This document shows positions 1-64,000 of a stretch of DNA of 64,000 nt, in pieces (positions within the stretch are counted from its first letter, which is position 1; every line of letters starts with the position of its first letter). The notes beneath the pieces were generated by a model that saw nothing but the letters and a program-made list of their open reading frames with translations, was not told the DNA's origin and did no database searches. The stretch comes from Rhizodiscina lignyota (taxonomy: Eukaryota). A program made the translations under genes and the position numbers. The DNA lies in the NCBI GenBank assembly GCA_010015805.1, contig ML978123.1, positions 2,914,001-2,978,000 on the forward strand, given 5' to 3'.

Positions 1-63
1 ACGTGCTTCATCCCTCACATGCATTTTCGCTGATGCCGCTCTGCGGAGCAGGTACAAACTCAC

Positions 64-313
64 CCGACGCGACATATGACGGCACATCCGATCCCAGGAA
101 ACTCAATACTGAGTTCACATCATTGTCCAAGTCACTGAGAATATCTCGCCTATGTTTGTATGTTCGAGTGGGATCGCGTTGAACGAGGGACGGAGGAGGA
201 GTGATCTGAGGAGCAGCTTCGGCGACGGCGGCGGGACCAGGCGCTGGTGAACCCTCGCCGAGATTTGCCAGTATCGCTAGGAGTAGCGACTGAGGTAAGA
301 TTCTGGATCGCAT
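64..313 (-). CDS. 5' exon of a secreted App1-like phosphatidate phosphatase (DUF2183) protein; the gene continues off the left edge
   Basis: Signal peptide, then RRDILSDL...VLSFLGSDVPSYVASG, which I recall as typical of App1-like N-termini in filamentous fungi. GTGAGT donor at 63. The catalytic domain is outside the window. Confidence 0.6.
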
Positions 314-1146
314 GTTGTACGACTACAGCGGAGTCTATGTAAGAGGCAATTCGGACACTTTGCTGGGGTTAGTTCCAAATCGCGTGCCCTCAGCAATGAC
401 GTCGAAGCTTTGTGGAGAAGGATCCACAAGCAAAGTAACGACTGAACGAGACGCGAGGTATGCAACAGCGAGGGGAGAAGGAGGAACGACAGTCGCCGCT
501 CGAAAATAGAGAACTGGCGAGGTAAGCTGCGTTTGAGATTAGGAAGTCGCTCGCTGTTGTTTTGTTGCAAACGAACCCCTGCTTCTGCGGTTGCCAGGCA
601 TTGCACAGTGAAATGACGTCTATTCGCCAGGGCAGCTAGACTTGTAGGGTTAGCAAATGCGAAGTGGACAAACCAACAACTCTCCGCGCCATCTTATTCG
701 CCGAGAATACGGTTTCAGCGCCAGTGTAACCAGATGTGGCAGTGCATGAAGAAAAGCAGGGAAATTTCAAGGCCGAAACTGGCCGGCATGGAGATCGTGA
801 GTTCCTTGGCTCTTTTAACAAGTAGGTACAAACTAATATTTAATGAGTCTCACTCGGCCTCAGAGGCAAATGATACATTTATAGGTCTGTAGAATTATAA
901 TGGAGTGGCTGATTTATAAAACGACTTGGCACTGTGTTGTTCAAGAAAGCGTGATGGGTATTTGGAGGCCGTTCCAATCCAGAGAACCTTCATGTCCGCC
1001 CTTCCTGTCCACCAGCCATGATAACCACGCCAATCGAAAGACCTCTAAAGGAACCGACCGTACATGGGTATTCCCAAGAATCCAGAGTACGAAGAAATTA
1101 ATCGTCATTCGCAGTCCTTCCTCACACCAAGGCCAATCTCTTTACT

Positions 1147-3336
1147 TCACTTCATGTTCTCATCGCTCCAACTGACGCTCCTCGATATGCCTCTCTCCCT
1201 CTCCGCTCCACTGCTGCTCTGCGGAGGCGTGCCCATCTGTGGAGGTGGCTGTTGCAGAGCTTGCTGCTGTTGCTCGGCCTGCTCCTTCTTGCCAAACCAA
1301 CCAGTCACACCACCAATCCAGCTGCCCCTGTTGGCGGCCTTAAGACGGGCCTCCTCAGCAGCAGCGTCGGTGCTTTGCTGCACCAAGCGGAGCTGCCTGA
1401 CTTGCTTGCCAGCAAAGACCGTCGTTTGTGGGCGATCTTGGCTGGAAGCGACGCTGCGGGGTGGAGACGGACTGTCGTTGATGCTACTTTCGCTGGTGCC
1501 GGTCAAGGCGGCAAGAGCCGCATCACGGCCAGGCTCGTCAGATGGTACTGCCTGTGATCCAGAAGGAATACGTGCCGCAGCATTTGGGTTCTCTCCCCGA
1601 GTTGGTAAGGCGAAGAAGCTTGTACTCGCTCTGGTCGGGCTGGCGAGGTTGGGGCTGATCTGGTCCGCGGGTGGTTTGTACATGCTGTTCACAATGCCTG
1701 CGGCGCCTGGAAGAGTATTGCCAGATATGGCACGAGTTTGCAAGCCCAGCCCGCCCCCGCTAATACGTTTGCCCTGCGATACTGACTGAGAACGGCCAAG
1801 AGGAATGCTCGGGGCAGTCTCTGGGTTTTCGTTGACAGTGGGGGCAAGATTCGCGTTTCTAGGTGGGCTGCCAGTCTGCGCCATCTGAGATTGAGGGCGA
1901 GGCCGCGCCTTGTTTGGCCCTGCGACGACCGATCTGGCGCGCTGAAGGAAGGTCTGGCCTTGCGGTGCTGGTTCGTTTTCCTTGTCCTTGGGCGGAGGGA
2001 CGGGGGGTAGCTCCTTTTCTACGCCGGTAGCACTGATGCCGTGAGGTCCTTCTTGAGCATTGCTAAGGACGGATTCGAAGCCTTGGTGCTGCAAGAGGCG
2101 TTCAATAATCTTGTTGATGTAGAGAGTCAACGCCTTGTTCTGATCCTTGAGGGTATTGACTTCTGCTTCCAGTCGTCTGGTGTGTTCTGCATCGACCTCG
2201 GAAGGCGACAAGTCTCCTAGCTCGTCTGCTAGACTCGTCCCAGGCCCACTCCGAGAAGGTGTTCTGTCTTCCATTGACACACGCCTGACGTGCGCAGGAG
2301 AGAAGTCGCCGTTCAAGGTCTTGTCACTCAGCAACACCTGGAAGCTCTCGTTCTCCTCCATCAGTCGCGCGTTCGTCATCCGTGTTTCCATCAATGCCCT
2401 CTCCACCTCATGTATGCGCGTGCCACCCATGTTCTCCATTTCAATAAGCTTGACTTGAGCTTCAGCGAGCTCTAAGCGGAGCGATTCGATGACCTTGTCC
2501 TTCTGCAGTAGTAGTTTCGAGTTATTTCGTGAATTACTGCGTTGGATGCTCGTTGGAGGTGCAAAGTGGCCGGTATCCGTGGTAGGAGACGGGAAGCTAG
2601 CTGTACGATCGTTAACAGAACTCAACACGATCCGCGGAGATCCCTTGCTTCCAAGGAACAACTTACATTGCCTTGCCAATCTGCCATCCTCATCTGTGCC
2701 TGGACGATTGTCTCGTTGCGCTAAATTCTCCTTTAATCGCTGAATGACCTCGTGGAGTTCTTCCTCGCGTGCCTGTGAGTCTTCCTTATCTTTCATCACG
2801 GAAACTCTCTCGGCTTCGAATATACGCTCAAGCTCGTTACGCTGTCTTTGCGATTCCCTCTTCTCGTTCTCGAGCATTTCAACTCGTTCTTCTTCCTCGT
2901 GCATGCGGTCTTCAAGCTTTCCTTGATCCTTAATAGCATCATCCAATTTGCTCTGGAGAACCTCAACTTGCCTCTGAAACTCCTCCGATACTTGTTCTGC
3001 CTTTTGCAGCCTCTCCTTCAAATCATCCACTAAAGCGGCGTTCTCGATTCTCGCATCTTCTTCCTCTGCGGCGTCTAAAGACGGAGTGGAGCTGCTGCTT
3101 AGGCCAGATGGCGCGGCAGGCCTCTTAACAGCTGCCCGAGCAGACACGGGTGAACCGTTTGCTCCTCGCACTGAGCGAGATCGTGCGACTCCGTTGGCTG
3201 GCGTAGAAGCAGACGTGGACGTTCTCGATGGGCTGCGCGCTGGCGACGCGCCAGGGTTGGACGTAGGATTGGCTGAGGGTGTACGGCCACTCGGGGTTGC
3301 GCCAGACGGCGGAGGTTTTTTGAGCGGTCCAGACAT
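1147..3336 (-). CDS. Conserved fungal coiled-coil protein (often labelled 'M protein, serotype 2.1'-like)
   Basis: 729-codon ORF with long heptad regions and the motifs LLLQKDKVIESLRLELAEAQ and LKDQNKALTLYINKIIERLLQH. Probable 66-nt in-frame intron at 2601-2666 (GTAAGT...CAG). Confidence 0.8.
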   Translation of the reverse strand: MSGPLKKPPPSGATPSGRTPSANPTSNPGASPARSPSRTSTSASTPANGVARSRSVRGANGSPVSARAAVKRPAAPSGLSSSSTPSLDAAEEEDARIENAALVDDLKERLQKAEQVSEEFQRQVEVLQSKLDDAIKDQGKLEDRMHEEEERVEMLENEKRESQRQRNELERIFEAERVSVMKDKEDSQAREEELHEVIQRLKENLAQRDNRPGTDEDGRLARQCKLFLGSKGSPRIVLSSVNDRTASFPSPTTDTGHFAPPTSIQRSNSRNNSKLLLQKDKVIESLRLELAEAQVKLIEMENMGGTRIHEVERALMETRMTNARLMEENESFQVLLSDKTLNGDFSPAHVRRVSMEDRTPSRSGPGTSLADELGDLSPSEVDAEHTRRLEAEVNTLKDQNKALTLYINKIIERLLQHQGFESVLSNAQEGPHGISATGVEKELPPVPPPKDKENEPAPQGQTFLQRARSVVAGPNKARPRPQSQMAQTGSPPRNANLAPTVNENPETAPSIPLGRSQSVSQGKRISGGGLGLQTRAISGNTLPGAAGIVNSMYKPPADQISPNLASPTRASTSFFALPTRGENPNAAARIPSGSQAVPSDEPGRDAALAALTGTSESSINDSPSPPRSVASSQDRPQTTVFAGKQVRQLRLVQQSTDAAAEEARLKAANRGSWIGGVTGWFGKKEQAEQQQQALQQPPPQMGTPPQSSSGAERERGISRSVSWSDENMK

Positions 3337-4032
3337 TGTGAAGCAATTGGAAGAGTGAGGTTTGGGCGAAGATTGATTGTCAGAGATGAAAAGGACAATT
3401 CAAGATCGGGGGAATGCTGCAATCGATATGCTCCCGCAGAACGCGGCAGTGGCCGCCAGGGCAGCACGAGGGAATGTGCAGCTCGCTAAGAATAGGCGCG
3501 AGCTGTTCTCGTGTCAGTGTGGCGGTGCGTAATCAGGTCTTTCGTCCACGTTGAGCTGAAGAGGTGAGGTTGATGGCAAAGGACCGTCGAGGTGACTTTC
3601 TAGGCAGAGATGTTTTGGTCTGCTGAGTGATTCTCTACCCTGAACCCAGACGTATTCATTTCGGCTTGATTCACGAGGGCCGATTGGTGGTCTGCACGCG
3701 TCTCATGCAAGTGAAGGTTCCATGGCCGATGGGTAGGAAGATCGCGAAAGAAGTGCAGAGTCGGGAACAGAATTGGCCTTCGTTCGAACGTCAAACAGGT
3801 TTTCAGAGTCGATAGCTTTCAACTTACGCGTCGCAGAGCGTGAGTGAGACGCGACAGCAGAGAGTCGAGAGGCGACTTTGAAACGACTGGCGCCTCGCTT
3901 AGCTGGCCAATCACGGAAGAGCCACCCACTAACATGTCGCCCGCATTTTCTGCACACTCTTCCTTTCTTCCTTCAACCGGAGCGCACAACAACCTTCAGG
4001 AATTCCAATCATCAACATCCTGAAGCGCAAAG

Positions 4033-4613
4033 ATGGCACCAAAAAAGAGCAAGAAGACGGCTGACTCCATCAACTCGAGACTTGCGCTCGTGATGAAGAG
4101 CGGAAAAGGTATCTATACTTCGAGCACAATTTCTCAAGCATAGTATCCTGACAATATTGCAGTCACTCTGGGCACAAAGTCGACACTTAAGAGCCTTCGT
4201 TCTGGCAAAGCCAAGCTTGTGATCGTATGATAGCTTCAATCTAAAGCTCTTCTTGCAACGACTGACCCTCTCGCAGATTGCAGGCAACACTCCTCCTCTC
4301 AAGAAGTCCGAACTCGAATACTACGCTATGCTTTCCAAGACCAATGTCCATCACTTCGCCGGCAACAACGTTAGTACCCTGCGGTTTCCTTCACACCTCA
4401 CATTTGTCCAACGATCAGACGCGGCTGTCCGCGTTCTGTAGGACTTACCCTGCGAAGAAGTCTCGCTAGACAGACTTTGGAGGGTTGATCAAAAGCTAAC
4501 TTGGCAATAAACAGATTGAGCTGGGCACCGCATGCGGTAAACTCTTCAGATGCAGCACTATGGCCATCTTGGACGCTGGTGACTCTGATATCCTTTCCAC
4601 CACCCCAGCTTAA
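4033..4613 (+). CDS. RPL30: 60S ribosomal protein L30 (eL30), 4 exons
   Basis: Exons 4033-4108, 4163-4224, 4277-4369 and 4515-4613 splice to [109 protein letters not shown]. Confidence 0.97.
4447..4485 (+). promoter_or_regulatory. Predicted kink-turn RNA hairpin in RPL30 intron 3
   Basis: ACCC/GGGT C-helix, 3-nt bulge TGC, tandem G.A/A.G pairs, then A.G, G.U and an AAGTCT/AGACTT stem. It ends about 10 nt before the GCTAAC branch site. Confidence 0.7.
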
Positions 4614-5093
4614 ACGGAGGAATTCACGATGGCAACTACAAGCCCATCAAGCACGCCGAGGCGCTTGTCATGACGGATACGGTGCCAGGCATCTCGTGCA
4701 TTTGCACTGTTGTAGCATAGTTCTCATAGAGGATTAAAGTCATGCCTTAATGCCGCATTGATGCAATAAAAGTCTTCAGACTGGACCGCCTCATAGCGTG
4801 TTTTTTATTTAACATATAGCCATCTACCTATGCACAAATTCGTGAAATGCATGTAACAAATTGACTTGAAACTCCCACCCATTTCGTCTTGAAATTTCTT
4901 GCTTCACTTCCAGGTCGGCTCAGTATTTCGACTGGGGCCACCGGAGTTTTTGTTGTTCCGATCGGTTCTTTGTGGGCCCAAATTACGACGCCACTCGCTT
5001 GGAAATCACGATTGACGACAGAACAAGAGGAGTTCAACTTCAACTCTCCTCCTTCCCATCAACAACCCAACACTTCTCTCCAATACCGTCAAG

Positions 5094-5935
5094 ATGGCAC
5101 GCCGTCCAGCGAGGTGCTATCGTTACTGCAAGAACAAGGTCAGTACCTTCTCCTGCGGCTTCACAGCAGCACCGAAAGCAGAGCCGTACTGTCGAGAGCC
5201 CGAATTTCGCCTGTTTTAGCATTGTGTCTACGGAAACTGACATTTTCCCTTAACAGCCATACCCGAAGTCTCGTTTCAACCGTGGTGTCCCCGACCCCAA
5301 GATCCGCATCTTTGACCTGGGCCGCAAGCGCGCCAACGTCGACGAGTTCCCGTTGTGCATCCACCTTGTCTCCAATGAGTACGAACAGTTGAGCTCCGAG
5401 GCTCTCGAAGCCGCCCGTATCTGCGCCAACAAGTACCTCGTCAAGGTTGCCGGCAAGGAAGGTTTCCACCTACGTGTCCGCGCGCACCCCTACCACGTCA
5501 TCCGTATCAACAAGATGTTGTCGTGCGCTGGTGCCGATAGACTGCAGACTGGAATGCGTGGTGCCTTTGGCAAGCCCAACGGCACTGTTGCCCGTGTCAA
5601 CATTGGCCAGATCATTCTCTCTGTCCGCACGAGGGATACTCGTAAGTTGATACCGTTTGCTATAAGCTACCGCGCGAATGAATGCTGACACATTTGCAGA
5701 CCGCGCTACTGCCATCGAAGCTCTCCGTCGCTCGCAGTACAAGTTCCCTGGCCGACAAAAGATCATCGTCTCCAAGAACTGGGGCTTCACGCCTCTCCGC
5801 CGTGAGGAGTATGTCGAGAAGCGCAACGAGGGTCGTTTCAAGGTCGACGGAGCGTACGTGCAGTTCCTGCGCAACAAAGGTCCTCTCGCCTACAACATGC
5901 GCCGCTTCCCCGATGCGTTTGAGACGGAGGCATAG
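5094..5935 (+). CDS. RPL10: 60S ribosomal protein L10 (uL16), 3 exons
   Basis: Exons 5094-5138, 5257-5641 and 5700-5935. [39 protein letters not shown]...[15 protein letters not shown]...[15 protein letters not shown]. Confidence 0.98.
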
Positions 5936-6218
5936 ATTGTGGTGCTGAGATTGGGAATTGCATGATACGAGGCGTGAACAGGGGTTTTCATTAAGCTAGG
6001 TCCCCTGCTTCGGCAGAGAGGTTTCCCGTAGAAATAAATGCATGGGCTACTTCAAATTTTCTGCTTATGGCTATGTTTTTGGGTATTGCGGTTCCCATTT
6101 TGATCTTATGTGACTTCTCTCTTAATCTACTTAACTGATGAAGAGTAATGAAGCCCTCTCACAGGTAACGTTTCGTCTCTTTATAAAGTCCCAGGGAATG
6201 ACGCACTTGAACCTCAGA

Positions 6219-6852
6219 CTATTTCATTCCCTTGGCCAAGATCGCCTTCACAAGCTCCATTTCGTATTCCTTGAAACTTTTGAATTCAGTATTGGACATC
6301 TCTTCGTCGTCAGATCGTGGCACAAATGAGAGCTTGAGAGAGAGCAAATTCTGCGGTAGACTGCGGACGTTAAGAGCTTTTTTCCACCAGGCATTCTTAA
6401 TCACGACGCCAACCTGGAGGCGGAGATGCTTTCAAGTTGCTGTGAGCTTGCACGATCTCGCAAAGCTTTGCTAGCGGAGGAGACGTTCCTCCGTAAACAG
6501 GTCCGACGTATGCCTCGAGCCTCTCAATTCCTGAGTCCTTACAATAAAAAAGGCCGCATAGTTCCATCTTCTGAACCCTACAGTACAACCCGTAAAGCGA
6601 TGAGATTAACCACCTGTCTAGATCGTAGACCGACATGCACACCCATTGTGTATGTAAGAGGTGTTGGATCGCTTCATCTCTTATCTGGTTGTTGATTCGG
6701 AGGATGGTCGGGTTCTTGAAACATAGGCGCTTCTCGCGCCTGTAAATCTGGAGTAAACAAGATAATGCCTCTTGAGGGTCGCAGAAATCGTAGACTGTCT
6801 GGCGGAGTTCGAGTGGAAGGTCAAGGAAGCGGAATGTAGAAGGCACTGCCAT
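6219..6852 (-). pseudogene. Frameshifted gene with an F-box-like N-terminus (pseudogene or sequencing error)
   Basis: Starts MAVPSTFRFLDLPLELRQTVY and has ILRINNQIRDEA. Removing one base from the A-run at 6430-6432 joins ORF 6397-6852 to ORF 6219-6404 (NLKHLRLQVGVVIKNAWW...). Confidence 0.6.
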
Positions 6853-7631
6853 GTTGGCTGAGCTGAGTGTTGAAGGACGTCTTCTAGTCGAGGGTGAGGG
6901 TTGAGGGAGAGTATGCTAATTTATATGTCATCGTAGTTTGCTTATTTGGTAGGAAATTTGAAATCTTACCGTTGTCACGTTAGAGATCTGGAAGTAGAAA
7001 GAGGTGAGTGCTGGAACGGGCGAGTATCTAAGTAGAAGTCTGCGAGTGTTAGTTTTAATGACACACAATGAACGCAAGCTTTTGCGAGTCCGCTGGATCT
7101 TGTTAAAGAGACTTGGCGCCTTGAAAGTTCTATGTGATAAGTGGAGCTGATGATTCAATTTAACCTGGAGATCTATATTGGTATGCCCTTGCTCCTCTGC
7201 ATATTTCAAGAGCATCCACCCGCCTGCTACTGCAGCTTCAGCAACCTTTCACATTGCCCCGTCTCACAGCCCGGTGATTTCGATGCCGCCCACCTCTTTG
7301 CCTCCGCATTGAACACTCACTGCTGTTACCAACTAGGTGTTTATGTGCAATGGCCTTGGCATATATTAATACTGCCATTTTCTAATCTTCAATCTTCGCG
7401 CACACCTTCAGCATCATCATTGAAGACCTCCCATCGCGCATTCGAAATCCTGCCGACCAATTCCATCACCTACATGGATCCTGAACAGATGGGAGGCTTT
7501 GGCACATCCTGACGAGGCTCCTAAGACACTGGACCAGCCTTCGATCCAGTAGGAGAAAATTGATAAATCAAGTGAATCGCTCATGGTTATACTCCAAACC
7601 TATGCATACATGCTGCTATCCACTTCGCGTC

Positions 7632-10143
7632 TCAAAACAGCCCAAGTATATCATCATTCGTCTTCTTCTGCGCCGCCGGGCTCGCCACCTGCTGCCCTGC
7701 CGGCGGTGGCTGATTTCCTCCTCCACCCATATCCAGTCCTGCAAACCCGTTCATCAAGTCATTACCACTGGGAGTGGCCTGGCCAAATCCGCCGCTCGCC
7801 GGAGTCGCTGCGCTTCCATTGCCAAAGATACCCATGAGATCGTCCATGTTGCCGCCTGCCGTCTGAGGAGAGGCCACCCCAGGCGACTCGACGCGCTGCG
7901 GCGTGCCCGCCAGGCCCTCGAGTCCTGATGCGCCGGATGTGGGTTGCTTTTGAAGAGAGGCTGGAGCTGCACCGTCGAAGTCGATGTCGAGAAGGTTTTC
8001 GACGTTGCTTTGTGGGACGGAGGCACCGCCTTGGGCTGCTGCTGCGACTGCGGCAGCGGCGATTGGATTCTCGAGGGCGAGTTCTTGTTGCTCTCTGCAC
8101 AAAGGATATTAGTATTGAATTGGTTAGTTTCTAAGGGATCGACATACTCGATGGCAGCTCTTTGTACAGCGTCGGCGCCAAAGCGGCCTTGGCCAATGAA
8201 TGTTTCTGGTGGTTTGTGGTAGACGGAAGCGAGCGTTGAAAGTTCCGTTAAGAGCTGTTCTAGGAGTGCGGGGGGGAGTGATTGGATAGTTGTTGTAATT
8301 GCAGGCTTTTCCGAAAGGACGATGTTCTATTCATGTTAGCTGCTTCGCCCCCGAAAGCCCAATGTATATAACTGACCTTGGCGATTGCTGGATCGCTCGA
8401 AAGTAATCTCCAGTATACGTATGCTCGGTCGCGGATATCGGGGTTGTCATTCTCGACGGTGGCAGCTTGGAGGACCTTCTGTACAAGAGCCTGTGACTGA
8501 TCTGGTTTCTTCAGGAAGAGTTTTACCACAGCTGTCAATATCTGGAGTTGGGTCTGTGTGAATTCCTCCGCGAACCCATCCACGAAACCAGACAAGATGT
8601 CTCCTGCATTCGCAATCTTCTCGGCATACTCTCCGACAATCCAGATCAATGACCCTCTCGCATTTGGCTCATCAAGCTCGTCGATGGACTGGCATAGTGT
8701 CGGGATTATACCCTCGTAGCCGGGGTATTTGCGGAAAATATCCTTGATAACGACGATGGCCTCTTGGACAACGTAGTTGACCTTGGTGGCTATCAGATCC
8801 AGAAGAGTATTCACGCATTTCTCGCTAGCGCCCTCGATTTTGATGGCAACCTGGCCAATGGCTTTCACAGCGCGTCGGACAAAATCCATGTCGACCTCCA
8901 TTGCATACTCTTTGAGTTCCGCAAGTAATTGGTCGACATTCTTCTCGTTCGCTATCCGTACCATGATCTCCAGCTTCTCGAGTTTGAGGTATGGCGGATC
9001 GTTATATTTACAGAAGAAGACGCGCATCTCTTTGCTGAGGATATCTGGCTGTTTCTGAAGGAGGAGATCGATGTTTCGGAGAGCTACGTATTGGACTTCG
9101 GCTTGGGAGGATACGAGTGTGACGAGAGGGGGTGCCATCTTCTTGTGATATGATTTCGCCAGGTCTGGGCTGATATACCGAGCATGCAAGAATACGGCTT
9201 TGACGGCAGATAGGACGACGCTCGGGTTGACATGCTGGAACTGTGGTGTTACTCTTTCGCAAATGTGCTCTGACTCTTTCACGTCCGCCGCCTTGTAGTC
9301 GGCTAGACTTGATAAAATCTTTATCCGACCCCACTCTGTGCACTCATTCAAGGCCAACAACATCTTCTTCAGTGTCGCCGCTGTCACGACGAATGCCTTC
9401 ATATCGGGAGAGGCCTCGTTGATCTCCATCAGTGCTGTCACTGAGTTAGCCACAACCATTGGATTGGGGTCTCCAATAAGCTCTTGTAGCGTCTCGACAA
9501 AGCCGTTCTCGAGGCACATGGCCGGATTCATGTCAAAGAGTTTTGCGACGCAGAGTACCGCAGTCTTTCGCACATATGGCGACTCATCTCGAAGAGTTTT
9601 TCGCAATGGTTCTTCGATATAGTCGATCATTTTATCCACTCTTATGCAGCCCATCGTTCGTATGGCAAGTGCGCGGATGAGTGGGTTTGGATCTTCAGAA
9701 TCTTGAACGAAGGTATTGACGGCGAGGATACAGAGGTCGGGATGCGATTTCGCGTAGTTCCTTGACAGGGCGTTAGATAAAAGCATATAACAGTCAACGG
9801 AGTCTCATTACATCAAATATAAGTACACAAGCTTCTTCTGATCCAGGTCCGATGTCGACATATTCTTGAGCACGTCGGGGAAAAGTGCGGAGACATCTTT
9901 GCCCAATGTCATGGCCATGATGGTCTTCTGAATGGCTTCCTTTCTGGAACAGGTTCAGTAAGGAACAGAGAAGCTCCTCCATAGTACATCTTACCGCTCG
10001 TATGCATATTGTGAGCTTGCAAAATGTTAGCTGTAAGCCTTCATTGGTCTACGGGCAATGCCATACACTAATCCTGCCCGAAGCTCAAACGTCTCTCCCT
10101 TCCGCGGCGGCGCAAATGCGCCTCTTATCCTATTAACCGCCAT
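7632..10143 (-). CDS. APL2: AP-1 adaptor complex beta subunit, multi-exon
   Basis: [84 protein letters not shown], clathrin-box-like LLDID and C-terminal DILGLF. Confidence 0.93.
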
Positions 10144-11953
10144 CTCTATACTTCATATGCGGAGGAGTCGACGAGCGAGAACGCTCGCTTTGTACGATAT
10201 CACCGTGATGCGGCAGGCGGTCGTCCTGGACAAGGGCACTTCGAGGTTCCAGTATCTCGAGTGGTTTTCAGCGGGATAGCGCAAAGGTGACGTGAAGGCT
10301 AGGTGATTCGAGAGAGACACGAAATGTCACTAAATGCGCATACGTCAAGACGGAGCTTTTGTGTGGAATTTCTTCCCATTGAATTTGGCTCATCAGGACG
10401 GTCTTGGCAAAGATCCTTGTTCGCCTCGTGTTATTCGTCTGTTCTCCGCAGACCTCACACTACCCACTATAAGCCTATGTTATCGAAAAGCGCTTCAATA
10501 TGGCAAGTGTTCTCACTTAAATAGACGAATAAGATCATTCTAATGCCATACCAGCCATACAACCTACCTAATCTTCGCCGGCTCTTTGTAGAGGCACGAA
10601 CGGAGGCGGAGGAGAGCGCATATTCGCGGAACGCTGTAAGCTCAAATATACCTCGAATCCAGGCGTCGCTAATGGTCTATCGAGTTCTATAATCTTGTGA
10701 TCTTCATGTCGTCAGTTGCCATTTTCAGCTTGGCTGCTCAGCGAATGCATACTCCGACACAAACCAAATGACATGTGCTATCTCTGGCTGAAACTGCAAT
10801 TCGATAAATCGATTACCGATCACTTAATCATGTACTTGGTTTCCAAGTTGGGTTACAGCTACAATGCGCATTCCTGGTTACCACATGGAACCTTTGAGGA
10901 CGATGTGTGAACGTCGTCAGAGTTCCATCCCTTCAATTGGCAAGGGTGTCTAGACGCGTTCAGAAAGAATTTTGGAGCCCATCATTAAGGCGTCATATCC
11001 GTCAGATATCTAATGGACTTCTCAACCAAAAGACTCGAGGTCCCCCTCTTCTCAAAATCAAATGGTCGGCGTCTGTTATTGGAATCGCGTCGAATAACGG
11101 AAAGGCCTCATACAATCCAAAGTTATCTGATAGCGAGTAGAAGTTGTCGTCAATACACTTCCGCTAGACCTTTGGTGCTAAGGAATACGAGTATATAGCT
11201 CAGGTTCAGGACAGCAGCAACTTTGCTCCGATGCCGGCCTCGAATCCGGCCGCGTTCTAGGTTCACTTCTGAGTGACTTCACGTTGCAAACACAGGCGGG
11301 AGAGAACGCTTTGGCAGAATCATGTGAAGCAGGCGAGAGTAAAGACATGCACCCTGCATGGTTACACCGGCAAATTACGGTCTCACGCACGAGCCGCCGC
11401 GTAAATGTATCGCAAGTGGAGATATTGAGCGTTGGTGACCGACCCAAGCCAATTGATACTCGCCCTATGCTGCAACGCTTCAAGGAGGAGAATATCAGAT
11501 GTCGTGTACTTTCGAAATTCAACTTCATGTTGAGGGCGATTCGAGTCGAGACCAATCGATGATATCATTTGGCACTGCTTCACTCACGACTCCCAACTCA
11601 ACTTCATGCGTATCTTACAGGTTAATCCTGTGAGTAGAGCACGATCACTTAAGTTTGAGCTAGGGGAGGCAGCAGCAACAAGCTTTTCACACGCGTGACT
11701 TCCATGATGGCCTGGTGTTGTGCGGACTTCACCGCTTTCTCGACGCGCCCGCGAGTTTACGCGCTAGTGAGGACGCAATTTGCCGCCTGCTGCCTTGGAC
11801 TATATAAACTTCTGTTTCTCGCTCTTCTCTCTCTCTTCTTTCCTCCCCACCACACACTTTCGTTCTGCGGACACAGCACCGCAGTCTTCCTTCAGCAATC
11901 GCTCCCTCAAACAATCCAACCACATTCTGAAAGTCACTCTCTGAACATTCAAT

Positions 11954-13485
11954 ATGGCTAGCCTTAGCCTTCTTCTCTTCAGGCTCATGGTGTTCGCTGG
12001 CGTGTGCCTCGCCGTGGTCAATGGCACAAAGGCGTCAAACACCACCACCGCTGTGGCTACTTTCTCTCCAACCACTAACATCTACCTCGCTGGTGTGGTC
12101 AATGCCACTGGTGTGGTCAATGCTACGAAGATGTTAAACACTACTACCACTGTCGCTATTCACTCCCCAGCCACCAACACGTCCCTCCCTGCTTTGGTCA
12201 ATGCCACAAAGGTTTCAAACGCCACCAGCACCGTGGCTGCGTGCTCCACATCCACTGGCATGTGCTCCGCTGTTGTCAATGCCACAAAGGTATCAAATAC
12301 TACCACCAGCGTGGCTGCTTGCACCCCGACCAAGACAGCTGTCCCTCCCGGAGTTGGCATCTTTTCGGTTGTCTTGAACAACCAAGAGTATTTCAGCGAG
12401 GATCTTCGAGCAACCCTCGGATGTGAGTCCATTGGGTTGATACAATCAAGGTCCACATGCTAATTACATTTCACAGCGCCTGTTCAGAACGAGATGACGG
12501 CATTTGGCTGGAGCTTCATGAGTGCTATGAACAACAGCAACACCATCAAGCTCACATGCGACCTTCTCAACTCCCTTGCTTACCGCAAAGCCAACCCTCT
12601 TCTCGACTTTCAATGTGAGACACAATTGCAGAGTTCTCGATGAATAAGAACAGCTACTACTCTTATTATCTATTAGGTGCCCCAGACACACTCCATGACA
12701 TTTTCTGCAGCTCTGTGTCAATGACCCCCGCTAAGATTGCCATCACTGCTGGCGAACAGATCGTCGACTCAAACACCAATCGATTCACGTTCGACCTTGC
12801 GACAATGTTCAGCTGCCCCAATTTGGAATGCGGAGACAAGAAATTCCAAGTGCTGACCGAGATCATCTGCAATGGTCTTGACGCCGGTATGCTTGCGAAA
12901 ATCGGGATTCACAAGTCCACTATGCTCGACGGTCTTTCGTATGACGGCCTCAACTGCTCGTCACTCACAAACTTTGCCGCATTGAAGAACGCTTCACTCG
13001 CTCGAATTGTCCCCAAGAATGTGCCACAGCAGACACATCTGTCTGAAGCTCGCTCCCTCCTGTACGGCGCTTATCTTGGTGTGGGCTTTTCCAACAATCG
13101 GACACTCGAGATCTGCCCTCCTGTCAACTCCACACAAGCACCCCTTGTGTCATGGATTCCGCTTGCTGCGAAGCGTCACTTGCGCTTGCCTTACATCCAG
13201 TACGGCGCCTGTAACCAAAGCGAGCCTTTCAACGTTACGATTCCGGAGTTCCGTGCAAAGGTCCTCGCTTACACGATCATCAACGCCAGCGCAAACAAGA
13301 CCTTCCAGAACGTCTTCTGCAGCAATGCGCTCCCATCGTCGCAGTGGGCCCCGTATCAGTACGTCAGCACCGGTACCTACCAAATCGATGATCAAGCGTA
13401 CTATGGTATTTTGAAGCCATGGTGCCAGAAGCTTGGTCTGCCATCTTCAAACTTTGGTGGCAACTTAACCATGGGTGAGGCTTAG
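11954..13485 (+). CDS. Secreted, sequon-rich, Cys-containing hypothetical protein with N-terminal tandem repeats
   Basis: TATAAA near 11803, hydrophobic signal peptide, intron 12423-12476 (GTGAGT...GCTAAT...CAG). The second junction is probably intron 12615-12676 (weak branch site) or a frameshift into ORF 12640-13485. Confidence 0.7.
12011..12350 (+). repeat. Four coding tandem repeats of about 78-81 bp (xVVNATKVSNTTTxVA...) plus an 18-bp partial duplication
   Basis: GTCAATG(G/C)(C/T)AC recurs; protein units begin AVVNGTKASN, GVVNATKMLN, ALVNATKVSN and AVVNATKVSN. Confidence 0.9.
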
Positions 13486-14021
13486 TATCATGATGCCTAT
13501 CAGCTCACTCATTTCCTTTCCTTTTTCTCTTTTGAATCATGAATGATTCAATGATTCTTCATGCCAGCTCTGATGCTGTGCATCTTTTATCCAACTTGCT
13601 TTAGATAGCAATACACACTCTTTAACTTTAAATCTTGACTGTGCCTCTTGTACTGAATGAAAGTGAACCCTAAGTCTTAACGTACAGACTGCAAGTTGGG
13701 CGCCCGCATATAGTCGAATAGGAGCCGAACCTTTACGTATAAGTTGGAGTTTAATAAGAGTACTATATTCATTTTTTCGCCCGAGCTGTAAATTGAGCGT
13801 CTGAATGTAATTGAATTAGAGCTTGAACTCTTCACGCACGCCAGAAGCTAATTGAGTACTTTCCATTAAAGCGATGCTTCATCTGAGTATACGAGCTGTA
13901 AGTATATACTCCAAAGAGCGTAGAACTAAACCTTCACTAAGCCTTCAGAGATAATTTCAATAACCTTGATATGTAAGAGCTGCCTTCCCTTCGGCGTCAC
14001 TCTTGATCATCCTCTTCCTCT

Positions 14022-15260
14022 TCACCGTCTTCTCGTCACATCCAACTCCTCCCTCGCCGATGCATTCCTTCGCTCTTCCAAATCCTGGCCCCTCTGAAAC
14101 GCCTCGACCCTCTCCCGCTCCAAATAGTCCTGAAGATCCATGCTTCCCTTTTTAGCCTTGAGCTGCGCCAGGAATCCTCCCTTATCCCTCCCCTCCTCGA
14201 TCGCTATGAGCCGTCTCTCTAAGGCACCCTGGGCATCCCGACTCTGCAGCCACATGTCCACCCTCTCATCGCTACCGAAGCACACGCCGTACCCGTCGCA
14301 GTAGCATGCGTCCATAGAGGGGCAAAGCTCGGGCTCGCCGGTGAAGATGTACTGCCACGTGTATTCAAAGATGTGGGCTGCCGCATGGTCGTCGAGTGGA
14401 GTGTCGAGTAGCCAGTCACGCCATTTCATGTACTGCTCTATCGGGTGTCGATGAATCGCATCACGACTGGCGGCGAATTGGGCGCAGCACGATTGGCTCA
14501 GCTCCTCGGGGACGGGCGTGTCGGCGCCGAAGAGGTCATGCCATATGCTCGGTTTGAAGTTGCGCTCCTTAGGCTTGTTCCTAATTTCGATGTCCTGCTC
14601 TTCTCGATCGATATGGAGCCTGATGGGACACCCTGGGTCAGGATGACATCGCGCATTCATATAGCCGTGTCGCATGACCCGATCGCTCGACAGACGGTGG
14701 ATCATTTGTGCGGAGTCAAGGTTGAGGAGTAGGTTGTTATGCCACGAGAAGCGGTGTGGGTGAAAGAAGAGGACAACATCTGGCAGATTGTCGTAGTGGT
14801 CGATGATATATGTTAGGTATACCATCGCTTCGTGGCCCTTATTCTTTGGGATGTGAAAAGGGGCATCCTCATTGTCTATGGAGTAGATCACGGTCTCCAA
14901 TCCCGGCAGCTCATCTACTACCCAGGCGACTTCATTTCTCGCCCGTGCTCCGACCACCAGCGTGCGGGTATGCTTGAAGTCGGGTATGGAGACGTTGGAA
15001 GGTATTTCCTGCTTGGTCGCGTCGTAAAACCTGTCGAGTAGGAGTTTGTCCTCCGTGCTCAGGGGAACGAGCTTCTTGTTCTGTTGGCGATGCGGCTCAT
15101 GTTGTTGAAGCGGAATAGGGCGGATTGAGATATAAATCCAGATAGACAACAGCACGAGGGGGAGCAGGACTGCTCTGGCACGGAGTCGTCGCCAGGGGAG
15201 TGGAACGCGACGAACTCTCCAGTTGCTCTGGAATCCAAGCCGATTCCATTGCTTCGACAT
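14022..15260 (-). CDS. DUF3431 family type II membrane protein
   Basis: Single N-terminal TM segment; motifs NKGHEAMVYLTYIIDHYDNLPD, SCCAQFAASRDAI, FEYTWQYIF and CYCDGYGVCF. The start ATG (15260) is inferred. Confidence 0.88.
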   Translation of the reverse strand: MSKQWNRLGFQSNWRVRRVPLPWRRLRARAVLLPLVLLSIWIYISIRPIPLQQHEPHRQQNKKLVPLSTEDKLLLDRFYDATKQEIPSNVSIPDFKHTRTLVVGARARNEVAWVVDELPGLETVIYSIDNEDAPFHIPKNKGHEAMVYLTYIIDHYDNLPDVVLFFHPHRFSWHNNLLLNLDSAQMIHRLSSDRVMRHGYMNARCHPDPGCPIRLHIDREEQDIEIRNKPKERNFKPSIWHDLFGADTPVPEELSQSCCAQFAASRDAIHRHPIEQYMKWRDWLLDTPLDDHAAAHIFEYTWQYIFTGEPELCPSMDACYCDGYGVCFGSDERVDMWLQSRDAQGALERRLIAIEEGRDKGGFLAQLKAKKGSMDLQDYLERERVEAFQRGQDLEERRNASAREELDVTRRR

Positions 15261-15941
15261 TCGCACTCGGTTAAGAAACATAGAAAGAGGAAGACCGTCC
15301 CATCGCGGGTCGCGAAAGCTGAGATGGAAAGGAGAGATGCGGCGAAGATCCCAAACACTTACCCTGACTCTGCTTGTGAGATCGCACTGGTTTAAGGGTA
15401 CCTGCAGAGGCACCGTGCCACTGGCACACAGGCACACACAAGTCATTTGGGTTTAATTATGGCCTTGCTGGCCAATGGCCGTCTCGAGTTGATGATTGGG
15501 GGAGAGATGAAACTGCACCGAGGTTGCGTCACCGTAGCATGCCAGTCCATTTGCTCCGATCATTCGATCGACTGGTCTGTGCGCAGATATCACAGCCATT
15601 TAAATCACAGCACCTGGAGAGCCTTCAATGCGGTAGAACGGATGTAAAAAATGTCCACGATGGAATTCGCAAGAATTCAAGTGGCAGCCTCAAGGGTGGC
15701 AAGATAGTTGGGCCCACTCAGGTTCGAATGCGTGTGGCAGGAACAAGTTTTACTCCGCAACACCAGCGAGAGCATCTCTGGAGGCTTGATTATCTATTAC
15801 TCGGAGTGCATTTCACGGTAGTGCGCGACTTTGACACTCATATTATGTGTTAATTAAAGACTATAGATATCCTAGATTGCCGCTGTTTTGCAGTTTGTAT
15901 CGTAGCCCCGGTTCAATCTTTTTGCCACCATCGAGGCATGA

Positions 15942-17450
15942 TCATGAACTCGCAAATGCGCAAGTGCCCATATCCTTCTTCTCCACCGGCGCTCCTGGAA
16001 GTATATTAAAGTCAAATATGTCGACCGGTAGACCCATCGTCGTACAGGCATTTGGGATCTGTCAAGATTGTATTAGCAACACTCACTCTACAACCCAGAG
16101 TCGCCGAACTTACATCAACAATACCAGCTACATGGCCCTGCACAGGTGCACAGGACAGTAGAAGGTAGATCTGGTAATCACTGTACCCATACCGTCTCAG
16201 GTACTCGATGCACCTCAGACTGGTCTGCCTATATGCGACCGTCGCATCCAGGTAGTGTTGCTTGCCCTGCTCATCCACGGAGAACCCCTCGAAGTAGATA
16301 TAGCGGCCAGGTCCGAATTGCGGCTCCACAGGACCCGGAATATAGATCGGCGACTTGGTACCCAGCTCAGCCATGCCATTTTTCATGACCGTAAACTTGA
16401 TCGTAATCACACCGGCCATCTCAATCGCGCCACAGAACGATATTTCGCCGTCACCCTGAGAGAAGTGCAGGTCTCCGACACTGAATTTCGCGCCCTTGAC
16501 GTGCACTGGGAGATAAACCTTGCTGCCTCGCGAGAGGTTCTTGATGTCGCAGTTGCCGCCGTGCTCTGGACGACCTGGGATTGTCCTCGCACCCTCCTTG
16601 CCAACCTTTTCCTTGATATCATCGGATGCGCTGCCAGCGTGAACGTTCTGCGGTTGCGGTGGAAGCGCAACATCCCGATCCATATGTGCGCACGCAGAGA
16701 TGAGCTCGGCTTCGCGCTTGTTCCAAGTCGCAAGCACCTCGGGGCTTGGTGCGCAGCCCAAGATGCCAGGATGGATGAGGCCTGCGAAGCGCACACCTGG
16801 GATGTGGCGCGAGGAGCAGAAGATGCCTTCAAAGTCCCAGATCGCCTTTGCCGCATTTGGGTAATGCTCATCCAGGAAACCTCCGCCGTTCTTCTTGTCA
16901 AAGATGCCTGTGAATCCCCATGGCTGGTCCTGCAGCGGCTGCACGTCCTGAATCTCTACCAGAAGAATGTCACCTGGCTCGGCGGTCTCGATCTCGAATG
17001 GGCCGGTGAGGTAGTGGACTTGTGTCAAGTCAACATTTTTGACATCGTCGGCACTGCAATTGTGTCAGCACCTCGCCAGACATTATGTTTGGAACCGCAT
17101 TAACCTATCGTTATTGCCAATTTGGCCACCAGTCCAGTCGAGACATTCAATCTTCACGACCTCGCCGTTCTTGATGGTGCCACAGAACGGAACTGTAGGG
17201 CAGGAGTCAATATTCTGGGTAAGGATGATTCTGAGATCTGCTCACCGTCGGGGTGCCATCGATTCTGTAATTAATCAGCTCAATAGCTCCAAATTCTTGA
17301 GAGTACATACATGAAGGGTTTTCTGCTGCTGTGGAGGCGTATTCAAGTCCACCTAAGGCGCGTTAGCTTCGCGAAGCTTGCTAGCAAACATCACGGAAGT
17401 TGAGGCGGATAGCTCACTTTAGCGGCAAATCGCAGTTCTTGCTTGCCCAT
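15942..17450 (-). CDS. fmdS: Formamidase (acetamidase/formamidase family), multi-exon
   Basis: HNRWHPD, HYLTGPF, GRPEHGGNCDIKNLSRGSKVYLPVHV, SVGDLHFSQGDGEISFCGAIEMAG; includes a 19-nt exon at 17246-17264. Confidence 0.95.
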
Positions 17451-17555
17451 CTTGAAGGTCGAGTTCGATATGAAGTACAGAGAGGATCGCGGTCAGAGAA
17501 TACAACAATTGCTTCACAGACGAGGAGAAAGGAGGCGTGAAAGATGGAAATAAAG

Positions 17556-17730
17556 GATAAACTGCGGGGCAAGCTATCACCTACCGCGTCATTCGAGCTG
17601 AAGGTTTATTTAGTTCCTTTAGGCATTTCCGCGCAAGGCAGCTCGAAACTGGGTCCGGTTGCCCAGAAGAGCGATAAGATGCTTGCGGTGATAAAACTGC
17701 ATTTGAATGAGGGGGGAGGGGTCCTGATAG
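17556..17730. promoter_or_regulatory. Cluster of GATA (AreA-type) sites upstream of fmdS, plus one SYGGRG (CreA-type) site
   Basis: GATAA at 17556, CTATCA at 17574, CGATAA at 17672, TGATAA at 17689, TGATAG at 17725; GCGGGG at 17564. Confidence 0.65.
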
Positions 17731-18006
17731 GCAAGCAACCGTTTTTGTCAAGTAACGCGTCGCTACCGCAGAGCGCGCCGCTACCCCGCCGTCATCGGAA
17801 GCCCTGGGAACCCTGCACATACATATCGCTGTGGTCGGAAGAAAGGATCATATTTGTATTTCGAATTGCTGCCTCTGAGACTGGGTGACTTGTGACTTGT
17901 GACTTATACCAAGTCTGGTAAAGATCAATCGCTTTTGTAGCACTCTTGGTGCAGTTCTATCCCATATCCTTACTGGAAGATGCTTGATACAGACTTTGAG
18001 AGCCAA

Positions 18007-19360
18007 TCATGAGAACTTATTGAAAGGCTCTTCCGTTTTTGTCGGATCGTTTCCAGTGGAATTGCTCCGAATGTTCAGCGCGTCCAGATTCTCAAGAGAC
18101 AGGTTGAGGAACTCGTGTTTGTTCTGCCATCGGACCTGGCCCTCTGCATACTCCTTGGCTTGGGAGGGCGGAGGTGGCGGATCAGTGATTTTCGTTAGCA
18201 AGAATGCTGTGGATGCTTCTGCGATGCCATATATCAAGACGCCAAGCAGTGGAATCTTGAGGAAGACGAAGAAGCCAACCGCAAATCCGAACAGGACGCC
18301 TTCACGGTCTCTGAACCATAATTTCTTCTGTTCCCTGGTGTACCTCACGCGCGAGAAATATGGATCGAGCTATTAGAGTCGTGAGTGGTAGTCAAGCTGT
18401 ACAATTTCGGCAGAACTCACTAGTTCTCGCATAAGGCTCCTCGACGAGAAGTAGCTCTGCAGGAAGGTGACTAAATAGCGTCGCGGAAGGAAAATGGCGG
18501 TGCCGAAGATGATAACTGCTGGCTGTGTGCCAACAGCTGCGTGGAAGGTGTAGAAACTTGCTGCAGGCAAGACGAACCTGCCTACAACAGGTACATGCGA
18601 GAGTGCATATATAGCCAAGGAGATACCAGCTCTGCGGCCATAGCGAATCAAAAACGCTATAATGGCGTCTCGCTTGCCCTTGCCCTCCCTCGGGTCTCCA
18701 TGTGTCGGATAGAGCCTAAGGTTTTCGTAGTACATTGCCCGTAGCTGGCGTGGGTCCTCACCACGATGTTTTGCAATGTAGGTACGGTCAACCCAATCAA
18801 GGGAGTCCATGAACCTACAGCCCTGGATTAAGCATTGGAGCATATACAAAGGAAGAGAAAACGTACATTCTATCCATTGTGGGAGTGAGATACCTCATCA
18901 GCGACATGAGGAGGAAAGGCACTTGCAGCACCGAATGCTCGATGAAGGTCAGACCGTCGATTAGCTCGTTGTCCCATTGTGATCCTTCCAAGTTGACGAA
19001 GAATCCAAGAATCCAGATGAAGACTCGCACGCCAATTGTCTGCCCAGAGTAAGTATGAGATGACCATTAAGGTAATGCACGTGCTCTACTTACCGGAATG
19101 GCAATAATGAGTCTAATGGCAAGACCGGCAGCAACGGCAATAGCAGCTTGGCGGTAGTGGTCGGAAGTGAATAGTTTCGGGTTCTGAAGTGCTCTGCCAT
19201 CATTTAGTAACCATGATATTCCGTAGTGAATGCTCGGCATGTACCTGTGAGCTGCGACTGTGTTAGTTTATGAGCGCTCATAACTTGACAGATGTCACTA
19301 ACCTCCCACTAGGGTGAGCTGAGCACCTCTTATGATGGCATTCGGGTCAAAATTCGACAT
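18007..19360 (-). CDS. usgS: Transmembrane protein UsgS (EI24-like), multi-exon
   Basis: MSNFDPNAIIRGAQLTLVG, SVLQVPFLLMSLMRY, FMDSLDWVDRTY, FRDREGVLFGF, IYGIAEASTAFLLTKITDPPP; lies directly upstream of fmdS on the same strand. Confidence 0.88.
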
Positions 19361-19823
19361 TCTCGACAGTATTGAGGTCTGCCTGAATTTTGAGAAACTG
19401 TTGTTGAAGTTGTGGGAGTGGTAAATGACGCCGAAGGCTGCGCCAGCCAACGGCGGCAACCTTGAAGTCGCGTCGGACGTGCTGCAGTGGGTAAACACGC
19501 GTCGTTCGCGCCTGGCTCTCCACGCCTACGATATTAAGGCTAACAATTCAATATTACTGCGATCGATATCCTCTATTCATCGAGTCAATTCAAAGCCACC
19601 CCAAGATCTATTCTGGGATGTCCGATAGCTCCGCGATTGTGTAACAGAACTGCCCTGTCTCCCTTTTGATCGTCCGCAACGCCAAAGCGCCACAAGCTCC
19701 ATTCCCAGCCTCCATCAATAACCGAGACGCCTCGACTCATTACGCGCATTACAAACGTCGAGTCGCACGACAGATGTCTTCTCCATCACCGTCACTGTGA
19801 ACGCTCCCACTAAACATGTCATC

Positions 19824-21644
19824 ATGTCCGCCATCTCCTCTCCCTCAACCCCCGAGACACCCGCTCCGCGGATTCGCCCTGTGTCGCTCCGATCGAGCAC
19901 CGTGCCGACGAAGTTAATCGAGGGGCACAGCACCAGTTCCCCGACGAGCGCGACAGGCACGGTTGGGACAGATAAAGATCTTGAGATTCTGTTCGCCCAC
20001 GTATCTGGCAAGATCGTGTCGTTCACCACGTCATCAAGCACATCACGACCGAGCTCCAGCTCAAGCCGGGGAACCGCTGCAGACAAGGACGTGATTGGGA
20101 CATTACCATGGGCCTCACCAACAGAGAGAACGGTTGCGGCTGGTTGGTTCTTCGGATTGGCTGCACGAAATGCACGTAAACTGATCTTGTAAACAGGTCC
20201 GCTGCAAATCTATCGCGTACGGAGCTCAGGTGTTGCCTTCCTCCACTCCGGACGTCTTCTCCACCCTATCATGCCCGCATCCCAGTGCTGGTGCGTTGAC
20301 GGCGAATCGAAATTCGTTCTGCGCGTCCGTGATGGTGTATTCTACCGCCTCGAACTACCGTGGGACACAGAAGATGATAAGACGAAGGTTGAGGAATTCA
20401 AGGACGTCCTTGGCAAGGTCTTAAGATATGAGAGGACGGCATGTCCTTTCAATCGCGGATTCCATGTCGATCTGCCGGAAGAATCTCTAGACTCACCAAC
20501 CCGGGTTCGAATTCTAAGGAATACTTCACGAGCGAAGCGATGGAAATTGAAGGGTGTTTGGGTGCCGGAAGACGGGCGCCCCCAAATGACAACAGCTGAA
20601 GATCGACGGCCTTCAGAGACCTCGCAGGACTCAAATGGAGAAGGCACAGAGAGCTCGAACAGTGTTGATGATGATCCGAGAGAGGAATCGAGTGGTGTCG
20701 CAGCAAAACCACAAGAGCAGGCAGTTGCGGGAGCTGAACCGGAGCGCAAAGACTCTATCGATGTTTCCGAGTCGCCTATAATACAGCCCTCCAGACCTCG
20801 CACGATAGTGGCAATCCGATCAGTCACAGCACCTCCACATCTCATTACGTCTACCTCTCCTCCATCTGTTGCACCCCCGTCGCCCGAAGACATCACCGAG
20901 CAAGATGCGGATACTCGAAGTATTGCATCAAGCCGAGCTTCTTACCATACAGCAGATGACTCTGATTCACCCCTTTCTACTTCCGGTCCGTACGAGGACG
21001 CCCTCCCTACACCTGGGCCAGAAATATCCAATACGATCGACCTCTCGAACTCGGGCAAAGGTCACCATGCGCGCGATGTCTCGGACGTTACAATCACAGG
21101 CAGCGATGATACTGATGGAGTGGCCGAAAGTTCAAAACGACACAGTTTCCCTTCTCCTCCTTCGACACCGACCCTTATCTGCGATATGGACGATGTTGGC
21201 GATCCACCATGGTCAGACGCAGTCACTCCTCCCAACACCCTCCGTCTTCGCCGTCTTCCAAAGGCACAAGCCAGAGGCAGAGATGGTGCTCAGGCAGCCC
21301 CATATACACCGATCTTCTCTCCTACATCTCCAACTAGAGGGCGGCGGCTCACAGCCGCCATTCTCCAAAAGGCCTACTCCATAATTCTGGGACCACCGGC
21401 GTCTCTTGTTGCGCTCATGTTGCGCATTGCAGCAAAGATTGCAAACGGTGCCAACATCTGGTATTCTTACGATTTAAGAGGTCACGGGGAGAGAATGGCA
21501 GGAACATGGGAGTCTACTGACGAAGAAGATGCGTGGGATGAAGACGACTTTGGCGTGCCATTGAGCAACACGAAGTCGAGAGGTTCATCGGTAACAGATG
21601 GAGAGAGTCCAGGTGCTGCTTCTCGGCGGCAGGAAGTAGACTAG
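19824..21644 (+). CDS. INP1: Inheritance of peroxisomes protein 1 (Inp1 domain), 2 exons
   Basis: TLPWASPTERTVAAG|PLQIYRV..VAFLHSG..LHPIMPASQCWCVDGESKFVLR...VLRYERTACPFNRGF; intron 20143-20196. Confidence 0.85.
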
Positions 21645-22743
21645 TGATCCCTTTCTTTTATTCCGCTTTGGCTGGGCTTGTATTAATATGGTTGGGTTCC
21701 CCTCTTTTGGTTCATGCTTTTTGAAAGGCGCAAGGGAGGCTGGATTGCATATAGAGCGATATTGCTCTTTGGACGTCTGGATCATCTTCTCTTTTGGTTT
21801 CCTTGGTTTTGGCATAGCACTACGTGCCGAATACCTAGTTATGACATGAATGTCTACTGGCCAATTTTGTGGAAACTGAATCCACGATCGAAGAGGCATC
21901 GGTGACTCTCAACTGCTACCAAATAAACCTGAAGCCCTTTGAGAACTCTATGGGCTATAACATCTAGAAATTAGGCAATCACACATTTGTCCAACTATGT
22001 TGAATGATAGATGGCCGTCGGATGGGTCGTGGCCGCTCAACGTAGGGTCAAAAGCTGATGGCAGGGTGATGGCTGGGAGTTGCAGGGGGGTGACTCTCTT
22101 CCCCAGACCTCTAATTTTCTCACTCCCTTCCACCATGGAAAAGTATCGTACCGAACTTCTTGATTATTACCACGTGGGTAGTGCACACTCTGTAATATTC
22201 CTCTTGGCTACAAGTCATGCGGCGGTTTTCCACGATATCGCGGTGTAAGAGTCGGTGTTCTCACCCAGCTCTCTCAGCCCTATGAGCTGAAAACATCTGC
22301 ACAGCCAGTCTCGGCGAGCAAACGAAAAGCTTCTTCTTGTTTCCTTCACACCACAAACTTCGTATCTTGTCACCGTACTGAATTTTAGTACCTTTTAGAG
22401 TAAAGATTATGAGGGCTGGTTCATGGCGCGATATCCCAAATGGCGGTGGTTGGAGGTGGGCCAGCATCATCCCATCACGCAGTACTGCACTACTACCCAC
22501 CACTCCAGCCATCTGAATTGCTCATCAATTGTGTCACCGGATTTTCGGGGTGGCAGGCAAACTTTACCTCAACAATGCACCATCAAGACGGTAAGAGACA
22601 ACTAGCTATATAGCAGGTAGGTTCGCCGCCTCCCCCAACCTTTCCTGCCCTCCCTTTGCTTCCTCCCAACCTCTGGTTCGTGTCGCTTCCTGTCTGTTTG
22701 TCTCTCGTCACTCTGCAGTCATTGTTGTTTTGCGTGGTCAGCG

Positions 22744-23298
22744 ATGTCTTCACGCCGCTCACTCGACGATTCGGCGCTCTTCTGCACCTGGAGCGGACGG
22801 TCAAGGTCATCCTCACTATCAGACGAAGAACTATCGCCATCACGACCAAGAGCGCCATCGCCGGATTCGATGTTCAGAGGTAGCGAGAGGTCTCGCCCGG
22901 GCAGTCCCAGGTGGACCTTGCTACCAAGTCCCCTACAGCAATTGGAGAACATCAGCGTGGACTCCTTCCATACCGCACACGACCTCTCTCTGTCTCCAAC
23001 CCGCTCTCGAAGATCATCCATTCGCTCTATTTCCCTCTCATCAACGTGTTCCGAAGACTCGCTGTCATCCCTAATATCGGATCTGGATCAATCGATAGCA
23101 TCCTGGTCATCAGAATCATCAAGTCGCACATTAAAAAAGAGGAGGTCACCGCGGCGAGAGTCGCTGCGAGATATCCGGACGAAGCAATCGGAATATCAAC
23201 TGCAACGGGCCTACGAACAATCAACTATCGCTTATCTTGACGATACCATATTCGATCTGTTCAAACCACGACCACTACGGACGAGAATTTCCATTTGA
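22744..23298 (+). CDS. Ser/Arg-rich hypothetical protein, 184 aa
   Basis: ATG-initiated ORF after a pyrimidine-rich leader; low complexity with an ordered-looking C-terminal segment RRESLRDIRTKQSEYQLQRAYEQSTIAYLDDTIF. Confidence 0.6.
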   Translation: MSSRRSLDDSALFCTWSGRSRSSSLSDEELSPSRPRAPSPDSMFRGSERSRPGSPRWTLLPSPLQQLENISVDSFHTAHDLSLSPTRSRRSSIRSISLSSTCSEDSLSSLISDLDQSIASWSSESSSRTLKKRRSPRRESLRDIRTKQSEYQLQRAYEQSTIAYLDDTIFDLFKPRPLRTRISI

Positions 23299-23751
23299 TC
23301 TTTCACTAACTTGGGCCTGGTGTTATGGGGATTGGCGGATCAATGGTTATGCGGTCTACGCCTCAATTTCATTTCGTCTTCACATTTTGCAAACGATTCC
23401 CACAGGACCGCGGTCCTGTGCCGGTACCTTCATGGCTGAATGGACGATCGACGCCTTTGAGCGACGCAGTCACTTATTTGGGAGCAGACTTTGCTCCATC
23501 ATTTTCAGCTCCCGGCAGCTTTCCTTAACGATTTACTATGACCTTCAATGAGGCGTTCTTTCTCTTACAAGCTAAACGATTTCAAACCATGTGCTCACGA
23601 AGGAAAGGGCGTAATGCTCATATGCAGAGCTCGGAGAGGTTTCATTGGCTCTCAGTATGAGGCGCAAGGATATCAGTCATTCGCTTGACGATTTCCTTCA
23701 CCCATTTGTACATCATGCAAAACGACTTTCTACGATTTACGCAGCTCAAAT

Positions 23752-25054
23752 TTAGCTTACTCTGCAAATCAGCTTCCCCATCGTCTTGTTTTCAGCCATG
23801 ATGCGATGCGCGTCCTGAATCTCCTCCCACGGGAATACTTTTTCAATGTGGATCTTGAACTGCCCGCTCACGAACTTCGGCAGCGCATGCTCAACTAGCA
23901 TGTCTCTTAGTCTACCCTGGTAGTTCTCGTCTCTGCTTCGCAGACTGCTGCCCTCCAGCCTCAATCTCTTCCTTACAAAGTTCGAGAAGTTCGCACCAGC
24001 TGGGACGATCGCCGGGCCCAGAATGCCGAGGTTCACGATCCGCCCATCTCGTGCTGCGGCGTTGAGGTTTTGGGCAAAGTAGCCAGCGCCGACGAAGTCT
24101 ATGATAATATCCACTCCCTTACCGTCAGTTGCCTTGAGGATTTCCTCGTCCCACTTCGTCGTCGTGGCGTTGAATGCGGCTGTCGCACCCAGCTCCTTAA
24201 CCACGAATTCGCACTTTGAGTCTTGCCTGGTGGTCGCGAAGACCTTAGACGCACCATCGCCAACGCTAAGCTGGATGCCCGAAATGCTCACCGAGGAGGC
24301 ACCGGCGTGCCAGAGCACGGTTTTACCGGGCGTGTACTCGCCAATGAGATAAAGCGCTTGAGTTGCCGTTATCCAGGTCTATTACAGTCACCCTTATAAG
24401 TTTCGTGCATTCTCATGAGCCAGGCATAGATTGTGCCTACCTCCGGAATACCCGCACACTCCTCCCACGACAGCTCCTTCGGCTTATGCACCAGCATATG
24501 CGTCGACACCGCAATGTACTCCGCATACGCACCTCCATACGCCAGCCCAAACACCTCGTCCCCGATGTTGAAGCCGCGCTCTGGCTCGTTCCCGAACGCC
24601 TCGATGACGCCGGAGAACTCAACGCCCAGCGTCTTGGGTGCTTGCGGCGGCACGGGGTACCCGCCCTCGCGCTGGGAGAGATCCATGCGGTTGAGACCGA
24701 AGTATTTTATCTTAACAAGGGCTTGGGTGGCAGTGGGCTTCGGCTTGGGGATCTCGTTGATGAAGAGGGCTTCGATGGGGCCGGCGCCATTTTTGATGTC
24801 TGGTGTGGAGAGTGAGAATTAGCATTGAGACGAACAGATAGTAAGTTCTTGAGAGTCTTTGAGTAATAGGAGATTTCTAAGAGTGGTTCACGCGAGCGAA
24901 AATTATTGAAAGCGATATCGGAACACGTACCTACTGCTCGCATGGTCTCCGCCATGCTGGGCGAAACTGTGAAGAAGGAAGGGCGAGAAGTAGAGAAATG
25001 GCGGGTGACAGACGAAAGACGCCTTGCGGAGCTCAGAGCGTACCTCAATGGCAT
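23752..25054 (-). CDS. NADPH:quinone oxidoreductase (PIG3/zeta-crystallin MDR family), 3 exons
   Basis: GLNRMDLSQREGGYPVPPQAPKTLGVEFSG, FGLAYGGAYAEY, VLWHAGASSV, AHRIMAENKTMGKLI; introns 24800-24930 and 24379-24440. Confidence 0.92.
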
Positions 25055-25996
25055 TTATGAAGCTCGGCCGCTCCAGCTCTGCAGCTCTACATTATGGTGT
25101 CTCGCGCGGGTTTAAGCTAAGAGTTACATGTGATGTGTAAGCTACGCGCGATAGCGGGGCATAACATGAGACGAAGTCGTTCCTCAACGTGGGGCCTTCG
25201 GACCTCTAACTACACTAGAGAGTTTTAAAGGGAGGCTTATTAACTGATTATCTATTCCTTTCAAAGGGCCCGAGCTCTCCTATTGGTTACAGCATCGCGA
25301 GTAACGCATCTCTATTGGCTGACGCGGAAGCGAGGCCTTCTTCAGAACGGCCTTTGCAATCGACGCCATCTCTCATTATTGCATGAAAGCATATCTAACC
25401 CCAAAGGTCTAGCAATTCGCTATCTGCATGGAACGGATTGGCCATGCAAGTGAAAAAAGGTTTGTAGCAGACCGAAAAGGTGAGCAATCCCTGCAAAGAT
25501 GACCATGAAATGCAGCATCTAATGCTGCTGCAGCGAGGTTGAATATCGCCATCAACGCCATTCAATCCAGACTCATCCGCATTCTTCTGGACCTCCCATC
25601 CTGTCACGATCCTGGGCACAACTCACCGATGCTGTGGCTTGGAGCAACATTGAACAAGACCCCAAATTTGATCGTACGACATCGGGTTGCATAGATACAA
25701 CAGAGCGCGTATGTACTCGAAGTTACGACATGCAGATGAGAATGAATGGCTCCTGAGCGTTGCTGATTCTCATATCAGGACATTTCAGACCCCCCTGAAT
25801 TTCGACGGCTCTATCGTACCCCGTCCAATGAAGACTTCGGGCGTCACGCAGGGGAGTTCAGCTGCTTCAGTCTTGCTCGATTCGAAGTTATGAAGCAGCA
25901 GCAGCCTCCGTATTGCAGGCGTTTCTTAAATCTACAGATCAGAGTTCGTTTCCTTCTTCATTCCTTTCTGTTGAAGCTTTCGCTCTTAGAGAAAAT

Positions 25997-26368
25997 ATGG
26001 AGGATGAGGTGCCTTTGCGCGATTTACATCCGATGAAGGCACGCTTTCAGAGCCACTCACTCAGTTTGCCCCTAAGCAGTAATCGATCGCGGATGCACCG
26101 GGCAGTGGCAGGGAGCGTCTGGCCCTCTCTTTTCGCAGTCCTGGGACTTCTCATCACCGCCACTTTCAGCATGCTTCTTTTAGCAACCAGCGCGAGGAGA
26201 TGGACGTTCTCGCCTTCGGCTTACTGGTGGATCTCGGGCAACCGCGCCACAATTCACTTGGTTTTACAGCTTCTCTCTAATGCTTTAGCTCTCATCTATG
26301 TCACTATCGTCTGTGGCTTGATCAGGTCTATTGTATACCACAGACGGCGCGTAGTTCGGGTGTTGTAA
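25997..26368 (+). pseudogene. Short or truncated membrane-protein ORF (2 TM segments)
   Basis: 123-aa ATG ORF with hydrophobic segments and NRATIHLVLQLLSNAL; ends 35 bp from the convergent ADH stop codon. Confidence 0.4.
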
Positions 26369-26403
26369 GTACGAGAGCCGCGAGAGCTAGTCTCCACACT
26401 TTC

Positions 26404-27530
26404 CTATTCTGCTATCTTAATCACAAATCGAAATCTCACATCAGCGACCCTCAGCCTCTCAAGCGCCTGGTTAATATCTTTCTTGTCAATGACCTCTACC
26501 AGTGGTGAAATTGAGTGCTTCTGGCAGAAGTCAAGGACTTCCTTTGTCTCTGCGACACTACCGATCATGGAGCCGGTCAAACTTAGCCCTCGAGCAGCCA
26601 AATCGATATTATTGAGAATGGATTTGTATGGCCCTAATAGGCCCATTACCGTGATCGTACCTCTTCGCCGCAGTAGTGCAAGGTAATGTGCTAGATCAAA
26701 CGGCACCGGAATCGTGGATAGGATGTGATGGAAGGATTTTGCGAACGAGCGCATCTGATCCGCATCAGTCGAGACTATGAATTCGTCGGCGCCTAGTTGA
26801 AATGCAGCATCTCGCTTCGCTGCGTGTGTCGAGACGACTGCGACGTATTCCGCACCCATGGCTTTTGCAAATTGGAGTGCCATATGTCCTTACGGTCTCA
26901 TCAGCGATTCGAAAGTCCCTGAGGGAAGCATCGAAATATCAACATACCAGGACCGCCGAGCCCCAGGATTGCAATCCTCTTGCCAGAAAGATCACCAAAC
27001 CTTCTCATGGGCCCAAAGGTGTCAGTTCCTGGGCACATCAACGGCGCGGCCTCCTCTAAAGGCATGTTCTCAGGTATCTTCACCACGAACTCTTCTCTCA
27101 CGACAAGGTTGTCCGACCACGCTCCAAATGTGTTGTATTCAGCGGCCTCCTTGTCCCCAGGTGAAAGATATCCACTGTACGTCATTGTTGGCCCATTCGG
27201 GCCCTCGCAATGGTTCTCCCAGCCTTCCTTGCAAGCCTGACACTGGAGACAGGAATCAATCATGCAGCCCACTCCAACAATATCACCAACAGCAAATTTC
27301 GTGACTTCCGGACCAATGGAAGTAACACGACCGGCAGCTTCGTGGCCTGGGACACATGGATACTTGGTAATGCCCCAATTGTTCTCCAGGAGCTCTAGAT
27401 CCGAGTGGCAAATTCCGCAATACAAAACTTGGATAAGCATCTCATTGCCCTTGGGAGGATCTCTCTCGAAGGTGAAAGGCGAGACAGTGTGTTCACCTTT
27501 CTGTGCTGCATACCCGTTTGTCGTGATCAT
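26404..27530 (-). CDS. Zn-dependent NAD(P) alcohol dehydrogenase (cinnamyl-ADH/AdhC-like), 2 exons
   Basis: YCGICHSDL, VPGHE, structural Zn motif CxxCxxC...C, GLGGPGHMA across intron 26889-26947, C-terminal DVRFRFVI. Confidence 0.9.
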
Positions 27531-29571
27531 TGTGGCCGGCAGTGTATGGTTGAGGTTCTGCGATTGACGGAGTTTCGGGAGCACTGCACTGAAGTATGTG
27601 AATATTTTTGACCAGAAGTCCTCCTACTTGTCCAGAATTTCGTGCAGAGCAAGGTAATCAATATACAGCAAAGTGGATGTTGAGAATAGCGGATTTGCAA
27701 AGCAGGACACGTTCATCAATTTATATGGTCAACAAGCAGCTTTTTGGAAGCTCAACACTTCACTTCCTCCAAGTCCCGACATGCCTTACAAACGAATCTG
27801 CGGGAATTGAGGTAGAATTGACGATTGATTAATTGACTAATCAAGGGGTATATACGGTGCCTTGCCAATGGTAGATGGCGAGAAAGCCATATGAATCTCA
27901 GATGTCTGGGGAATTCATCTGTATGTCGATGACCAAGCATATCGGCCGAATGCACAACTTCATCCTTTGAATACCTGCCCAATCACGTACTGTTCAGTCA
28001 ATTAGTCAGCTCGTACAGTCCGCAACTCGTACCAATACTCGAACCGATGTGCGGCTCGAACCGATCCATGATGCAGTGATTCGCACATGGATCATACGTT
28101 GCTAAAGCTTGATTAGAATTCATGCTCGATAATACAGCACTCGATCGGGGCATGTTATGTCAACTCCTCGTGACTACGAGCATTGAGTACGCCGATATTC
28201 GATGAGAATATCTCATAGCGCCAATAAAGACCGACTCAAATGGATTCCGTAAACCAACGAAACATGACCAGGCGCAGCATGCCGAACCACCTTCTTGGCT
28301 CTCGTTGCCCCTTCTTGCCCCACCGAGGTAACACATCTCTACCTTCATACACCACATCTCAGTCCTATTCGACATCGATCATAGCCCTCGCCCCACCTTA
28401 CGAGGACATAGATGCTGACCTCAGAGAAATGGATCGAAAACCAGCAGTGCCAACAGCTATTAGCTAGTTTGCACTCGTAGATGTTGTTCATGTTCCATCC
28501 CCTTAGTTATCGAAAAAGAACCAGTAAGATTTAAGTCAAGGCCCCGATGCTATGAAATTGTTGACTGTGAGGAAAGGGGAAGAAAGAAAGAGATCCGGAG
28601 AATCCTTCCAGGGTGAAAAAGAAAGGGTGTGGAAGAAATTTGCATGAAAGGAGAGTTCTGTTGCGCATCCCACGCCTGATTGGACACAGCTGATACTAGA
28701 TCTAAAGAGAATGTCGATTACCTCTTCTCCGCGGGAATGAGAAAGGCATCGGTTTACTGTCGCAATGCACAAGGGCTTCTGTGGCCCAGTGAATTCGCCC
28801 TTCGATGACTCGAGGTCACATCAAGGTCTCGATCTCTTGAGAGCAAAGTTGCAGAGGTTGAGGCGGTGTCCCGAATGCTACGCTCACCGAGTGGCAGACG
28901 CCATCCGTATAGCTTGAGCGATTTCTCGAGATGGCCAGCTGGACGTGGGCAGGTGTTCAGCTTTGTCGTTCAGCCTGGACTTGCTGCATACGGGCAAGTC
29001 TTGGCGACGATAAATTTAGACTTTTTCGCCGGCCCGATTCTCGCCGTACGCAGTGCAACGACCTCCAGACGGCCGGTTCCAAACTTCGCCTCCACGCCTC
29101 CCGACCTTCTCCATCCCCGGTCTAAAAGGGTAGTAATGATACCTTAACTAGCCATTGCGACAACGTGACCAACCCAATACTCTGTCTCGACACCGCCCAG
29201 CCACTTCGGAAAGTTCCATTCAGCTCAATGAGCTATCGTGAGCTATCGTGATTTTGTTACTATTCTTTTGAGCCACGAGTGGCCATGGCGCTACTATTGA
29301 TGTTGTAGAGGCTGAGCACACTGGACGAGCTGAGCGACAGTGACATCGCTTTGCAAGCGCACCCTTCTACGGTAATTACTGAACTTCATGGTGTCTTTTG
29401 AAAACAACCGGTACGTATATAAGTCTACAAGATCTTTCTCTCATCCCATTCTCCATCAACATCTCAATCATCATAGTCCAGCAAAAGCAGACAAGCAATT
29501 CTCCTTCAAGTCAATCGTTATATTCCACTTTAATATCTTAATAACTTTCATCACTACCAACAACCATCAAA

Positions 29572-29997
29572 ATGCGTTTCTCCGCCATCACCGCCGCCGC
29601 TCTCTTCGGCGCCTCCGCCCTCGCGGCTCCAGCACCCAACGCGGCCATCCAAAAGGAAATTCAAACCCTCGAAATCACCATTGTCAACGTCCTCAATGAT
29701 ATCGTGCAACTCAACAAGGCCGGCCTGCACAAGGACTACTCCACCGGTACGAGCGAGTTCGGTCAGATCATCTCCCAAGTCAGCGGACCCCAGCCGTGCT
29801 CGCCGTTCGTCCCCGGCAAGCCGACCACTGCCGCAGGCGCAGTGTCCTACCTCCAGAAGGCACAGTCTGGTCTGCAGGAGCTGAGCTTGGATCTGATGGA
29901 TCCATCGAAGAGCGCAAAGAAGGGCGATTTCCACGCTGATGTCTGCGGCGCTTGGGGTTTCTACGCGGGCGTTCAGACCTTTGTGAACAAGCAGTAA
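29572..29997 (+). CDS. Small secreted protein, 141 aa, 2 Cys
   Basis: Signal peptide MRFSAITAAALFGASALAAP, TATATAA near 29417, CAAAATG start context, strong C-ending codon bias, intronless. Confidence 0.88.
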   Translation: MRFSAITAAALFGASALAAPAPNAAIQKEIQTLEITIVNVLNDIVQLNKAGLHKDYSTGTSEFGQIISQVSGPQPCSPFVPGKPTTAAGAVSYLQKAQSGLQELSLDLMDPSKSAKKGDFHADVCGAWGFYAGVQTFVNKQ

Positions 29998-30323
29998 ACG
30001 GAAGATACAGGAGTGAAAGGATTTGAAATAGGTGCATAGCGTGGTGTTTTGGTTTTCGATCATGGACTCTCCTTCATGCATGGCTTCGGTGTATCTCTAT
30101 GCGGGATTGCTTTCCTAACTGTAGTCAATCCTTCACTGTAATATACTTAGGACTCTCACAAGAGGGCGATAAAAATTCAGACATTGAGAACACCTTCCAG
30201 GTTACGAGAATTGCTTTATTCTTCGATTCAAGGATAATTCAAAGGTGCAAGAGTCATAGGAAAGACCCTATTCTCTCAATACGATCTCGTGTGCCCCCTT
30301 CGGTACATCCCAACCTCTCTTCC

Positions 30324-31136
30324 TCATCGGGCCTGCGTCCCATTCCCAGCACTCCACGGCCCCTCCGCACTCGCTAGACTACTCATAGCGCTCAAGCTCC
30401 TGATCCACGAGCTTCTGGAGATAATATTGCGGTCGTACAGGTAGCTCGCATAGGTCTGGTAATGAATATCCAAATCAGCCGCCGAACCACGGACCACCAA
30501 AGGAACCCGGCACCTACATGGTACTGATCGCTCACCGCCGCGATGCCCTGCACAATCGGCGGGTTGAGGTCCGACGAGTGCGCCAGCTTCGACAGGCTGG
30601 TTAGTGCTTGAGAGAGGGAGAAGAAGGTGTTGGAGAACTGTTACAATCATTAGCAAGGGGGTTTGACGGGGTTGGGTGTCGCGGGTTGGAGGGAGCGAGA
30701 CTCACGTCGAGATATGGTCCGTCCAGAGGAAGCGTCTGCCCGTTGATCCAAGATGTCTACGATATCCGTCAAGCAAGGCGCTTCCAGGAGCCAGGAGCCC
30801 AAAAACGCTGCGCAAAACATACTTGGTCTGTCTGTACATTCTGCTGCGCCGTGCCCAGTTGTGCGGTCAGGTCTCCGAGCATGGACTGTGCTGTCTGCGA
30901 TACTGTCAGCCGTTGCGCTCTCTCATCCACTTGCTTACGCGGTAAGAGAATGTGCCAACCGTGAAAGGCGCACTGCCAGCAGCCGTGGAGTTCGACAGTG
31001 CAGTGATGTTGCCAGCTTTATTTGTGATCGAGTCGCGCAGCATAGCGAGGTCTCCGACGCCGTCGGCGGCGACGAGGAGGAGCAGAAGAAGGGTGATGGA
31101 AGCAAGGATATGGATCCAGGATGTGCAAAGACGCAT
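30324..31136 (-). CDS. Small secreted helical protein, 190 aa, 5 exons
   Basis: Exons 31136-30939, 30894-30823, 30756-30706, 30637-30518 and 30455-30324; all four GT-AG introns are phase 0 and the spliced frame is open; hydrophobic signal peptide. Confidence 0.82.
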
Positions 31137-31593
31137 TTTGGTGATGCTGGAGATGATATCGTCCTGCTGGCTCTAAGAGGGATGAAGTGGGAGATAAAGA
31201 TGAGGGAAATCTGCAAATGTTTGGAGTAAAGTGAGGATGATCCACAAATCCGTCGAACTAGAGAGAGGAAAATGAATGTCGCCGTCTCCTTGACTTATAG
31301 TGGCAATAGCGATACAGGTAAATATACGAGAAACTGAGGAAGGTCAAGAATCGCAGGGTGAAGAGGGAAAGTGGGCCCCAGTATACGCTGAAATGGAGAA
31401 TCGCCCTTTCCTCACGTCGTTAATCTGGCCAGAGTTTGATTATAATTGACACAAAGACAGCCATTGAAAGTTCAAGTGAAAATTCTTGCATAGCGCAATC
31501 GGGTTTCGGCGCAGCTAAGTAAAGGTATTGAGAAAAGCGAACAGACGCTGCAGACTCTTACAGAGCAAAGAAAAGGCGACATGTGCGTGCGCG

Positions 31594-31608
31594 CTCTCTC
31601 TCTCTCTC
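31594..31608. repeat. (CT)n microsatellite
   Basis: ctctctctctctctc run, downstream of the MIT-domain gene's stop codon. Confidence 0.7.
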
Positions 31609-31868
31609 ACTCACAAGAGGGGGTGTGTATGACAAGCTAGTCCGACAGACAGACAGACGGTATCAGAACAACAGCAACAGAAACATCAAAATGTAAGAAG
31701 GTGTAAAAAACGCCGGGTGCAAATGCTCATCAAGCCAAAAAAGAAAAGGCTCCCCCCCTTTTGTGGTATCCTCCAAGCCAAAGCCAAAATGCTTAACCCT
31801 ATCCCGCCCATTATTGCGCCGTCCCCGCTTTCTCGAAATCGCTATAATCTTTCGAATGGGAAAGGGCG

Positions 31869-34800
31869 CTACACAAGCACCCACTCGCTACTCCTCTTCA
31901 GAAACTTGTCCAGCATGATCCCCACATCTGCCAGGATGAACCGGCAGATGTAGAACCCGAAGAACTCGCTGGCGTGCCGCGTACACAGCTCCAGGCCCAC
32001 GTGCGTCGAGCTGGAGAACTTGAGCCCTGGGTCCTCGACCTGGCGTGCGATTTGATCTGTATCTTAGTTAGTACCTGTTGTACTTCCTCTTGAAGATGAT
32101 AGGGGAGAGAGAAGCGTACCAACAACCTGCACCGCATCACACAACCTCGCCAAACACGCCATATAATGGCTTAAACCCCCTCCAACGCTCGCCCAGTCCA
32201 CCTTCTCCACCTCTCTCTTCGCGAATCTAATATTGGGCAAACTCGTCATCGGCACTGTCGCCATGGTCGGCGCGTTCTTGCCTTCCTCCACTGCCATCCC
32301 GCCGCCACCATTGCTATCCTTCTTGCTCAAGCCCAATCCACTCGTTGTCAGATTCGTCAACCCAGTCCCCGAGTTCTTACTCCTCAGTCTCCGCCAGGAG
32401 GCGAGATAACTCTTGCTCTTATCCCCACCACTCGTTCTCGTCCCCGTGGTATCATTCGAGCCAGTATTGCTCTCCCCACTCTGCACCGGGGCATCTTTAA
32501 ACAGCGCCCCAACGCCATTGACGCCCACATCACTCCCCAACTTCTTACTCAAACTCGCCTGCACCTGGTCCAGGACGACCTCGAGGCCCTGCATCTCCTC
32601 CAGCACCGCATCCGCGTCAATCATGTCCACGCGCGCCAGCTTGCCCAATGCTGCAGTCAAGAGGTCGCAGTTCGCAATCTTCTCATCCACAGCCTTGAGC
32701 TTCACGCCTTTCACTTTCCACACCTCCCTCGGCACGAACAGCTTCGTAGACAAGTATCCACCGCGTGGATGTGCCATCGTCTGGTACAAACAACGCATCA
32801 GCCAAAACGGCCTTAGCAGGTGACTGCACGGACACGGCTCGAGCGGCGCAGGCGGATGGAACGCCAGCATGTTCGGACTCCCAGGTTGACCTGGACTGTG
32901 AATATCGCTTTCGAAGAGGTGCATCCCGCCGCTCGGCAGGCCAGCCTCTTGCGCAAAAGGCATCGGCACGGATGGCACGGCGGTCGTTTGCGAAGCGGCG
33001 CTGGAGGCGACGAGCGTGGAGCCTTTAACCTTAGCGCTAAAACTGCTGAAAGTGGTGCTCATGGGTGTGTTGATAGAGCCTTGGTCGCTGACATCAGGAC
33101 TAGAGACGGAGAGCTGTCGGTTGTTCTTGAGGGATAGGGAAGACTTGTTCTTGCGCAGCTCGATGCGCTGCGGCTTACCAGGTATGCCACCGGGGGAAGG
33201 TGGGGGCAGGCTGTCATGCGAAACGACCTTTGTTAGGCCTGGTGTTGCGGGGCTGACTGTTATGGTGGTTTCTGAGGGGCTATTCGCGAACGGTAGTTGT
33301 GGTTCTGGGAGGGGTTTGTTTGGTGGCTGCAGCTGCATTTTCGAGGTGGGATCGCTGGGCTGATACACGCCTGCTGCCATTGCAGCAGCCATGCCTGGAC
33401 TCTTTGGCGGAACTGTTGGCGGGGTCCCTGAACTTCCAGAGGGCGGAGGCGGATCCGGTTGCTTCTTGTTCATGAGCGTGTATTTGTTCGGCACGCTCGT
33501 CTCGATCTTCAGCTGCTTCGCGTTCTGACCAGACATGCGCCTACTCCTCACACCAGCCTGTTGCTGCTGTGGCATCGTAGTCGCGGATGGCGCTGCTGGA
33601 GGTGATTTCGTCGACGGTCCACTTGATGTGGAGGGTCTGCTAGAACCCGTCGTAGTCGATCGCTCTCTCTGCTGTGGGCTCGCAGTCGTTGCCGCACCAC
33701 CGTTTGCCTCCGAAACCGGTGGCAAAGCAGTGATGATCTTGCCCGTAGCAACACTCGCATCCTCGCCCTCCGCAACAGTGCCCAACCCTGAAATCGCCGT
33801 CGCGGCCGTCGTACCAGTCGTGCGATTCGAGCTCCTCGAGCTATTCCACGTATTCCCACTGCCACTAAACTCGCTCCCGTCACTCTGTCTCGGCAGAGCA
33901 CTCTTATTCTGCAGACCAAAGTCGAAGCCATCAAGCATATACTCCCTCGTCATCTCATCCAACAGCCTCTCCTCCTCTTCCGCGTCGTCGTCATCACCAT
34001 ATGGTGAGTCCTCTCTGAAGCCATCGCGCACGAGTGGGAGCTCGAGAGTGTTCTGTCCTTCGCTAGTTCGCAATTGTCTCTCCTTCTCCCGTAACCGCGC
34101 TGCCTGGACAGCTTCCTCGCGCTCCGCCTCGCGTACTCTTTCTTTCGCGAGTTCGACGTTTCGCAGCGCTGTTCTGACTGAGTCACTGGGCATCAGCACT
34201 TGTCCATCCTCATCATATGGCTCCAGCCCTTCATTATAGGCTGCCTCCACTGCGGCATCAAGCGCAGCGTCGAACTCGGCCTGCGTACTTTGGCTGTCTG
34301 GTCGCTGCTGCATCACCTTGCGCCGCACAGCGCCTTGTGAACTAACAGAGTGGACCGAAGAGCGACAGGAGGAGCTGCCAGACTCGTCGATAGTGTCGAG
34401 CCATGACATGGAGCCTCCGCTGCCTTCGCGAGAATGATGTTCTACGGACTTTTGCCTCGGCAGTTGCAGCAGTTGTGGCTGTAATGAAGAAGATTCTTCT
34501 GGCTCTGCCTGTTGCGGCGACGGCGGGTAGCGAGGTGATAGAGGCGGGGGCATGTATGTCTTGTCCATCGGCGCATCAAGGCTCAGGGTGCGCTCCTTCC
34601 TGGTTGGGCTCTGGATTGTGGACGTTGGTGATTGGAGGAGGAAGGAGGTTTCATTGTCGATAGGCAGAGCATTCTCGACCGCTCTGAATGCGGATGTTAA
34701 AGTCGAGTCTCTAGTGATCGTCGGTCTTACGGTTTCGGGGGTGGATGTGATCGGATTCGAAGGGGTTGGTGTCGTCATATTATTTACAGATCTATCGTTT

Positions 34801-36387
34801 GCTATTCGTGTCATCGTGGCCATTTCAATTACCGCTTCTTCCTCATCGTCGGTAGCGGGAGGTTCGTTGGAGAGCTGTGGTCTGTCCGTCTCGCTCGGTG
34901 GCCGCGCTGGCAGTGACTTGCCTGGCGCGGGTTGAGCGAGGCTGGGATTGAGATCTTGGAGTTCTGATATTCGATTCGTATATGTCTCGCGCTGTGCCGC
35001 AGCCACGATTAGCCGTCATGCTTCAATTAAGGTAAAGCCAAGACTCATCGTGTTGACATGGAACTTTTTGTGTCAGTGTGAAAATGGACAGTATACTCAC
35101 AATCGCATCCAACTTCCTCTTATCATCCTCCCCCGAGCTCTTCAGCATCACCTGCCGCAACAACTCGCACGCCTCGCCATACGCTTCCACCGCGCCCTCA
35201 AAGTTCTGCGCATTGTCCAGCAGAACCGCTGTATTGGCTTTCTGCAGCGCGCGACTCAACATTGCCTTCTTGTCGCGCTCTTTGTGCTCTCGCTTGCGCG
35301 GCGACACACCGCTCTCGCCCGGAGCACGGGTGCTACTCTCGCTTGCGCTACGTTCGCGATTCGATGAGCGAGAGCCGCTGCGTTGTCGCGAGGTGGCGGA
35401 GTGGTATGTCGAGGATCCAGGGGTAATGGCTGGTGAGGGGTTCGTGGAGTATTTGGAGGTCTCAGGGTCGAGGTTTTCTTTTCGACTATTACGGAAGTCG
35501 TCGGATGGATCTGGGAGGCCGGCGCGAGCTCTGGAAGAGACGTCTCGGCTGCTCTTCTTTTTCTTTGGCGATCGCGTAGATTTTACGCCTTTAGAATTGA
35601 AGTAATCCTGTGCGCCAGATTCTTGCGTCAATGGCGATGAGATGCCGGTTGATGGAGACGGTGTCCCAGTCGACGAGGAGAGAGGCTCGAAGGTGAGTTT
35701 TGGCAGAGATGGCAAGGTCGAGATTGGAGGTAATGTGGCCGTTGATCTGGAGACCCCTGATGGCGGAGGGGGAGAGTGGAATGACCGTCGTTTGGTTGGA
35801 CTCGAATCAGGACTTTTCTTCCTCACATTTGAGCTGTTTCGCTTCTGCAGTTTTCCGGACGAAGGAGAAGGGAGGCCGTTGGAGCCATTGATTGATGCCG
35901 TCGGGCCACTACCACCAAAACTTAAACGTCTCGTCCAACTGGTCCGTCTCTTCGTCTCCCTTTCCTCCCCGCCAGCTTTTGGCGAAGTGGTTGATTGCGA
36001 CCACCGATCCACGACACCTTCTGCGACACTCGAACGTCGCTTGGAGCCAGGGCTGGCAGTCGACGACTGTCCAATGCGTGTGTATTCCTCCGCAGCGTCT
36101 TCAGCAATATTTTTTCCCTCCTCTGGAGGCGGAGCTGTCGAAGGCCGTTGGGGTACCGGACCGGAAGAAGCCGTCAACAGAGGTGGTCTCTTGCCAGTAG
36201 GCGGTGTGAATCCGGGGGCGGCGGAGGAGGAGACGAGGAAGGAGGTGCCAGCGGAATTCAGCGAGCTGTTGGAGCGGGAGTGGGTATGGCGAGAGTAGTT
36301 GAAGGTCGAGGGAGTGGTGGAGAGGCCATTGTTGCTGGAGACCAAGGATTGCGGTGCGTGGTTCAGTTGCTGCAATCCGGAGTACAT
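31869..36387 (-). CDS. Large MIT-domain protein, 3 exons
   Basis: MIT helices KKAMLSRALQKANTAVLLDNAQNFEGAVEAY...KLDAI|RETYTNRI; conserved C-terminus RPFWLMRCLYQTMAHPRGGYLSTKLFVPR...EFFGFYICRF; introns 34992-35100 and 32057-32119. Confidence 0.88.
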
Positions 36388-38894
36388 TATCGTGGCTTGT
36401 CACCGCCGGAGTTGCACAGCAGGATGTGCACTCACGCAGACATGGGTGGAGTAGGGCCTTATCTTCACGGGCCAGTGCAGCGCACGAACGACAAGCACTC
36501 GCTGCGAGGGCAGCTTTGGAGAAAGTTCAGTCGGTGTCCTTGAGTCGGGCGGATGTGCACTGATGCAGTGACGAAGGGTTAGTGGTGATGGGAGGGGGAT
36601 GCGGTCGAGCAAGGATGCGTCCAGACGGCGGCGACTGGTGCGGTAGCCAGGCACACGAGCGCGCAGAGAGCGTGCAGGATCAGCGGCGGCCAGTCGAGCA
36701 GCTGGTCTTCAGGCAGTCGTCGTGTCGTCGTCGAGCAGAGGGAGGACAGAGATGAAGATGGAGTTTCTCGCACGCTGCTACGCGCGATGCAGCGTGGGCG
36801 GACGATCTGGTGGTGTCTTGCGCAGGGGTCGGCCAGTGAAAGCCAGCTCCTTGACGAGCCTGACCCTTCTCCCGCCCTGGCTGTGCGCGCCTCTCCGCCG
36901 GTATTCGCTGGGTAAAAGTGTGGAGACGCTGCCCCTGGCCGCCGGAGGCTTAAGCCGCATGCAGATTGGTGAAGTTGGCAGCCCGCAGTCTAAGGGAGCC
37001 TAAGCACAGATCCGAGCCGCCAGAACGCGCTCCTGGGACGAGCGGTGCCACTATCACTGCGGCGACGCGGAGCGCTATCGAGCGGTGCAGGAGACAAAAT
37101 CGATGGGGCTACCAATATAAGAGACTTTCTCGCCTCTGCTGCAGGAGAAGGTGGTGAGAAGCTTCCACGGCAGAGGTGGTGGGCGTCGCACATTGAAACT
37201 CGCAGCACCGCGTGCAGTCGCGACTCGCGCACCGCCGCCCAACCTGCGACTCCCACTTCTGGCGTGAGCGTTTCGAAATGGGAGGCACGCTTGCAGCCTG
37301 CTCTCCAGCCGATCCACTCTCTCACCACCGCCAGCAATTTGGGGCCGTATGCTTCGGTAAGACGCAATATCTGTAAGGCTGCGACGCTTCTGCTCAAACA
37401 ACTCCCGCCGACCATTTCCTTGCTCGACCGTTTGATGACTACCTAAATTCTCCGTTCCAATGAGTGCGGCACGTAAGCAGCGCTGAGCGCGCGTATCTGT
37501 CCAGAGGGCCAGACAGCCAGAAAGACGTCAACCCCAACGTCTCACACGCCAATTGGCATCCGTCGCGACACACCCCACACAGTATCAGCTCGCCCATGGC
37601 CCGAAACATCTCGTACGAGCTGATCAACCGCTGCTAAAACATCACAAGTACCAAAGTACACCCGCATGCCCTACTTCCAGAAAAATCCCAAAAGCCGAAA
37701 TTCCAAATTTTCGGGCGTCTAATGCGTCTATTAAACATTCCCCAATATTCTCGCTCGTCGTCATTTTGCAGTCTTGAGGCCTTCCTCTTCGAGCTCACCT
37801 CCAGACGCCATCGTCAGGGGTGCATGTCCGAATGCATGTCATGCCCACCACACCCGCACTCCCAGCCGTGGCAACCGCTGCTGAGCTTTCATGGGTGATT
37901 CCTACAGCAGCGAAACTCTTACATTTGATATGCAAGGTACCGCGTTGCCGTGGGGGCTCCATCGCGCTCGCGTTTGTTAAAAGCGCGATTCGTATATGGG
38001 GTCAAAAGAGCGAGCGCTCGCAGCGCAGACCACCTCTCATACCTTTCTTTTTCCTCCGCTTATGTCATATCTCACGAGACCACTAGAATTCAAGAGCGAG
38101 ATTCTATATTCTTCTGCGAAAATGATCGACGTATGTAGGAGCTCCTTGTCGTCTATTCTCTTGAGCGTGACAAAATAGCTGGTCGCCGGACAAGCTGCAA
38201 TGTCCAATACTATCTATCTCTTGCTCTTCCAGGTTAGCAGGACTATCTCTACAAGCTTAGTTTTACGTTATTTGGGGTGTACATCACCATAGCAGACCTT
38301 TGAAAGACTTGCATATTTTGTGAACTGCAGACGCTAAACACAACAGCTGCCCAGTGCCCATGAAAGCTGCGGCCAACTCTTTTCTCGCCGTCGATATTCC
38401 CCTCGGGAGTCTTGCTAGACATCTTCTTTTGATTCACTATTTGGTTTCGACAATAGTCGTAATCGTAGCGACGGGAGAGGGTCTCTTTCGTAATCAGCCG
38501 TTGGATCTCCCATTCGATAATGTTCAACATCTGTGCTTATCTTGTGCTTGTCATCAGGTGTCGGATGCAAACCATCGTTGGCGAGGCTGCTGTGCGGATC
38601 AGACGAAACATGTCATTTATGTCATCGTTCTCCGCTACGACAAATTCCTTCCAATTCGAGAGCAACTTTCCTCGAGCGTAACAAAACAGCTAACCCAGAT
38701 AGATATCGAAATGGTACAATAAACGCACCTTTTACTCCCCAGCTGAGCCGAGAGCATCGTGGAAAACTCTGTATGACACGCCTTGGCTGATGCTTATCAA
38801 GACTGTACAGCTTTGCGATGCTCTCGCTACTGGGCTTGAGAGTGACAAGATAGCTGACCTTGATAGACGCCGAAAGGTTACAGCAAATACTAAT

Positions 38895-39555
38895 TGTGCT
38901 ATTCATCTTCCGCGAGAGTAGCGTTGAAAGCCCGCTGTAACATACCTTAGCCGATACTTATCGAAAGCACACAGCTTTGATGAACCTAACCTATCTCTAC
39001 TGTCGTGTCTGTGCACTTCAGCAGCTTCGTGTCTTGTAGCGATAGGTCAAACCTTTCTGTCACCGTCAGGTTAGCTAGCCGCGACCCGCCACGGGTGATT
39101 GGTGCCATTTTTGGTATTTTACAATGAACGTGTTAGGGTTGACAAGTTTATATACAACCTCTTAATGTCCGAACATCTAGGTGTCAGACATTGGTACGTC
39201 CTTTGGTTGCAATCTATGTTATGCAGTGAGGCTTCACAAAACGCTTAAAAAGGAGCGGTGGAAGGAACACAACTCGTGCTATCTGGCGTCGGCGAGAGCA
39301 TTGCTGAAAGCTTGATCTAACATACTCTAGACTACATTAATGACGAATTCATTACTTCAATGAATTTAATTCATCCTTACACAAGCCACTCGCTCCATAT
39401 CTTACCTGATGGGCGCCGCAAGGGGCAGCAAGCCTAAGTCGTGCTATTTAGTGTCGACGAAGGCATCGCTGAAAGTTTGATTTAGCATACTCCAGACCGT
39501 ATTAATTATAGCTTCGTCACTTCAATGAATTCAATTCATTCTTACATGGGCCACT
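38895..39555 (+). repeat. Degenerate repeat cluster: copies at 38895-39000, 39274-39390 and 39439-39555 (165-bp period for the last two)
   Basis: 39274-39390 and 39439-39555 align without gaps over 117 nt with 26 differences (24 transitions, 2 transversions, counted by hand). The 38895 copy shares gtgctat...gcgagag...tgaaagc...taacatac in register. Confidence 0.85.
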
Positions 39556-40015
39556 ATACACCTCAACTACTCGATGCATCGCAACTGCGGCCTAGGTATC
39601 ATGTCACCCTCAAGCGTATGCACGAAGACACCGAAGAAATTAGACTTGACTATGATGGAATTTGTATTCCTATCTTTGGTATCGTGAGCTTGTGGCTCAC
39701 TCGTGATCTATCTGTGGCATCCAGCCACCATCGGCCTCAGCGCCATTGAGCGCTATCATGCAAGTAACCCGCTTCAACTCCAAGCAGAAGTATGCATCTG
39801 AAATAGCAACAACTGGTACCCGGAATTGCGAAGCTAGGGGTACTGACAGTAGCAGGTGCGCCCACCTCCGGGTGTCTCCGGCTCCGTTTCCGATGCTTCT
39901 TCCTCATCGTACATAGCATCCGTGTAGATGCCATCATTGCTCGAAAAGGGCATGATCTCCGCGCGAAACCTGTACTTGCAGTAACGCTCATTCTCAGTGA
40001 CAACCCGCAGCAAAC

Positions 40016-41727
40016 TTACATCGCCTCCATCAGGTCCTCATCTGCTTCGTCTTCGCCACCAGGCATGCCTGACATACCTTCGAAAAGCTCGGGCCTGTCG
40101 TGGCCCACGTCCATCGCCCCAGAGCCCAGCACGCTGAACGTACCGCTCGCCTCAAGAGAAGCCTGGGTGCGCTTCTCCTGCTCCGCCGCCAGCTGCTTGA
40201 GGATGTACTCCTTCGTCAACTCGAGCTTGTTGTCCGCGTCGCGCACGTACTCGCTCAGCACCTTCAAGCGCTCGGCCTGCTTGTACATGTCCGCGAGATG
40301 GTCAGCCTCACTCTTGGCCTTTGGTCCTGCGGCCGGGTCCATGAAGAAGCGTAGGATTGGGTCGCCAGAGGAGGACTCGATGATGGCATTGAGATGGCCT
40401 TGCGAGATGAGTTCCTGCAGGTAGGGTTGCGCCTGATCGGCAGGGAGACCGAGCATGTTGGCGACCATGCTGACAGGGATGGCGGAGTACGTCTTCTCAA
40501 GCTTGGCAACGAAGAAGCGCTGCAGGTGGATGGGGAGCATGTGCACGAGACCGGCGTTACCGTCGTCGATCCACAGCTGCGCACCTTCGGAGACCTCGGC
40601 GGCGAGGCGAGGTGCATTCTCAGAGACAAAGATGTCGGCGAGAGAGGTGTAGTGCGGGGAGGATGCCTTCAGGTCTTTGATAGCACCTTGGTTGATCAGC
40701 TTAGATGGCTTGGGGACCTGGTGGAGGTTGTTAGCATTGAAATGGGAGTCTGATATTAAGTGGAAGGTTCACGTACTTGACCAGTCGCGAGACAGCCGAC
40801 GAGCAACCACTTTCGGTACGCCTCGACCATCATTCCCGTAGCGACATTCTGAGTTGGCGTGACGAGGACGTGTTCAAGGAAGATTTGCGCGTCCTCCCAC
40901 ATCTGTAGTGCGATGTAGGCCATACCACCTAGAAGGAAGTACTCCTGGACTTGTTCGATTGAGACCAGATCTGTGAAACCAGACTTCTCGTTGATGAATG
41001 CACCACTGACGGCATGATTCGAGCATAGGTACGGAGCATCGATGTTGGAGGCATCTTTGGGGGGGAAGGAGTGGATAATGTTCGAGAGGATTGGGAGGGC
41101 TTCACCATATGCTTGAGACGCCATGCAGAGTCGGAGGAAGGTGAGGTGGTGGGTCGTCAGGACGCCGCCTTCTGGGTCGAGACGCAGCAAGGCAGAGCGG
41201 AATGGGTGGATCGCAAGCACCGGCTACAAGTTATAAGTGAATAATGCAACGAGATACGTGCTTGTTTCACTTACCATGTCGAAGCCTGCAGCCACGCGAT
41301 ACACGAACGCGAGAAGCCTCCTCCAGTCCTTGCCGACATATCTTATCTGGATCGGGTCATATTTGCCCAGGAACTCGACCAACTGCGCCCACATTGCGCC
41401 ATCGGGACGCAGGTATTGCGGAATCCCATCGGGGACCTTGGAGAACTTCTCGACCGGCGCGATGTACGCAATCAGGACCTTGAGGTACGGCAGTGTTTGC
41501 ACGGCAGGATTCAGATGCTTGAAATGCATTAGTATAATGAGATGGCGGTATGGGAGGTGCCCTACGTTGAGGAGGCAGCTGTCTGTTCCACCGCCGGCTT
41601 TGGTGTACTCCTTCGCGGAGATCTTGTCGAGCTTCTGGAGGAAAGCTGTAATTTCCTCATCGTACACTTCGTCTGCCAGCGGCTCATTGGGTGGGAAGCT
41701 AAAGAAGAGTTGCGCAGTGTCCGCCAT
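40016..41727 (-). CDS. CSN3: COP9 signalosome subunit 3 (PCI domain), multi-exon
   Basis: YDPIQIRYVG, LLRLDPEGGVLTTHHLTFLRLC, EYFLLGGMAYI, MVEAYRKWLLVG, LEKTYSAIPV...LISQGHLNAII. Confidence 0.85.
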
Positions 41728-42196
41728 TCCGACGGCTGCGCGAAGAGCGCGAAAAGTTGAAATTGTGGATGAAGCTGTGCTGATTTTCGCGAGGGTGCGG
41801 AGCGAAGTGGGGGATTCGAGGATGCGGTTGAAGCTTTGCTGATGCTTTGGTGACCTCTCTTGAGTGGTGTTCGTTGAGAGGAAGAAAGGTGGAAGGTGAA
41901 TGGAGGTGTTGAAGGATTTAAAGGCGAGGCGGGTGCGGGGCAGTGATGTTGTTATATAGTTCGAGGCATCAACACCGCAAAAGAGTGAAGCTGCTCGGAG
42001 GTGCTGCCTAATCCCTGTCAATATCAAATCGGTCCGTGCGTCCCGAACACGCGCGCCGCGGCGCGTGCTCCGCTCCACCGCTTCACTCAACGGCGAACGG
42101 AGGTCATTTGTACAAAGATGAATTCTTTACCCTATAGGTACCAATTCTATGCCACTTGAAAAGCCGTCCATACAGGACTTTTGCTTGCCAAAAGAA

Positions 42197-45100
42197 TCAC
42201 TTGCGCCTTGGCTTCACACTGCTTTCCAACCTCCGCAAATGTGCTTTGAGACCCACGCCCTTCTCACAGTTGCCTTCCAAATAAGACTCCATCTTCTCTC
42301 GCACGCCTTTCATCCCCTTCAACAGAGGCATCTTCCTGCCTTCTTCCGCATCCAAATTCATCAATGGATTGAGCAACAAGTCGAAGCACTCATTCCAAAT
42401 CTCCGTCTGCCAATACCTCTTTAGGCCCTCTTTGATTCTGTACGTCTTCGTGGCACCAGCACCAAGAGCTGCACCCCTCTCTGCAATCGTCTCGATGTAC
42501 TTGCCAAAGAGCAGCGAGTGGATTATGCCCGCAAGGCCGTGGTAGTCGATCTGGTAGGTCCACGGCCGCATCTCCCGCATCTCAGCACAGTCTGCTTCAG
42601 ACGTCTCCCAGTCCGCGATGAACTGGACGTCAGGGCGGAAGGCTTTCATATCGATGCCTCGACCGAAATCAATGAGCGCAACGCCACGGTCGGACCAACC
42701 GTCTGTGCCGTCGCGCTTGTACTGGGAGGACCAGCTTGAATCCGAGACTGACGACGAGAAGTCTTTGCTGCTGCCTTTCGAACCCACCAGTCGCAGAAGG
42801 ACGTTATCGGCCTTCAAATCTCCATGAATGAGACCCTTGGAGTGCAACGCTTCGACAGTCCTGAGTAGCTCGACCGTAAAGAACATCGCGACAATCTCAT
42901 CCATCACACCTCCACCGTTGGAATCCATCCTTGAGATATTGATCACGTTTAGTAGCGTGCCTTGGTCGCGATATTCTTCGATGAGATAGCCCTCGTCCAG
43001 GAATAGATGCATCTCGTATGCGTGAATGATTGAATCAACTGGTCGCGACACTCCCAACCGCCGCTTCGCTTGCCGCATAATATAGAATTCCCATGCCGTA
43101 GGAGGATGCTCCATCTTGATGGCTTCCAAACCGCCTCGCGCAAGACCGAATGCACCCTTACCCATCTGAGCTGGCACATCTTCATCATCATTCTCGTCCT
43201 CGGCTGCGGCGCGACTACTGGCGAGATATACAGGCGCAAACGCTCCTTGGCCTAGCTCGCATTTGACGGTATAGATCCGATCAGAACCGTTGAATTGCAG
43301 TGTCGGTGGCATGGATAGATTTGTCGCAGTCTTTTCGTTCCCGTTCTTGTTGACTTTCGCAACAGCTCTCACGAAACGCCGAATTTCTGATCCTTTGCCG
43401 AACGTTTCGGTACGATGGTCGTGGTATCCATCATGCGATGCTAACGGCGGCTGCGCGTGGAAGAGTATTTGGTTCCTGATATGGTCATCGACAGGATTGC
43501 ACTGCGTCTCTTCGATGATCGGTCCTTTTGGCTGCGCTTCTTTCCCTGCACCGGTAAGTTTTTGGCTTAGCGGTTTCTGCTGCGTTTCTGTCTTCGACAA
43601 ACCAAGCGGCGCTTTTCCAGCCTTCGAAGGTTTTGGCAACGCAGGCTGTGGGATATTGACGTCCAGATCATTCTCCTTGTTCTCTTTGACATCGTCTACA
43701 AACGGACTGCTCGTTATATCATCGTCGCGTTGCGAAACTGGTGGCTTGTTCCGTCGACATGGTGTCTTGGAGCTGAAGTAGTCCTTCTCTGCTGCAATCG
43801 ACGTCGCAGCACCTAAGGAGCTCTCTGTCTTCTCCACGATGGGAGTCATAAAGGGAAGCCTGTTATTCATCATTTGAGCTGGATTTCGATAAGGGTGGGT
43901 CGGAGCATCGTAGTCCTCTGGGGGAATTGGGACAAAGCTCGCTGGATGAGACTGTGAGTGGAACCCTGGAGACGTCGGCGTGATGAGGTATTCTTCCTGC
44001 TCTGCGTCTGGCACACTGGTTTGTTTTTCAGCGTTTGGGTCGGACCATGATGCGCCTGTGACTTGGCTGGGCTCGTCATCCTCTTCATCGCCTTCATCTG
44101 GTAGATCTTTGACTTGACTAAAGCTGGACCATCCAGTCTCGCTGGTTAGCCCTTCGTTTTCGTCTGCAGTGCTCTTCGCCTCCGTTTGCTCCGTAAAGTC
44201 TGCTCCGCCAGCAGTATCATCTCCAAATTCGCTCGCACTCGCAGATATTCTGCCGGTGCCTGTGCTCTCCCCCGCGCTCGTATAGGCATCGTCGTCATCG
44301 TCATCGTCGCTTTCTTCCGCACTCGCTACGTCTTCTTCTTCTGGTACCTTGGTGAGAGTTTGGTTGAAGATATCGTATATCTCGTCCATAGCCTCCTTTG
44401 TGCAAACAGTCATGGTAGGCTCGGATGACTTCTTACGCTTGATCTTAGGTCCAGTTGGTGAAGAGAGGTTCGTCTGAACTGTTTGTGTCTCTGCTCGGAT
44501 CTCTGTGACTTTGATCTTTCGCGTTCGATTAGCTTTGTCTTCTCGTCTTGCCTTCTTTGCTGCTCTCGCTGCAGCTTCCTCCTTGTTAGGCGAGTCAGCG
44601 CTATCGTTCAGTGGGACAGTCTGGGTAGCGGGCGGTGCGTTTTCATCGTTGAGAGTGACTGGCTCCTGTGGCTCATTTGGCTCTTGATCGCCTTCCTCCT
44701 CTTTCCTTCTCTTCCTCTGTTCGGCAAGCTTCCTCGCACTCATTGTGTCTTCGTCGATGAAGATCTTCATGCCCTTGCTACCCTTCTTCTCTTGGGCCTC
44801 TTGCTTCTGCTCTTTCGTCTTCTTGACAACCGGCTTTTCCTTGCTCCAGTCACGATCGAGCCATCCCCTATGGCGTGCTCTGAGCTCTTCGAAGCAGTAC
44901 TCTGCACCGGAAGCGTTCGCGGGGTCGGGATAAACCGCCTCAAGGTTCACAAAAACACACTCTGCACGCCCTGTTTTGGGGTTGATGGTTGTCTGGCTTT
45001 CGTGGAAGGCAGAAAAACTTGATTGGGATTGAGACTGCATATACAAAAAGGCGAGAAACGCGCCGCAGCAATTAGTCCTGTTGCTGTCAAATGAGAAAAA

Positions 45101-46190
45101 GTTGGAGGAGTGGGCAAGTCAGGCAGAAGAAGAGTTAAGCACTTACAAGATCCTTGAAAACCGCAAGCTTGGGCCCTGATGCTTTCCTGCTCCCCCCCTC
45201 CAGTTTCTCGCCAGCCCACGGCTTGGCTTCCGCCGTGTTCTCCTTTTTGCGCTCTGCAAGTCCTCCAATGCTCTCCCATCCTCCAGTGCCTGCCGCACCT
45301 AGCTTCGGCGCGCCATTTTCATCACTGTCCGCGAAGATCTCCAATTTCTGCCTCCTCGATCTTGAAGGCCCACCCGCAGCAGCGCGTCTGTCCGCCGCCT
45401 GGGGATCACTTTCTCCAGGGCTTGATGCACTGAAAGGATCTCTCTTGATGCCCAGAGCCGGCCGCACAGTTGGAAGGGCTGGGCTGTTTGGGCCCTGTTC
45501 ATCTTCTGCCTTTGCTTCTCTCCTCTTCTCAAACTCTCCAAACTTCCTAACAAGCCTCTCAACTGGTCTTGCCTGTCTCTCAATCCCCATATGCCATATC
45601 TCAGCAGCCTGCTGCCATCTTTCTTTCATCTCCAACCACTCTGCATAGCTCTCATAGAACAGCGCTAGGCTCTGCCCAACGCCATTCCTGCTCAGAAACA
45701 CGTAGGTGTCGCGCGCGTTTTCACCGTCGCGCACAGCCGCAGCGCCCTTCGCGGAGGTGTCGGTGCCCTGACAGAACAGCTTGATGTACAGCAACCACAA
45801 CTTCAGGTACCTGGCGTCGTTCTTGTAGCTCTCATCTTTCAGAAACGTCTTCGTTGCGCGCTCCAAGAGCTGCGCTAACCCTGACTCTTTCGTTGCGCTC
45901 GCGGACGGATACGCATCTAGCGTCCATTTGACATAGCGCTCATAGATATCGAGCGGGTCGTCTGCCTCTTCGATATGCGCGAGCTCGTCCTCGAAGGATT
46001 GGCGCGCGAGGTTGTTGAGCGCTTGGGTATCCTGCGGTGATGGAGAGAGCGCTGATGGGTGAGAGGTGGATGTTGGAGGGGAGTAGAGCGTCGCGAGCGC
46101 TTTCGCGCTGCGCCCAGAGGGGAGGGACTGGATGTTTTCTTTCTGCGATTCGATGATTTCGAAGTCGATGAGGTCGGGAGAGGGGGCCAT
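42197..46190 (-). CDS. BUB1: Spindle checkpoint kinase Bub1 (fused Mad3/BubR1-type N-terminus plus kinase), 2 exons
   Basis: KEN box IESQKENIQSLPSGRSA, DDPLDIYERYVKW, GLEBS-like EYCFEELRA, PTMTVCTKEAMDEIYDIFNQ, kinase motifs LGQGAFAPVY, IHGDLKADN and LIDFGRGID; intron 45035-45146. Confidence 0.96.
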
Positions 46191-46322
46191 TGTGTTGACA
46201 GTTGACGTTCACCCAAGGCAGTCCTCGATACTATGATTTGAAACAAATTTGGAGGGATTTAGTCGTGCATTGCGGTTGTCGTCGAGATAATATCGTGGGT
46301 TGAAGGAGTTGAGTTAACGATA

Positions 46323-46345
46323 GTAAACAGACGAGTAAACAAACA
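46323..46345. promoter_or_regulatory. Tandem forkhead-type sites in the BUB1/CWF19L1 divergent promoter
   Basis: GTAAACA at 46323-46329 and GTAAACAAACA at 46335-46345, about 135-155 bp upstream of the BUB1 ATG. Confidence 0.55.
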
Positions 46346-46552
46346 GACGACCCTGGATACAGGGATGACTTGGGTGGGCGACAACTAAGTTAGTGACATA
46401 AAGTGCCATTCACGCTAAAAGTTCACGCCTGCCTTGAACTCGTGAATATTTCGACTGAATTTCATAAAGTCTATTCAAAGTTTCAAAGAACACCTTCAAA
46501 TTATTGTGAAATGCCATGAGCGCTATCTCAAGTCGCTAACGAGGAATACACC

Positions 46553-48302
46553 ATGGCCCCATCAAAACTGTAAGTGGCGATCGAAATCATCACGTGCTCA
46601 GTTCATTATTATCGAATATTCTGTCTGCAGATATATATGACAAGCTGATTGATAGTTTAGTGTTGTCACGGGTGCCGTGAACGGCAAGTTTCGAGAGGTC
46701 TTCGCGAAGATTGCAACTCTCCACAGCAAAAATTCATTCTCACTGGCCCTGATAGCGGGAAATCTCTTCGCAGACCCGGAGAATACATCTGAACAGGATG
46801 AGCAAGACGTGAATGACTTGGTTAATGGTAAAATCGAAGTTGCGCTTCCCACATACTTTGCTCTTGGCTCACACGGCCTCCCGAAACCTGCTATTGAGAA
46901 ACTCGAGGCTGAGGATGGGGAGCTCTGCCACAACCTGTTCTTCCTCGGCAAGCGTACGACTCTAAAGACCTCTGAAGGGATCAGGCTTGTTGCCTTGGGT
47001 GGTACTCTTGACCCAAATGTCCCTGCAGTGTCAAAGGACAAGTACCCGCCCTTCTACAGCGAGGGTGATGCAAAGGCATTACGAGGCGCGAACTCAGCAG
47101 ATATACTTGTTACGTCCCAATGGCCGAAAGGCATTTCAACAGGATCCCAAGTGTCAATGCCATCTGGAGACGATACACCGGTGCAGCTTCAGTGCATCTC
47201 AGACCTCGTTCCTGCTCTAAAGCCTCGTTACCATTTCAGTACTTCAGCTGCCGCTTTCTACGAGCGAGAGCCATTCTTTCATGCACCTGAAGAAGACGCA
47301 GGACCAGGGTATTCGATAACTCGCTTCATCAGCTTAGCAAGCTACGGAAACCCAAACAAGGCTAAATGGATATACGCATTCTCTCTCGATACTGCGGCTG
47401 CCCCTCCAGTAGTTATTCCACTTGGTACCACAGCCTCTCCCTTTGCTTTTGCCGGAAAGAAGCGTCCAGCACCAGCAGAGCAGAACTCCTACCGCTTCGA
47501 TACCAACAGTTCCCATCATAGCCACCAAGGACGGAGAAACAAAAGACAGCGTGCAGCTCCACCCACACCCGGAGAGTGCTTCTTTTGTCTTTCGAATGCA
47601 AATCTTGCAACTCACCTAATCACTTCGATCGGCTCGGACGCTTACATGACAACTGCGAAAGGTCCACTGAGCACTGCTTCCACATTTCCAAAACTTGGCT
47701 TTCCTTGCCATATGCTCATCATCCCTCTGACACATTCGCCCACTCTCGGTCTCATCGAGGATCGTGAATCCCGAAAGAGCACTTACGACGAAATGCAGAG
47801 GTTTCGGTCCTCGCTAAACAGCATGCTGAATGCAAAAACCGATGGCGAATTCGGTTCGGTCACATGGGAAGTCAGTCGCTCAGGTGGCATACATACCCAC
47901 TGGCAGTTCCTCCCAGTTTCATCAAAGATGATACGTCGTGGACTTGTGGAGGCGGCGTTCAAAGTCGAAGCAGAGAATGAGAAATATCCTGCGCTTGTGA
48001 AAGAGGATGTCAAAGATGGGTCGAACGAGAGTGGGGACTTCTTCCGCTTGATCATTTGGCAACCTGCTCACAAGTCGAATGAAGGAGAAGAAAGTAAAGA
48101 GAAGGACATGCACTATATGTTGCCAGTAGACTCTTCGTTCCGATTCGATCTCCAATTCGGGCGGAAGGTCTTGGCGAAGTTATTGAGTCTGGAGTCCCGA
48201 ATGCAGTGGCAAGATTGTGGGCAAAGCCATGAGGATGAAGTGGGAGATGTTGAGGCATTCAAACTAGGCTTCAAAGAGTGGGACTTCACCCTGGAAGAGT
48301 GA
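46553..48302 (+). CDS. CwfJ-domain protein (CWF19L1/Drn1-like), 2 exons
   Basis: MAPSKL|VVTGAVNG (intron 46570-46660), ADILVTSQWP, LKPRYHFS, CFFCLSN, YMTTAKGPL, HMLIIPLTH, HTHWQFLPV, FDLQFGRKVLA. Confidence 0.92.
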
Positions 48303-48536
48303 TGCGCTTATTGCAAGCCTCGCTGAATCAAGAGACGATCGGTTGCGATGGGAGTGGCGAAGCATTGTCACGGACAGCAAAGCTGATGATACCTTGCCAG
48401 TTTGCTGACATCGCAGCCCAAAGCTCAAACAAGCGCAATCACACGACAAATTTATACATTACCATGCGCAATGCCTACAGGTTTTTTTTACCTAGCTGCC
48501 GAAAGGATCTTCACCAGTGGAACCATTATTAGAGCT

Positions 48537-48752
48537 ATGTGCACTACCTACACATTCAGATACCCTTGCCATCACGATTGGGGACCACGTCGGTTTCTCT
48601 TATGCCCGATGGCGTTCCTTATCGACCGCTTTACTTGTGAGCTTCGGCAGGATGCCATAATCGTGCGGTCCTTGTGCCCGGCATGCTTGGAGGAGACTGA
48701 ACGCGAAGACGGGAATCACGGTACAGATCTGAGCACGAGTAGTGACTCTTAG
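48537..48752 (+). CDS. Cys/His microprotein, 71 aa (MC-x8-CHH...C...C...CxxC)
   Basis: MCTTYTFRYPCHHDWGPRRFLLCPMAFLIDRFTCELRQDAIIVRSLCPACLEE...; same motif layout as the N-terminus of the convergent neighbour. Confidence 0.6.
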   Translation: MCTTYTFRYPCHHDWGPRRFLLCPMAFLIDRFTCELRQDAIIVRSLCPACLEETEREDGNHGTDLSTSSDS

Positions 48753-48998
48753 GGAATTTTATGATCGATGAGTATGAATGCCTTGGTAGAGAGACAGGCT
48801 ATGCCATTGGGCAATCCGAATAGGAAAGTCAACGATCAAAGAAACGAGTCCGAATCAACGCCTTGGCCTTTGGGTGAACATGAAGTCCATCCAAGAAATC
48901 AATGCAGCCTCCCAGAAACCCAAATACCAATTGTGCTACACGGTGACAGCCTCATTCCTCATATATGCTCAACCCAAGCAGTTAATTGTCATTCCACA

Positions 48999-49826
48999 TT
49001 ATAGCTTTGCCGCCCTTATCCGCTTCTTCTCTTTACGAGCTTCTTCAGCTGCTCGCCTGGGATTCATCACGTATACCAAAAGTCCCAGACCGCCGGTATA
49101 TGGAAGAGTCGTCATGCTCGACTTAATCGCAGTCTTGCCACTCTTATTCTTGCCAGTGGTTGTGTCTTGCTGCTTTGTCGGAGGTAACTTCACACCTTTA
49201 AGCTTCAGATTCGTGTCGTTTTTACCCACACCTCCTGCCTGCTTCATGATCGGGGCTCTTTCCACACATCCCCTGGGATTCTTTACGTACACCAAGAGAC
49301 CTAGACCCCCTGTGTACGAGATCGCATCCTTGCTAATCATAGCCACGGTCTTGCCGTTCTCTTTCTTGATGACAGTGACCTGATCTACTTTCTTCATCTC
49401 CGGAAGCTTTACCACCTCGCATTTCAGATCCAGCTCCTTCATCACCCCATTTTCATCAACCTGCAGCTTGGGCTCCTCAACGAGATTCACCACCTCCCGT
49501 TTTGTAACGACGCCAACCTTGCTCCGGCTATCGTCGACGTCCACGCTGATGCGGTAGCCCAGCTCCTTGGTCATGTCATCTAGATGGAAGATATCCAGCT
49601 CAGGGAGACAGCAGTCCACACATGGTTCATTGCTTTCCTCCGCAGTGAGCGTGACATTGTGCTTGTCGTCGCCGAAGATCGGGTGCTGCGATGGCATCTG
49701 CAGTGCCTGGATGTAAGGGAACGTCGTCGCGCGACGCACGAGCGGCCTGATGGCATACTGACAGAGGGTGATGCGCTCGTGGATGTGGTGGCATGGGCGG
49801 TGGACAGTGCGGTGGTTGTAGCACAT
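48999..49826 (-). CDS. Hypothetical protein, 275 aa, with N-terminal Cys/His motif and a duplicated C-terminal motif
   Basis: MCYNHRTVHRPCHH...LC...CVDC; YTGGLGLLVYV(K/M)NPR occurs twice; ACAATG start context; TATA-like element near 49975. Confidence 0.78.
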   Translation of the reverse strand: MCYNHRTVHRPCHHIHERITLCQYAIRPLVRRATTFPYIQALQMPSQHPIFGDDKHNVTLTAEESNEPCVDCCLPELDIFHLDDMTKELGYRISVDVDDSRSKVGVVTKREVVNLVEEPKLQVDENGVMKELDLKCEVVKLPEMKKVDQVTVIKKENGKTVAMISKDAISYTGGLGLLVYVKNPRGCVERAPIMKQAGGVGKNDTNLKLKGVKLPPTKQQDTTTGKNKSGKTAIKSSMTTLPYTGGLGLLVYVMNPRRAAEEARKEKKRIRAAKL

Positions 49827-50924
49827 TGTTGTTGCTACGTAGCTTTTTAGTTTTGTTTGTTGGGCTGATTGAATGAAATTTACCTCTTTGACTGTGTCGC
49901 ACTGTTGGGAGCTTTCAAAGATCTTTGAGAGAATTGGGTCAGTTGGTGATGGTTGGGGTTACACCGCCAGATAATATATAGCAAACGATGCCCAGTGAAG
50001 TGTTTGATCTTGTATAAACGGAAGTTACGGCAATTGCGACAAAACACGGCCCAATGACAGTATTAACCAGTATCGCTAAAAGATTTGGTCTTGTGAGAGC
50101 GAATTCGGCGGTTGAGGAGTGCGAACGTAGTTTTGATATTGAGGTCCTGCAACGAGTCGACGCGGAATGCTATGCCGACGATACCCTTTCATGAGCGAAA
50201 CCAAAGGTGGATCATATGCCCCATTACATTTGCATCCTGATACTGGAGGCGTAGTACGACGGGAAAGTCATTTGTGGATATGACCGATTGTGGCTGGATT
50301 GGCTCGTAATGTTTCACAAACGAAGAGTGTTTGATGTATCGAGAAGACATCTTCGTATCTGAATTTTTATAGAAAATTTGAAAACAAGATAATGTATATG
50401 AATGCTGCAGTTTCAACAAATGCCTTTCATCACTTCCCTTATCGTACCAAGCGCTTGTGAATTGGAACTGGGCAGAACGGGCCACAATCGACGGCCGTTC
50501 AAATGTCTTCTAGATATGGCAGATAGAAGCACACACAAACTGACAGAGGAGATTGTATAGTCCTAACAGAAAGCTTTTACTGAAAACTCTCAGCGAAAGT
50601 GGCCATATAAGACCTGAGTTGATGTTGCCGTGTCGCATTAATTTGGTCCATGGGAACCACAGTTTTGGTGTTGGGATCTGGTGATGTCGTGACTTCAGGT
50701 CTAATCACCCTTCCTTTGCAGACTGAATCACGAGAGTGGAATATGAAAGTGAGGGAGAAGTATGTATGTATGGTGATTTCAGGACGTAGAAGTTTTACTC
50801 ATTGCTTAAACAGGAATAGCGTCGTCTCAAGTTGATGGAACAATCCGAGCATATCATCAACGTTGACATTGAGCAAACAGCATTCATTTCATATAAACTA
50901 AGAACTCCCCTCACTCATCAGCCT

Positions 50925-52195
50925 TCAAAAGAAACTTGATCCGAAAGCATCGCCTTGTCCTCCTTCCATAGGCTGAAGTCCAGCTGGGAACGGGCCAAGG
51001 AGGACATCTCCCCTTCTCAAAACCTTGAAGCCCTCTTTCAACCTCCCCGACTTTCCGTATCCTTTCGCAAGGGCTCCGAAGACTACTCTTATCTGATTCA
51101 CCTCTTTCGCTTCTGCAAAGCTCTTCAAGCCCTCGGAGGAGTACACCCTGATGTGACACCCTTCCAAGACGTTGACAGTCTTCTGCATCCATGCGAATTC
51201 GGTCTTTGCTCGTCGGAACAGCAACGCCACTTTATATGCTTGCTCGCAGATCTTGCAGACCTCCACCTGTACTGACGCTTCGCAAGCTCTGCTGCTGACC
51301 TCATCTGGGTAAATGAATGGGGCCAATTGCTCATGGAGCGGATGGACCATTGCAGCAGCCATATCGAGGGCGCATTTGCCATCTAGATCGTATCTGCGAG
51401 ACAGCTCAGCAGTTTTCATTCGCCAATTCACCCGTTCCTCGTATGAGACTGTATCATTTTCTTAGCATTCTGCTATTTTATGCGCATCTTTGACTCACCC
51501 TTGCTGCTGTTAGACATGAAATTTTCAAAGACTCCTAAGAGGGTATCGGTGTCACGATCGAACCCGAATAGCAATGCTTCCGGGGAAAAGAGGCGATCGT
51601 ATAAGAAGTCTGACACCATCCCCATTATCCACCATGCTCTCATATCCACCGGCAGCGGTATTGAACCGTCATCCTTCACTTCAATTTCGTCGCAAATTCG
51701 GTTGATGACTTGGAAGATACTGTGCACAAGCTGGCCGAAAGAATTTTCGATCTCAGCATCAGTTGGTCCTTCGCCGCTCATTTTGTTGCTAATGATGATT
51801 TTGTGCAGTTTTCGATTCTCTTTATCCTTCCCAGCGGCATCGCGTCTTGCTTGATCTAGTTGCTCTTTCAACTGTCCGATTTCCTGTTCCAAGCTTCCAA
51901 TCTGCGAGACGAGCTGCTTGGTGGAAGCCTCACTTGGCTCAGTCTTCTCCATGCCTGCGCTCCCTGACTTTAGCAGGTTTCTAATTGGGCGAGGAATGCT
52001 AAAGGATGCCGAGTAGCTCGCATGAGGTCGATGCTTGTCAAGTTCAGCCCCTTCTCTTTTCTCTCGCATCTTTTGAACGACCGCATCCAGCCACTCTGCC
52101 AGATTTGCATTAATTTTTGTTTCAATTTCGCGTTTAATTGCAGCCGTTGTTTGGTCAAACTCAGCCAGTTTCTGTTGGCGTTCTTGATCGTCCAT
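50925..52195 (-). CDS. Coiled-coil protein, 406 aa, with a GrpE/MIEAP-like C-terminal motif; divergent partner of the Hsp70-like gene
   Basis: Exons 52195-51499 and 51448-50925 (intron GTGAGT...GCTAAG...CAG) total 1221 nt in an open frame; heptads LVSQIGSLEQEIGQLKEQL; C-terminal IRVVFGALAKG...FKVLRRGDVLL. The GrpE-likeness is my inference. Confidence 0.85.
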
Positions 52196-52707
52196 GGTTT
52201 CCGCCTAAAAGAAGGGCAGTATTGGGGTTGGATTTTGACCTTGCTTTATAAAAGCCGCGGCATGTTTAAATATTAAGTGGAAAGAACTGGTGGAGTGACA
52301 GCATCCCCGGAAGATGCCCACATGCACACCAGACAGCGGCAGCCTTTCGCTCGTAGCCGCCAAATAGGTCGTACAGCGCTATCAGGATTTCCCACTCAAC
52401 AAATCGACCAACATTCACAATTTCTATTCGCCGGCCGAGAAATATTGCATCACCTGCGTCGTGTGTTGCAGTACGATTCTTAAGGACCTCGCGACCGTAC
52501 CCGCTTGATATAAAGAGGTAGCGCTCAAAAGTTCGATGTATGCGTCCACTCTACCGAAAGTCTCGCCATCGGCAGCTAGCTGCCTTTCATTTTGCAGTAT
52601 ACTTGTGTTCACATCAACACGAGCGAAAGGCCTTTGATCCGCCGACATTCTCTGCAACGAATTTCTTTTCCACCTCGGGCACGAAAGTGCTCAGCACGTT
52701 CGCCATC

Positions 52708-55071
52708 ATGAAAAAATGGTTCAAGGTCAGTAATTCAGCTACAAAGGCTCCTTCAAAAGCATCTCCAAAAGGCAAAGGTGGCGCTCAAGCGTCTACAGCT
52801 CCAGCGGAATCAACTGTGGACAGAGATCCCAGGAGACTCGTCATCGGGCTTGATTTTGGCACCACATTCAGCGGGTTTGAAGCTCCCTTATCCACGCTCG
52901 GCCCACCATGCTGATATAGTCAGGATCGCATTTGCATTCGCTGGAAAACCTGAGGAGATCCACTGCGTGCTCGATTGGCCTGGAGCGACAGGTCGTCAGT
53001 TCCCCAAAGCGCCAACATTGGTGCAATATGGCAAGCAGGGATTCGCATGGGGGTACCAAGTAGAACCAACAGCTGAAGGCGTTGTCAGTTGCGTGAAGTT
53101 ACTTCTGGACCCAGGGCAGAGTCACCAATCATATGACCCAAAAAGGATGTTCAAGAAAGTTCCGCAACCCCCAGACCTGCCGAAAGCCCCGGTGGATATT
53201 GCGACAGATTACATCCGTGCCATGTATTCTCACGCTCTCGTTTATATTGAACAGAAACTGGGGAAAGAGTATATGGAGTTGTTGTCCAAAGAGTTCGTCT
53301 TGACGGTTCCTGCAGTGTGGTCAGACAAAGCGAAGGACCTTACAATCAAGGTGCGCAGTATTTGGAGAAAATTAAAATAAGATCCCCAGCCTCTTTTGGA
53401 CATAGGCTAACAATACCGTTAAAGGCTGCTGAAGGCGCTGGTTTCAGTCCAGTCACTCTGATAAAGGAACCGGAAGCTGCGGCGCTCTTTACGATCCACC
53501 AACTCCAGTACAAAACAGTTAATGTGAGTAACGTCTCCTCTGTCTCTACTTGTTGTTGGAGGAAAGCTCACACTGCTCTGATAGGTCGGAGATGCTGTGG
53601 TGGTCGTTGACGCTGGTGGTGGCACAGCGGATCTGCTTACTTACGAGATCCAGAGGCTCAATCCAATGAAATTGAAAGAACTTGCTGCACCTATGGGTTA
53701 GTCCTTCATCATGTCAATCCTCCAAACTCCTTTGACGCTAAGCATACTGCTCAGGCGGGATAATCGGATCAACGCTTATAAACAGATTGTTCGAGGACTG
53801 GATAAAACTGAAGGTCGGACCAGAAAGACACGCGACGTTGAGTAAGACTGAAGCATATCGGAGCGCCCTCAAAACATTTGATCAATCAACCAAAGTGCAG
53901 TTCGAGTCACCCGGCGCGGATCAGTTCGTGTCCTTTGCACCAGAAGCCTTAAACAACAGCGAGCCCCAGGGCATTAAAAACAATTTCATAAAGCTGACAG
54001 GGTTTGTCTCTGAGTAGCCATGGCACACGGTGAAACTGATGTTTTCAGGACTGATTTGGGCGGCTTCTTCGAACCATCCTGCACCGCCATTGCGGGGCTG
54101 GTTGCGAAGCAAATCGGCATGGCGACCAAAAGGCGCAACAAGGTCTTCTCGGCAAAGTGCAAAGATGTTAAAGTTGTTCCTTCGACAGTCTAGAAGTAAT
54201 CGCTAGCTAATCACTTGACAGGCCATTTTTCTCGTCGGCGGTTTTGGAGAGAGCAAGTGCCTCAAACATCATGTTAGCTTCAACAACACTCACATCGAAG
54301 TGATTCAGCCCATTGATGCGTAAGTCATCTTTCCACGCCTGGAAGCTATCAGATCACGGCATGACAGAGCTGATGTACTCATAGCTGGTCTGCTATTGTG
54401 AAGTAGAGCCCAATGAGATCCTCCTGCGATCAGACACTTACAACTCTCAGGGGTGCCGTTCTTAGCAAGCTTCCGCGAGAAGTCATAGTCGAATCGACTA
54501 TTGCACCGAGGCATTACGGCGTAATAACCGGTACAATATATGATCCACAGAAACACCAAGGCCAGAACATATACGAAGCTATTTGGGATCAGACATTGCG
54601 GGTGGACGAGATGCTTTGGTTCATACACAAGGTTACAAGCACCTGTCATTGGCATTTACAAGCTGACCACTCCTAGAACGAAGACATTGTTATGTCGCGA
54701 GAGAAGAGCCAAACTTTCTTCCACAATCTCCCGAACGATCCCACGCGCGGTGATTTTATCAGGGAATACGTCCTCATGATGTGCGACGAAGACGACGCGT
54801 CGAAGTACCCTGATGACAGTAGGTTGAGATAGTCCGTTATTTGAGTTCTGCAAAAGCTGATGAAGATCTAGCGGTTAGGAGGTGCTGTAAGTTGAATGTC
54901 GACTTGAAAGGTATTCCAAAGACGAGTATCCAGAAGTTGAAACGGCCTTCGGACGGCCTGAAATACTCCAAGGTCAATTTCAAGCTCATCGTGAGAAGCC
55001 AAGGAGCAAGAATGGTCTTTTCTTACGAATGCGGCGGGAAAGAATATGGCTCAGTCGAAGCAATATACTGA
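52708..55071 (+). CDS. Atypical Hsp70 (HSPA12-like actin-fold ATPase), 604 aa, 11 exons
   Basis: IGLDFGTTFSG, DWPG, VKLLLD, FVLTVPAVWSDKAK, IKEPEAAA, VVDAGGGTADL, FLVGGFGES, AWSAIVKGAV, RHYG. Exons 52708-52874, 52924-53350, 53425-53523, 53585-53696, 53755-54001, 54049-54172, 54222-54319, 54385-54402, 54451-54631, 54677-54818 and 54872-55071 total 1815 nt in an open frame. Confidence 0.93.
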
Positions 55072-57240
55072 ACCCGGCGAGGACTGCATGGTCACAGGGG
55101 TTAGAAATGCGGCTGATTATTCTCCGCAAGATCTTGGAGAGTTTCGAGGAGATTATTCACAAACCAGTTCGCAACCATGTTCTGCAGAGCCACGCAGCTT
55201 CTCCGCGGTGCTGGCGGTTCCACAAAAGGACCTGCGTTATCCTCGGCAATCAGTGATATTCGAGTATACTTGCAATTCTGCTGAGACCCTGATGAACTGG
55301 ACTCGTGCTCGTGCTCTCTCGGTTGGTCGCAGAACGTGTCGAGATGGCGCCACAGCGGCTTGAGAAGTGATACGAGGAGACCCATGTGGCGATCGTGAAC
55401 GGTGAAGGAGACATGATCAATTGAGGGACCGAGCATTTATCTCTCAGTCCCGAGTGAGCCGACGAGAATGCTGCACTTCCGCGACACGGGAACAGCGGTG
55501 GAGCAAACCCCTCACGGCCTCGTGAAGTCAATTGTGAGAAGACCTGTCATGATGGGCCAACGTATACCTGCAGCGCCTTTATGGGGTCAGCGACGCAGGA
55601 GTGCGGAGAAGAGCCTCGTCAGCAGTACCTCTACGCGTACCTCGCGCGTGCAGAGCCGAGATGCTGCGATGCATAGGGAGCGCGGGTTACCGCGACGTGA
55701 GGCCTTGGACGCGGCAGAGGCCGCAGAGCAGCATGAGGCTGTTCGCAGGCCGGGAGAGGTGCATCTGGGGCGGCAGGGGTCCAATTGTCCAATTCTAGGC
55801 TGGCGTTGACGGCCTCTTGGTCTCACGGTCTCACGGCGTGCAGTGCCAGCATGCTGCTTCTGCGGTGTGCTGACTCGGCGCTCTCCTATTCCGTGCCTAC
55901 CTCGCGCAGCTCGAGCTGGAAGCCATGCAGGTGTCAGACATGGCCCCGTATGCATTCGGCTGTACGCACTTCCCAAAGGTGAAGGTGGTGCAGACGGATG
56001 GAGAGCACGCCCACGGTGCGTGCTGCAACGGGCCTAGCGCGCAGGCTAGCGCGTTTGCAGGACGCGTCGTAGCGCGTCGCGCTTGCCTGCTCTGGGCCGG
56101 CGTCCAATCTGCCTCCAATCCTCGCCAGCGCCCTCCTCCCGCGCCCCCAAGTGCTGCGTACATTTCAATCATTAGCTACGCTGCCCGTCCTGCACCTTGC
56201 ATTTTTGCTGCACCTGATACCTATCCGCACAGCGGGAGCCATCCGCGCCGTTGACTCGCCACGCGCCGTAGCTTGCTCCCAGCCCGTCCTCCCACGCAAA
56301 ACCCCCGAAGCTCGATCGCCTCCAGTTGGAGCTGCGGCGCGTCACGACAGCGAGCTGTCAAGTATCGCGCTGCTCTGGACGACGCGGCGACGACACGCTC
56401 GAGCGATCAATTGCCTGCCATCGAGAAGTGTCAGAGGATCGGTCGTGCTACGCTGAGGCCATCAGCGATCCTGTCGCCAGATTTAGCGTGGCCGCCGCGC
56501 CAAGAAAAGCAGCACTTCAACTCTCCGCTCGCGCGGTTTCGACTGCGCACCTTCAACCTCCACCGCTCCCCACAACGGCGAACACCCAGCGCCCTCCACC
56601 TCTTGCTCTCCAGCAATTCGCTCTCTGCTGACAGTATGCGACGCGCATAGCTTCTTTGCCCAATTTTTTGAGCTGCGCACTGTCGGCGACATTTTTCTCT
56701 TCTATTGGGTGTCATTCACTCGCTCCCTCCGAACCGCCCCAGCCACCTCGACCACCACGACAAATCGGTTCCTTTGTCTGCGCGCAGAGTTCGGAGACCA
56801 CCTGTACATTCGCGATACCCTCTACATACCTCCGGACACGTCCCACTTCCCTTTGTACAAGTTGCGGACATTTCACTTTACGGGCGCATCACTCGCTGTC
56901 GCGACAATTCACTTGTGCGCACCACGCTCTTTTCGCTGTCCGCGGCCACCAACACGATTCCCACGAATACCATTCTCATACCACTGTCGCGCGCAGTGCA
57001 CCTGGACCTCTTTGGCCACCTTTGACCGCGCCGCCCTCTGGTCTTGCACTTGACTGGACATCACTTTACCCTCCGCGCGTCACTCCTCAAACACATATCT
57101 GCCCCGCTGTGGAACACGAGTCTGTTTGGAACAAGGGAACCTGTCTGCACCCTGCTCGAGACGATTTGACACCGACTGGATACCAATTGTCTTGATTCAT
57201 TGGACAACATTGTTACTCTTGTACGGAACATCACTACAAG

Positions 57241-59343
57241 ATGTCGCCAAACCGACCTCGTCCTCGGGGCACCTTGCCCAGGAATTTCAACTTGCGCTCT
57301 CGAGATTTTGGCGACGCTCCGAAGACACCGGAGCCTGACTTTGTCCCCGACCACATCGACCCCCCTCCACCGCCGAAGCAGCCGGCCAGAAGCTTGAGAA
57401 GCAGAACCCTGAGGCGTGGACTCAATAGTCGCGCGGCCATCCCAGACTTCTCAGCTCCTTCCCAGTCTTCCACTCCATTCGACTTTCCCATTCCCACTAT
57501 CGAGGCTCCAACTGCCGAGCCTACCCCACTGCAAGTGCCGAGTCTCAGGCGCGTCTCTCTGAATGCGAGGTTTCTCACACCGGAACCTTCGGATAACCCA
57601 TCATTCACATCCCCAATGACGCCGATGGCGCAAGTCGGCAATGACGAGTCCGGATCCTTCGACTTCTTCGACGTCAAGAGCTTGGGCGAGAGCATTAGCC
57701 GCCCCTCAACTGCCTGCTCGGATTTCTCCGACTCGTCTGCATCTTCGGAAGAGACTCTCGAGTCCTTCCCTTCATTCGGTGCAAGCTCAGCAAGTCCTGA
57801 CCGCGACAACGATCCTTTTGGACCGTTGAAGATAGCTACCTCTCAGGAATCACTTCTGTCTTCTCCATTGAACAGCTTCAATGTCATCGAACCACCAAAG
57901 GCGATCTCGCCTCAACAGAAAACCCCTCACAAGAAGAGTGTTTGGACAGAAGAGATGGATAGACACCTTTGGTTAACCTTCCTCAAGTTTCTACAGGATC
58001 CGCAGCATACTCCGTTCAAGCTCTTCCCAGGCTCCCACCCACCGCTCGGTGTTTGCCACCGTGTTGCACACGAGGCAAAGAAAAGCTGGAAGCAAGTTAG
58101 GGCGCGTAATCTTGGAAACGCACATCAATCCGAACATATGCTACTTACAGATCCTCTTACAGATGCCACTCAAGCGGCCAACAGCGGCGAGAGCACCCCT
58201 ACTGCGTTCGATGTGCGCAAGCCAGTGCCGGCATGGCCTCGCAACGCATCCACCCGTCGTCGATTGCGCATGCTCTGCAAGAAGCAGCCAACATTGTCGG
58301 CTCACTACCAGCGCTTGATGCAGACCCGTAGCCCGTCACCATTGCCATCATCCAGCTCGTCCAAGCCTGCAGGTGGTCACACTGGTGTTTCACCTATCCC
58401 TGAATCACCTCGCTCTGAGAGGCGCACTCGCTCCGCCTTCTCTACCCGCGACATGAACATCTCCCTCACCTCCTCGATGCAATCGGGCGGTCCACTCAGC
58501 AAGCTCGCAGCAAAGAAGCCTGTTGCAGAGCCAAGTTCTATGAGCATGGATGGTGCCTGTGACGAGCCCGACGAGGCCCCCGAGCTGGTCGAGGCGGAAA
58601 GCCATGGTGGCGCGCATCAGAGAAGTCACTCCCTCCAACTCGGCATCCAAGCATCTTCAACCCCACCTACCTTCCGCATGCTTGCTTCACCCATCCGCTT
58701 CCCGGGTGACCAGCAGCCGTCGACGTGGAGCCACCAGCCGAGGGCCTCAACCACGCTCGCTCAAGTGGACACAGAAATGTCAGACTCGCCGCAGCTTGAT
58801 CCTCCAGCAGAGCTGCATGCACCTGCTCCTCTCTCGCATTCGTTGAAGCGCCGCGCTCGCTTGCACTTGGACGACACCCACTATCAAGCTGTACGTGAGG
58901 AACTGATCCGGGATGTCTTTGGTGCTACTGCCGAGAGTAGTCATCGCCGCGTTCGAAGCAGAGGCTTCAGTCTTGGAGATATGGAAGGCGAGAGACGCGC
59001 GCCTCTGCCAGCTTCCGCTCCCGCCATTCCCCCTCCACCCCCTCAGCTCATCAACAACCACCTCACTGGCAACGTTCCATGGCTCGTACCACCACAGCTG
59101 GACGTCCCGCAGCGCCTCGGCTCTCCTCTGCAGTTCGAGGACAAGTTCTCCACGGTCCCCAGGGACTTCAAGGCAGGCGAAGAAGGTCTCCAAACCTTCG
59201 AGCCATCCGCTTCCTTCGAAGAGCGCCTCGGTGCAATGGCTCCCGGCCGCGTCCGCAAGCTGTCAGGCCCAAAGAGCCTAGGCAGAAACCTTCCGCGCAA
59301 CCGCGCCCCCCTGAACCGTGTGTTCGGCACTGACGGCATCTGA
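57241..59343 (+). CDS. Conserved fungal hypothetical protein, 700 aa, largely disordered with a Myb-like W-motif core
   Basis: Intronless ORF; core WTEEMDRHLWLTFLKFLQDPQHTPFK...PPLGVCHRVAHEAKKSW...TRRRLRMLCK; HRRVRSRGFSL. Confidence 0.85.
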   Translation: MSPNRPRPRGTLPRNFNLRSRDFGDAPKTPEPDFVPDHIDPPPPPKQPARSLRSRTLRRGLNSRAAIPDFSAPSQSSTPFDFPIPTIEAPTAEPTPLQVPSLRRVSLNARFLTPEPSDNPSFTSPMTPMAQVGNDESGSFDFFDVKSLGESISRPSTACSDFSDSSASSEETLESFPSFGASSASPDRDNDPFGPLKIATSQESLLSSPLNSFNVIEPPKAISPQQKTPHKKSVWTEEMDRHLWLTFLKFLQDPQHTPFKLFPGSHPPLGVCHRVAHEAKKSWKQVRARNLGNAHQSEHMLLTDPLTDATQAANSGESTPTAFDVRKPVPAWPRNASTRRRLRMLCKKQPTLSAHYQRLMQTRSPSPLPSSSSSKPAGGHTGVSPIPESPRSERRTRSAFSTRDMNISLTSSMQSGGPLSKLAAKKPVAEPSSMSMDGACDEPDEAPELVEAESHGGAHQRSHSLQLGIQASSTPPTFRMLASPIRFPGDQQPSTWSHQPRASTTLAQVDTEMSDSPQLDPPAELHAPAPLSHSLKRRARLHLDDTHYQAVREELIRDVFGATAESSHRRVRSRGFSLGDMEGERRAPLPASAPAIPPPPPQLINNHLTGNVPWLVPPQLDVPQRLGSPLQFEDKFSTVPRDFKAGEEGLQTFEPSASFEERLGAMAPGRVRKLSGPKSLGRNLPRNRAPLNRVFGTDGI

Positions 59344-60138
59344 TTCTCGCATGGACCACTACTTTCGCCCACTTTGCTTTATTGCTTGCATTTCCGGGGG
59401 CTAGAACGACTGACATGAAAGACACGACTTTTCTTCTTCTCTTCTGCATGTTTTTCCTTTTTCTTTCTTCTTCACCATGAGCATACTGCGGAGTTAAAAT
59501 CTCCATTCGCTTCTCCTTGCTATCTGAGCCCACTGCGCTCGATCATACTGTGGATGTCGGCAGCTTCTTTTACATGCGCTCATAACTTCGATGCATTTGC
59601 ATTAAACACTTCGGAAAAAACTTCACTTGCTTAAATTGCTTTTTATCATGAATGACCCGAAACGAGCGATGAAAAACCTGTGTATTTAGATGAAAAGCGG
59701 GCGGCTAGGCTGCGCCATTGAGTGAGGCTGCTGGCTTGCGCTACATAAGTAGAAAAGCTACTTTATATTACACTTTATTGTGCCTTACTGCTGCGTGACT
59801 GTGAATGCTGGTTGATTATGGGGCTTGACAGTTCGGTGGTGGTTCTGGGACGAGGGCGGATGTCAGGATCGCTGCGATATATATGGGCATGGTGGATAGC
59901 ACAGACGGTGGAGGAATGATGAATTGAATTCGTTGGAGGGGTGAAGAGGGGAATAATACATCTACATGATATCCAATTGGGCTTTAATGATGCTCTATGT
60001 TCAGTAGAAGAGAGACTTGGGTATTCTGCACCCTTTCGAGGTCTATCCGCGTCGGGTTTCACCTCCGGCAGTGAGGGAAAGGCCAATGCCTGCGTTATAT
60101 TGGCATATTATAGGCACGGATATGGCACTGTCTCTTTG

Positions 60139-60244
60139 GTAAAGACAAATCAAATTTAATGAAGTCGTGTAGCCTCAATTCATACACTCTAGTGTAGATT
60201 CGGTCAAGCCTTCGGTGATGCTGTCGTTTCCATTGAAGAGCAAA
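60139..60244 (-). repeat. Dispersed inverted copy of the 39-kb repeat
   Basis: The reverse complement aligns without gaps to 39440-39545 (acga..gcatc..gaa.g.ttga...tac.c.aga..gtat.aatt...gct.c...acttca.t.aatt...ttac), roughly 60% identical by eye. Confidence 0.65.
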
Positions 60245-60986
60245 CGTTGTATTTACTATATGCTTTTACCCTGCATGGAGGCCGGGTATTCTGTCACTCT
60301 TCACCCATCCTACGTATACCTCTCACATCTGTTGCATTTCAATGGACTTCTCTTACCTGCCTAAGCATCTCAAGGTTGAGCGATGAAGGCAAACGCGAAG
60401 TGGTAAGGCTAGCAATGTGAAAATTGAAGCGCGATAAGTGTGAGAGAACGAGAATTTGACGCTTCTGGTATAATTACATCGATGCTCGACAACCGTAGGG
60501 GAGAGGGTTTAACGTTTCGAATTCAATTGAATTGATGCTCGGGAGGTATGTGAGAAGGGCGATCTGAGGCTTCCGAGCAAGCTTAATTGATGTTCGAGAG
60601 GTGGCAGAGAAAGGGGCTCTGAGGCTCCCAACTAAATTGAATGGATGCTCAGGCGCAAAGGAGAAGAGGGCCTCAAGACATCTAGATAGACTAAATGGAT
60701 GCCCAGAAAGCATGACAGAAGATCTCAAGGCCTTTAATTAAACAAAAGTGATATTGGCCGCCAATAAAGACACCTGTGCGGATACACATTTTGCCTGAAC
60801 GGCCTGCGTCGATATGCTGGCTGAGAATGAAATTCGAATGAGCTTGGAGAACTGTTCGGCATCTTATTCGTTCTATAAATCCGTGGAAATATAGCGCATG
60901 AAACAAAGAACCCTCCATCAAATGCGTATGCCATTGAGCAAGTGGAACTTTCCTCATACCCTTCCAAACGCCATACATTCCTCAAA

Positions 60987-64000
<3,014 letters not shown>

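What the first reader, a model, noticed from the sequence alone, without database searches (positions are those of the whole stretch)
4447..4500. Canonical kink-turn beside the branch point of RPL30 intron 3: probable eL30 splicing autoregulation
Seen: intron 3 (4370-4514, 145 nt) is nearly three times longer than the other two RPL30 introns (54 and 52 nt). It contains ACCC(4447-50)/GGGT(4482-85), bulge TGC, G4454.A4481, A4455.G4480, A4456.G4479, G.U and a perfect AAGTCT/AGACTT stem, which is a Kt-7-like K-turn. It ends about 10 nt before the GCTAAC branch site. Established: eL30 is an L7Ae-family K-turn-binding protein, and in S. cerevisiae it represses its own splicing through a K-turn formed at exon 1 and the 5' splice site. 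Inference: the same feedback operates here with a different, wholly intronic architecture that blocks the branch site. A related fungal rpl30 motif may already be catalogued, so Rfam should be checked.
Basis: partly seen in the sequence, partly recalled or inferred. Interest (0 to 1): 0.72.

Follow-up and report, generated by a model that had tools for sequence, protein, structure and literature searches.

The report
Kink-turn cassette in fungal RPL30 intron
The last intron of this fungus's gene for ribosomal protein L30 carries a conserved bent RNA fold just before the splicing branch point, usually with a second one beside it, and surplus L30 protein probably binds there to slow splicing of its own message.

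Summary
Observation confirmed. Intron 3 of RPL30 holds a standard k-turn at 4447-4485. It is present in 87 of 92 distinct orthologous introns (shuffles about 3), with compensatory changes in 8 of 11 pairs. It is tied to the branch point (branch A 7-20 nt downstream, SD 2.6), not to the 5' splice site (SD 32). Best reading: free eL30 binds the intronic site and hinders U2 snRNP loading by bulk, since the branch sequence is not part of the conserved stems. Binding and repression are inferred, not shown; no RNA data were listed. Single-sequence folding prefers a slipped, non-kinked register. This is a new architecture of the known S. cerevisiae L30 feedback. It may be Li and Breaker's 2017 'rpl30 motif', but their text says mostly 5' UTR and their alignment could not be read. 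The scan noted the same cassette before in other fungal genomes.

The parts
4033..4613 (+). RPL30 (eL30) gene: exons 4033-4108, 4163-4224, 4277-4369, 4515-4613; 109 codons plus stop
   Evidence: frame, GT-AG ends; exons 3 and 4 match PF01248; the name eL30 within that family rests on my recall of the protein
4370..4514 (+). Intron 3 (last intron, 145 nt, phase 0), host of the cassette
   Evidence: orthologous introns are 60-242 nt, median 149, against 51-85 nt, median 64, for 25 orthologous first introns
4447..4485 (+). Main, branch-proximal k-turn: C-helix 4447-4450/4482-4485, bulge 4451-4453, tandem G.A/A.G, 3b.3n = A.G, NC helix 4457-4463/4472-4478
4406..4444 (+). Second, upstream k-turn-like hairpin: C-helix 4406-4409/4441-4444, bulge 4410-4412, G4413.A4440, A4414.U4439 (non-standard), long NC stem; a 6x2 loop here, so irregular
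4495..4500 (+). Predicted branch site, branch A at 4499, 15 nt after the third C-helix pair
   Evidence: consensus match only; not mapped
4439..4441 (+). In-frame stop met if intron 3 is retained (24th intron codon); the product would lack the 32 residues of exon 4
3977..3985 (+). 5' strand of a yeast-type k-turn in the 5' leader (5n-3n 3977-3979, 2n G3980, 1n A3981, C-helix 3982-3985)
   Evidence: the transcription start is not known
4025..4036 (+). 3' strand of that k-turn: C-helix 4025-4028, bulge 4029-4031, 1b G4032, 2b = A of the start codon (4033), 3b.3n = U.G

Best explanation
An eL30 autoregulatory element acting on splicing. The hairpin at 4447-4485 is a k-turn kept by selection (shown by conservation and covariation). 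Its ligand is most likely free eL30 (inferred, about 0.85). Bound protein locks a kinked, bulky hairpin about 10-50 nt upstream of the branch A, in the stretch that must pair with U2 snRNA and thread through SF3a/SF3b, so U2 loading is slowed and the intron is kept (inferred; about 0.8 for repression, 0.6 for this steric route). The retained transcript meets a stop and gives no working protein (follows from the sequence). The upstream hairpin probably adds a second, weaker site. The 5' leader k-turn probably lets the same protein damp translation initiation.
For: 87 of 92 distinct introns have the k-turn against 2.55 shuffled and 4 on the reverse strand; 0 of 25 first introns of the same genes; 8.8 hits/kb in the intron against 0.12-0.14 in flanks. 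8 of 11 pairs show both-side changes, 93% of cells pair, 0 of 500 shuffles reach the score, slid controls pair 16-58%. RNAalifold picks the k-turn register unprompted. On a rough tree: 27 both-side and 34 one-side pair-keeping changes against 9 pair-breaking. Branch A lies 7-20 nt (median 15, SD 2.6) downstream while the 5' splice site lies 17-163 nt upstream (SD 31.9), n = 87. One genome hit, none for the control pattern. L3 is never U and 3b.3n never U.U in 85, unlike box C/D sites. eL30 binds k-turns in rRNA and in its own mRNA (PMC3706390, passages) and blocks U2 binding in yeast (PMC11585973, PMC8047918, passages). About 10 intron bases upstream of the branch pair with U2 and pass through an SF3 tunnel (PMC8516221, PMC10379813, passages).
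Against: No binding, probing or splicing data. Nearest-neighbour folding prefers a 3-nt slipped register by 6 kcal/mol here; the k-turn register is the minimum in only 9 of 85 orthologues. By published rules (3n = G, -1 pair C:G; PMC5061560, PMC6298567, passages) this k-turn should fold in Mg2+ without protein, unlike the archaeal l7ae leaders, so it is not an obvious fold-on-binding switch. No enrichment of in-frame stops (77 of 92 against 84 shuffled). Three introns (L007, L068, L093) have no k-turn. Mimicry of rRNA helix 58 could not be tested. The descriptor was written after seeing the sequences.
Confidence: 0.72

Rival explanations
1. Same site and ligand, different output: eL30 binding diverts the transcript (another splice site, nuclear retention or decay, or a 5' splice site/branch site pairing across the cassette) rather than blocking U2 by bulk.
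For: In this intron the minimum-energy fold pairs 4370-4375 with the branch hexamer 4495-4500. Full complementarity in 13 of 92 introns against 8.3 permuted (1.2% of 2000). Yeast L30 blocks U2 from far away, so bulk next to the branch is not required.
Against: 79 of 92 introns lack full complementarity; the excess is not corrected for kinship, and splice donor and branch consensus are near-complementary anyway. I saw no conserved alternative splice site. The fixed spacing to the branch A argues for a local effect.
Confidence: 0.12
2. The ligand is another L7Ae-family protein (Snu13, eL8, eS12, Nhp2), or the element is a Snu13-bound intronic small RNA of box C/D or kink-loop type.
For: L7Ae-family proteins bind k-turns broadly. 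The strand polarity equals that of a terminal box C/D k-turn (my reading). Intronic 15.5K-bound RNAs that suppress splicing of their own intron are reported in mammals (bioRxiv 10.64898/2026.08.03.742641, abstract and passages).
Against: No box C or box D: L3 = U in 0 of 85, 3b.3n = U.U in 0 of 85. No Rfam hit over the intron. The motif occurs once in the genome, in the eL30 gene.
Confidence: 0.08
3. A constitutive structure that compacts a long intron or helps splicing, with no feedback.
For: Predicted to fold without protein. A hairpin brings the intron ends together.
Against: The intron is long because of the hairpins; two of the three introns without them are 60 and 73 nt. A plain stem would not keep the G.A pairs, or L2 = G in 81 of 85 (the G.A pairs are part of the descriptor, L2 is not).
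Confidence: 0.06
4. Chance resemblance, or conservation by descent only.
For: The descriptor alone is loose (38 hits in 64 kb). Kin share sequence.
Against: The rest of the intron varies widely in length and sequence while the core stays; compensatory changes recur.
Confidence: 0.02

Closest known systems
S. cerevisiae RPL30 autoregulatory k-turn (Eng and Warner 1991; Vilardell and Warner 1994; Chao and Williamson 2004; Macias et al. 2008; originals not read, seen through review passages in PMC11585973, PMC8047918, PMC6298567, PMC3706390)
   Same: A k-turn in the RPL30 transcript; 3n = G; the proposed block is at U2 recruitment. The window's 5' leader k-turn has 3b.3n = U.G like the yeast site; that the yeast site also holds the AUG is my recall.
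   Different: The yeast element is formed by exon 1 and the start of the intron and serves both splicing and translation control. Here the splicing element is wholly inside the last intron, next to the branch site, often tandem, and separate from the leader element.
Fungal 'rpl30 motif' (Li and Breaker 2017, PMC5640933; read: abstract, the rpl30 section, sections 5 and 24, Table S1; figure and .sto alignments not readable)
   Same: Associated with L30 genes of filamentous ascomycetes; hairpin with a conserved purine-rich internal loop; autoregulation proposed; 47 examples from 26 species.
   Different: Described as mostly in 5' UTRs; the words kink and k-turn do not occur in the main text; no branch-site link or tandem form in the passages read. 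It may be the leader element, the intron element or both; I put about 50% on its being or including the intron element.
Kt-7 (standard k-turn) and T. thermophilus Kt-23 (A.U at 2b.2n)
   Same: The main site has the 3b.3n = A.G of Kt-7. The upstream site of the window has A.U at 2b.2n like Kt-23, which still folds (PMC2790904, abstract).
   Different: Those are rRNA motifs. The window's upstream site also has an extra unpaired base after 2b, so its kink is less certain.
Archaeal l7ae leader k-turns (PMC6298567, passages)
   Same: An L7Ae-family ribosomal protein controls its own message through a k-turn beside a functional signal.
   Different: They act on translation and are predicted unfolded without protein; the intronic site is predicted to fold in Mg2+.

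Membership tests
standard k-turn | 3-nt bulge followed by G.A and A.G pairs | tested here: met
standard k-turn | C helix and NC helix kept as pairs across homologues | tested here: met
standard k-turn | k-turn register is the fold adopted | tested here: inconclusive
   consensus folding picks it; single-sequence folding prefers a slipped register, k-turn register lowest in 9 of 85
standard k-turn | kinked 3D geometry and binding by an L7Ae-family protein | not testable with these tools
   needs FRET, gel shift or a structure
S. cerevisiae-type RPL30 autoregulatory element | lies in the eL30 transcript | tested here: met
S. cerevisiae-type RPL30 autoregulatory element | formed by exon 1 and the 5' end of the intron | tested here: not met
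   the intronic site begins 17-163 nt after the 5' splice site in 87 introns; the leader site holds the AUG but no splice site
S. cerevisiae-type RPL30 autoregulatory element | eL30 binding represses splicing at U2 recruitment | not testable with these tools
   no RNA holder listed; needs experiment
Li and Breaker rpl30 motif | hairpin with conserved purine-rich internal loop at an L30 gene | tested here: met
   fits both the intron site and the leader site
Li and Breaker rpl30 motif | mostly located in the 5' UTR | tested here: not met
   all model hits above 18 bits in 93 loci lie in the intron; a different k-turn lies in the leader
Li and Breaker rpl30 motif | match to their alignment | not testable with these tools
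   .sto supplements cannot be read; no Rfam match over 3500-5500
box C/D snoRNA or 15.5K-bound kink-loop RNA | box C (RUGAUGA) and box D (CUGA) form the kink | tested here: not met

The most novel reading that the evidence does not exclude
Filamentous ascomycetes have split the yeast L30 switch into a three-site circuit on one transcript: a leader k-turn over the AUG for translation and a tandem intronic pair, often spaced by exactly 4 nt (28 of 55), that binds two eL30 molecules cooperatively and gates U2 loading as a sharp threshold. The periodic purine run lets the free RNA slip into a non-kinked register that eL30 converts to the kink. This would be a natural, movable, protein-gated branch-site switch.
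Probability: 0.25. Interest if true: 0.78.

Novelty: new variant of a known kind. Interest (0 to 1): 0.56.

Why it matters
It would carry L30 feedback, worked out in budding yeast, to filamentous fungi with a different layout. In yeast, L30 bound near the 5' splice site stops U2 from far away; here the site sits right at the U2 footprint, which gives a simpler system for asking how a bound ribosomal protein stops U2 loading. It also gives a structural identity (k-turn) and a testable mechanism to what may be an orphan published motif, and a compact 40-80 nt part for protein-controlled splicing in fungal strains.

Tried and rejected
Rfam over 3500-5500 at E up to 10: two weak snoRNA matches below gathering score, neither in the intron. 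Selection for a premature stop: none, 77 of 92 against 84 +/- 2.8 shuffled. Branch sequence sequestered in the conserved stems: not seen. Donor/branch pairing: weak and not corrected for kinship. Slipped register as a universal switch: pairable in 64 of 85, broken in 21, and covariation backs the k-turn register. rRNA helix 58 mimicry: only a 284-nt, 71-bit LSU fragment came back. Other eL30-type sites: none in the window above 13 bits; the genome was searched by one fairly tight pattern only, so looser sites are not excluded. Literature: searches listed no paper that describes an intronic, branch-proximal RPL30 k-turn; Gao, Jones and Rivas 2021 (PMC8216456) has no occurrence of RPL30 in its main text. 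Subscription journals are not covered.

Full report
Gene and observation. Window 4033-4613 (+) is a four-exon gene with GT-AG introns at 4109-4162, 4225-4276 and 4370-4514. Exons 3 and 4 match Pfam Ribosomal_L7Ae; that it is eL30 within that family is my recall of the protein. The DNA has one match in the genome. Alone the motif is modest evidence: the intron folds no better than shuffles (z -1.12), and my descriptor fires in 9 of 1000 shuffles and 38 times in the window. Rfam has no match over the intron.

Orthologues. With the window, 111 of 113 gave a donor site and 92 distinct introns. A strict k-turn was found in 87 of 92; 20 rounds of dinucleotide shuffles gave a mean of 2.55 (maximum 4) and the reverse strand 4. 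The five misses are L007, L035, L056, L068 and L093; the covariance model still finds L056 (25.5 bits) and the donor-less L110 (36.7 bits), and L035 keeps the upstream hairpin. Controls: 0 of 25 first introns of the same genes; 8.8 hits per kb in the intron against 0.12 and 0.14 in the flanks. The descriptor was written after I saw the sequences, and the loci are kin, so counts are not independent events.

Structure. I aligned 85 of the 87 (L003 and L111 left out: their two hairpins are in the other order). Of 11 pairs, 8 show both-side changes; 93.1% of cells pair; 0 of 500 shuffles reach the covariation score; slid controls pair 16-58%; the count of further pair types was not exceptional (59 of 500). 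RNAalifold predicts the k-turn register on its own. On a rough tree from at most 171 coding bases, nine stem pairs show 27 both-side and 34 one-side pair-keeping changes against 9 pair-breaking ones; tree noise inflates all three. L2 is G in 81 of 85, L3 is A or C and never U, 3n is G in 85 of 85, and the -1 pair is C-G in 84. By the rules in PMC5061560 and PMC6298567 (passages) such a k-turn folds in Mg2+ without protein. Against this, single-sequence folding prefers a register slipped by three bases (-16.0 against -10.0 kcal/mol here; the k-turn register is lowest in 9 of 85; the slip is pairable in 64 of 85). That may be a limit of the energy model or a real second state.

Position. Across 87 introns the predicted branch A lies 7-20 nt after the third C-helix pair (median 15, SD 2.6; 85 of 87 between 11 and 20), the 3' splice site 21-46 nt after it, and the 5' splice site 17-163 nt before the hairpin (SD 31.9). 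Branch sites are consensus picks, not mapped. The branch hexamer is not part of the conserved stems; predicted pairing rises from 14 nt upstream of the A (0.67-0.80 at 14-23 nt, against 0.28-0.47 in first introns). About ten intron bases upstream of the branch pair with U2, and the strand then runs through an SF3a/SF3b tunnel (PMC8516221, PMC10379813, passages). The hairpin therefore starts at the edge of the U2 footprint.

Second hairpin. A looser search found an upstream k-turn-like hairpin in 55 of 87 introns (55 of 80 with room for one) against 4.9% of shuffles; the spacer is 4 nt in 28 of 55; 3b = C or 3n = G without a Watson-Crick pair, which predicts folding, holds in 45 of 55 (a stricter first pass gave 39 of 87). 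In an alignment of 49 of the 55 (four long, one doubtful and one further long case dropped; two re-registered) the C helix pairs in 96% of cells with 24 both-side cells, 0 of 500 shuffles; the count of pairs with such changes was not exceptional (274 of 500). In the window it spans 4406-4444 with A.U at 2b.2n (7 of 55 have this; precedent Kt-23, PMC2790904, abstract) and an extra unpaired base, so it is the least certain of the three.

Leader k-turn. In 29 of 52 genes whose start codon and leader I could find, a k-turn has the A of AUG at 2b, with 3b.3n = U.G in all 29; shuffled leaders give 1.7%. C-helix cells with both-side changes number 8, 0 of 500 shuffles; only 2 of 6 pairs change. The window has it at 3977-3985/4025-4036. 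The yeast L30 site also has 3b.3n = U.G. The two short introns without a k-turn (L007, L068) belong to genes that have the leader site (L068 by eye).

Mechanism. Shown: conserved paired structure, its position, a single genome hit for the pattern, a stop on retention at 4439-4441. From established work: eL30 binds k-turns in helix 58 and in its own transcript, and in yeast this blocks U2 binding. Inferred: eL30 is the ligand; binding represses splicing; the block is steric; the second site adds avidity; the leader site acts on translation. No expression data were available, stops are not enriched, and helix 58 could not be compared.

Relation to known systems. It works like the S. cerevisiae element but fails its defining layout (exon 1 plus 5' splice site), so I file it as a variant. 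Li and Breaker's rpl30 motif covers the same gene in filamentous ascomycetes; its stated 5' UTR location fits the leader site, while its broad species list fits the near-universal intron site. Their alignment, which I could not read, would settle this. Six searches listed no paper describing the intronic form. Earlier notes of this scan report the same cassette in other fungal genomes; they are unchecked notes, and my counts do not rest on them.

Verdict. Real, conserved and testable; a new variant of a known feedback, possibly already catalogued without its structure or place being recognised. Interest 0.56.

Noticed in passing
window 5094-5935 (+): RPL10 (uL16) gene lies about 480 nt downstream of RPL30 on the same strand (Pfam PF00252). 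RPL10 motifs occur in 45 of 112 metagenome loci, of which only 80 had full flanks: a conserved gene pair.
   Followed up: partly
window 4370-4375 and 4495-4500: The 5' splice site is fully complementary to the branch hexamer and pairs with it in the minimum-energy fold; 13 of 92 orthologues against 8.3 permuted.
   Followed up: partly
orthologous last introns: A non-consensus branch pentamer with U at the purine position is picked in 16 of 92 k-turn introns and 1 of 25 first introns; clustered in related loci. A weak branch site might help regulation.
   Followed up: partly
L091:115-150 and 219-265; L064; L097; L003; L111: Some introns hold two full main-type k-turns far apart, or the two types in reverse order, which suggests duplication of one module.
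   Followed up: partly
L021, L033, L043, L044, L088: These related introns appear to hold three k-turn-like hairpins.
   Followed up: no
L008, about 68 nt before the start codon: A leader hairpin resembling the upstream intronic type, in a gene without the AUG k-turn.
   Followed up: no
window 3994-4023: An inner stem between the two strands of the leader k-turn; orthologues show different sequences with similar pairing by eye.
   Followed up: no
G000:C23:66535-66818 (L115): The only LSU rRNA-like match returned was a 284-nt, 71-bit fragment; the nuclear rDNA seems absent or was missed by the stricter first look.
   Followed up: no

Follow-up and report, generated by a model that had tools for sequence, protein, structure and literature searches.

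Two divergently transcribed genes of Rhizodiscina lignyota, one for an Hsp70-superfamily ATPase and one for a coiled-coil protein, probably (I put it at roughly 60%) form a dedicated pair of HSPA12-type ATPase and coiled-coil cofactor, a two-gene unit conserved among the filamentous ascomycetes (Pezizomycotina). The pair lies in a window of 64,000 nucleotides (the whole stretch of DNA analysed) among housekeeping genes, as the initial annotation of this DNA had stated: its flanking genes encode a PCI-domain protein, a Bub1/Mad3 kinase, CwfJ and the largest subunit of RNA polymerase. That annotation had also reported two intact genes with ATGs at 52195 and 52708, 512 bp apart, which the splice models and public protein models confirm, and TATA-like elements near 52246 and 52509, which I likewise found. 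Both are real genes rather than chance open reading frames, since the product of one (P0002) matches the Pfam HSP70 model and that of the other (P0001, hereafter the partner) has relatives. The features are as follows.

50925..52195, minus strand: partner gene (exon 1 52195-51499, intron 51498-51449, exon 2 51448-50925 including the stop codon)
50997..51197, minus strand: the partner's small beta domain at the C-terminus (residues 317-383), with six predicted strands (AF2 pLDDT 93-97)
51210..51760, minus strand: the partner's domain of six predicted helices (residues 146-312), interrupted in the gene by the intron (AF2 and alignment A1)
51779..51931, minus strand: the partner's long helix, conserved in the family (residues 89-139), likely a coiled-coil dimerisation element (AF2 pLDDT 91-97)
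52196..52707, no strand: divergent region shared by the two genes, 512 nt between ATGs, read from the sequence; putative bidirectional promoter
52247-52253: TATAAAA, read from the sequence, putative element of the minus-strand partner gene
52509-52515: TATAAAG, read from the sequence, putative element of the plus-strand Hsp70-like gene
52708..55071, plus strand: Hsp70-family ATPase gene, HSPA12-type by source names (splice model and public model P0002)
52708-52874, 52924-53350, 53425-53523, 53585-53696, plus strand: exons 1-4 of the Hsp70-like gene
53755-54001, 54049-54172, 54222-54319, 54385-54402, plus strand: exons 5-8 of the Hsp70-like gene
54451-54631, 54677-54818, 54872-55071, plus strand: exons 9-11 of the Hsp70-like gene

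The Hsp70-like gene runs from its ATG at 52708 to a stop codon at 55069-55071 in 11 exons, with an open frame of 1815 nt and 10 introns of 45-74 nt, all GT-AG. P0002 (602 aa) agrees with this splice model except for one alternative donor, the exon 54049-54172 ending 6 nt earlier in P0002; the product is about 602-604 aa long and its nucleotide-binding domain (NBD) occupies approximately residues 44-445. P0002 belongs to the Hsp70 superfamily, matching Pfam HSP70 (PF00012) with an E value of 9.3e-8 and 31.2 bits (cut-off 20.6), and NBD chains of DnaK/Hsp70 were matched at E 8.8e-8 by the single protein and at E 1.8e-13 by the family profile (DnaK residues 4-363). The four ATPase motifs named in the initial annotation (DFGTT, EPEAAA, DAGGGT and LVGGFG) are all present. 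Residues D49, K114, E213, D240, T245 and D247 of P0002, which fall in the motifs DFGTT, VKLLLDP, KEPEAAA and DAGGGTAD, align with catalytic or phosphate-binding positions of DnaK (D8, K70, E171, D194, T199 and D201). As P0002 also keeps 112 of the 121 family columns conserved at 90% or more, the ATPase looks active, judging from its retained residues.

Beyond the NBD the protein departs from canonical Hsp70 chaperones. The family profile aligns with the NBD of DnaK only (profile positions 22-419 of 589), in one stretch per chain, and positions 420-589 found no match to the substrate-binding domain or lid when compared with full-length DnaK/Hsp70 chains. The last 155 or so residues thus constitute a C-terminal domain that is not the Hsp70 substrate-binding domain, and the protein terminates in ...GSVEAIY. 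A substrate-binding beta domain, a helical lid and a C-terminal EEVD, the features of a canonical Hsp70 chaperone, are all missing, and the lack of lid and EEVD had been correctly read beforehand. The animal proteins HSPA12A and HSPA12B, and those named 'HSPA12-like / actin-like ATPase', resemble the ATPase of the pair in having a divergent NBD without the helical lid. The label HSPA12-type reflects the name 'Heat shock 70 kDa protein 12A/12B' under which sources list several relatives of the ATPase.

The partner gene, read from the ATG at 52195, has two exons and one GT-AG intron, which falls between the codons for K232 and V233, and its 406-aa product is letter for letter that of P0001. Among the relatives of the partner, many single-exon fragments start or stop near residues 226-240. 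A search of 1.84 billion representatives returned 86 relatives at E<=1e-3, 29 of them at E<=1e-10. An AF2 model made from the single sequence was unusable (pLDDT 38), and I used the model based on an 84-row alignment, with a mean pLDDT of 86.5. The partner is a conserved protein and, according to this model, a folded one. Its N-terminus varies across the family and is followed by the long helix, where all 22 aligned family members share L109. The six-helix domain (predicted helices 146-170, 183-203, 214-229, 235-252, 257-278 and 286-312) carries the family motifs GPxDxxIxxxF, FGF, EWRVRT and ICxxAxxLALLFR, with conserved columns at D146, F153, I160, F203, F210, G211, W241, R242 and A303. The beta domain (predicted strands 317-320, 332-337, 352-356, 358-362, 373-377 and 379-383) carries (E)YxWxQ and VFGGVxKG...L....V, with conservation of Y/F317, W319, Q321, F356 and G357; it is the tail that had earlier been likened to GrpE. 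The partner motifs previously listed (DAEIENSFGQLVHSI, WRMKT and ICEQAYKVALLFRR) all occur in the protein, as does its described ending, IRVVFGALAKG...VLRRGDVLL, with a gap of 12 residues rather than the 10 given. Conserved residues in the family are mostly core aromatics and glycines, none of them catalytic-looking, a pattern more in keeping with binding or scaffolding than with enzymatic activity.

Pfam recognised the partner only through weak coiled-coil-type matches, the family profile retrieved only coiled coils from the PDB sequences, and a Foldseek search of the model against the PDB gave no match at E<=1e-3. The family to which the partner belongs is uncharacterised, and the PDB contains no clear structural relative of it. 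The initial annotation had proposed a private GrpE-like co-chaperone and, with it, a switch of Hsp70 and nucleotide-exchange factor. On such a view the partner, as a homologue or structural analogue of GrpE, would use its beta domain to pry open the nucleotide cleft of the ATPase. The predicted architecture is reminiscent of GrpE, with a long helix, a helical region and a small C-terminal beta domain in the same order, and, as with DnaK and GrpE (PF00012 and PF01025), an Hsp70-type NBD with catalytic residues is encoded beside a helical protein. Bacterial grpE and dnaK are also neighbours. Homology to GrpE was not supported: hhalign of the partner family profile A1 against E. coli GrpE yielded a probability of 0.14% over three aligned columns (KGY), GrpE was absent from the PDB sequence matches of the profile, and PF01025 was not found in Pfam scans of P0001, 22 family members and 27 C-terminal pieces. 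The partner shows no sequence relation to GrpE, its fold match to GrpE is at noise level and its helical domain is much larger. Furthermore, the ATPase, unlike the DnaK and mtHsp70 that work with GrpE and GrpEL1, has neither substrate-binding domain nor lid, and the fungal unit, unlike the DnaK system, includes no J-protein, the partner having no HPD motif. I regard a GrpE-like exchange factor, whether by descent or by analogy, as rather improbable.

The tail had also been compared to the C-terminal domains of MIEAP and plant IRKI, and here part of the claim stands as a weak lead. In the ESM-Atlas the nearest named clusters were GIL1_IRKI_C (0.83 for P0001, 0.82 for P0120) and MIEAP (0.78 for both), scores that, being below 0.9, are leads only. 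P0120, a family member only about 20% identical to P0001, scored 0.82, 0.78, 0.78, 0.78 and 0.76, again below 0.9 and leads only. Five (P0001) and six (P0120) of the ten best named matches belonged to the same family or clan, also at scores below 0.9, a size often reached by shuffled proteins. The Pfam HMMs gave no support: neither MIEAP (PF16026) nor GIL1_IRKI_C (PF24994) matched any of 22 full-length members or 27 C-terminal pieces at E<=10, a scan that very weak matches could escape, as the HMMER filters drop most of those above about 0.1. A faint match to DUF641 (E 0.46-1.2) lies on the coiled coil of the partner. MIEAP and the plant GIL1_IRKI_C proteins (the latter with a DUF641 coiled coil) resemble the partner in that a globular domain comes after the coiled coil, at the C-terminus.

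The pair is not peculiar to the window. For seven further partner genes the next annotated neighbour is an Hsp70-like gene (locus tags, accessions or both run consecutively on one contig), pairing outside the window being judged by neighbour order:

Bathelium mastoideum: M1821_006725/6 (KAI9654197/8)
Bathelium mastoideum: M1821_008915/6 (KAI9661677/8)
Bathelium mastoideum, second assembly: M1822_002117/8 (KAI9687507/8)
Xylaria arbuscula: NPX13_g3354/5 (KAJ3577211/0)
Xylaria digitata: KAI0539552/3
Niveomyces insectorum: OAA63621/2
Rhizodiscina, second pair: KAF2103534/5

Bathelium contributes two loci, one of them counted in two assemblies. Including the window, the ATPase and partner genes are adjacent at 8 or more of 18 named partner loci, in five species of two fungal classes, a count that is based on the best 120 of 866 ATPase matches and on the 8 of 18 loci at which the neighbour was established. 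In Rhizodiscina and Bathelium the pair is duplicated as a pair, two pairs being found in each. That the two genes are adjacent in several distantly related fungi suggests that they probably work together. Members of both families also occur in Aspergillus section Nigri. A metagenome scan with a 7-row partner subgroup found a single contig of 2.7 kb (L003), too short to include a neighbour, and tblastn with seven ATPases matched nothing. Two of the 86 partner relatives are longer, at 1009 and 1655 aa; these candidates for fusion proteins, P0129 and P0133, were rejected as unrelated repeat proteins (CCDC53-type repeats, FYVE) with no Pfam HSP70 match.

In a FastTree phylogeny of 119 ATPase relatives, all seven known-paired rows fall in one 31-row clade (support 100), and none among the 88 rows of the sister group. 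The partner tree (22 rows) places the four Dothideomycete pairs in a 9-row clade (95) and the three Sordariomycete pairs in a 7-row clade (99), and the ATPase tree separates them likewise, into clades of 12 rows (99) and 14 rows (100). The paired ATPases are thus shown to be one subfamily, and the two trees have their deep split in common. Taxa that are not among the known pairs (Aspergillus section Nigri, Chaetothyriales, Candelariaceae, Xanthoria and Pleosporales) match across both trees as well. The congruence of the trees, which the initial annotation had suggested checking, holds for the deep split, but within the Dothideomycete clade some weakly supported sister pairs differ; ATPase and partner families have therefore co-diversified at the deep split, with a fine-scale topology that is not fully congruent. 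Pairwise identities across the seven pairs correlate with a Pearson r of 0.72, driven by the two Xylaria pairs, whereas the Spearman coefficient is 0.26 (p = 0.25). The partner evolves faster, with 20-30% identity between pairs versus 38-75% for the ATPases.

Could the two genes be neighbours for reasons of regulation alone, held together by a bidirectional promoter or chromatin context while their products do not interact? Their head-to-head arrangement with 512 nt between ATGs would fit, as would the weak rank correlation of rates and the lack of any partner-ATPase fusion among 84 family members (none longer than 450 aa). However, adjacency has been kept across two classes and in the duplicated copies of Rhizodiscina and Bathelium, only one ATPase subclade is paired, and the deep split is common to both trees. 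Gene order in Pezizomycotina is otherwise quickly scrambled. I find mere regulatory neighbourhood quite unlikely. The two-gene module proposed in the initial annotation is borne out by the seven further adjacent loci, the single clade of paired ATPases and the shared deep split.

The initial annotation had gone further and proposed a role in defence, nonself recognition or stress, and the patchy spread, duplicated pairs and fast-evolving partner are compatible with defence or allorecognition. By analogy, the pair would be a conflict or nonself module, whether for defence, for allorecognition or as a toxin-antidote-like device: the ATPase would be a switch driven by NTP, and the role of sensor or effector would fall to the coiled-coil protein. 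Passages of Kaur et al., 2020 (PMC7159879) describe prokaryotic GTPase-centred conflict systems with HSP70, and the likeness is that an HSP70-family ATPase sits in a small conserved neighbourhood with non-chaperone partners. At locus L004 of Nocardia tenerifensis, home of the best bacterial ATPase relative found, a coiled-coil ORF of 291 aa shows translational coupling to that relative, and a DO-GTPase2 gene lies some 1.7 kb away from it, a neighbourhood of the kind called a conflict system in those passages; in addition, 57% of the members of a structural neighbour from Basidiomycota in the Atlas contain an MMR_HSR1 GTPase. The fungal unit, by contrast, is limited to two genes and has neither a GTPase nor a tubulin in its vicinity, and no homology was detected between the partner and the bacterial proteins: profile A1 against the Nocardia coiled-coil ORF gave an hhalign probability of 1.3%, and when the A1 and A2 HMMs were run on every ORF at 37 bacterial ATPase loci, the best E value was 0.2. 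Across 401 genomes of the Nocardia class, the Nocardia ORF itself has just two other matches, both weak. PADLOC matched neither protein of the pair, and among the Pfam-scanned neighbours there are housekeeping genes and no NLR, HET, HeLo or other death-domain genes. The defence role thus found no support, and I consider a conflict module very unlikely.

A dedicated ATPase and cofactor remains the best explanation. Gene 1 would supply an Hsp70-superfamily ATPase with a complete NBD and no recognisable substrate-binding domain, lid or EEVD, and gene 2 a protein of an undescribed family predicted to fold into a long coiled-coil helix, a domain of six helices and a small beta domain of six strands. 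The shared 512-nt divergent promoter would drive both genes; the partner would dimerise via its coiled coil, bind the ATPase as its private cofactor, and either tune its ATP/ADP cycle or couple it to a target or cell location, GrpE-like nucleotide exchange being one possible version of this role. Specialised Hsp70-family ATPases with one private cofactor are likewise seen in Ssz1-Zuo1 (RAC), HscA-HscB and HscC-DjlB/DjlC (in part from the abstract of PMC8476630). The cofactors in these systems are J-domain proteins whose genes, in eukaryotes, are not known to adjoin those of the ATPases, whereas the fungal partner represents a new family, with its gene linked to that of its ATPase in the genome. 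The literature searched yielded no description of this Hsp70-like/coiled-coil pair and no dedicated partner of HSPA12, and HspA12 function is called unknown in a passage of a 2026 review (PMC13580251).

A broader reading, which I hold to be doubtful, is that HSPA12-type ATPases anciently had dedicated coiled-coil cofactors with a MIEAP/GIL1-IRKI-like tail (functionally GrpE-like), whose genes would still be linked to those of the ATPases in fungi, as the pairs above are, and would have unlinked descendants in animals (HSPA12 with Mieap/SPATA18) and plants (relatives with GIL1/IRKI). HSPA12-type relatives of Hsp70 are widespread, and sometimes hugely expanded, and Hsp70-family ATPases seldom act without cofactors. 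A partner gene that remained beside a single HSPA12-type subfamily while fungal classes diverged makes a concrete candidate for such a cofactor. Should the ancient-cofactor reading be true, the fungal pair would open a route, amenable to genetics, to what HSPA12 and the MIEAP-domain proteins do.

The initial annotation had proposed that two divergent genes of the Dothideomycete fungus Rhizodiscina lignyota, one encoding an Hsp70-like ATPase (P0002) and the other a coiled-coil partner (P0001), form a dedicated module. This proposal stands: recurrent adjacency and a deep split shared by the trees of the two families bear out a dedicated, co-inherited two-gene module.

Gene models of the pair
Partner gene, P0001: ATG 52195, stop 50925-50927, minus strand; two exons, GT-AG intron 51498-51449, 406 aa
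ATPase gene, P0002: ATG 52708, stop 55069-55071, plus strand; 11 exons, ten GT-AG introns of 45-74 nt, ~602 aa

Direct reading of the sequence and the gene models confirm the divergent arrangement, with 512 nt between the two ATGs and both TATA-like elements inside this interval. The protein motifs quoted earlier are all found in P0001 and P0002, and the surroundings are indeed housekeeping in character, with genes for a PCI-domain protein, Bub1, CwfJ and an RNA polymerase largest subunit in the neighbourhood. The ATPase exon 6 donor in the public P0002 model lies 6 nt upstream of that in the splice model here (54167-54221), so that the sixth-intron junction reads ...KCKD/AIF in the former and ...KCKDVK/AIF in the latter; the public protein may be two residues short, since the family consensus ...KAIFLVGGFG fits the donor after 54172. 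In the single public DNA run with the region, the assembly graph is broken within ATPase exon 1 (52754-52844), where a 91-nt contig (depth 245 vs 150; differences 52789 G>A and 52802 C>A; loose end at 52844) suggests that a nearly identical short copy lies at another place in the genome. Immediately downstream of the partner gene, a 319-aa open frame (48999-49958, minus strand), in which …YTGGLGLLVYV.NPR… occurs twice, had no match in a Pfam scan. On the other side, a GC-rich stretch (55500-57000; 0.62-0.65 vs ~0.48 in the pair) separates the ATPase gene from a 715-aa ORF (57196-59343), also without a match in a Pfam scan, and may contain 5' exons of that ORF's gene.

Consecutive GenBank accessions on one contig are taken here to denote adjoining annotated genes, and adjacency read in this way agrees with locus tags wherever both exist. 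From a full-length ATPase search (best 120 of 866 matches listed) and cluster look-ups, I identified at least seven further loci at which ATPase and partner are consecutive genes on the same contig, as read from gene order alone.

Further loci with adjoining genes (ATPase; partner)
Bathelium mastoideum: M1821_006725; M1821_006726
Bathelium mastoideum: M1821_008915; M1821_008916
Bathelium mastoideum, second assembly: M1822_002118; M1822_002117
Xylaria arbuscula: NPX13_g3354; NPX13_g3355
Xylaria digitata: KAI0539552; KAI0539553
Niveomyces insectorum: OAA63621; OAA63622
Rhizodiscina, second pair: KAF2103534; KAF2103535

With the window counted, at least 8 of the 18 named partner loci are paired; the other 10 are not negatives, because neighbour information is absent for them.

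The trees of the two families also share a deep split. In a FastTree phylogeny of 119 ATPase relatives, all seven known-paired ATPases fall within one 31-row clade (support 100) and none among the other 88 rows (hypergeometric estimate ~5e-5, which overstates the significance because the tree rows are kin). This clade divides into a 12-row subclade with four Dothideomycete pairs (99) and a 14-row subclade with three Sordariomycete pairs (100), and the partner tree (22 rows, IQ-TREE quick) places the same four in a 9-row clade (95) and the same three in a 7-row clade (99). Congruence holds for the deep split, whereas some weakly supported sister pairs disagree. Outside the known pairs, among rows whose pairing status is unestablished, five groups match between the trees: Aspergillus niger (ATPase) with A. 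awamori (partner), Rhinocladiella and Cladophialophora with Exophiala, Candelina with Candelaria, Xanthoria with Xanthoria, and Pleosporales with Pleosporales. Pairwise identities of ATPase and partner correlate with a Pearson r of 0.72 but a Spearman coefficient of only 0.26, and the partner evolves faster by far (identity 20-30% vs 38-75%).

P0002 scores 31.2 bits against Pfam HSP70 (cut-off 20.6), and its family profile covers the whole nucleotide-binding domain of DnaK (residues 4-363, E 1.8e-13). Aligned to DnaK, P0002 has the catalytic and phosphate-binding positions, and it retains 112 of the 121 columns with at least 90% conservation among the 119 relatives. The earlier description of an Hsp70 without lid or EEVD holds at the sequence level, because profile positions 420-589 find no match anywhere in full-length Hsp70 chains and the protein ends in ...EAIY. 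The label "HSPA12-like" is provisional, being taken from the source names of relatives. The terminal branch of P0002 is long (1.22 vs a median of 0.18 in the FastTree phylogeny); it evolves much faster than its same-genome paralogue P0151 (branch 0.37), with catalytic residues still kept.

A word-indexed search with exon 2 of the partner gene returned no protein except P0001 itself. With an exhaustive HMMER search, 86 representatives came up at E<=1e-3, of which 29 reach E<=1e-10, with matches spanning P0001 residues ~95-388, and the partner is a member of a family rather than an orphan. All named members looked up belong to Pezizomycotina: the Pleosporales Ophiobolus, Lindgomyces and Massariosphaeria, together with Bathelium, Rhizodiscina (second copy), Peltula, Candelaria, Xanthoria, Coniocarpon, Niveomyces, Xylaria, Elaphomyces, Exophiala and Aspergillus awamori. 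The conserved motifs of the family are GPxDxxIxxxF, FGF, EWRVRT, ICxxAxxLALLFR, (E)YxWxQ and VFGGVxKG...L....V; conserved residues are for the most part aromatic or glycine and do not look catalytic. The AlphaFold2 model is confident (mean pLDDT 86.5, 84-row alignment).

Predicted structure of the partner (P0001 residues, AlphaFold2)
3-54: N-terminal helix
56-85: disordered stretch
89-139: long helix
146 to 312: six helices
317 to 383: six short strands

The segment KLHKIIISNKMSGEGPTDAEIENSFGQLV (window 51725-51821, residues ~125-157) is similar to a motif repeated ~9 times in P0129, a 1009-aa FYVE protein in which Pfam places the repeat in the C-terminus of the WASH-complex subunit CCDC53. 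The Pfam scan of P0001 did not match CCDC53, and the likeness may reflect a common short helical hairpin, or chance.

What, then, is the partner? The initial annotation had taken it for a GrpE-like nucleotide-exchange factor, a label to which the sequence gives no backing. An hhalign comparison of the family profile with E. coli GrpE (reference from NC_000913.3) gave a probability of 0.14%, with KGY alone aligned; the profile returned coiled coils alone from all PDB sequences, and GrpE was absent from Pfam scans of P0001, 22 family members and 27 C-terminal pieces. By structure, the Atlas (ESM-Atlas clusters) search lists a GrpE cluster for the partner domain at TM 0.30, and a Foldseek check on the model returned nothing at E<=1e-3. 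On these sequence and structure results, I regard a GrpE-like partner as unlikely and keep it as a minority possibility. The accompanying comparison with MIEAP and IRKI has a repeated hint in its favour, short of a demonstration. The 30 Atlas clusters nearest to P0001 residues 140-395 are unnamed ascomycete clusters (0.92-0.94), and among named clusters GIL1_IRKI_C (0.83) and MIEAP (0.78) come closest, with scores that the tool treats as leads only. P0120 from Xylaria arbuscula, only ~20% identical to P0001, finds the same named neighbours (GIL1_IRKI_C at ranks 1-3 and 9, 0.76-0.82; MIEAP at rank 4, 0.78), again as leads only, but Pfam HMM scans gave no match backing either name. The Atlas structure search also places the partner domain in other fungal clusters at TM 0.71-0.74, one of them from Basidiomycota, with an MMR_HSR1 GTPase domain in 57% of its members.

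Fungal partner HMMs matched none of the ORFs at 37 bacterial loci where ATPase relatives are encoded, the best E being 0.2. The best of these loci, in Nocardia tenerifensis (L004 4995-9518), has a 564-aa Hsp70-like gene and a 291-aa coiled-coil ORF in translational coupling (ATGA overlap), with a DO-GTPase2 gene ~0.9 kb beyond that ORF. Its layout resembles the GTPase/HSP70 conflict systems described by Kaur et al., 2020 (PMC7159879). Homology of the 291-aa ORF, which is too rare for profile building, to the fungal partner family was not detected (probability 1.3%). Arthrobacter-type loci (L006-L009, L020, L022, L023) differ from the fungal pair in carrying two tandem Hsp70-like ORFs of ~700 aa each instead of one ATPase and a partner.

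Full-text literature searches found no description of a fungal HSPA12-type/partner gene pair or of an HSPA12 cofactor, and a 2026 review gives the function of HspA12 as unknown (PMC13580251). The defence or allorecognition role once suggested for the pair is speculation. The most likely mechanism, to which I would give a probability of about 60%, is that a coiled-coil dimer of the partner would bind the ATPase in a physical complex and serve it as a private cofactor, the ATPase being an active, lid-less member of the HSPA12 type. On this reading, an Hsp70-family ATPase works with its own dedicated cofactor, an arrangement of a known kind; the family and the fold of the partner seem to be undescribed.
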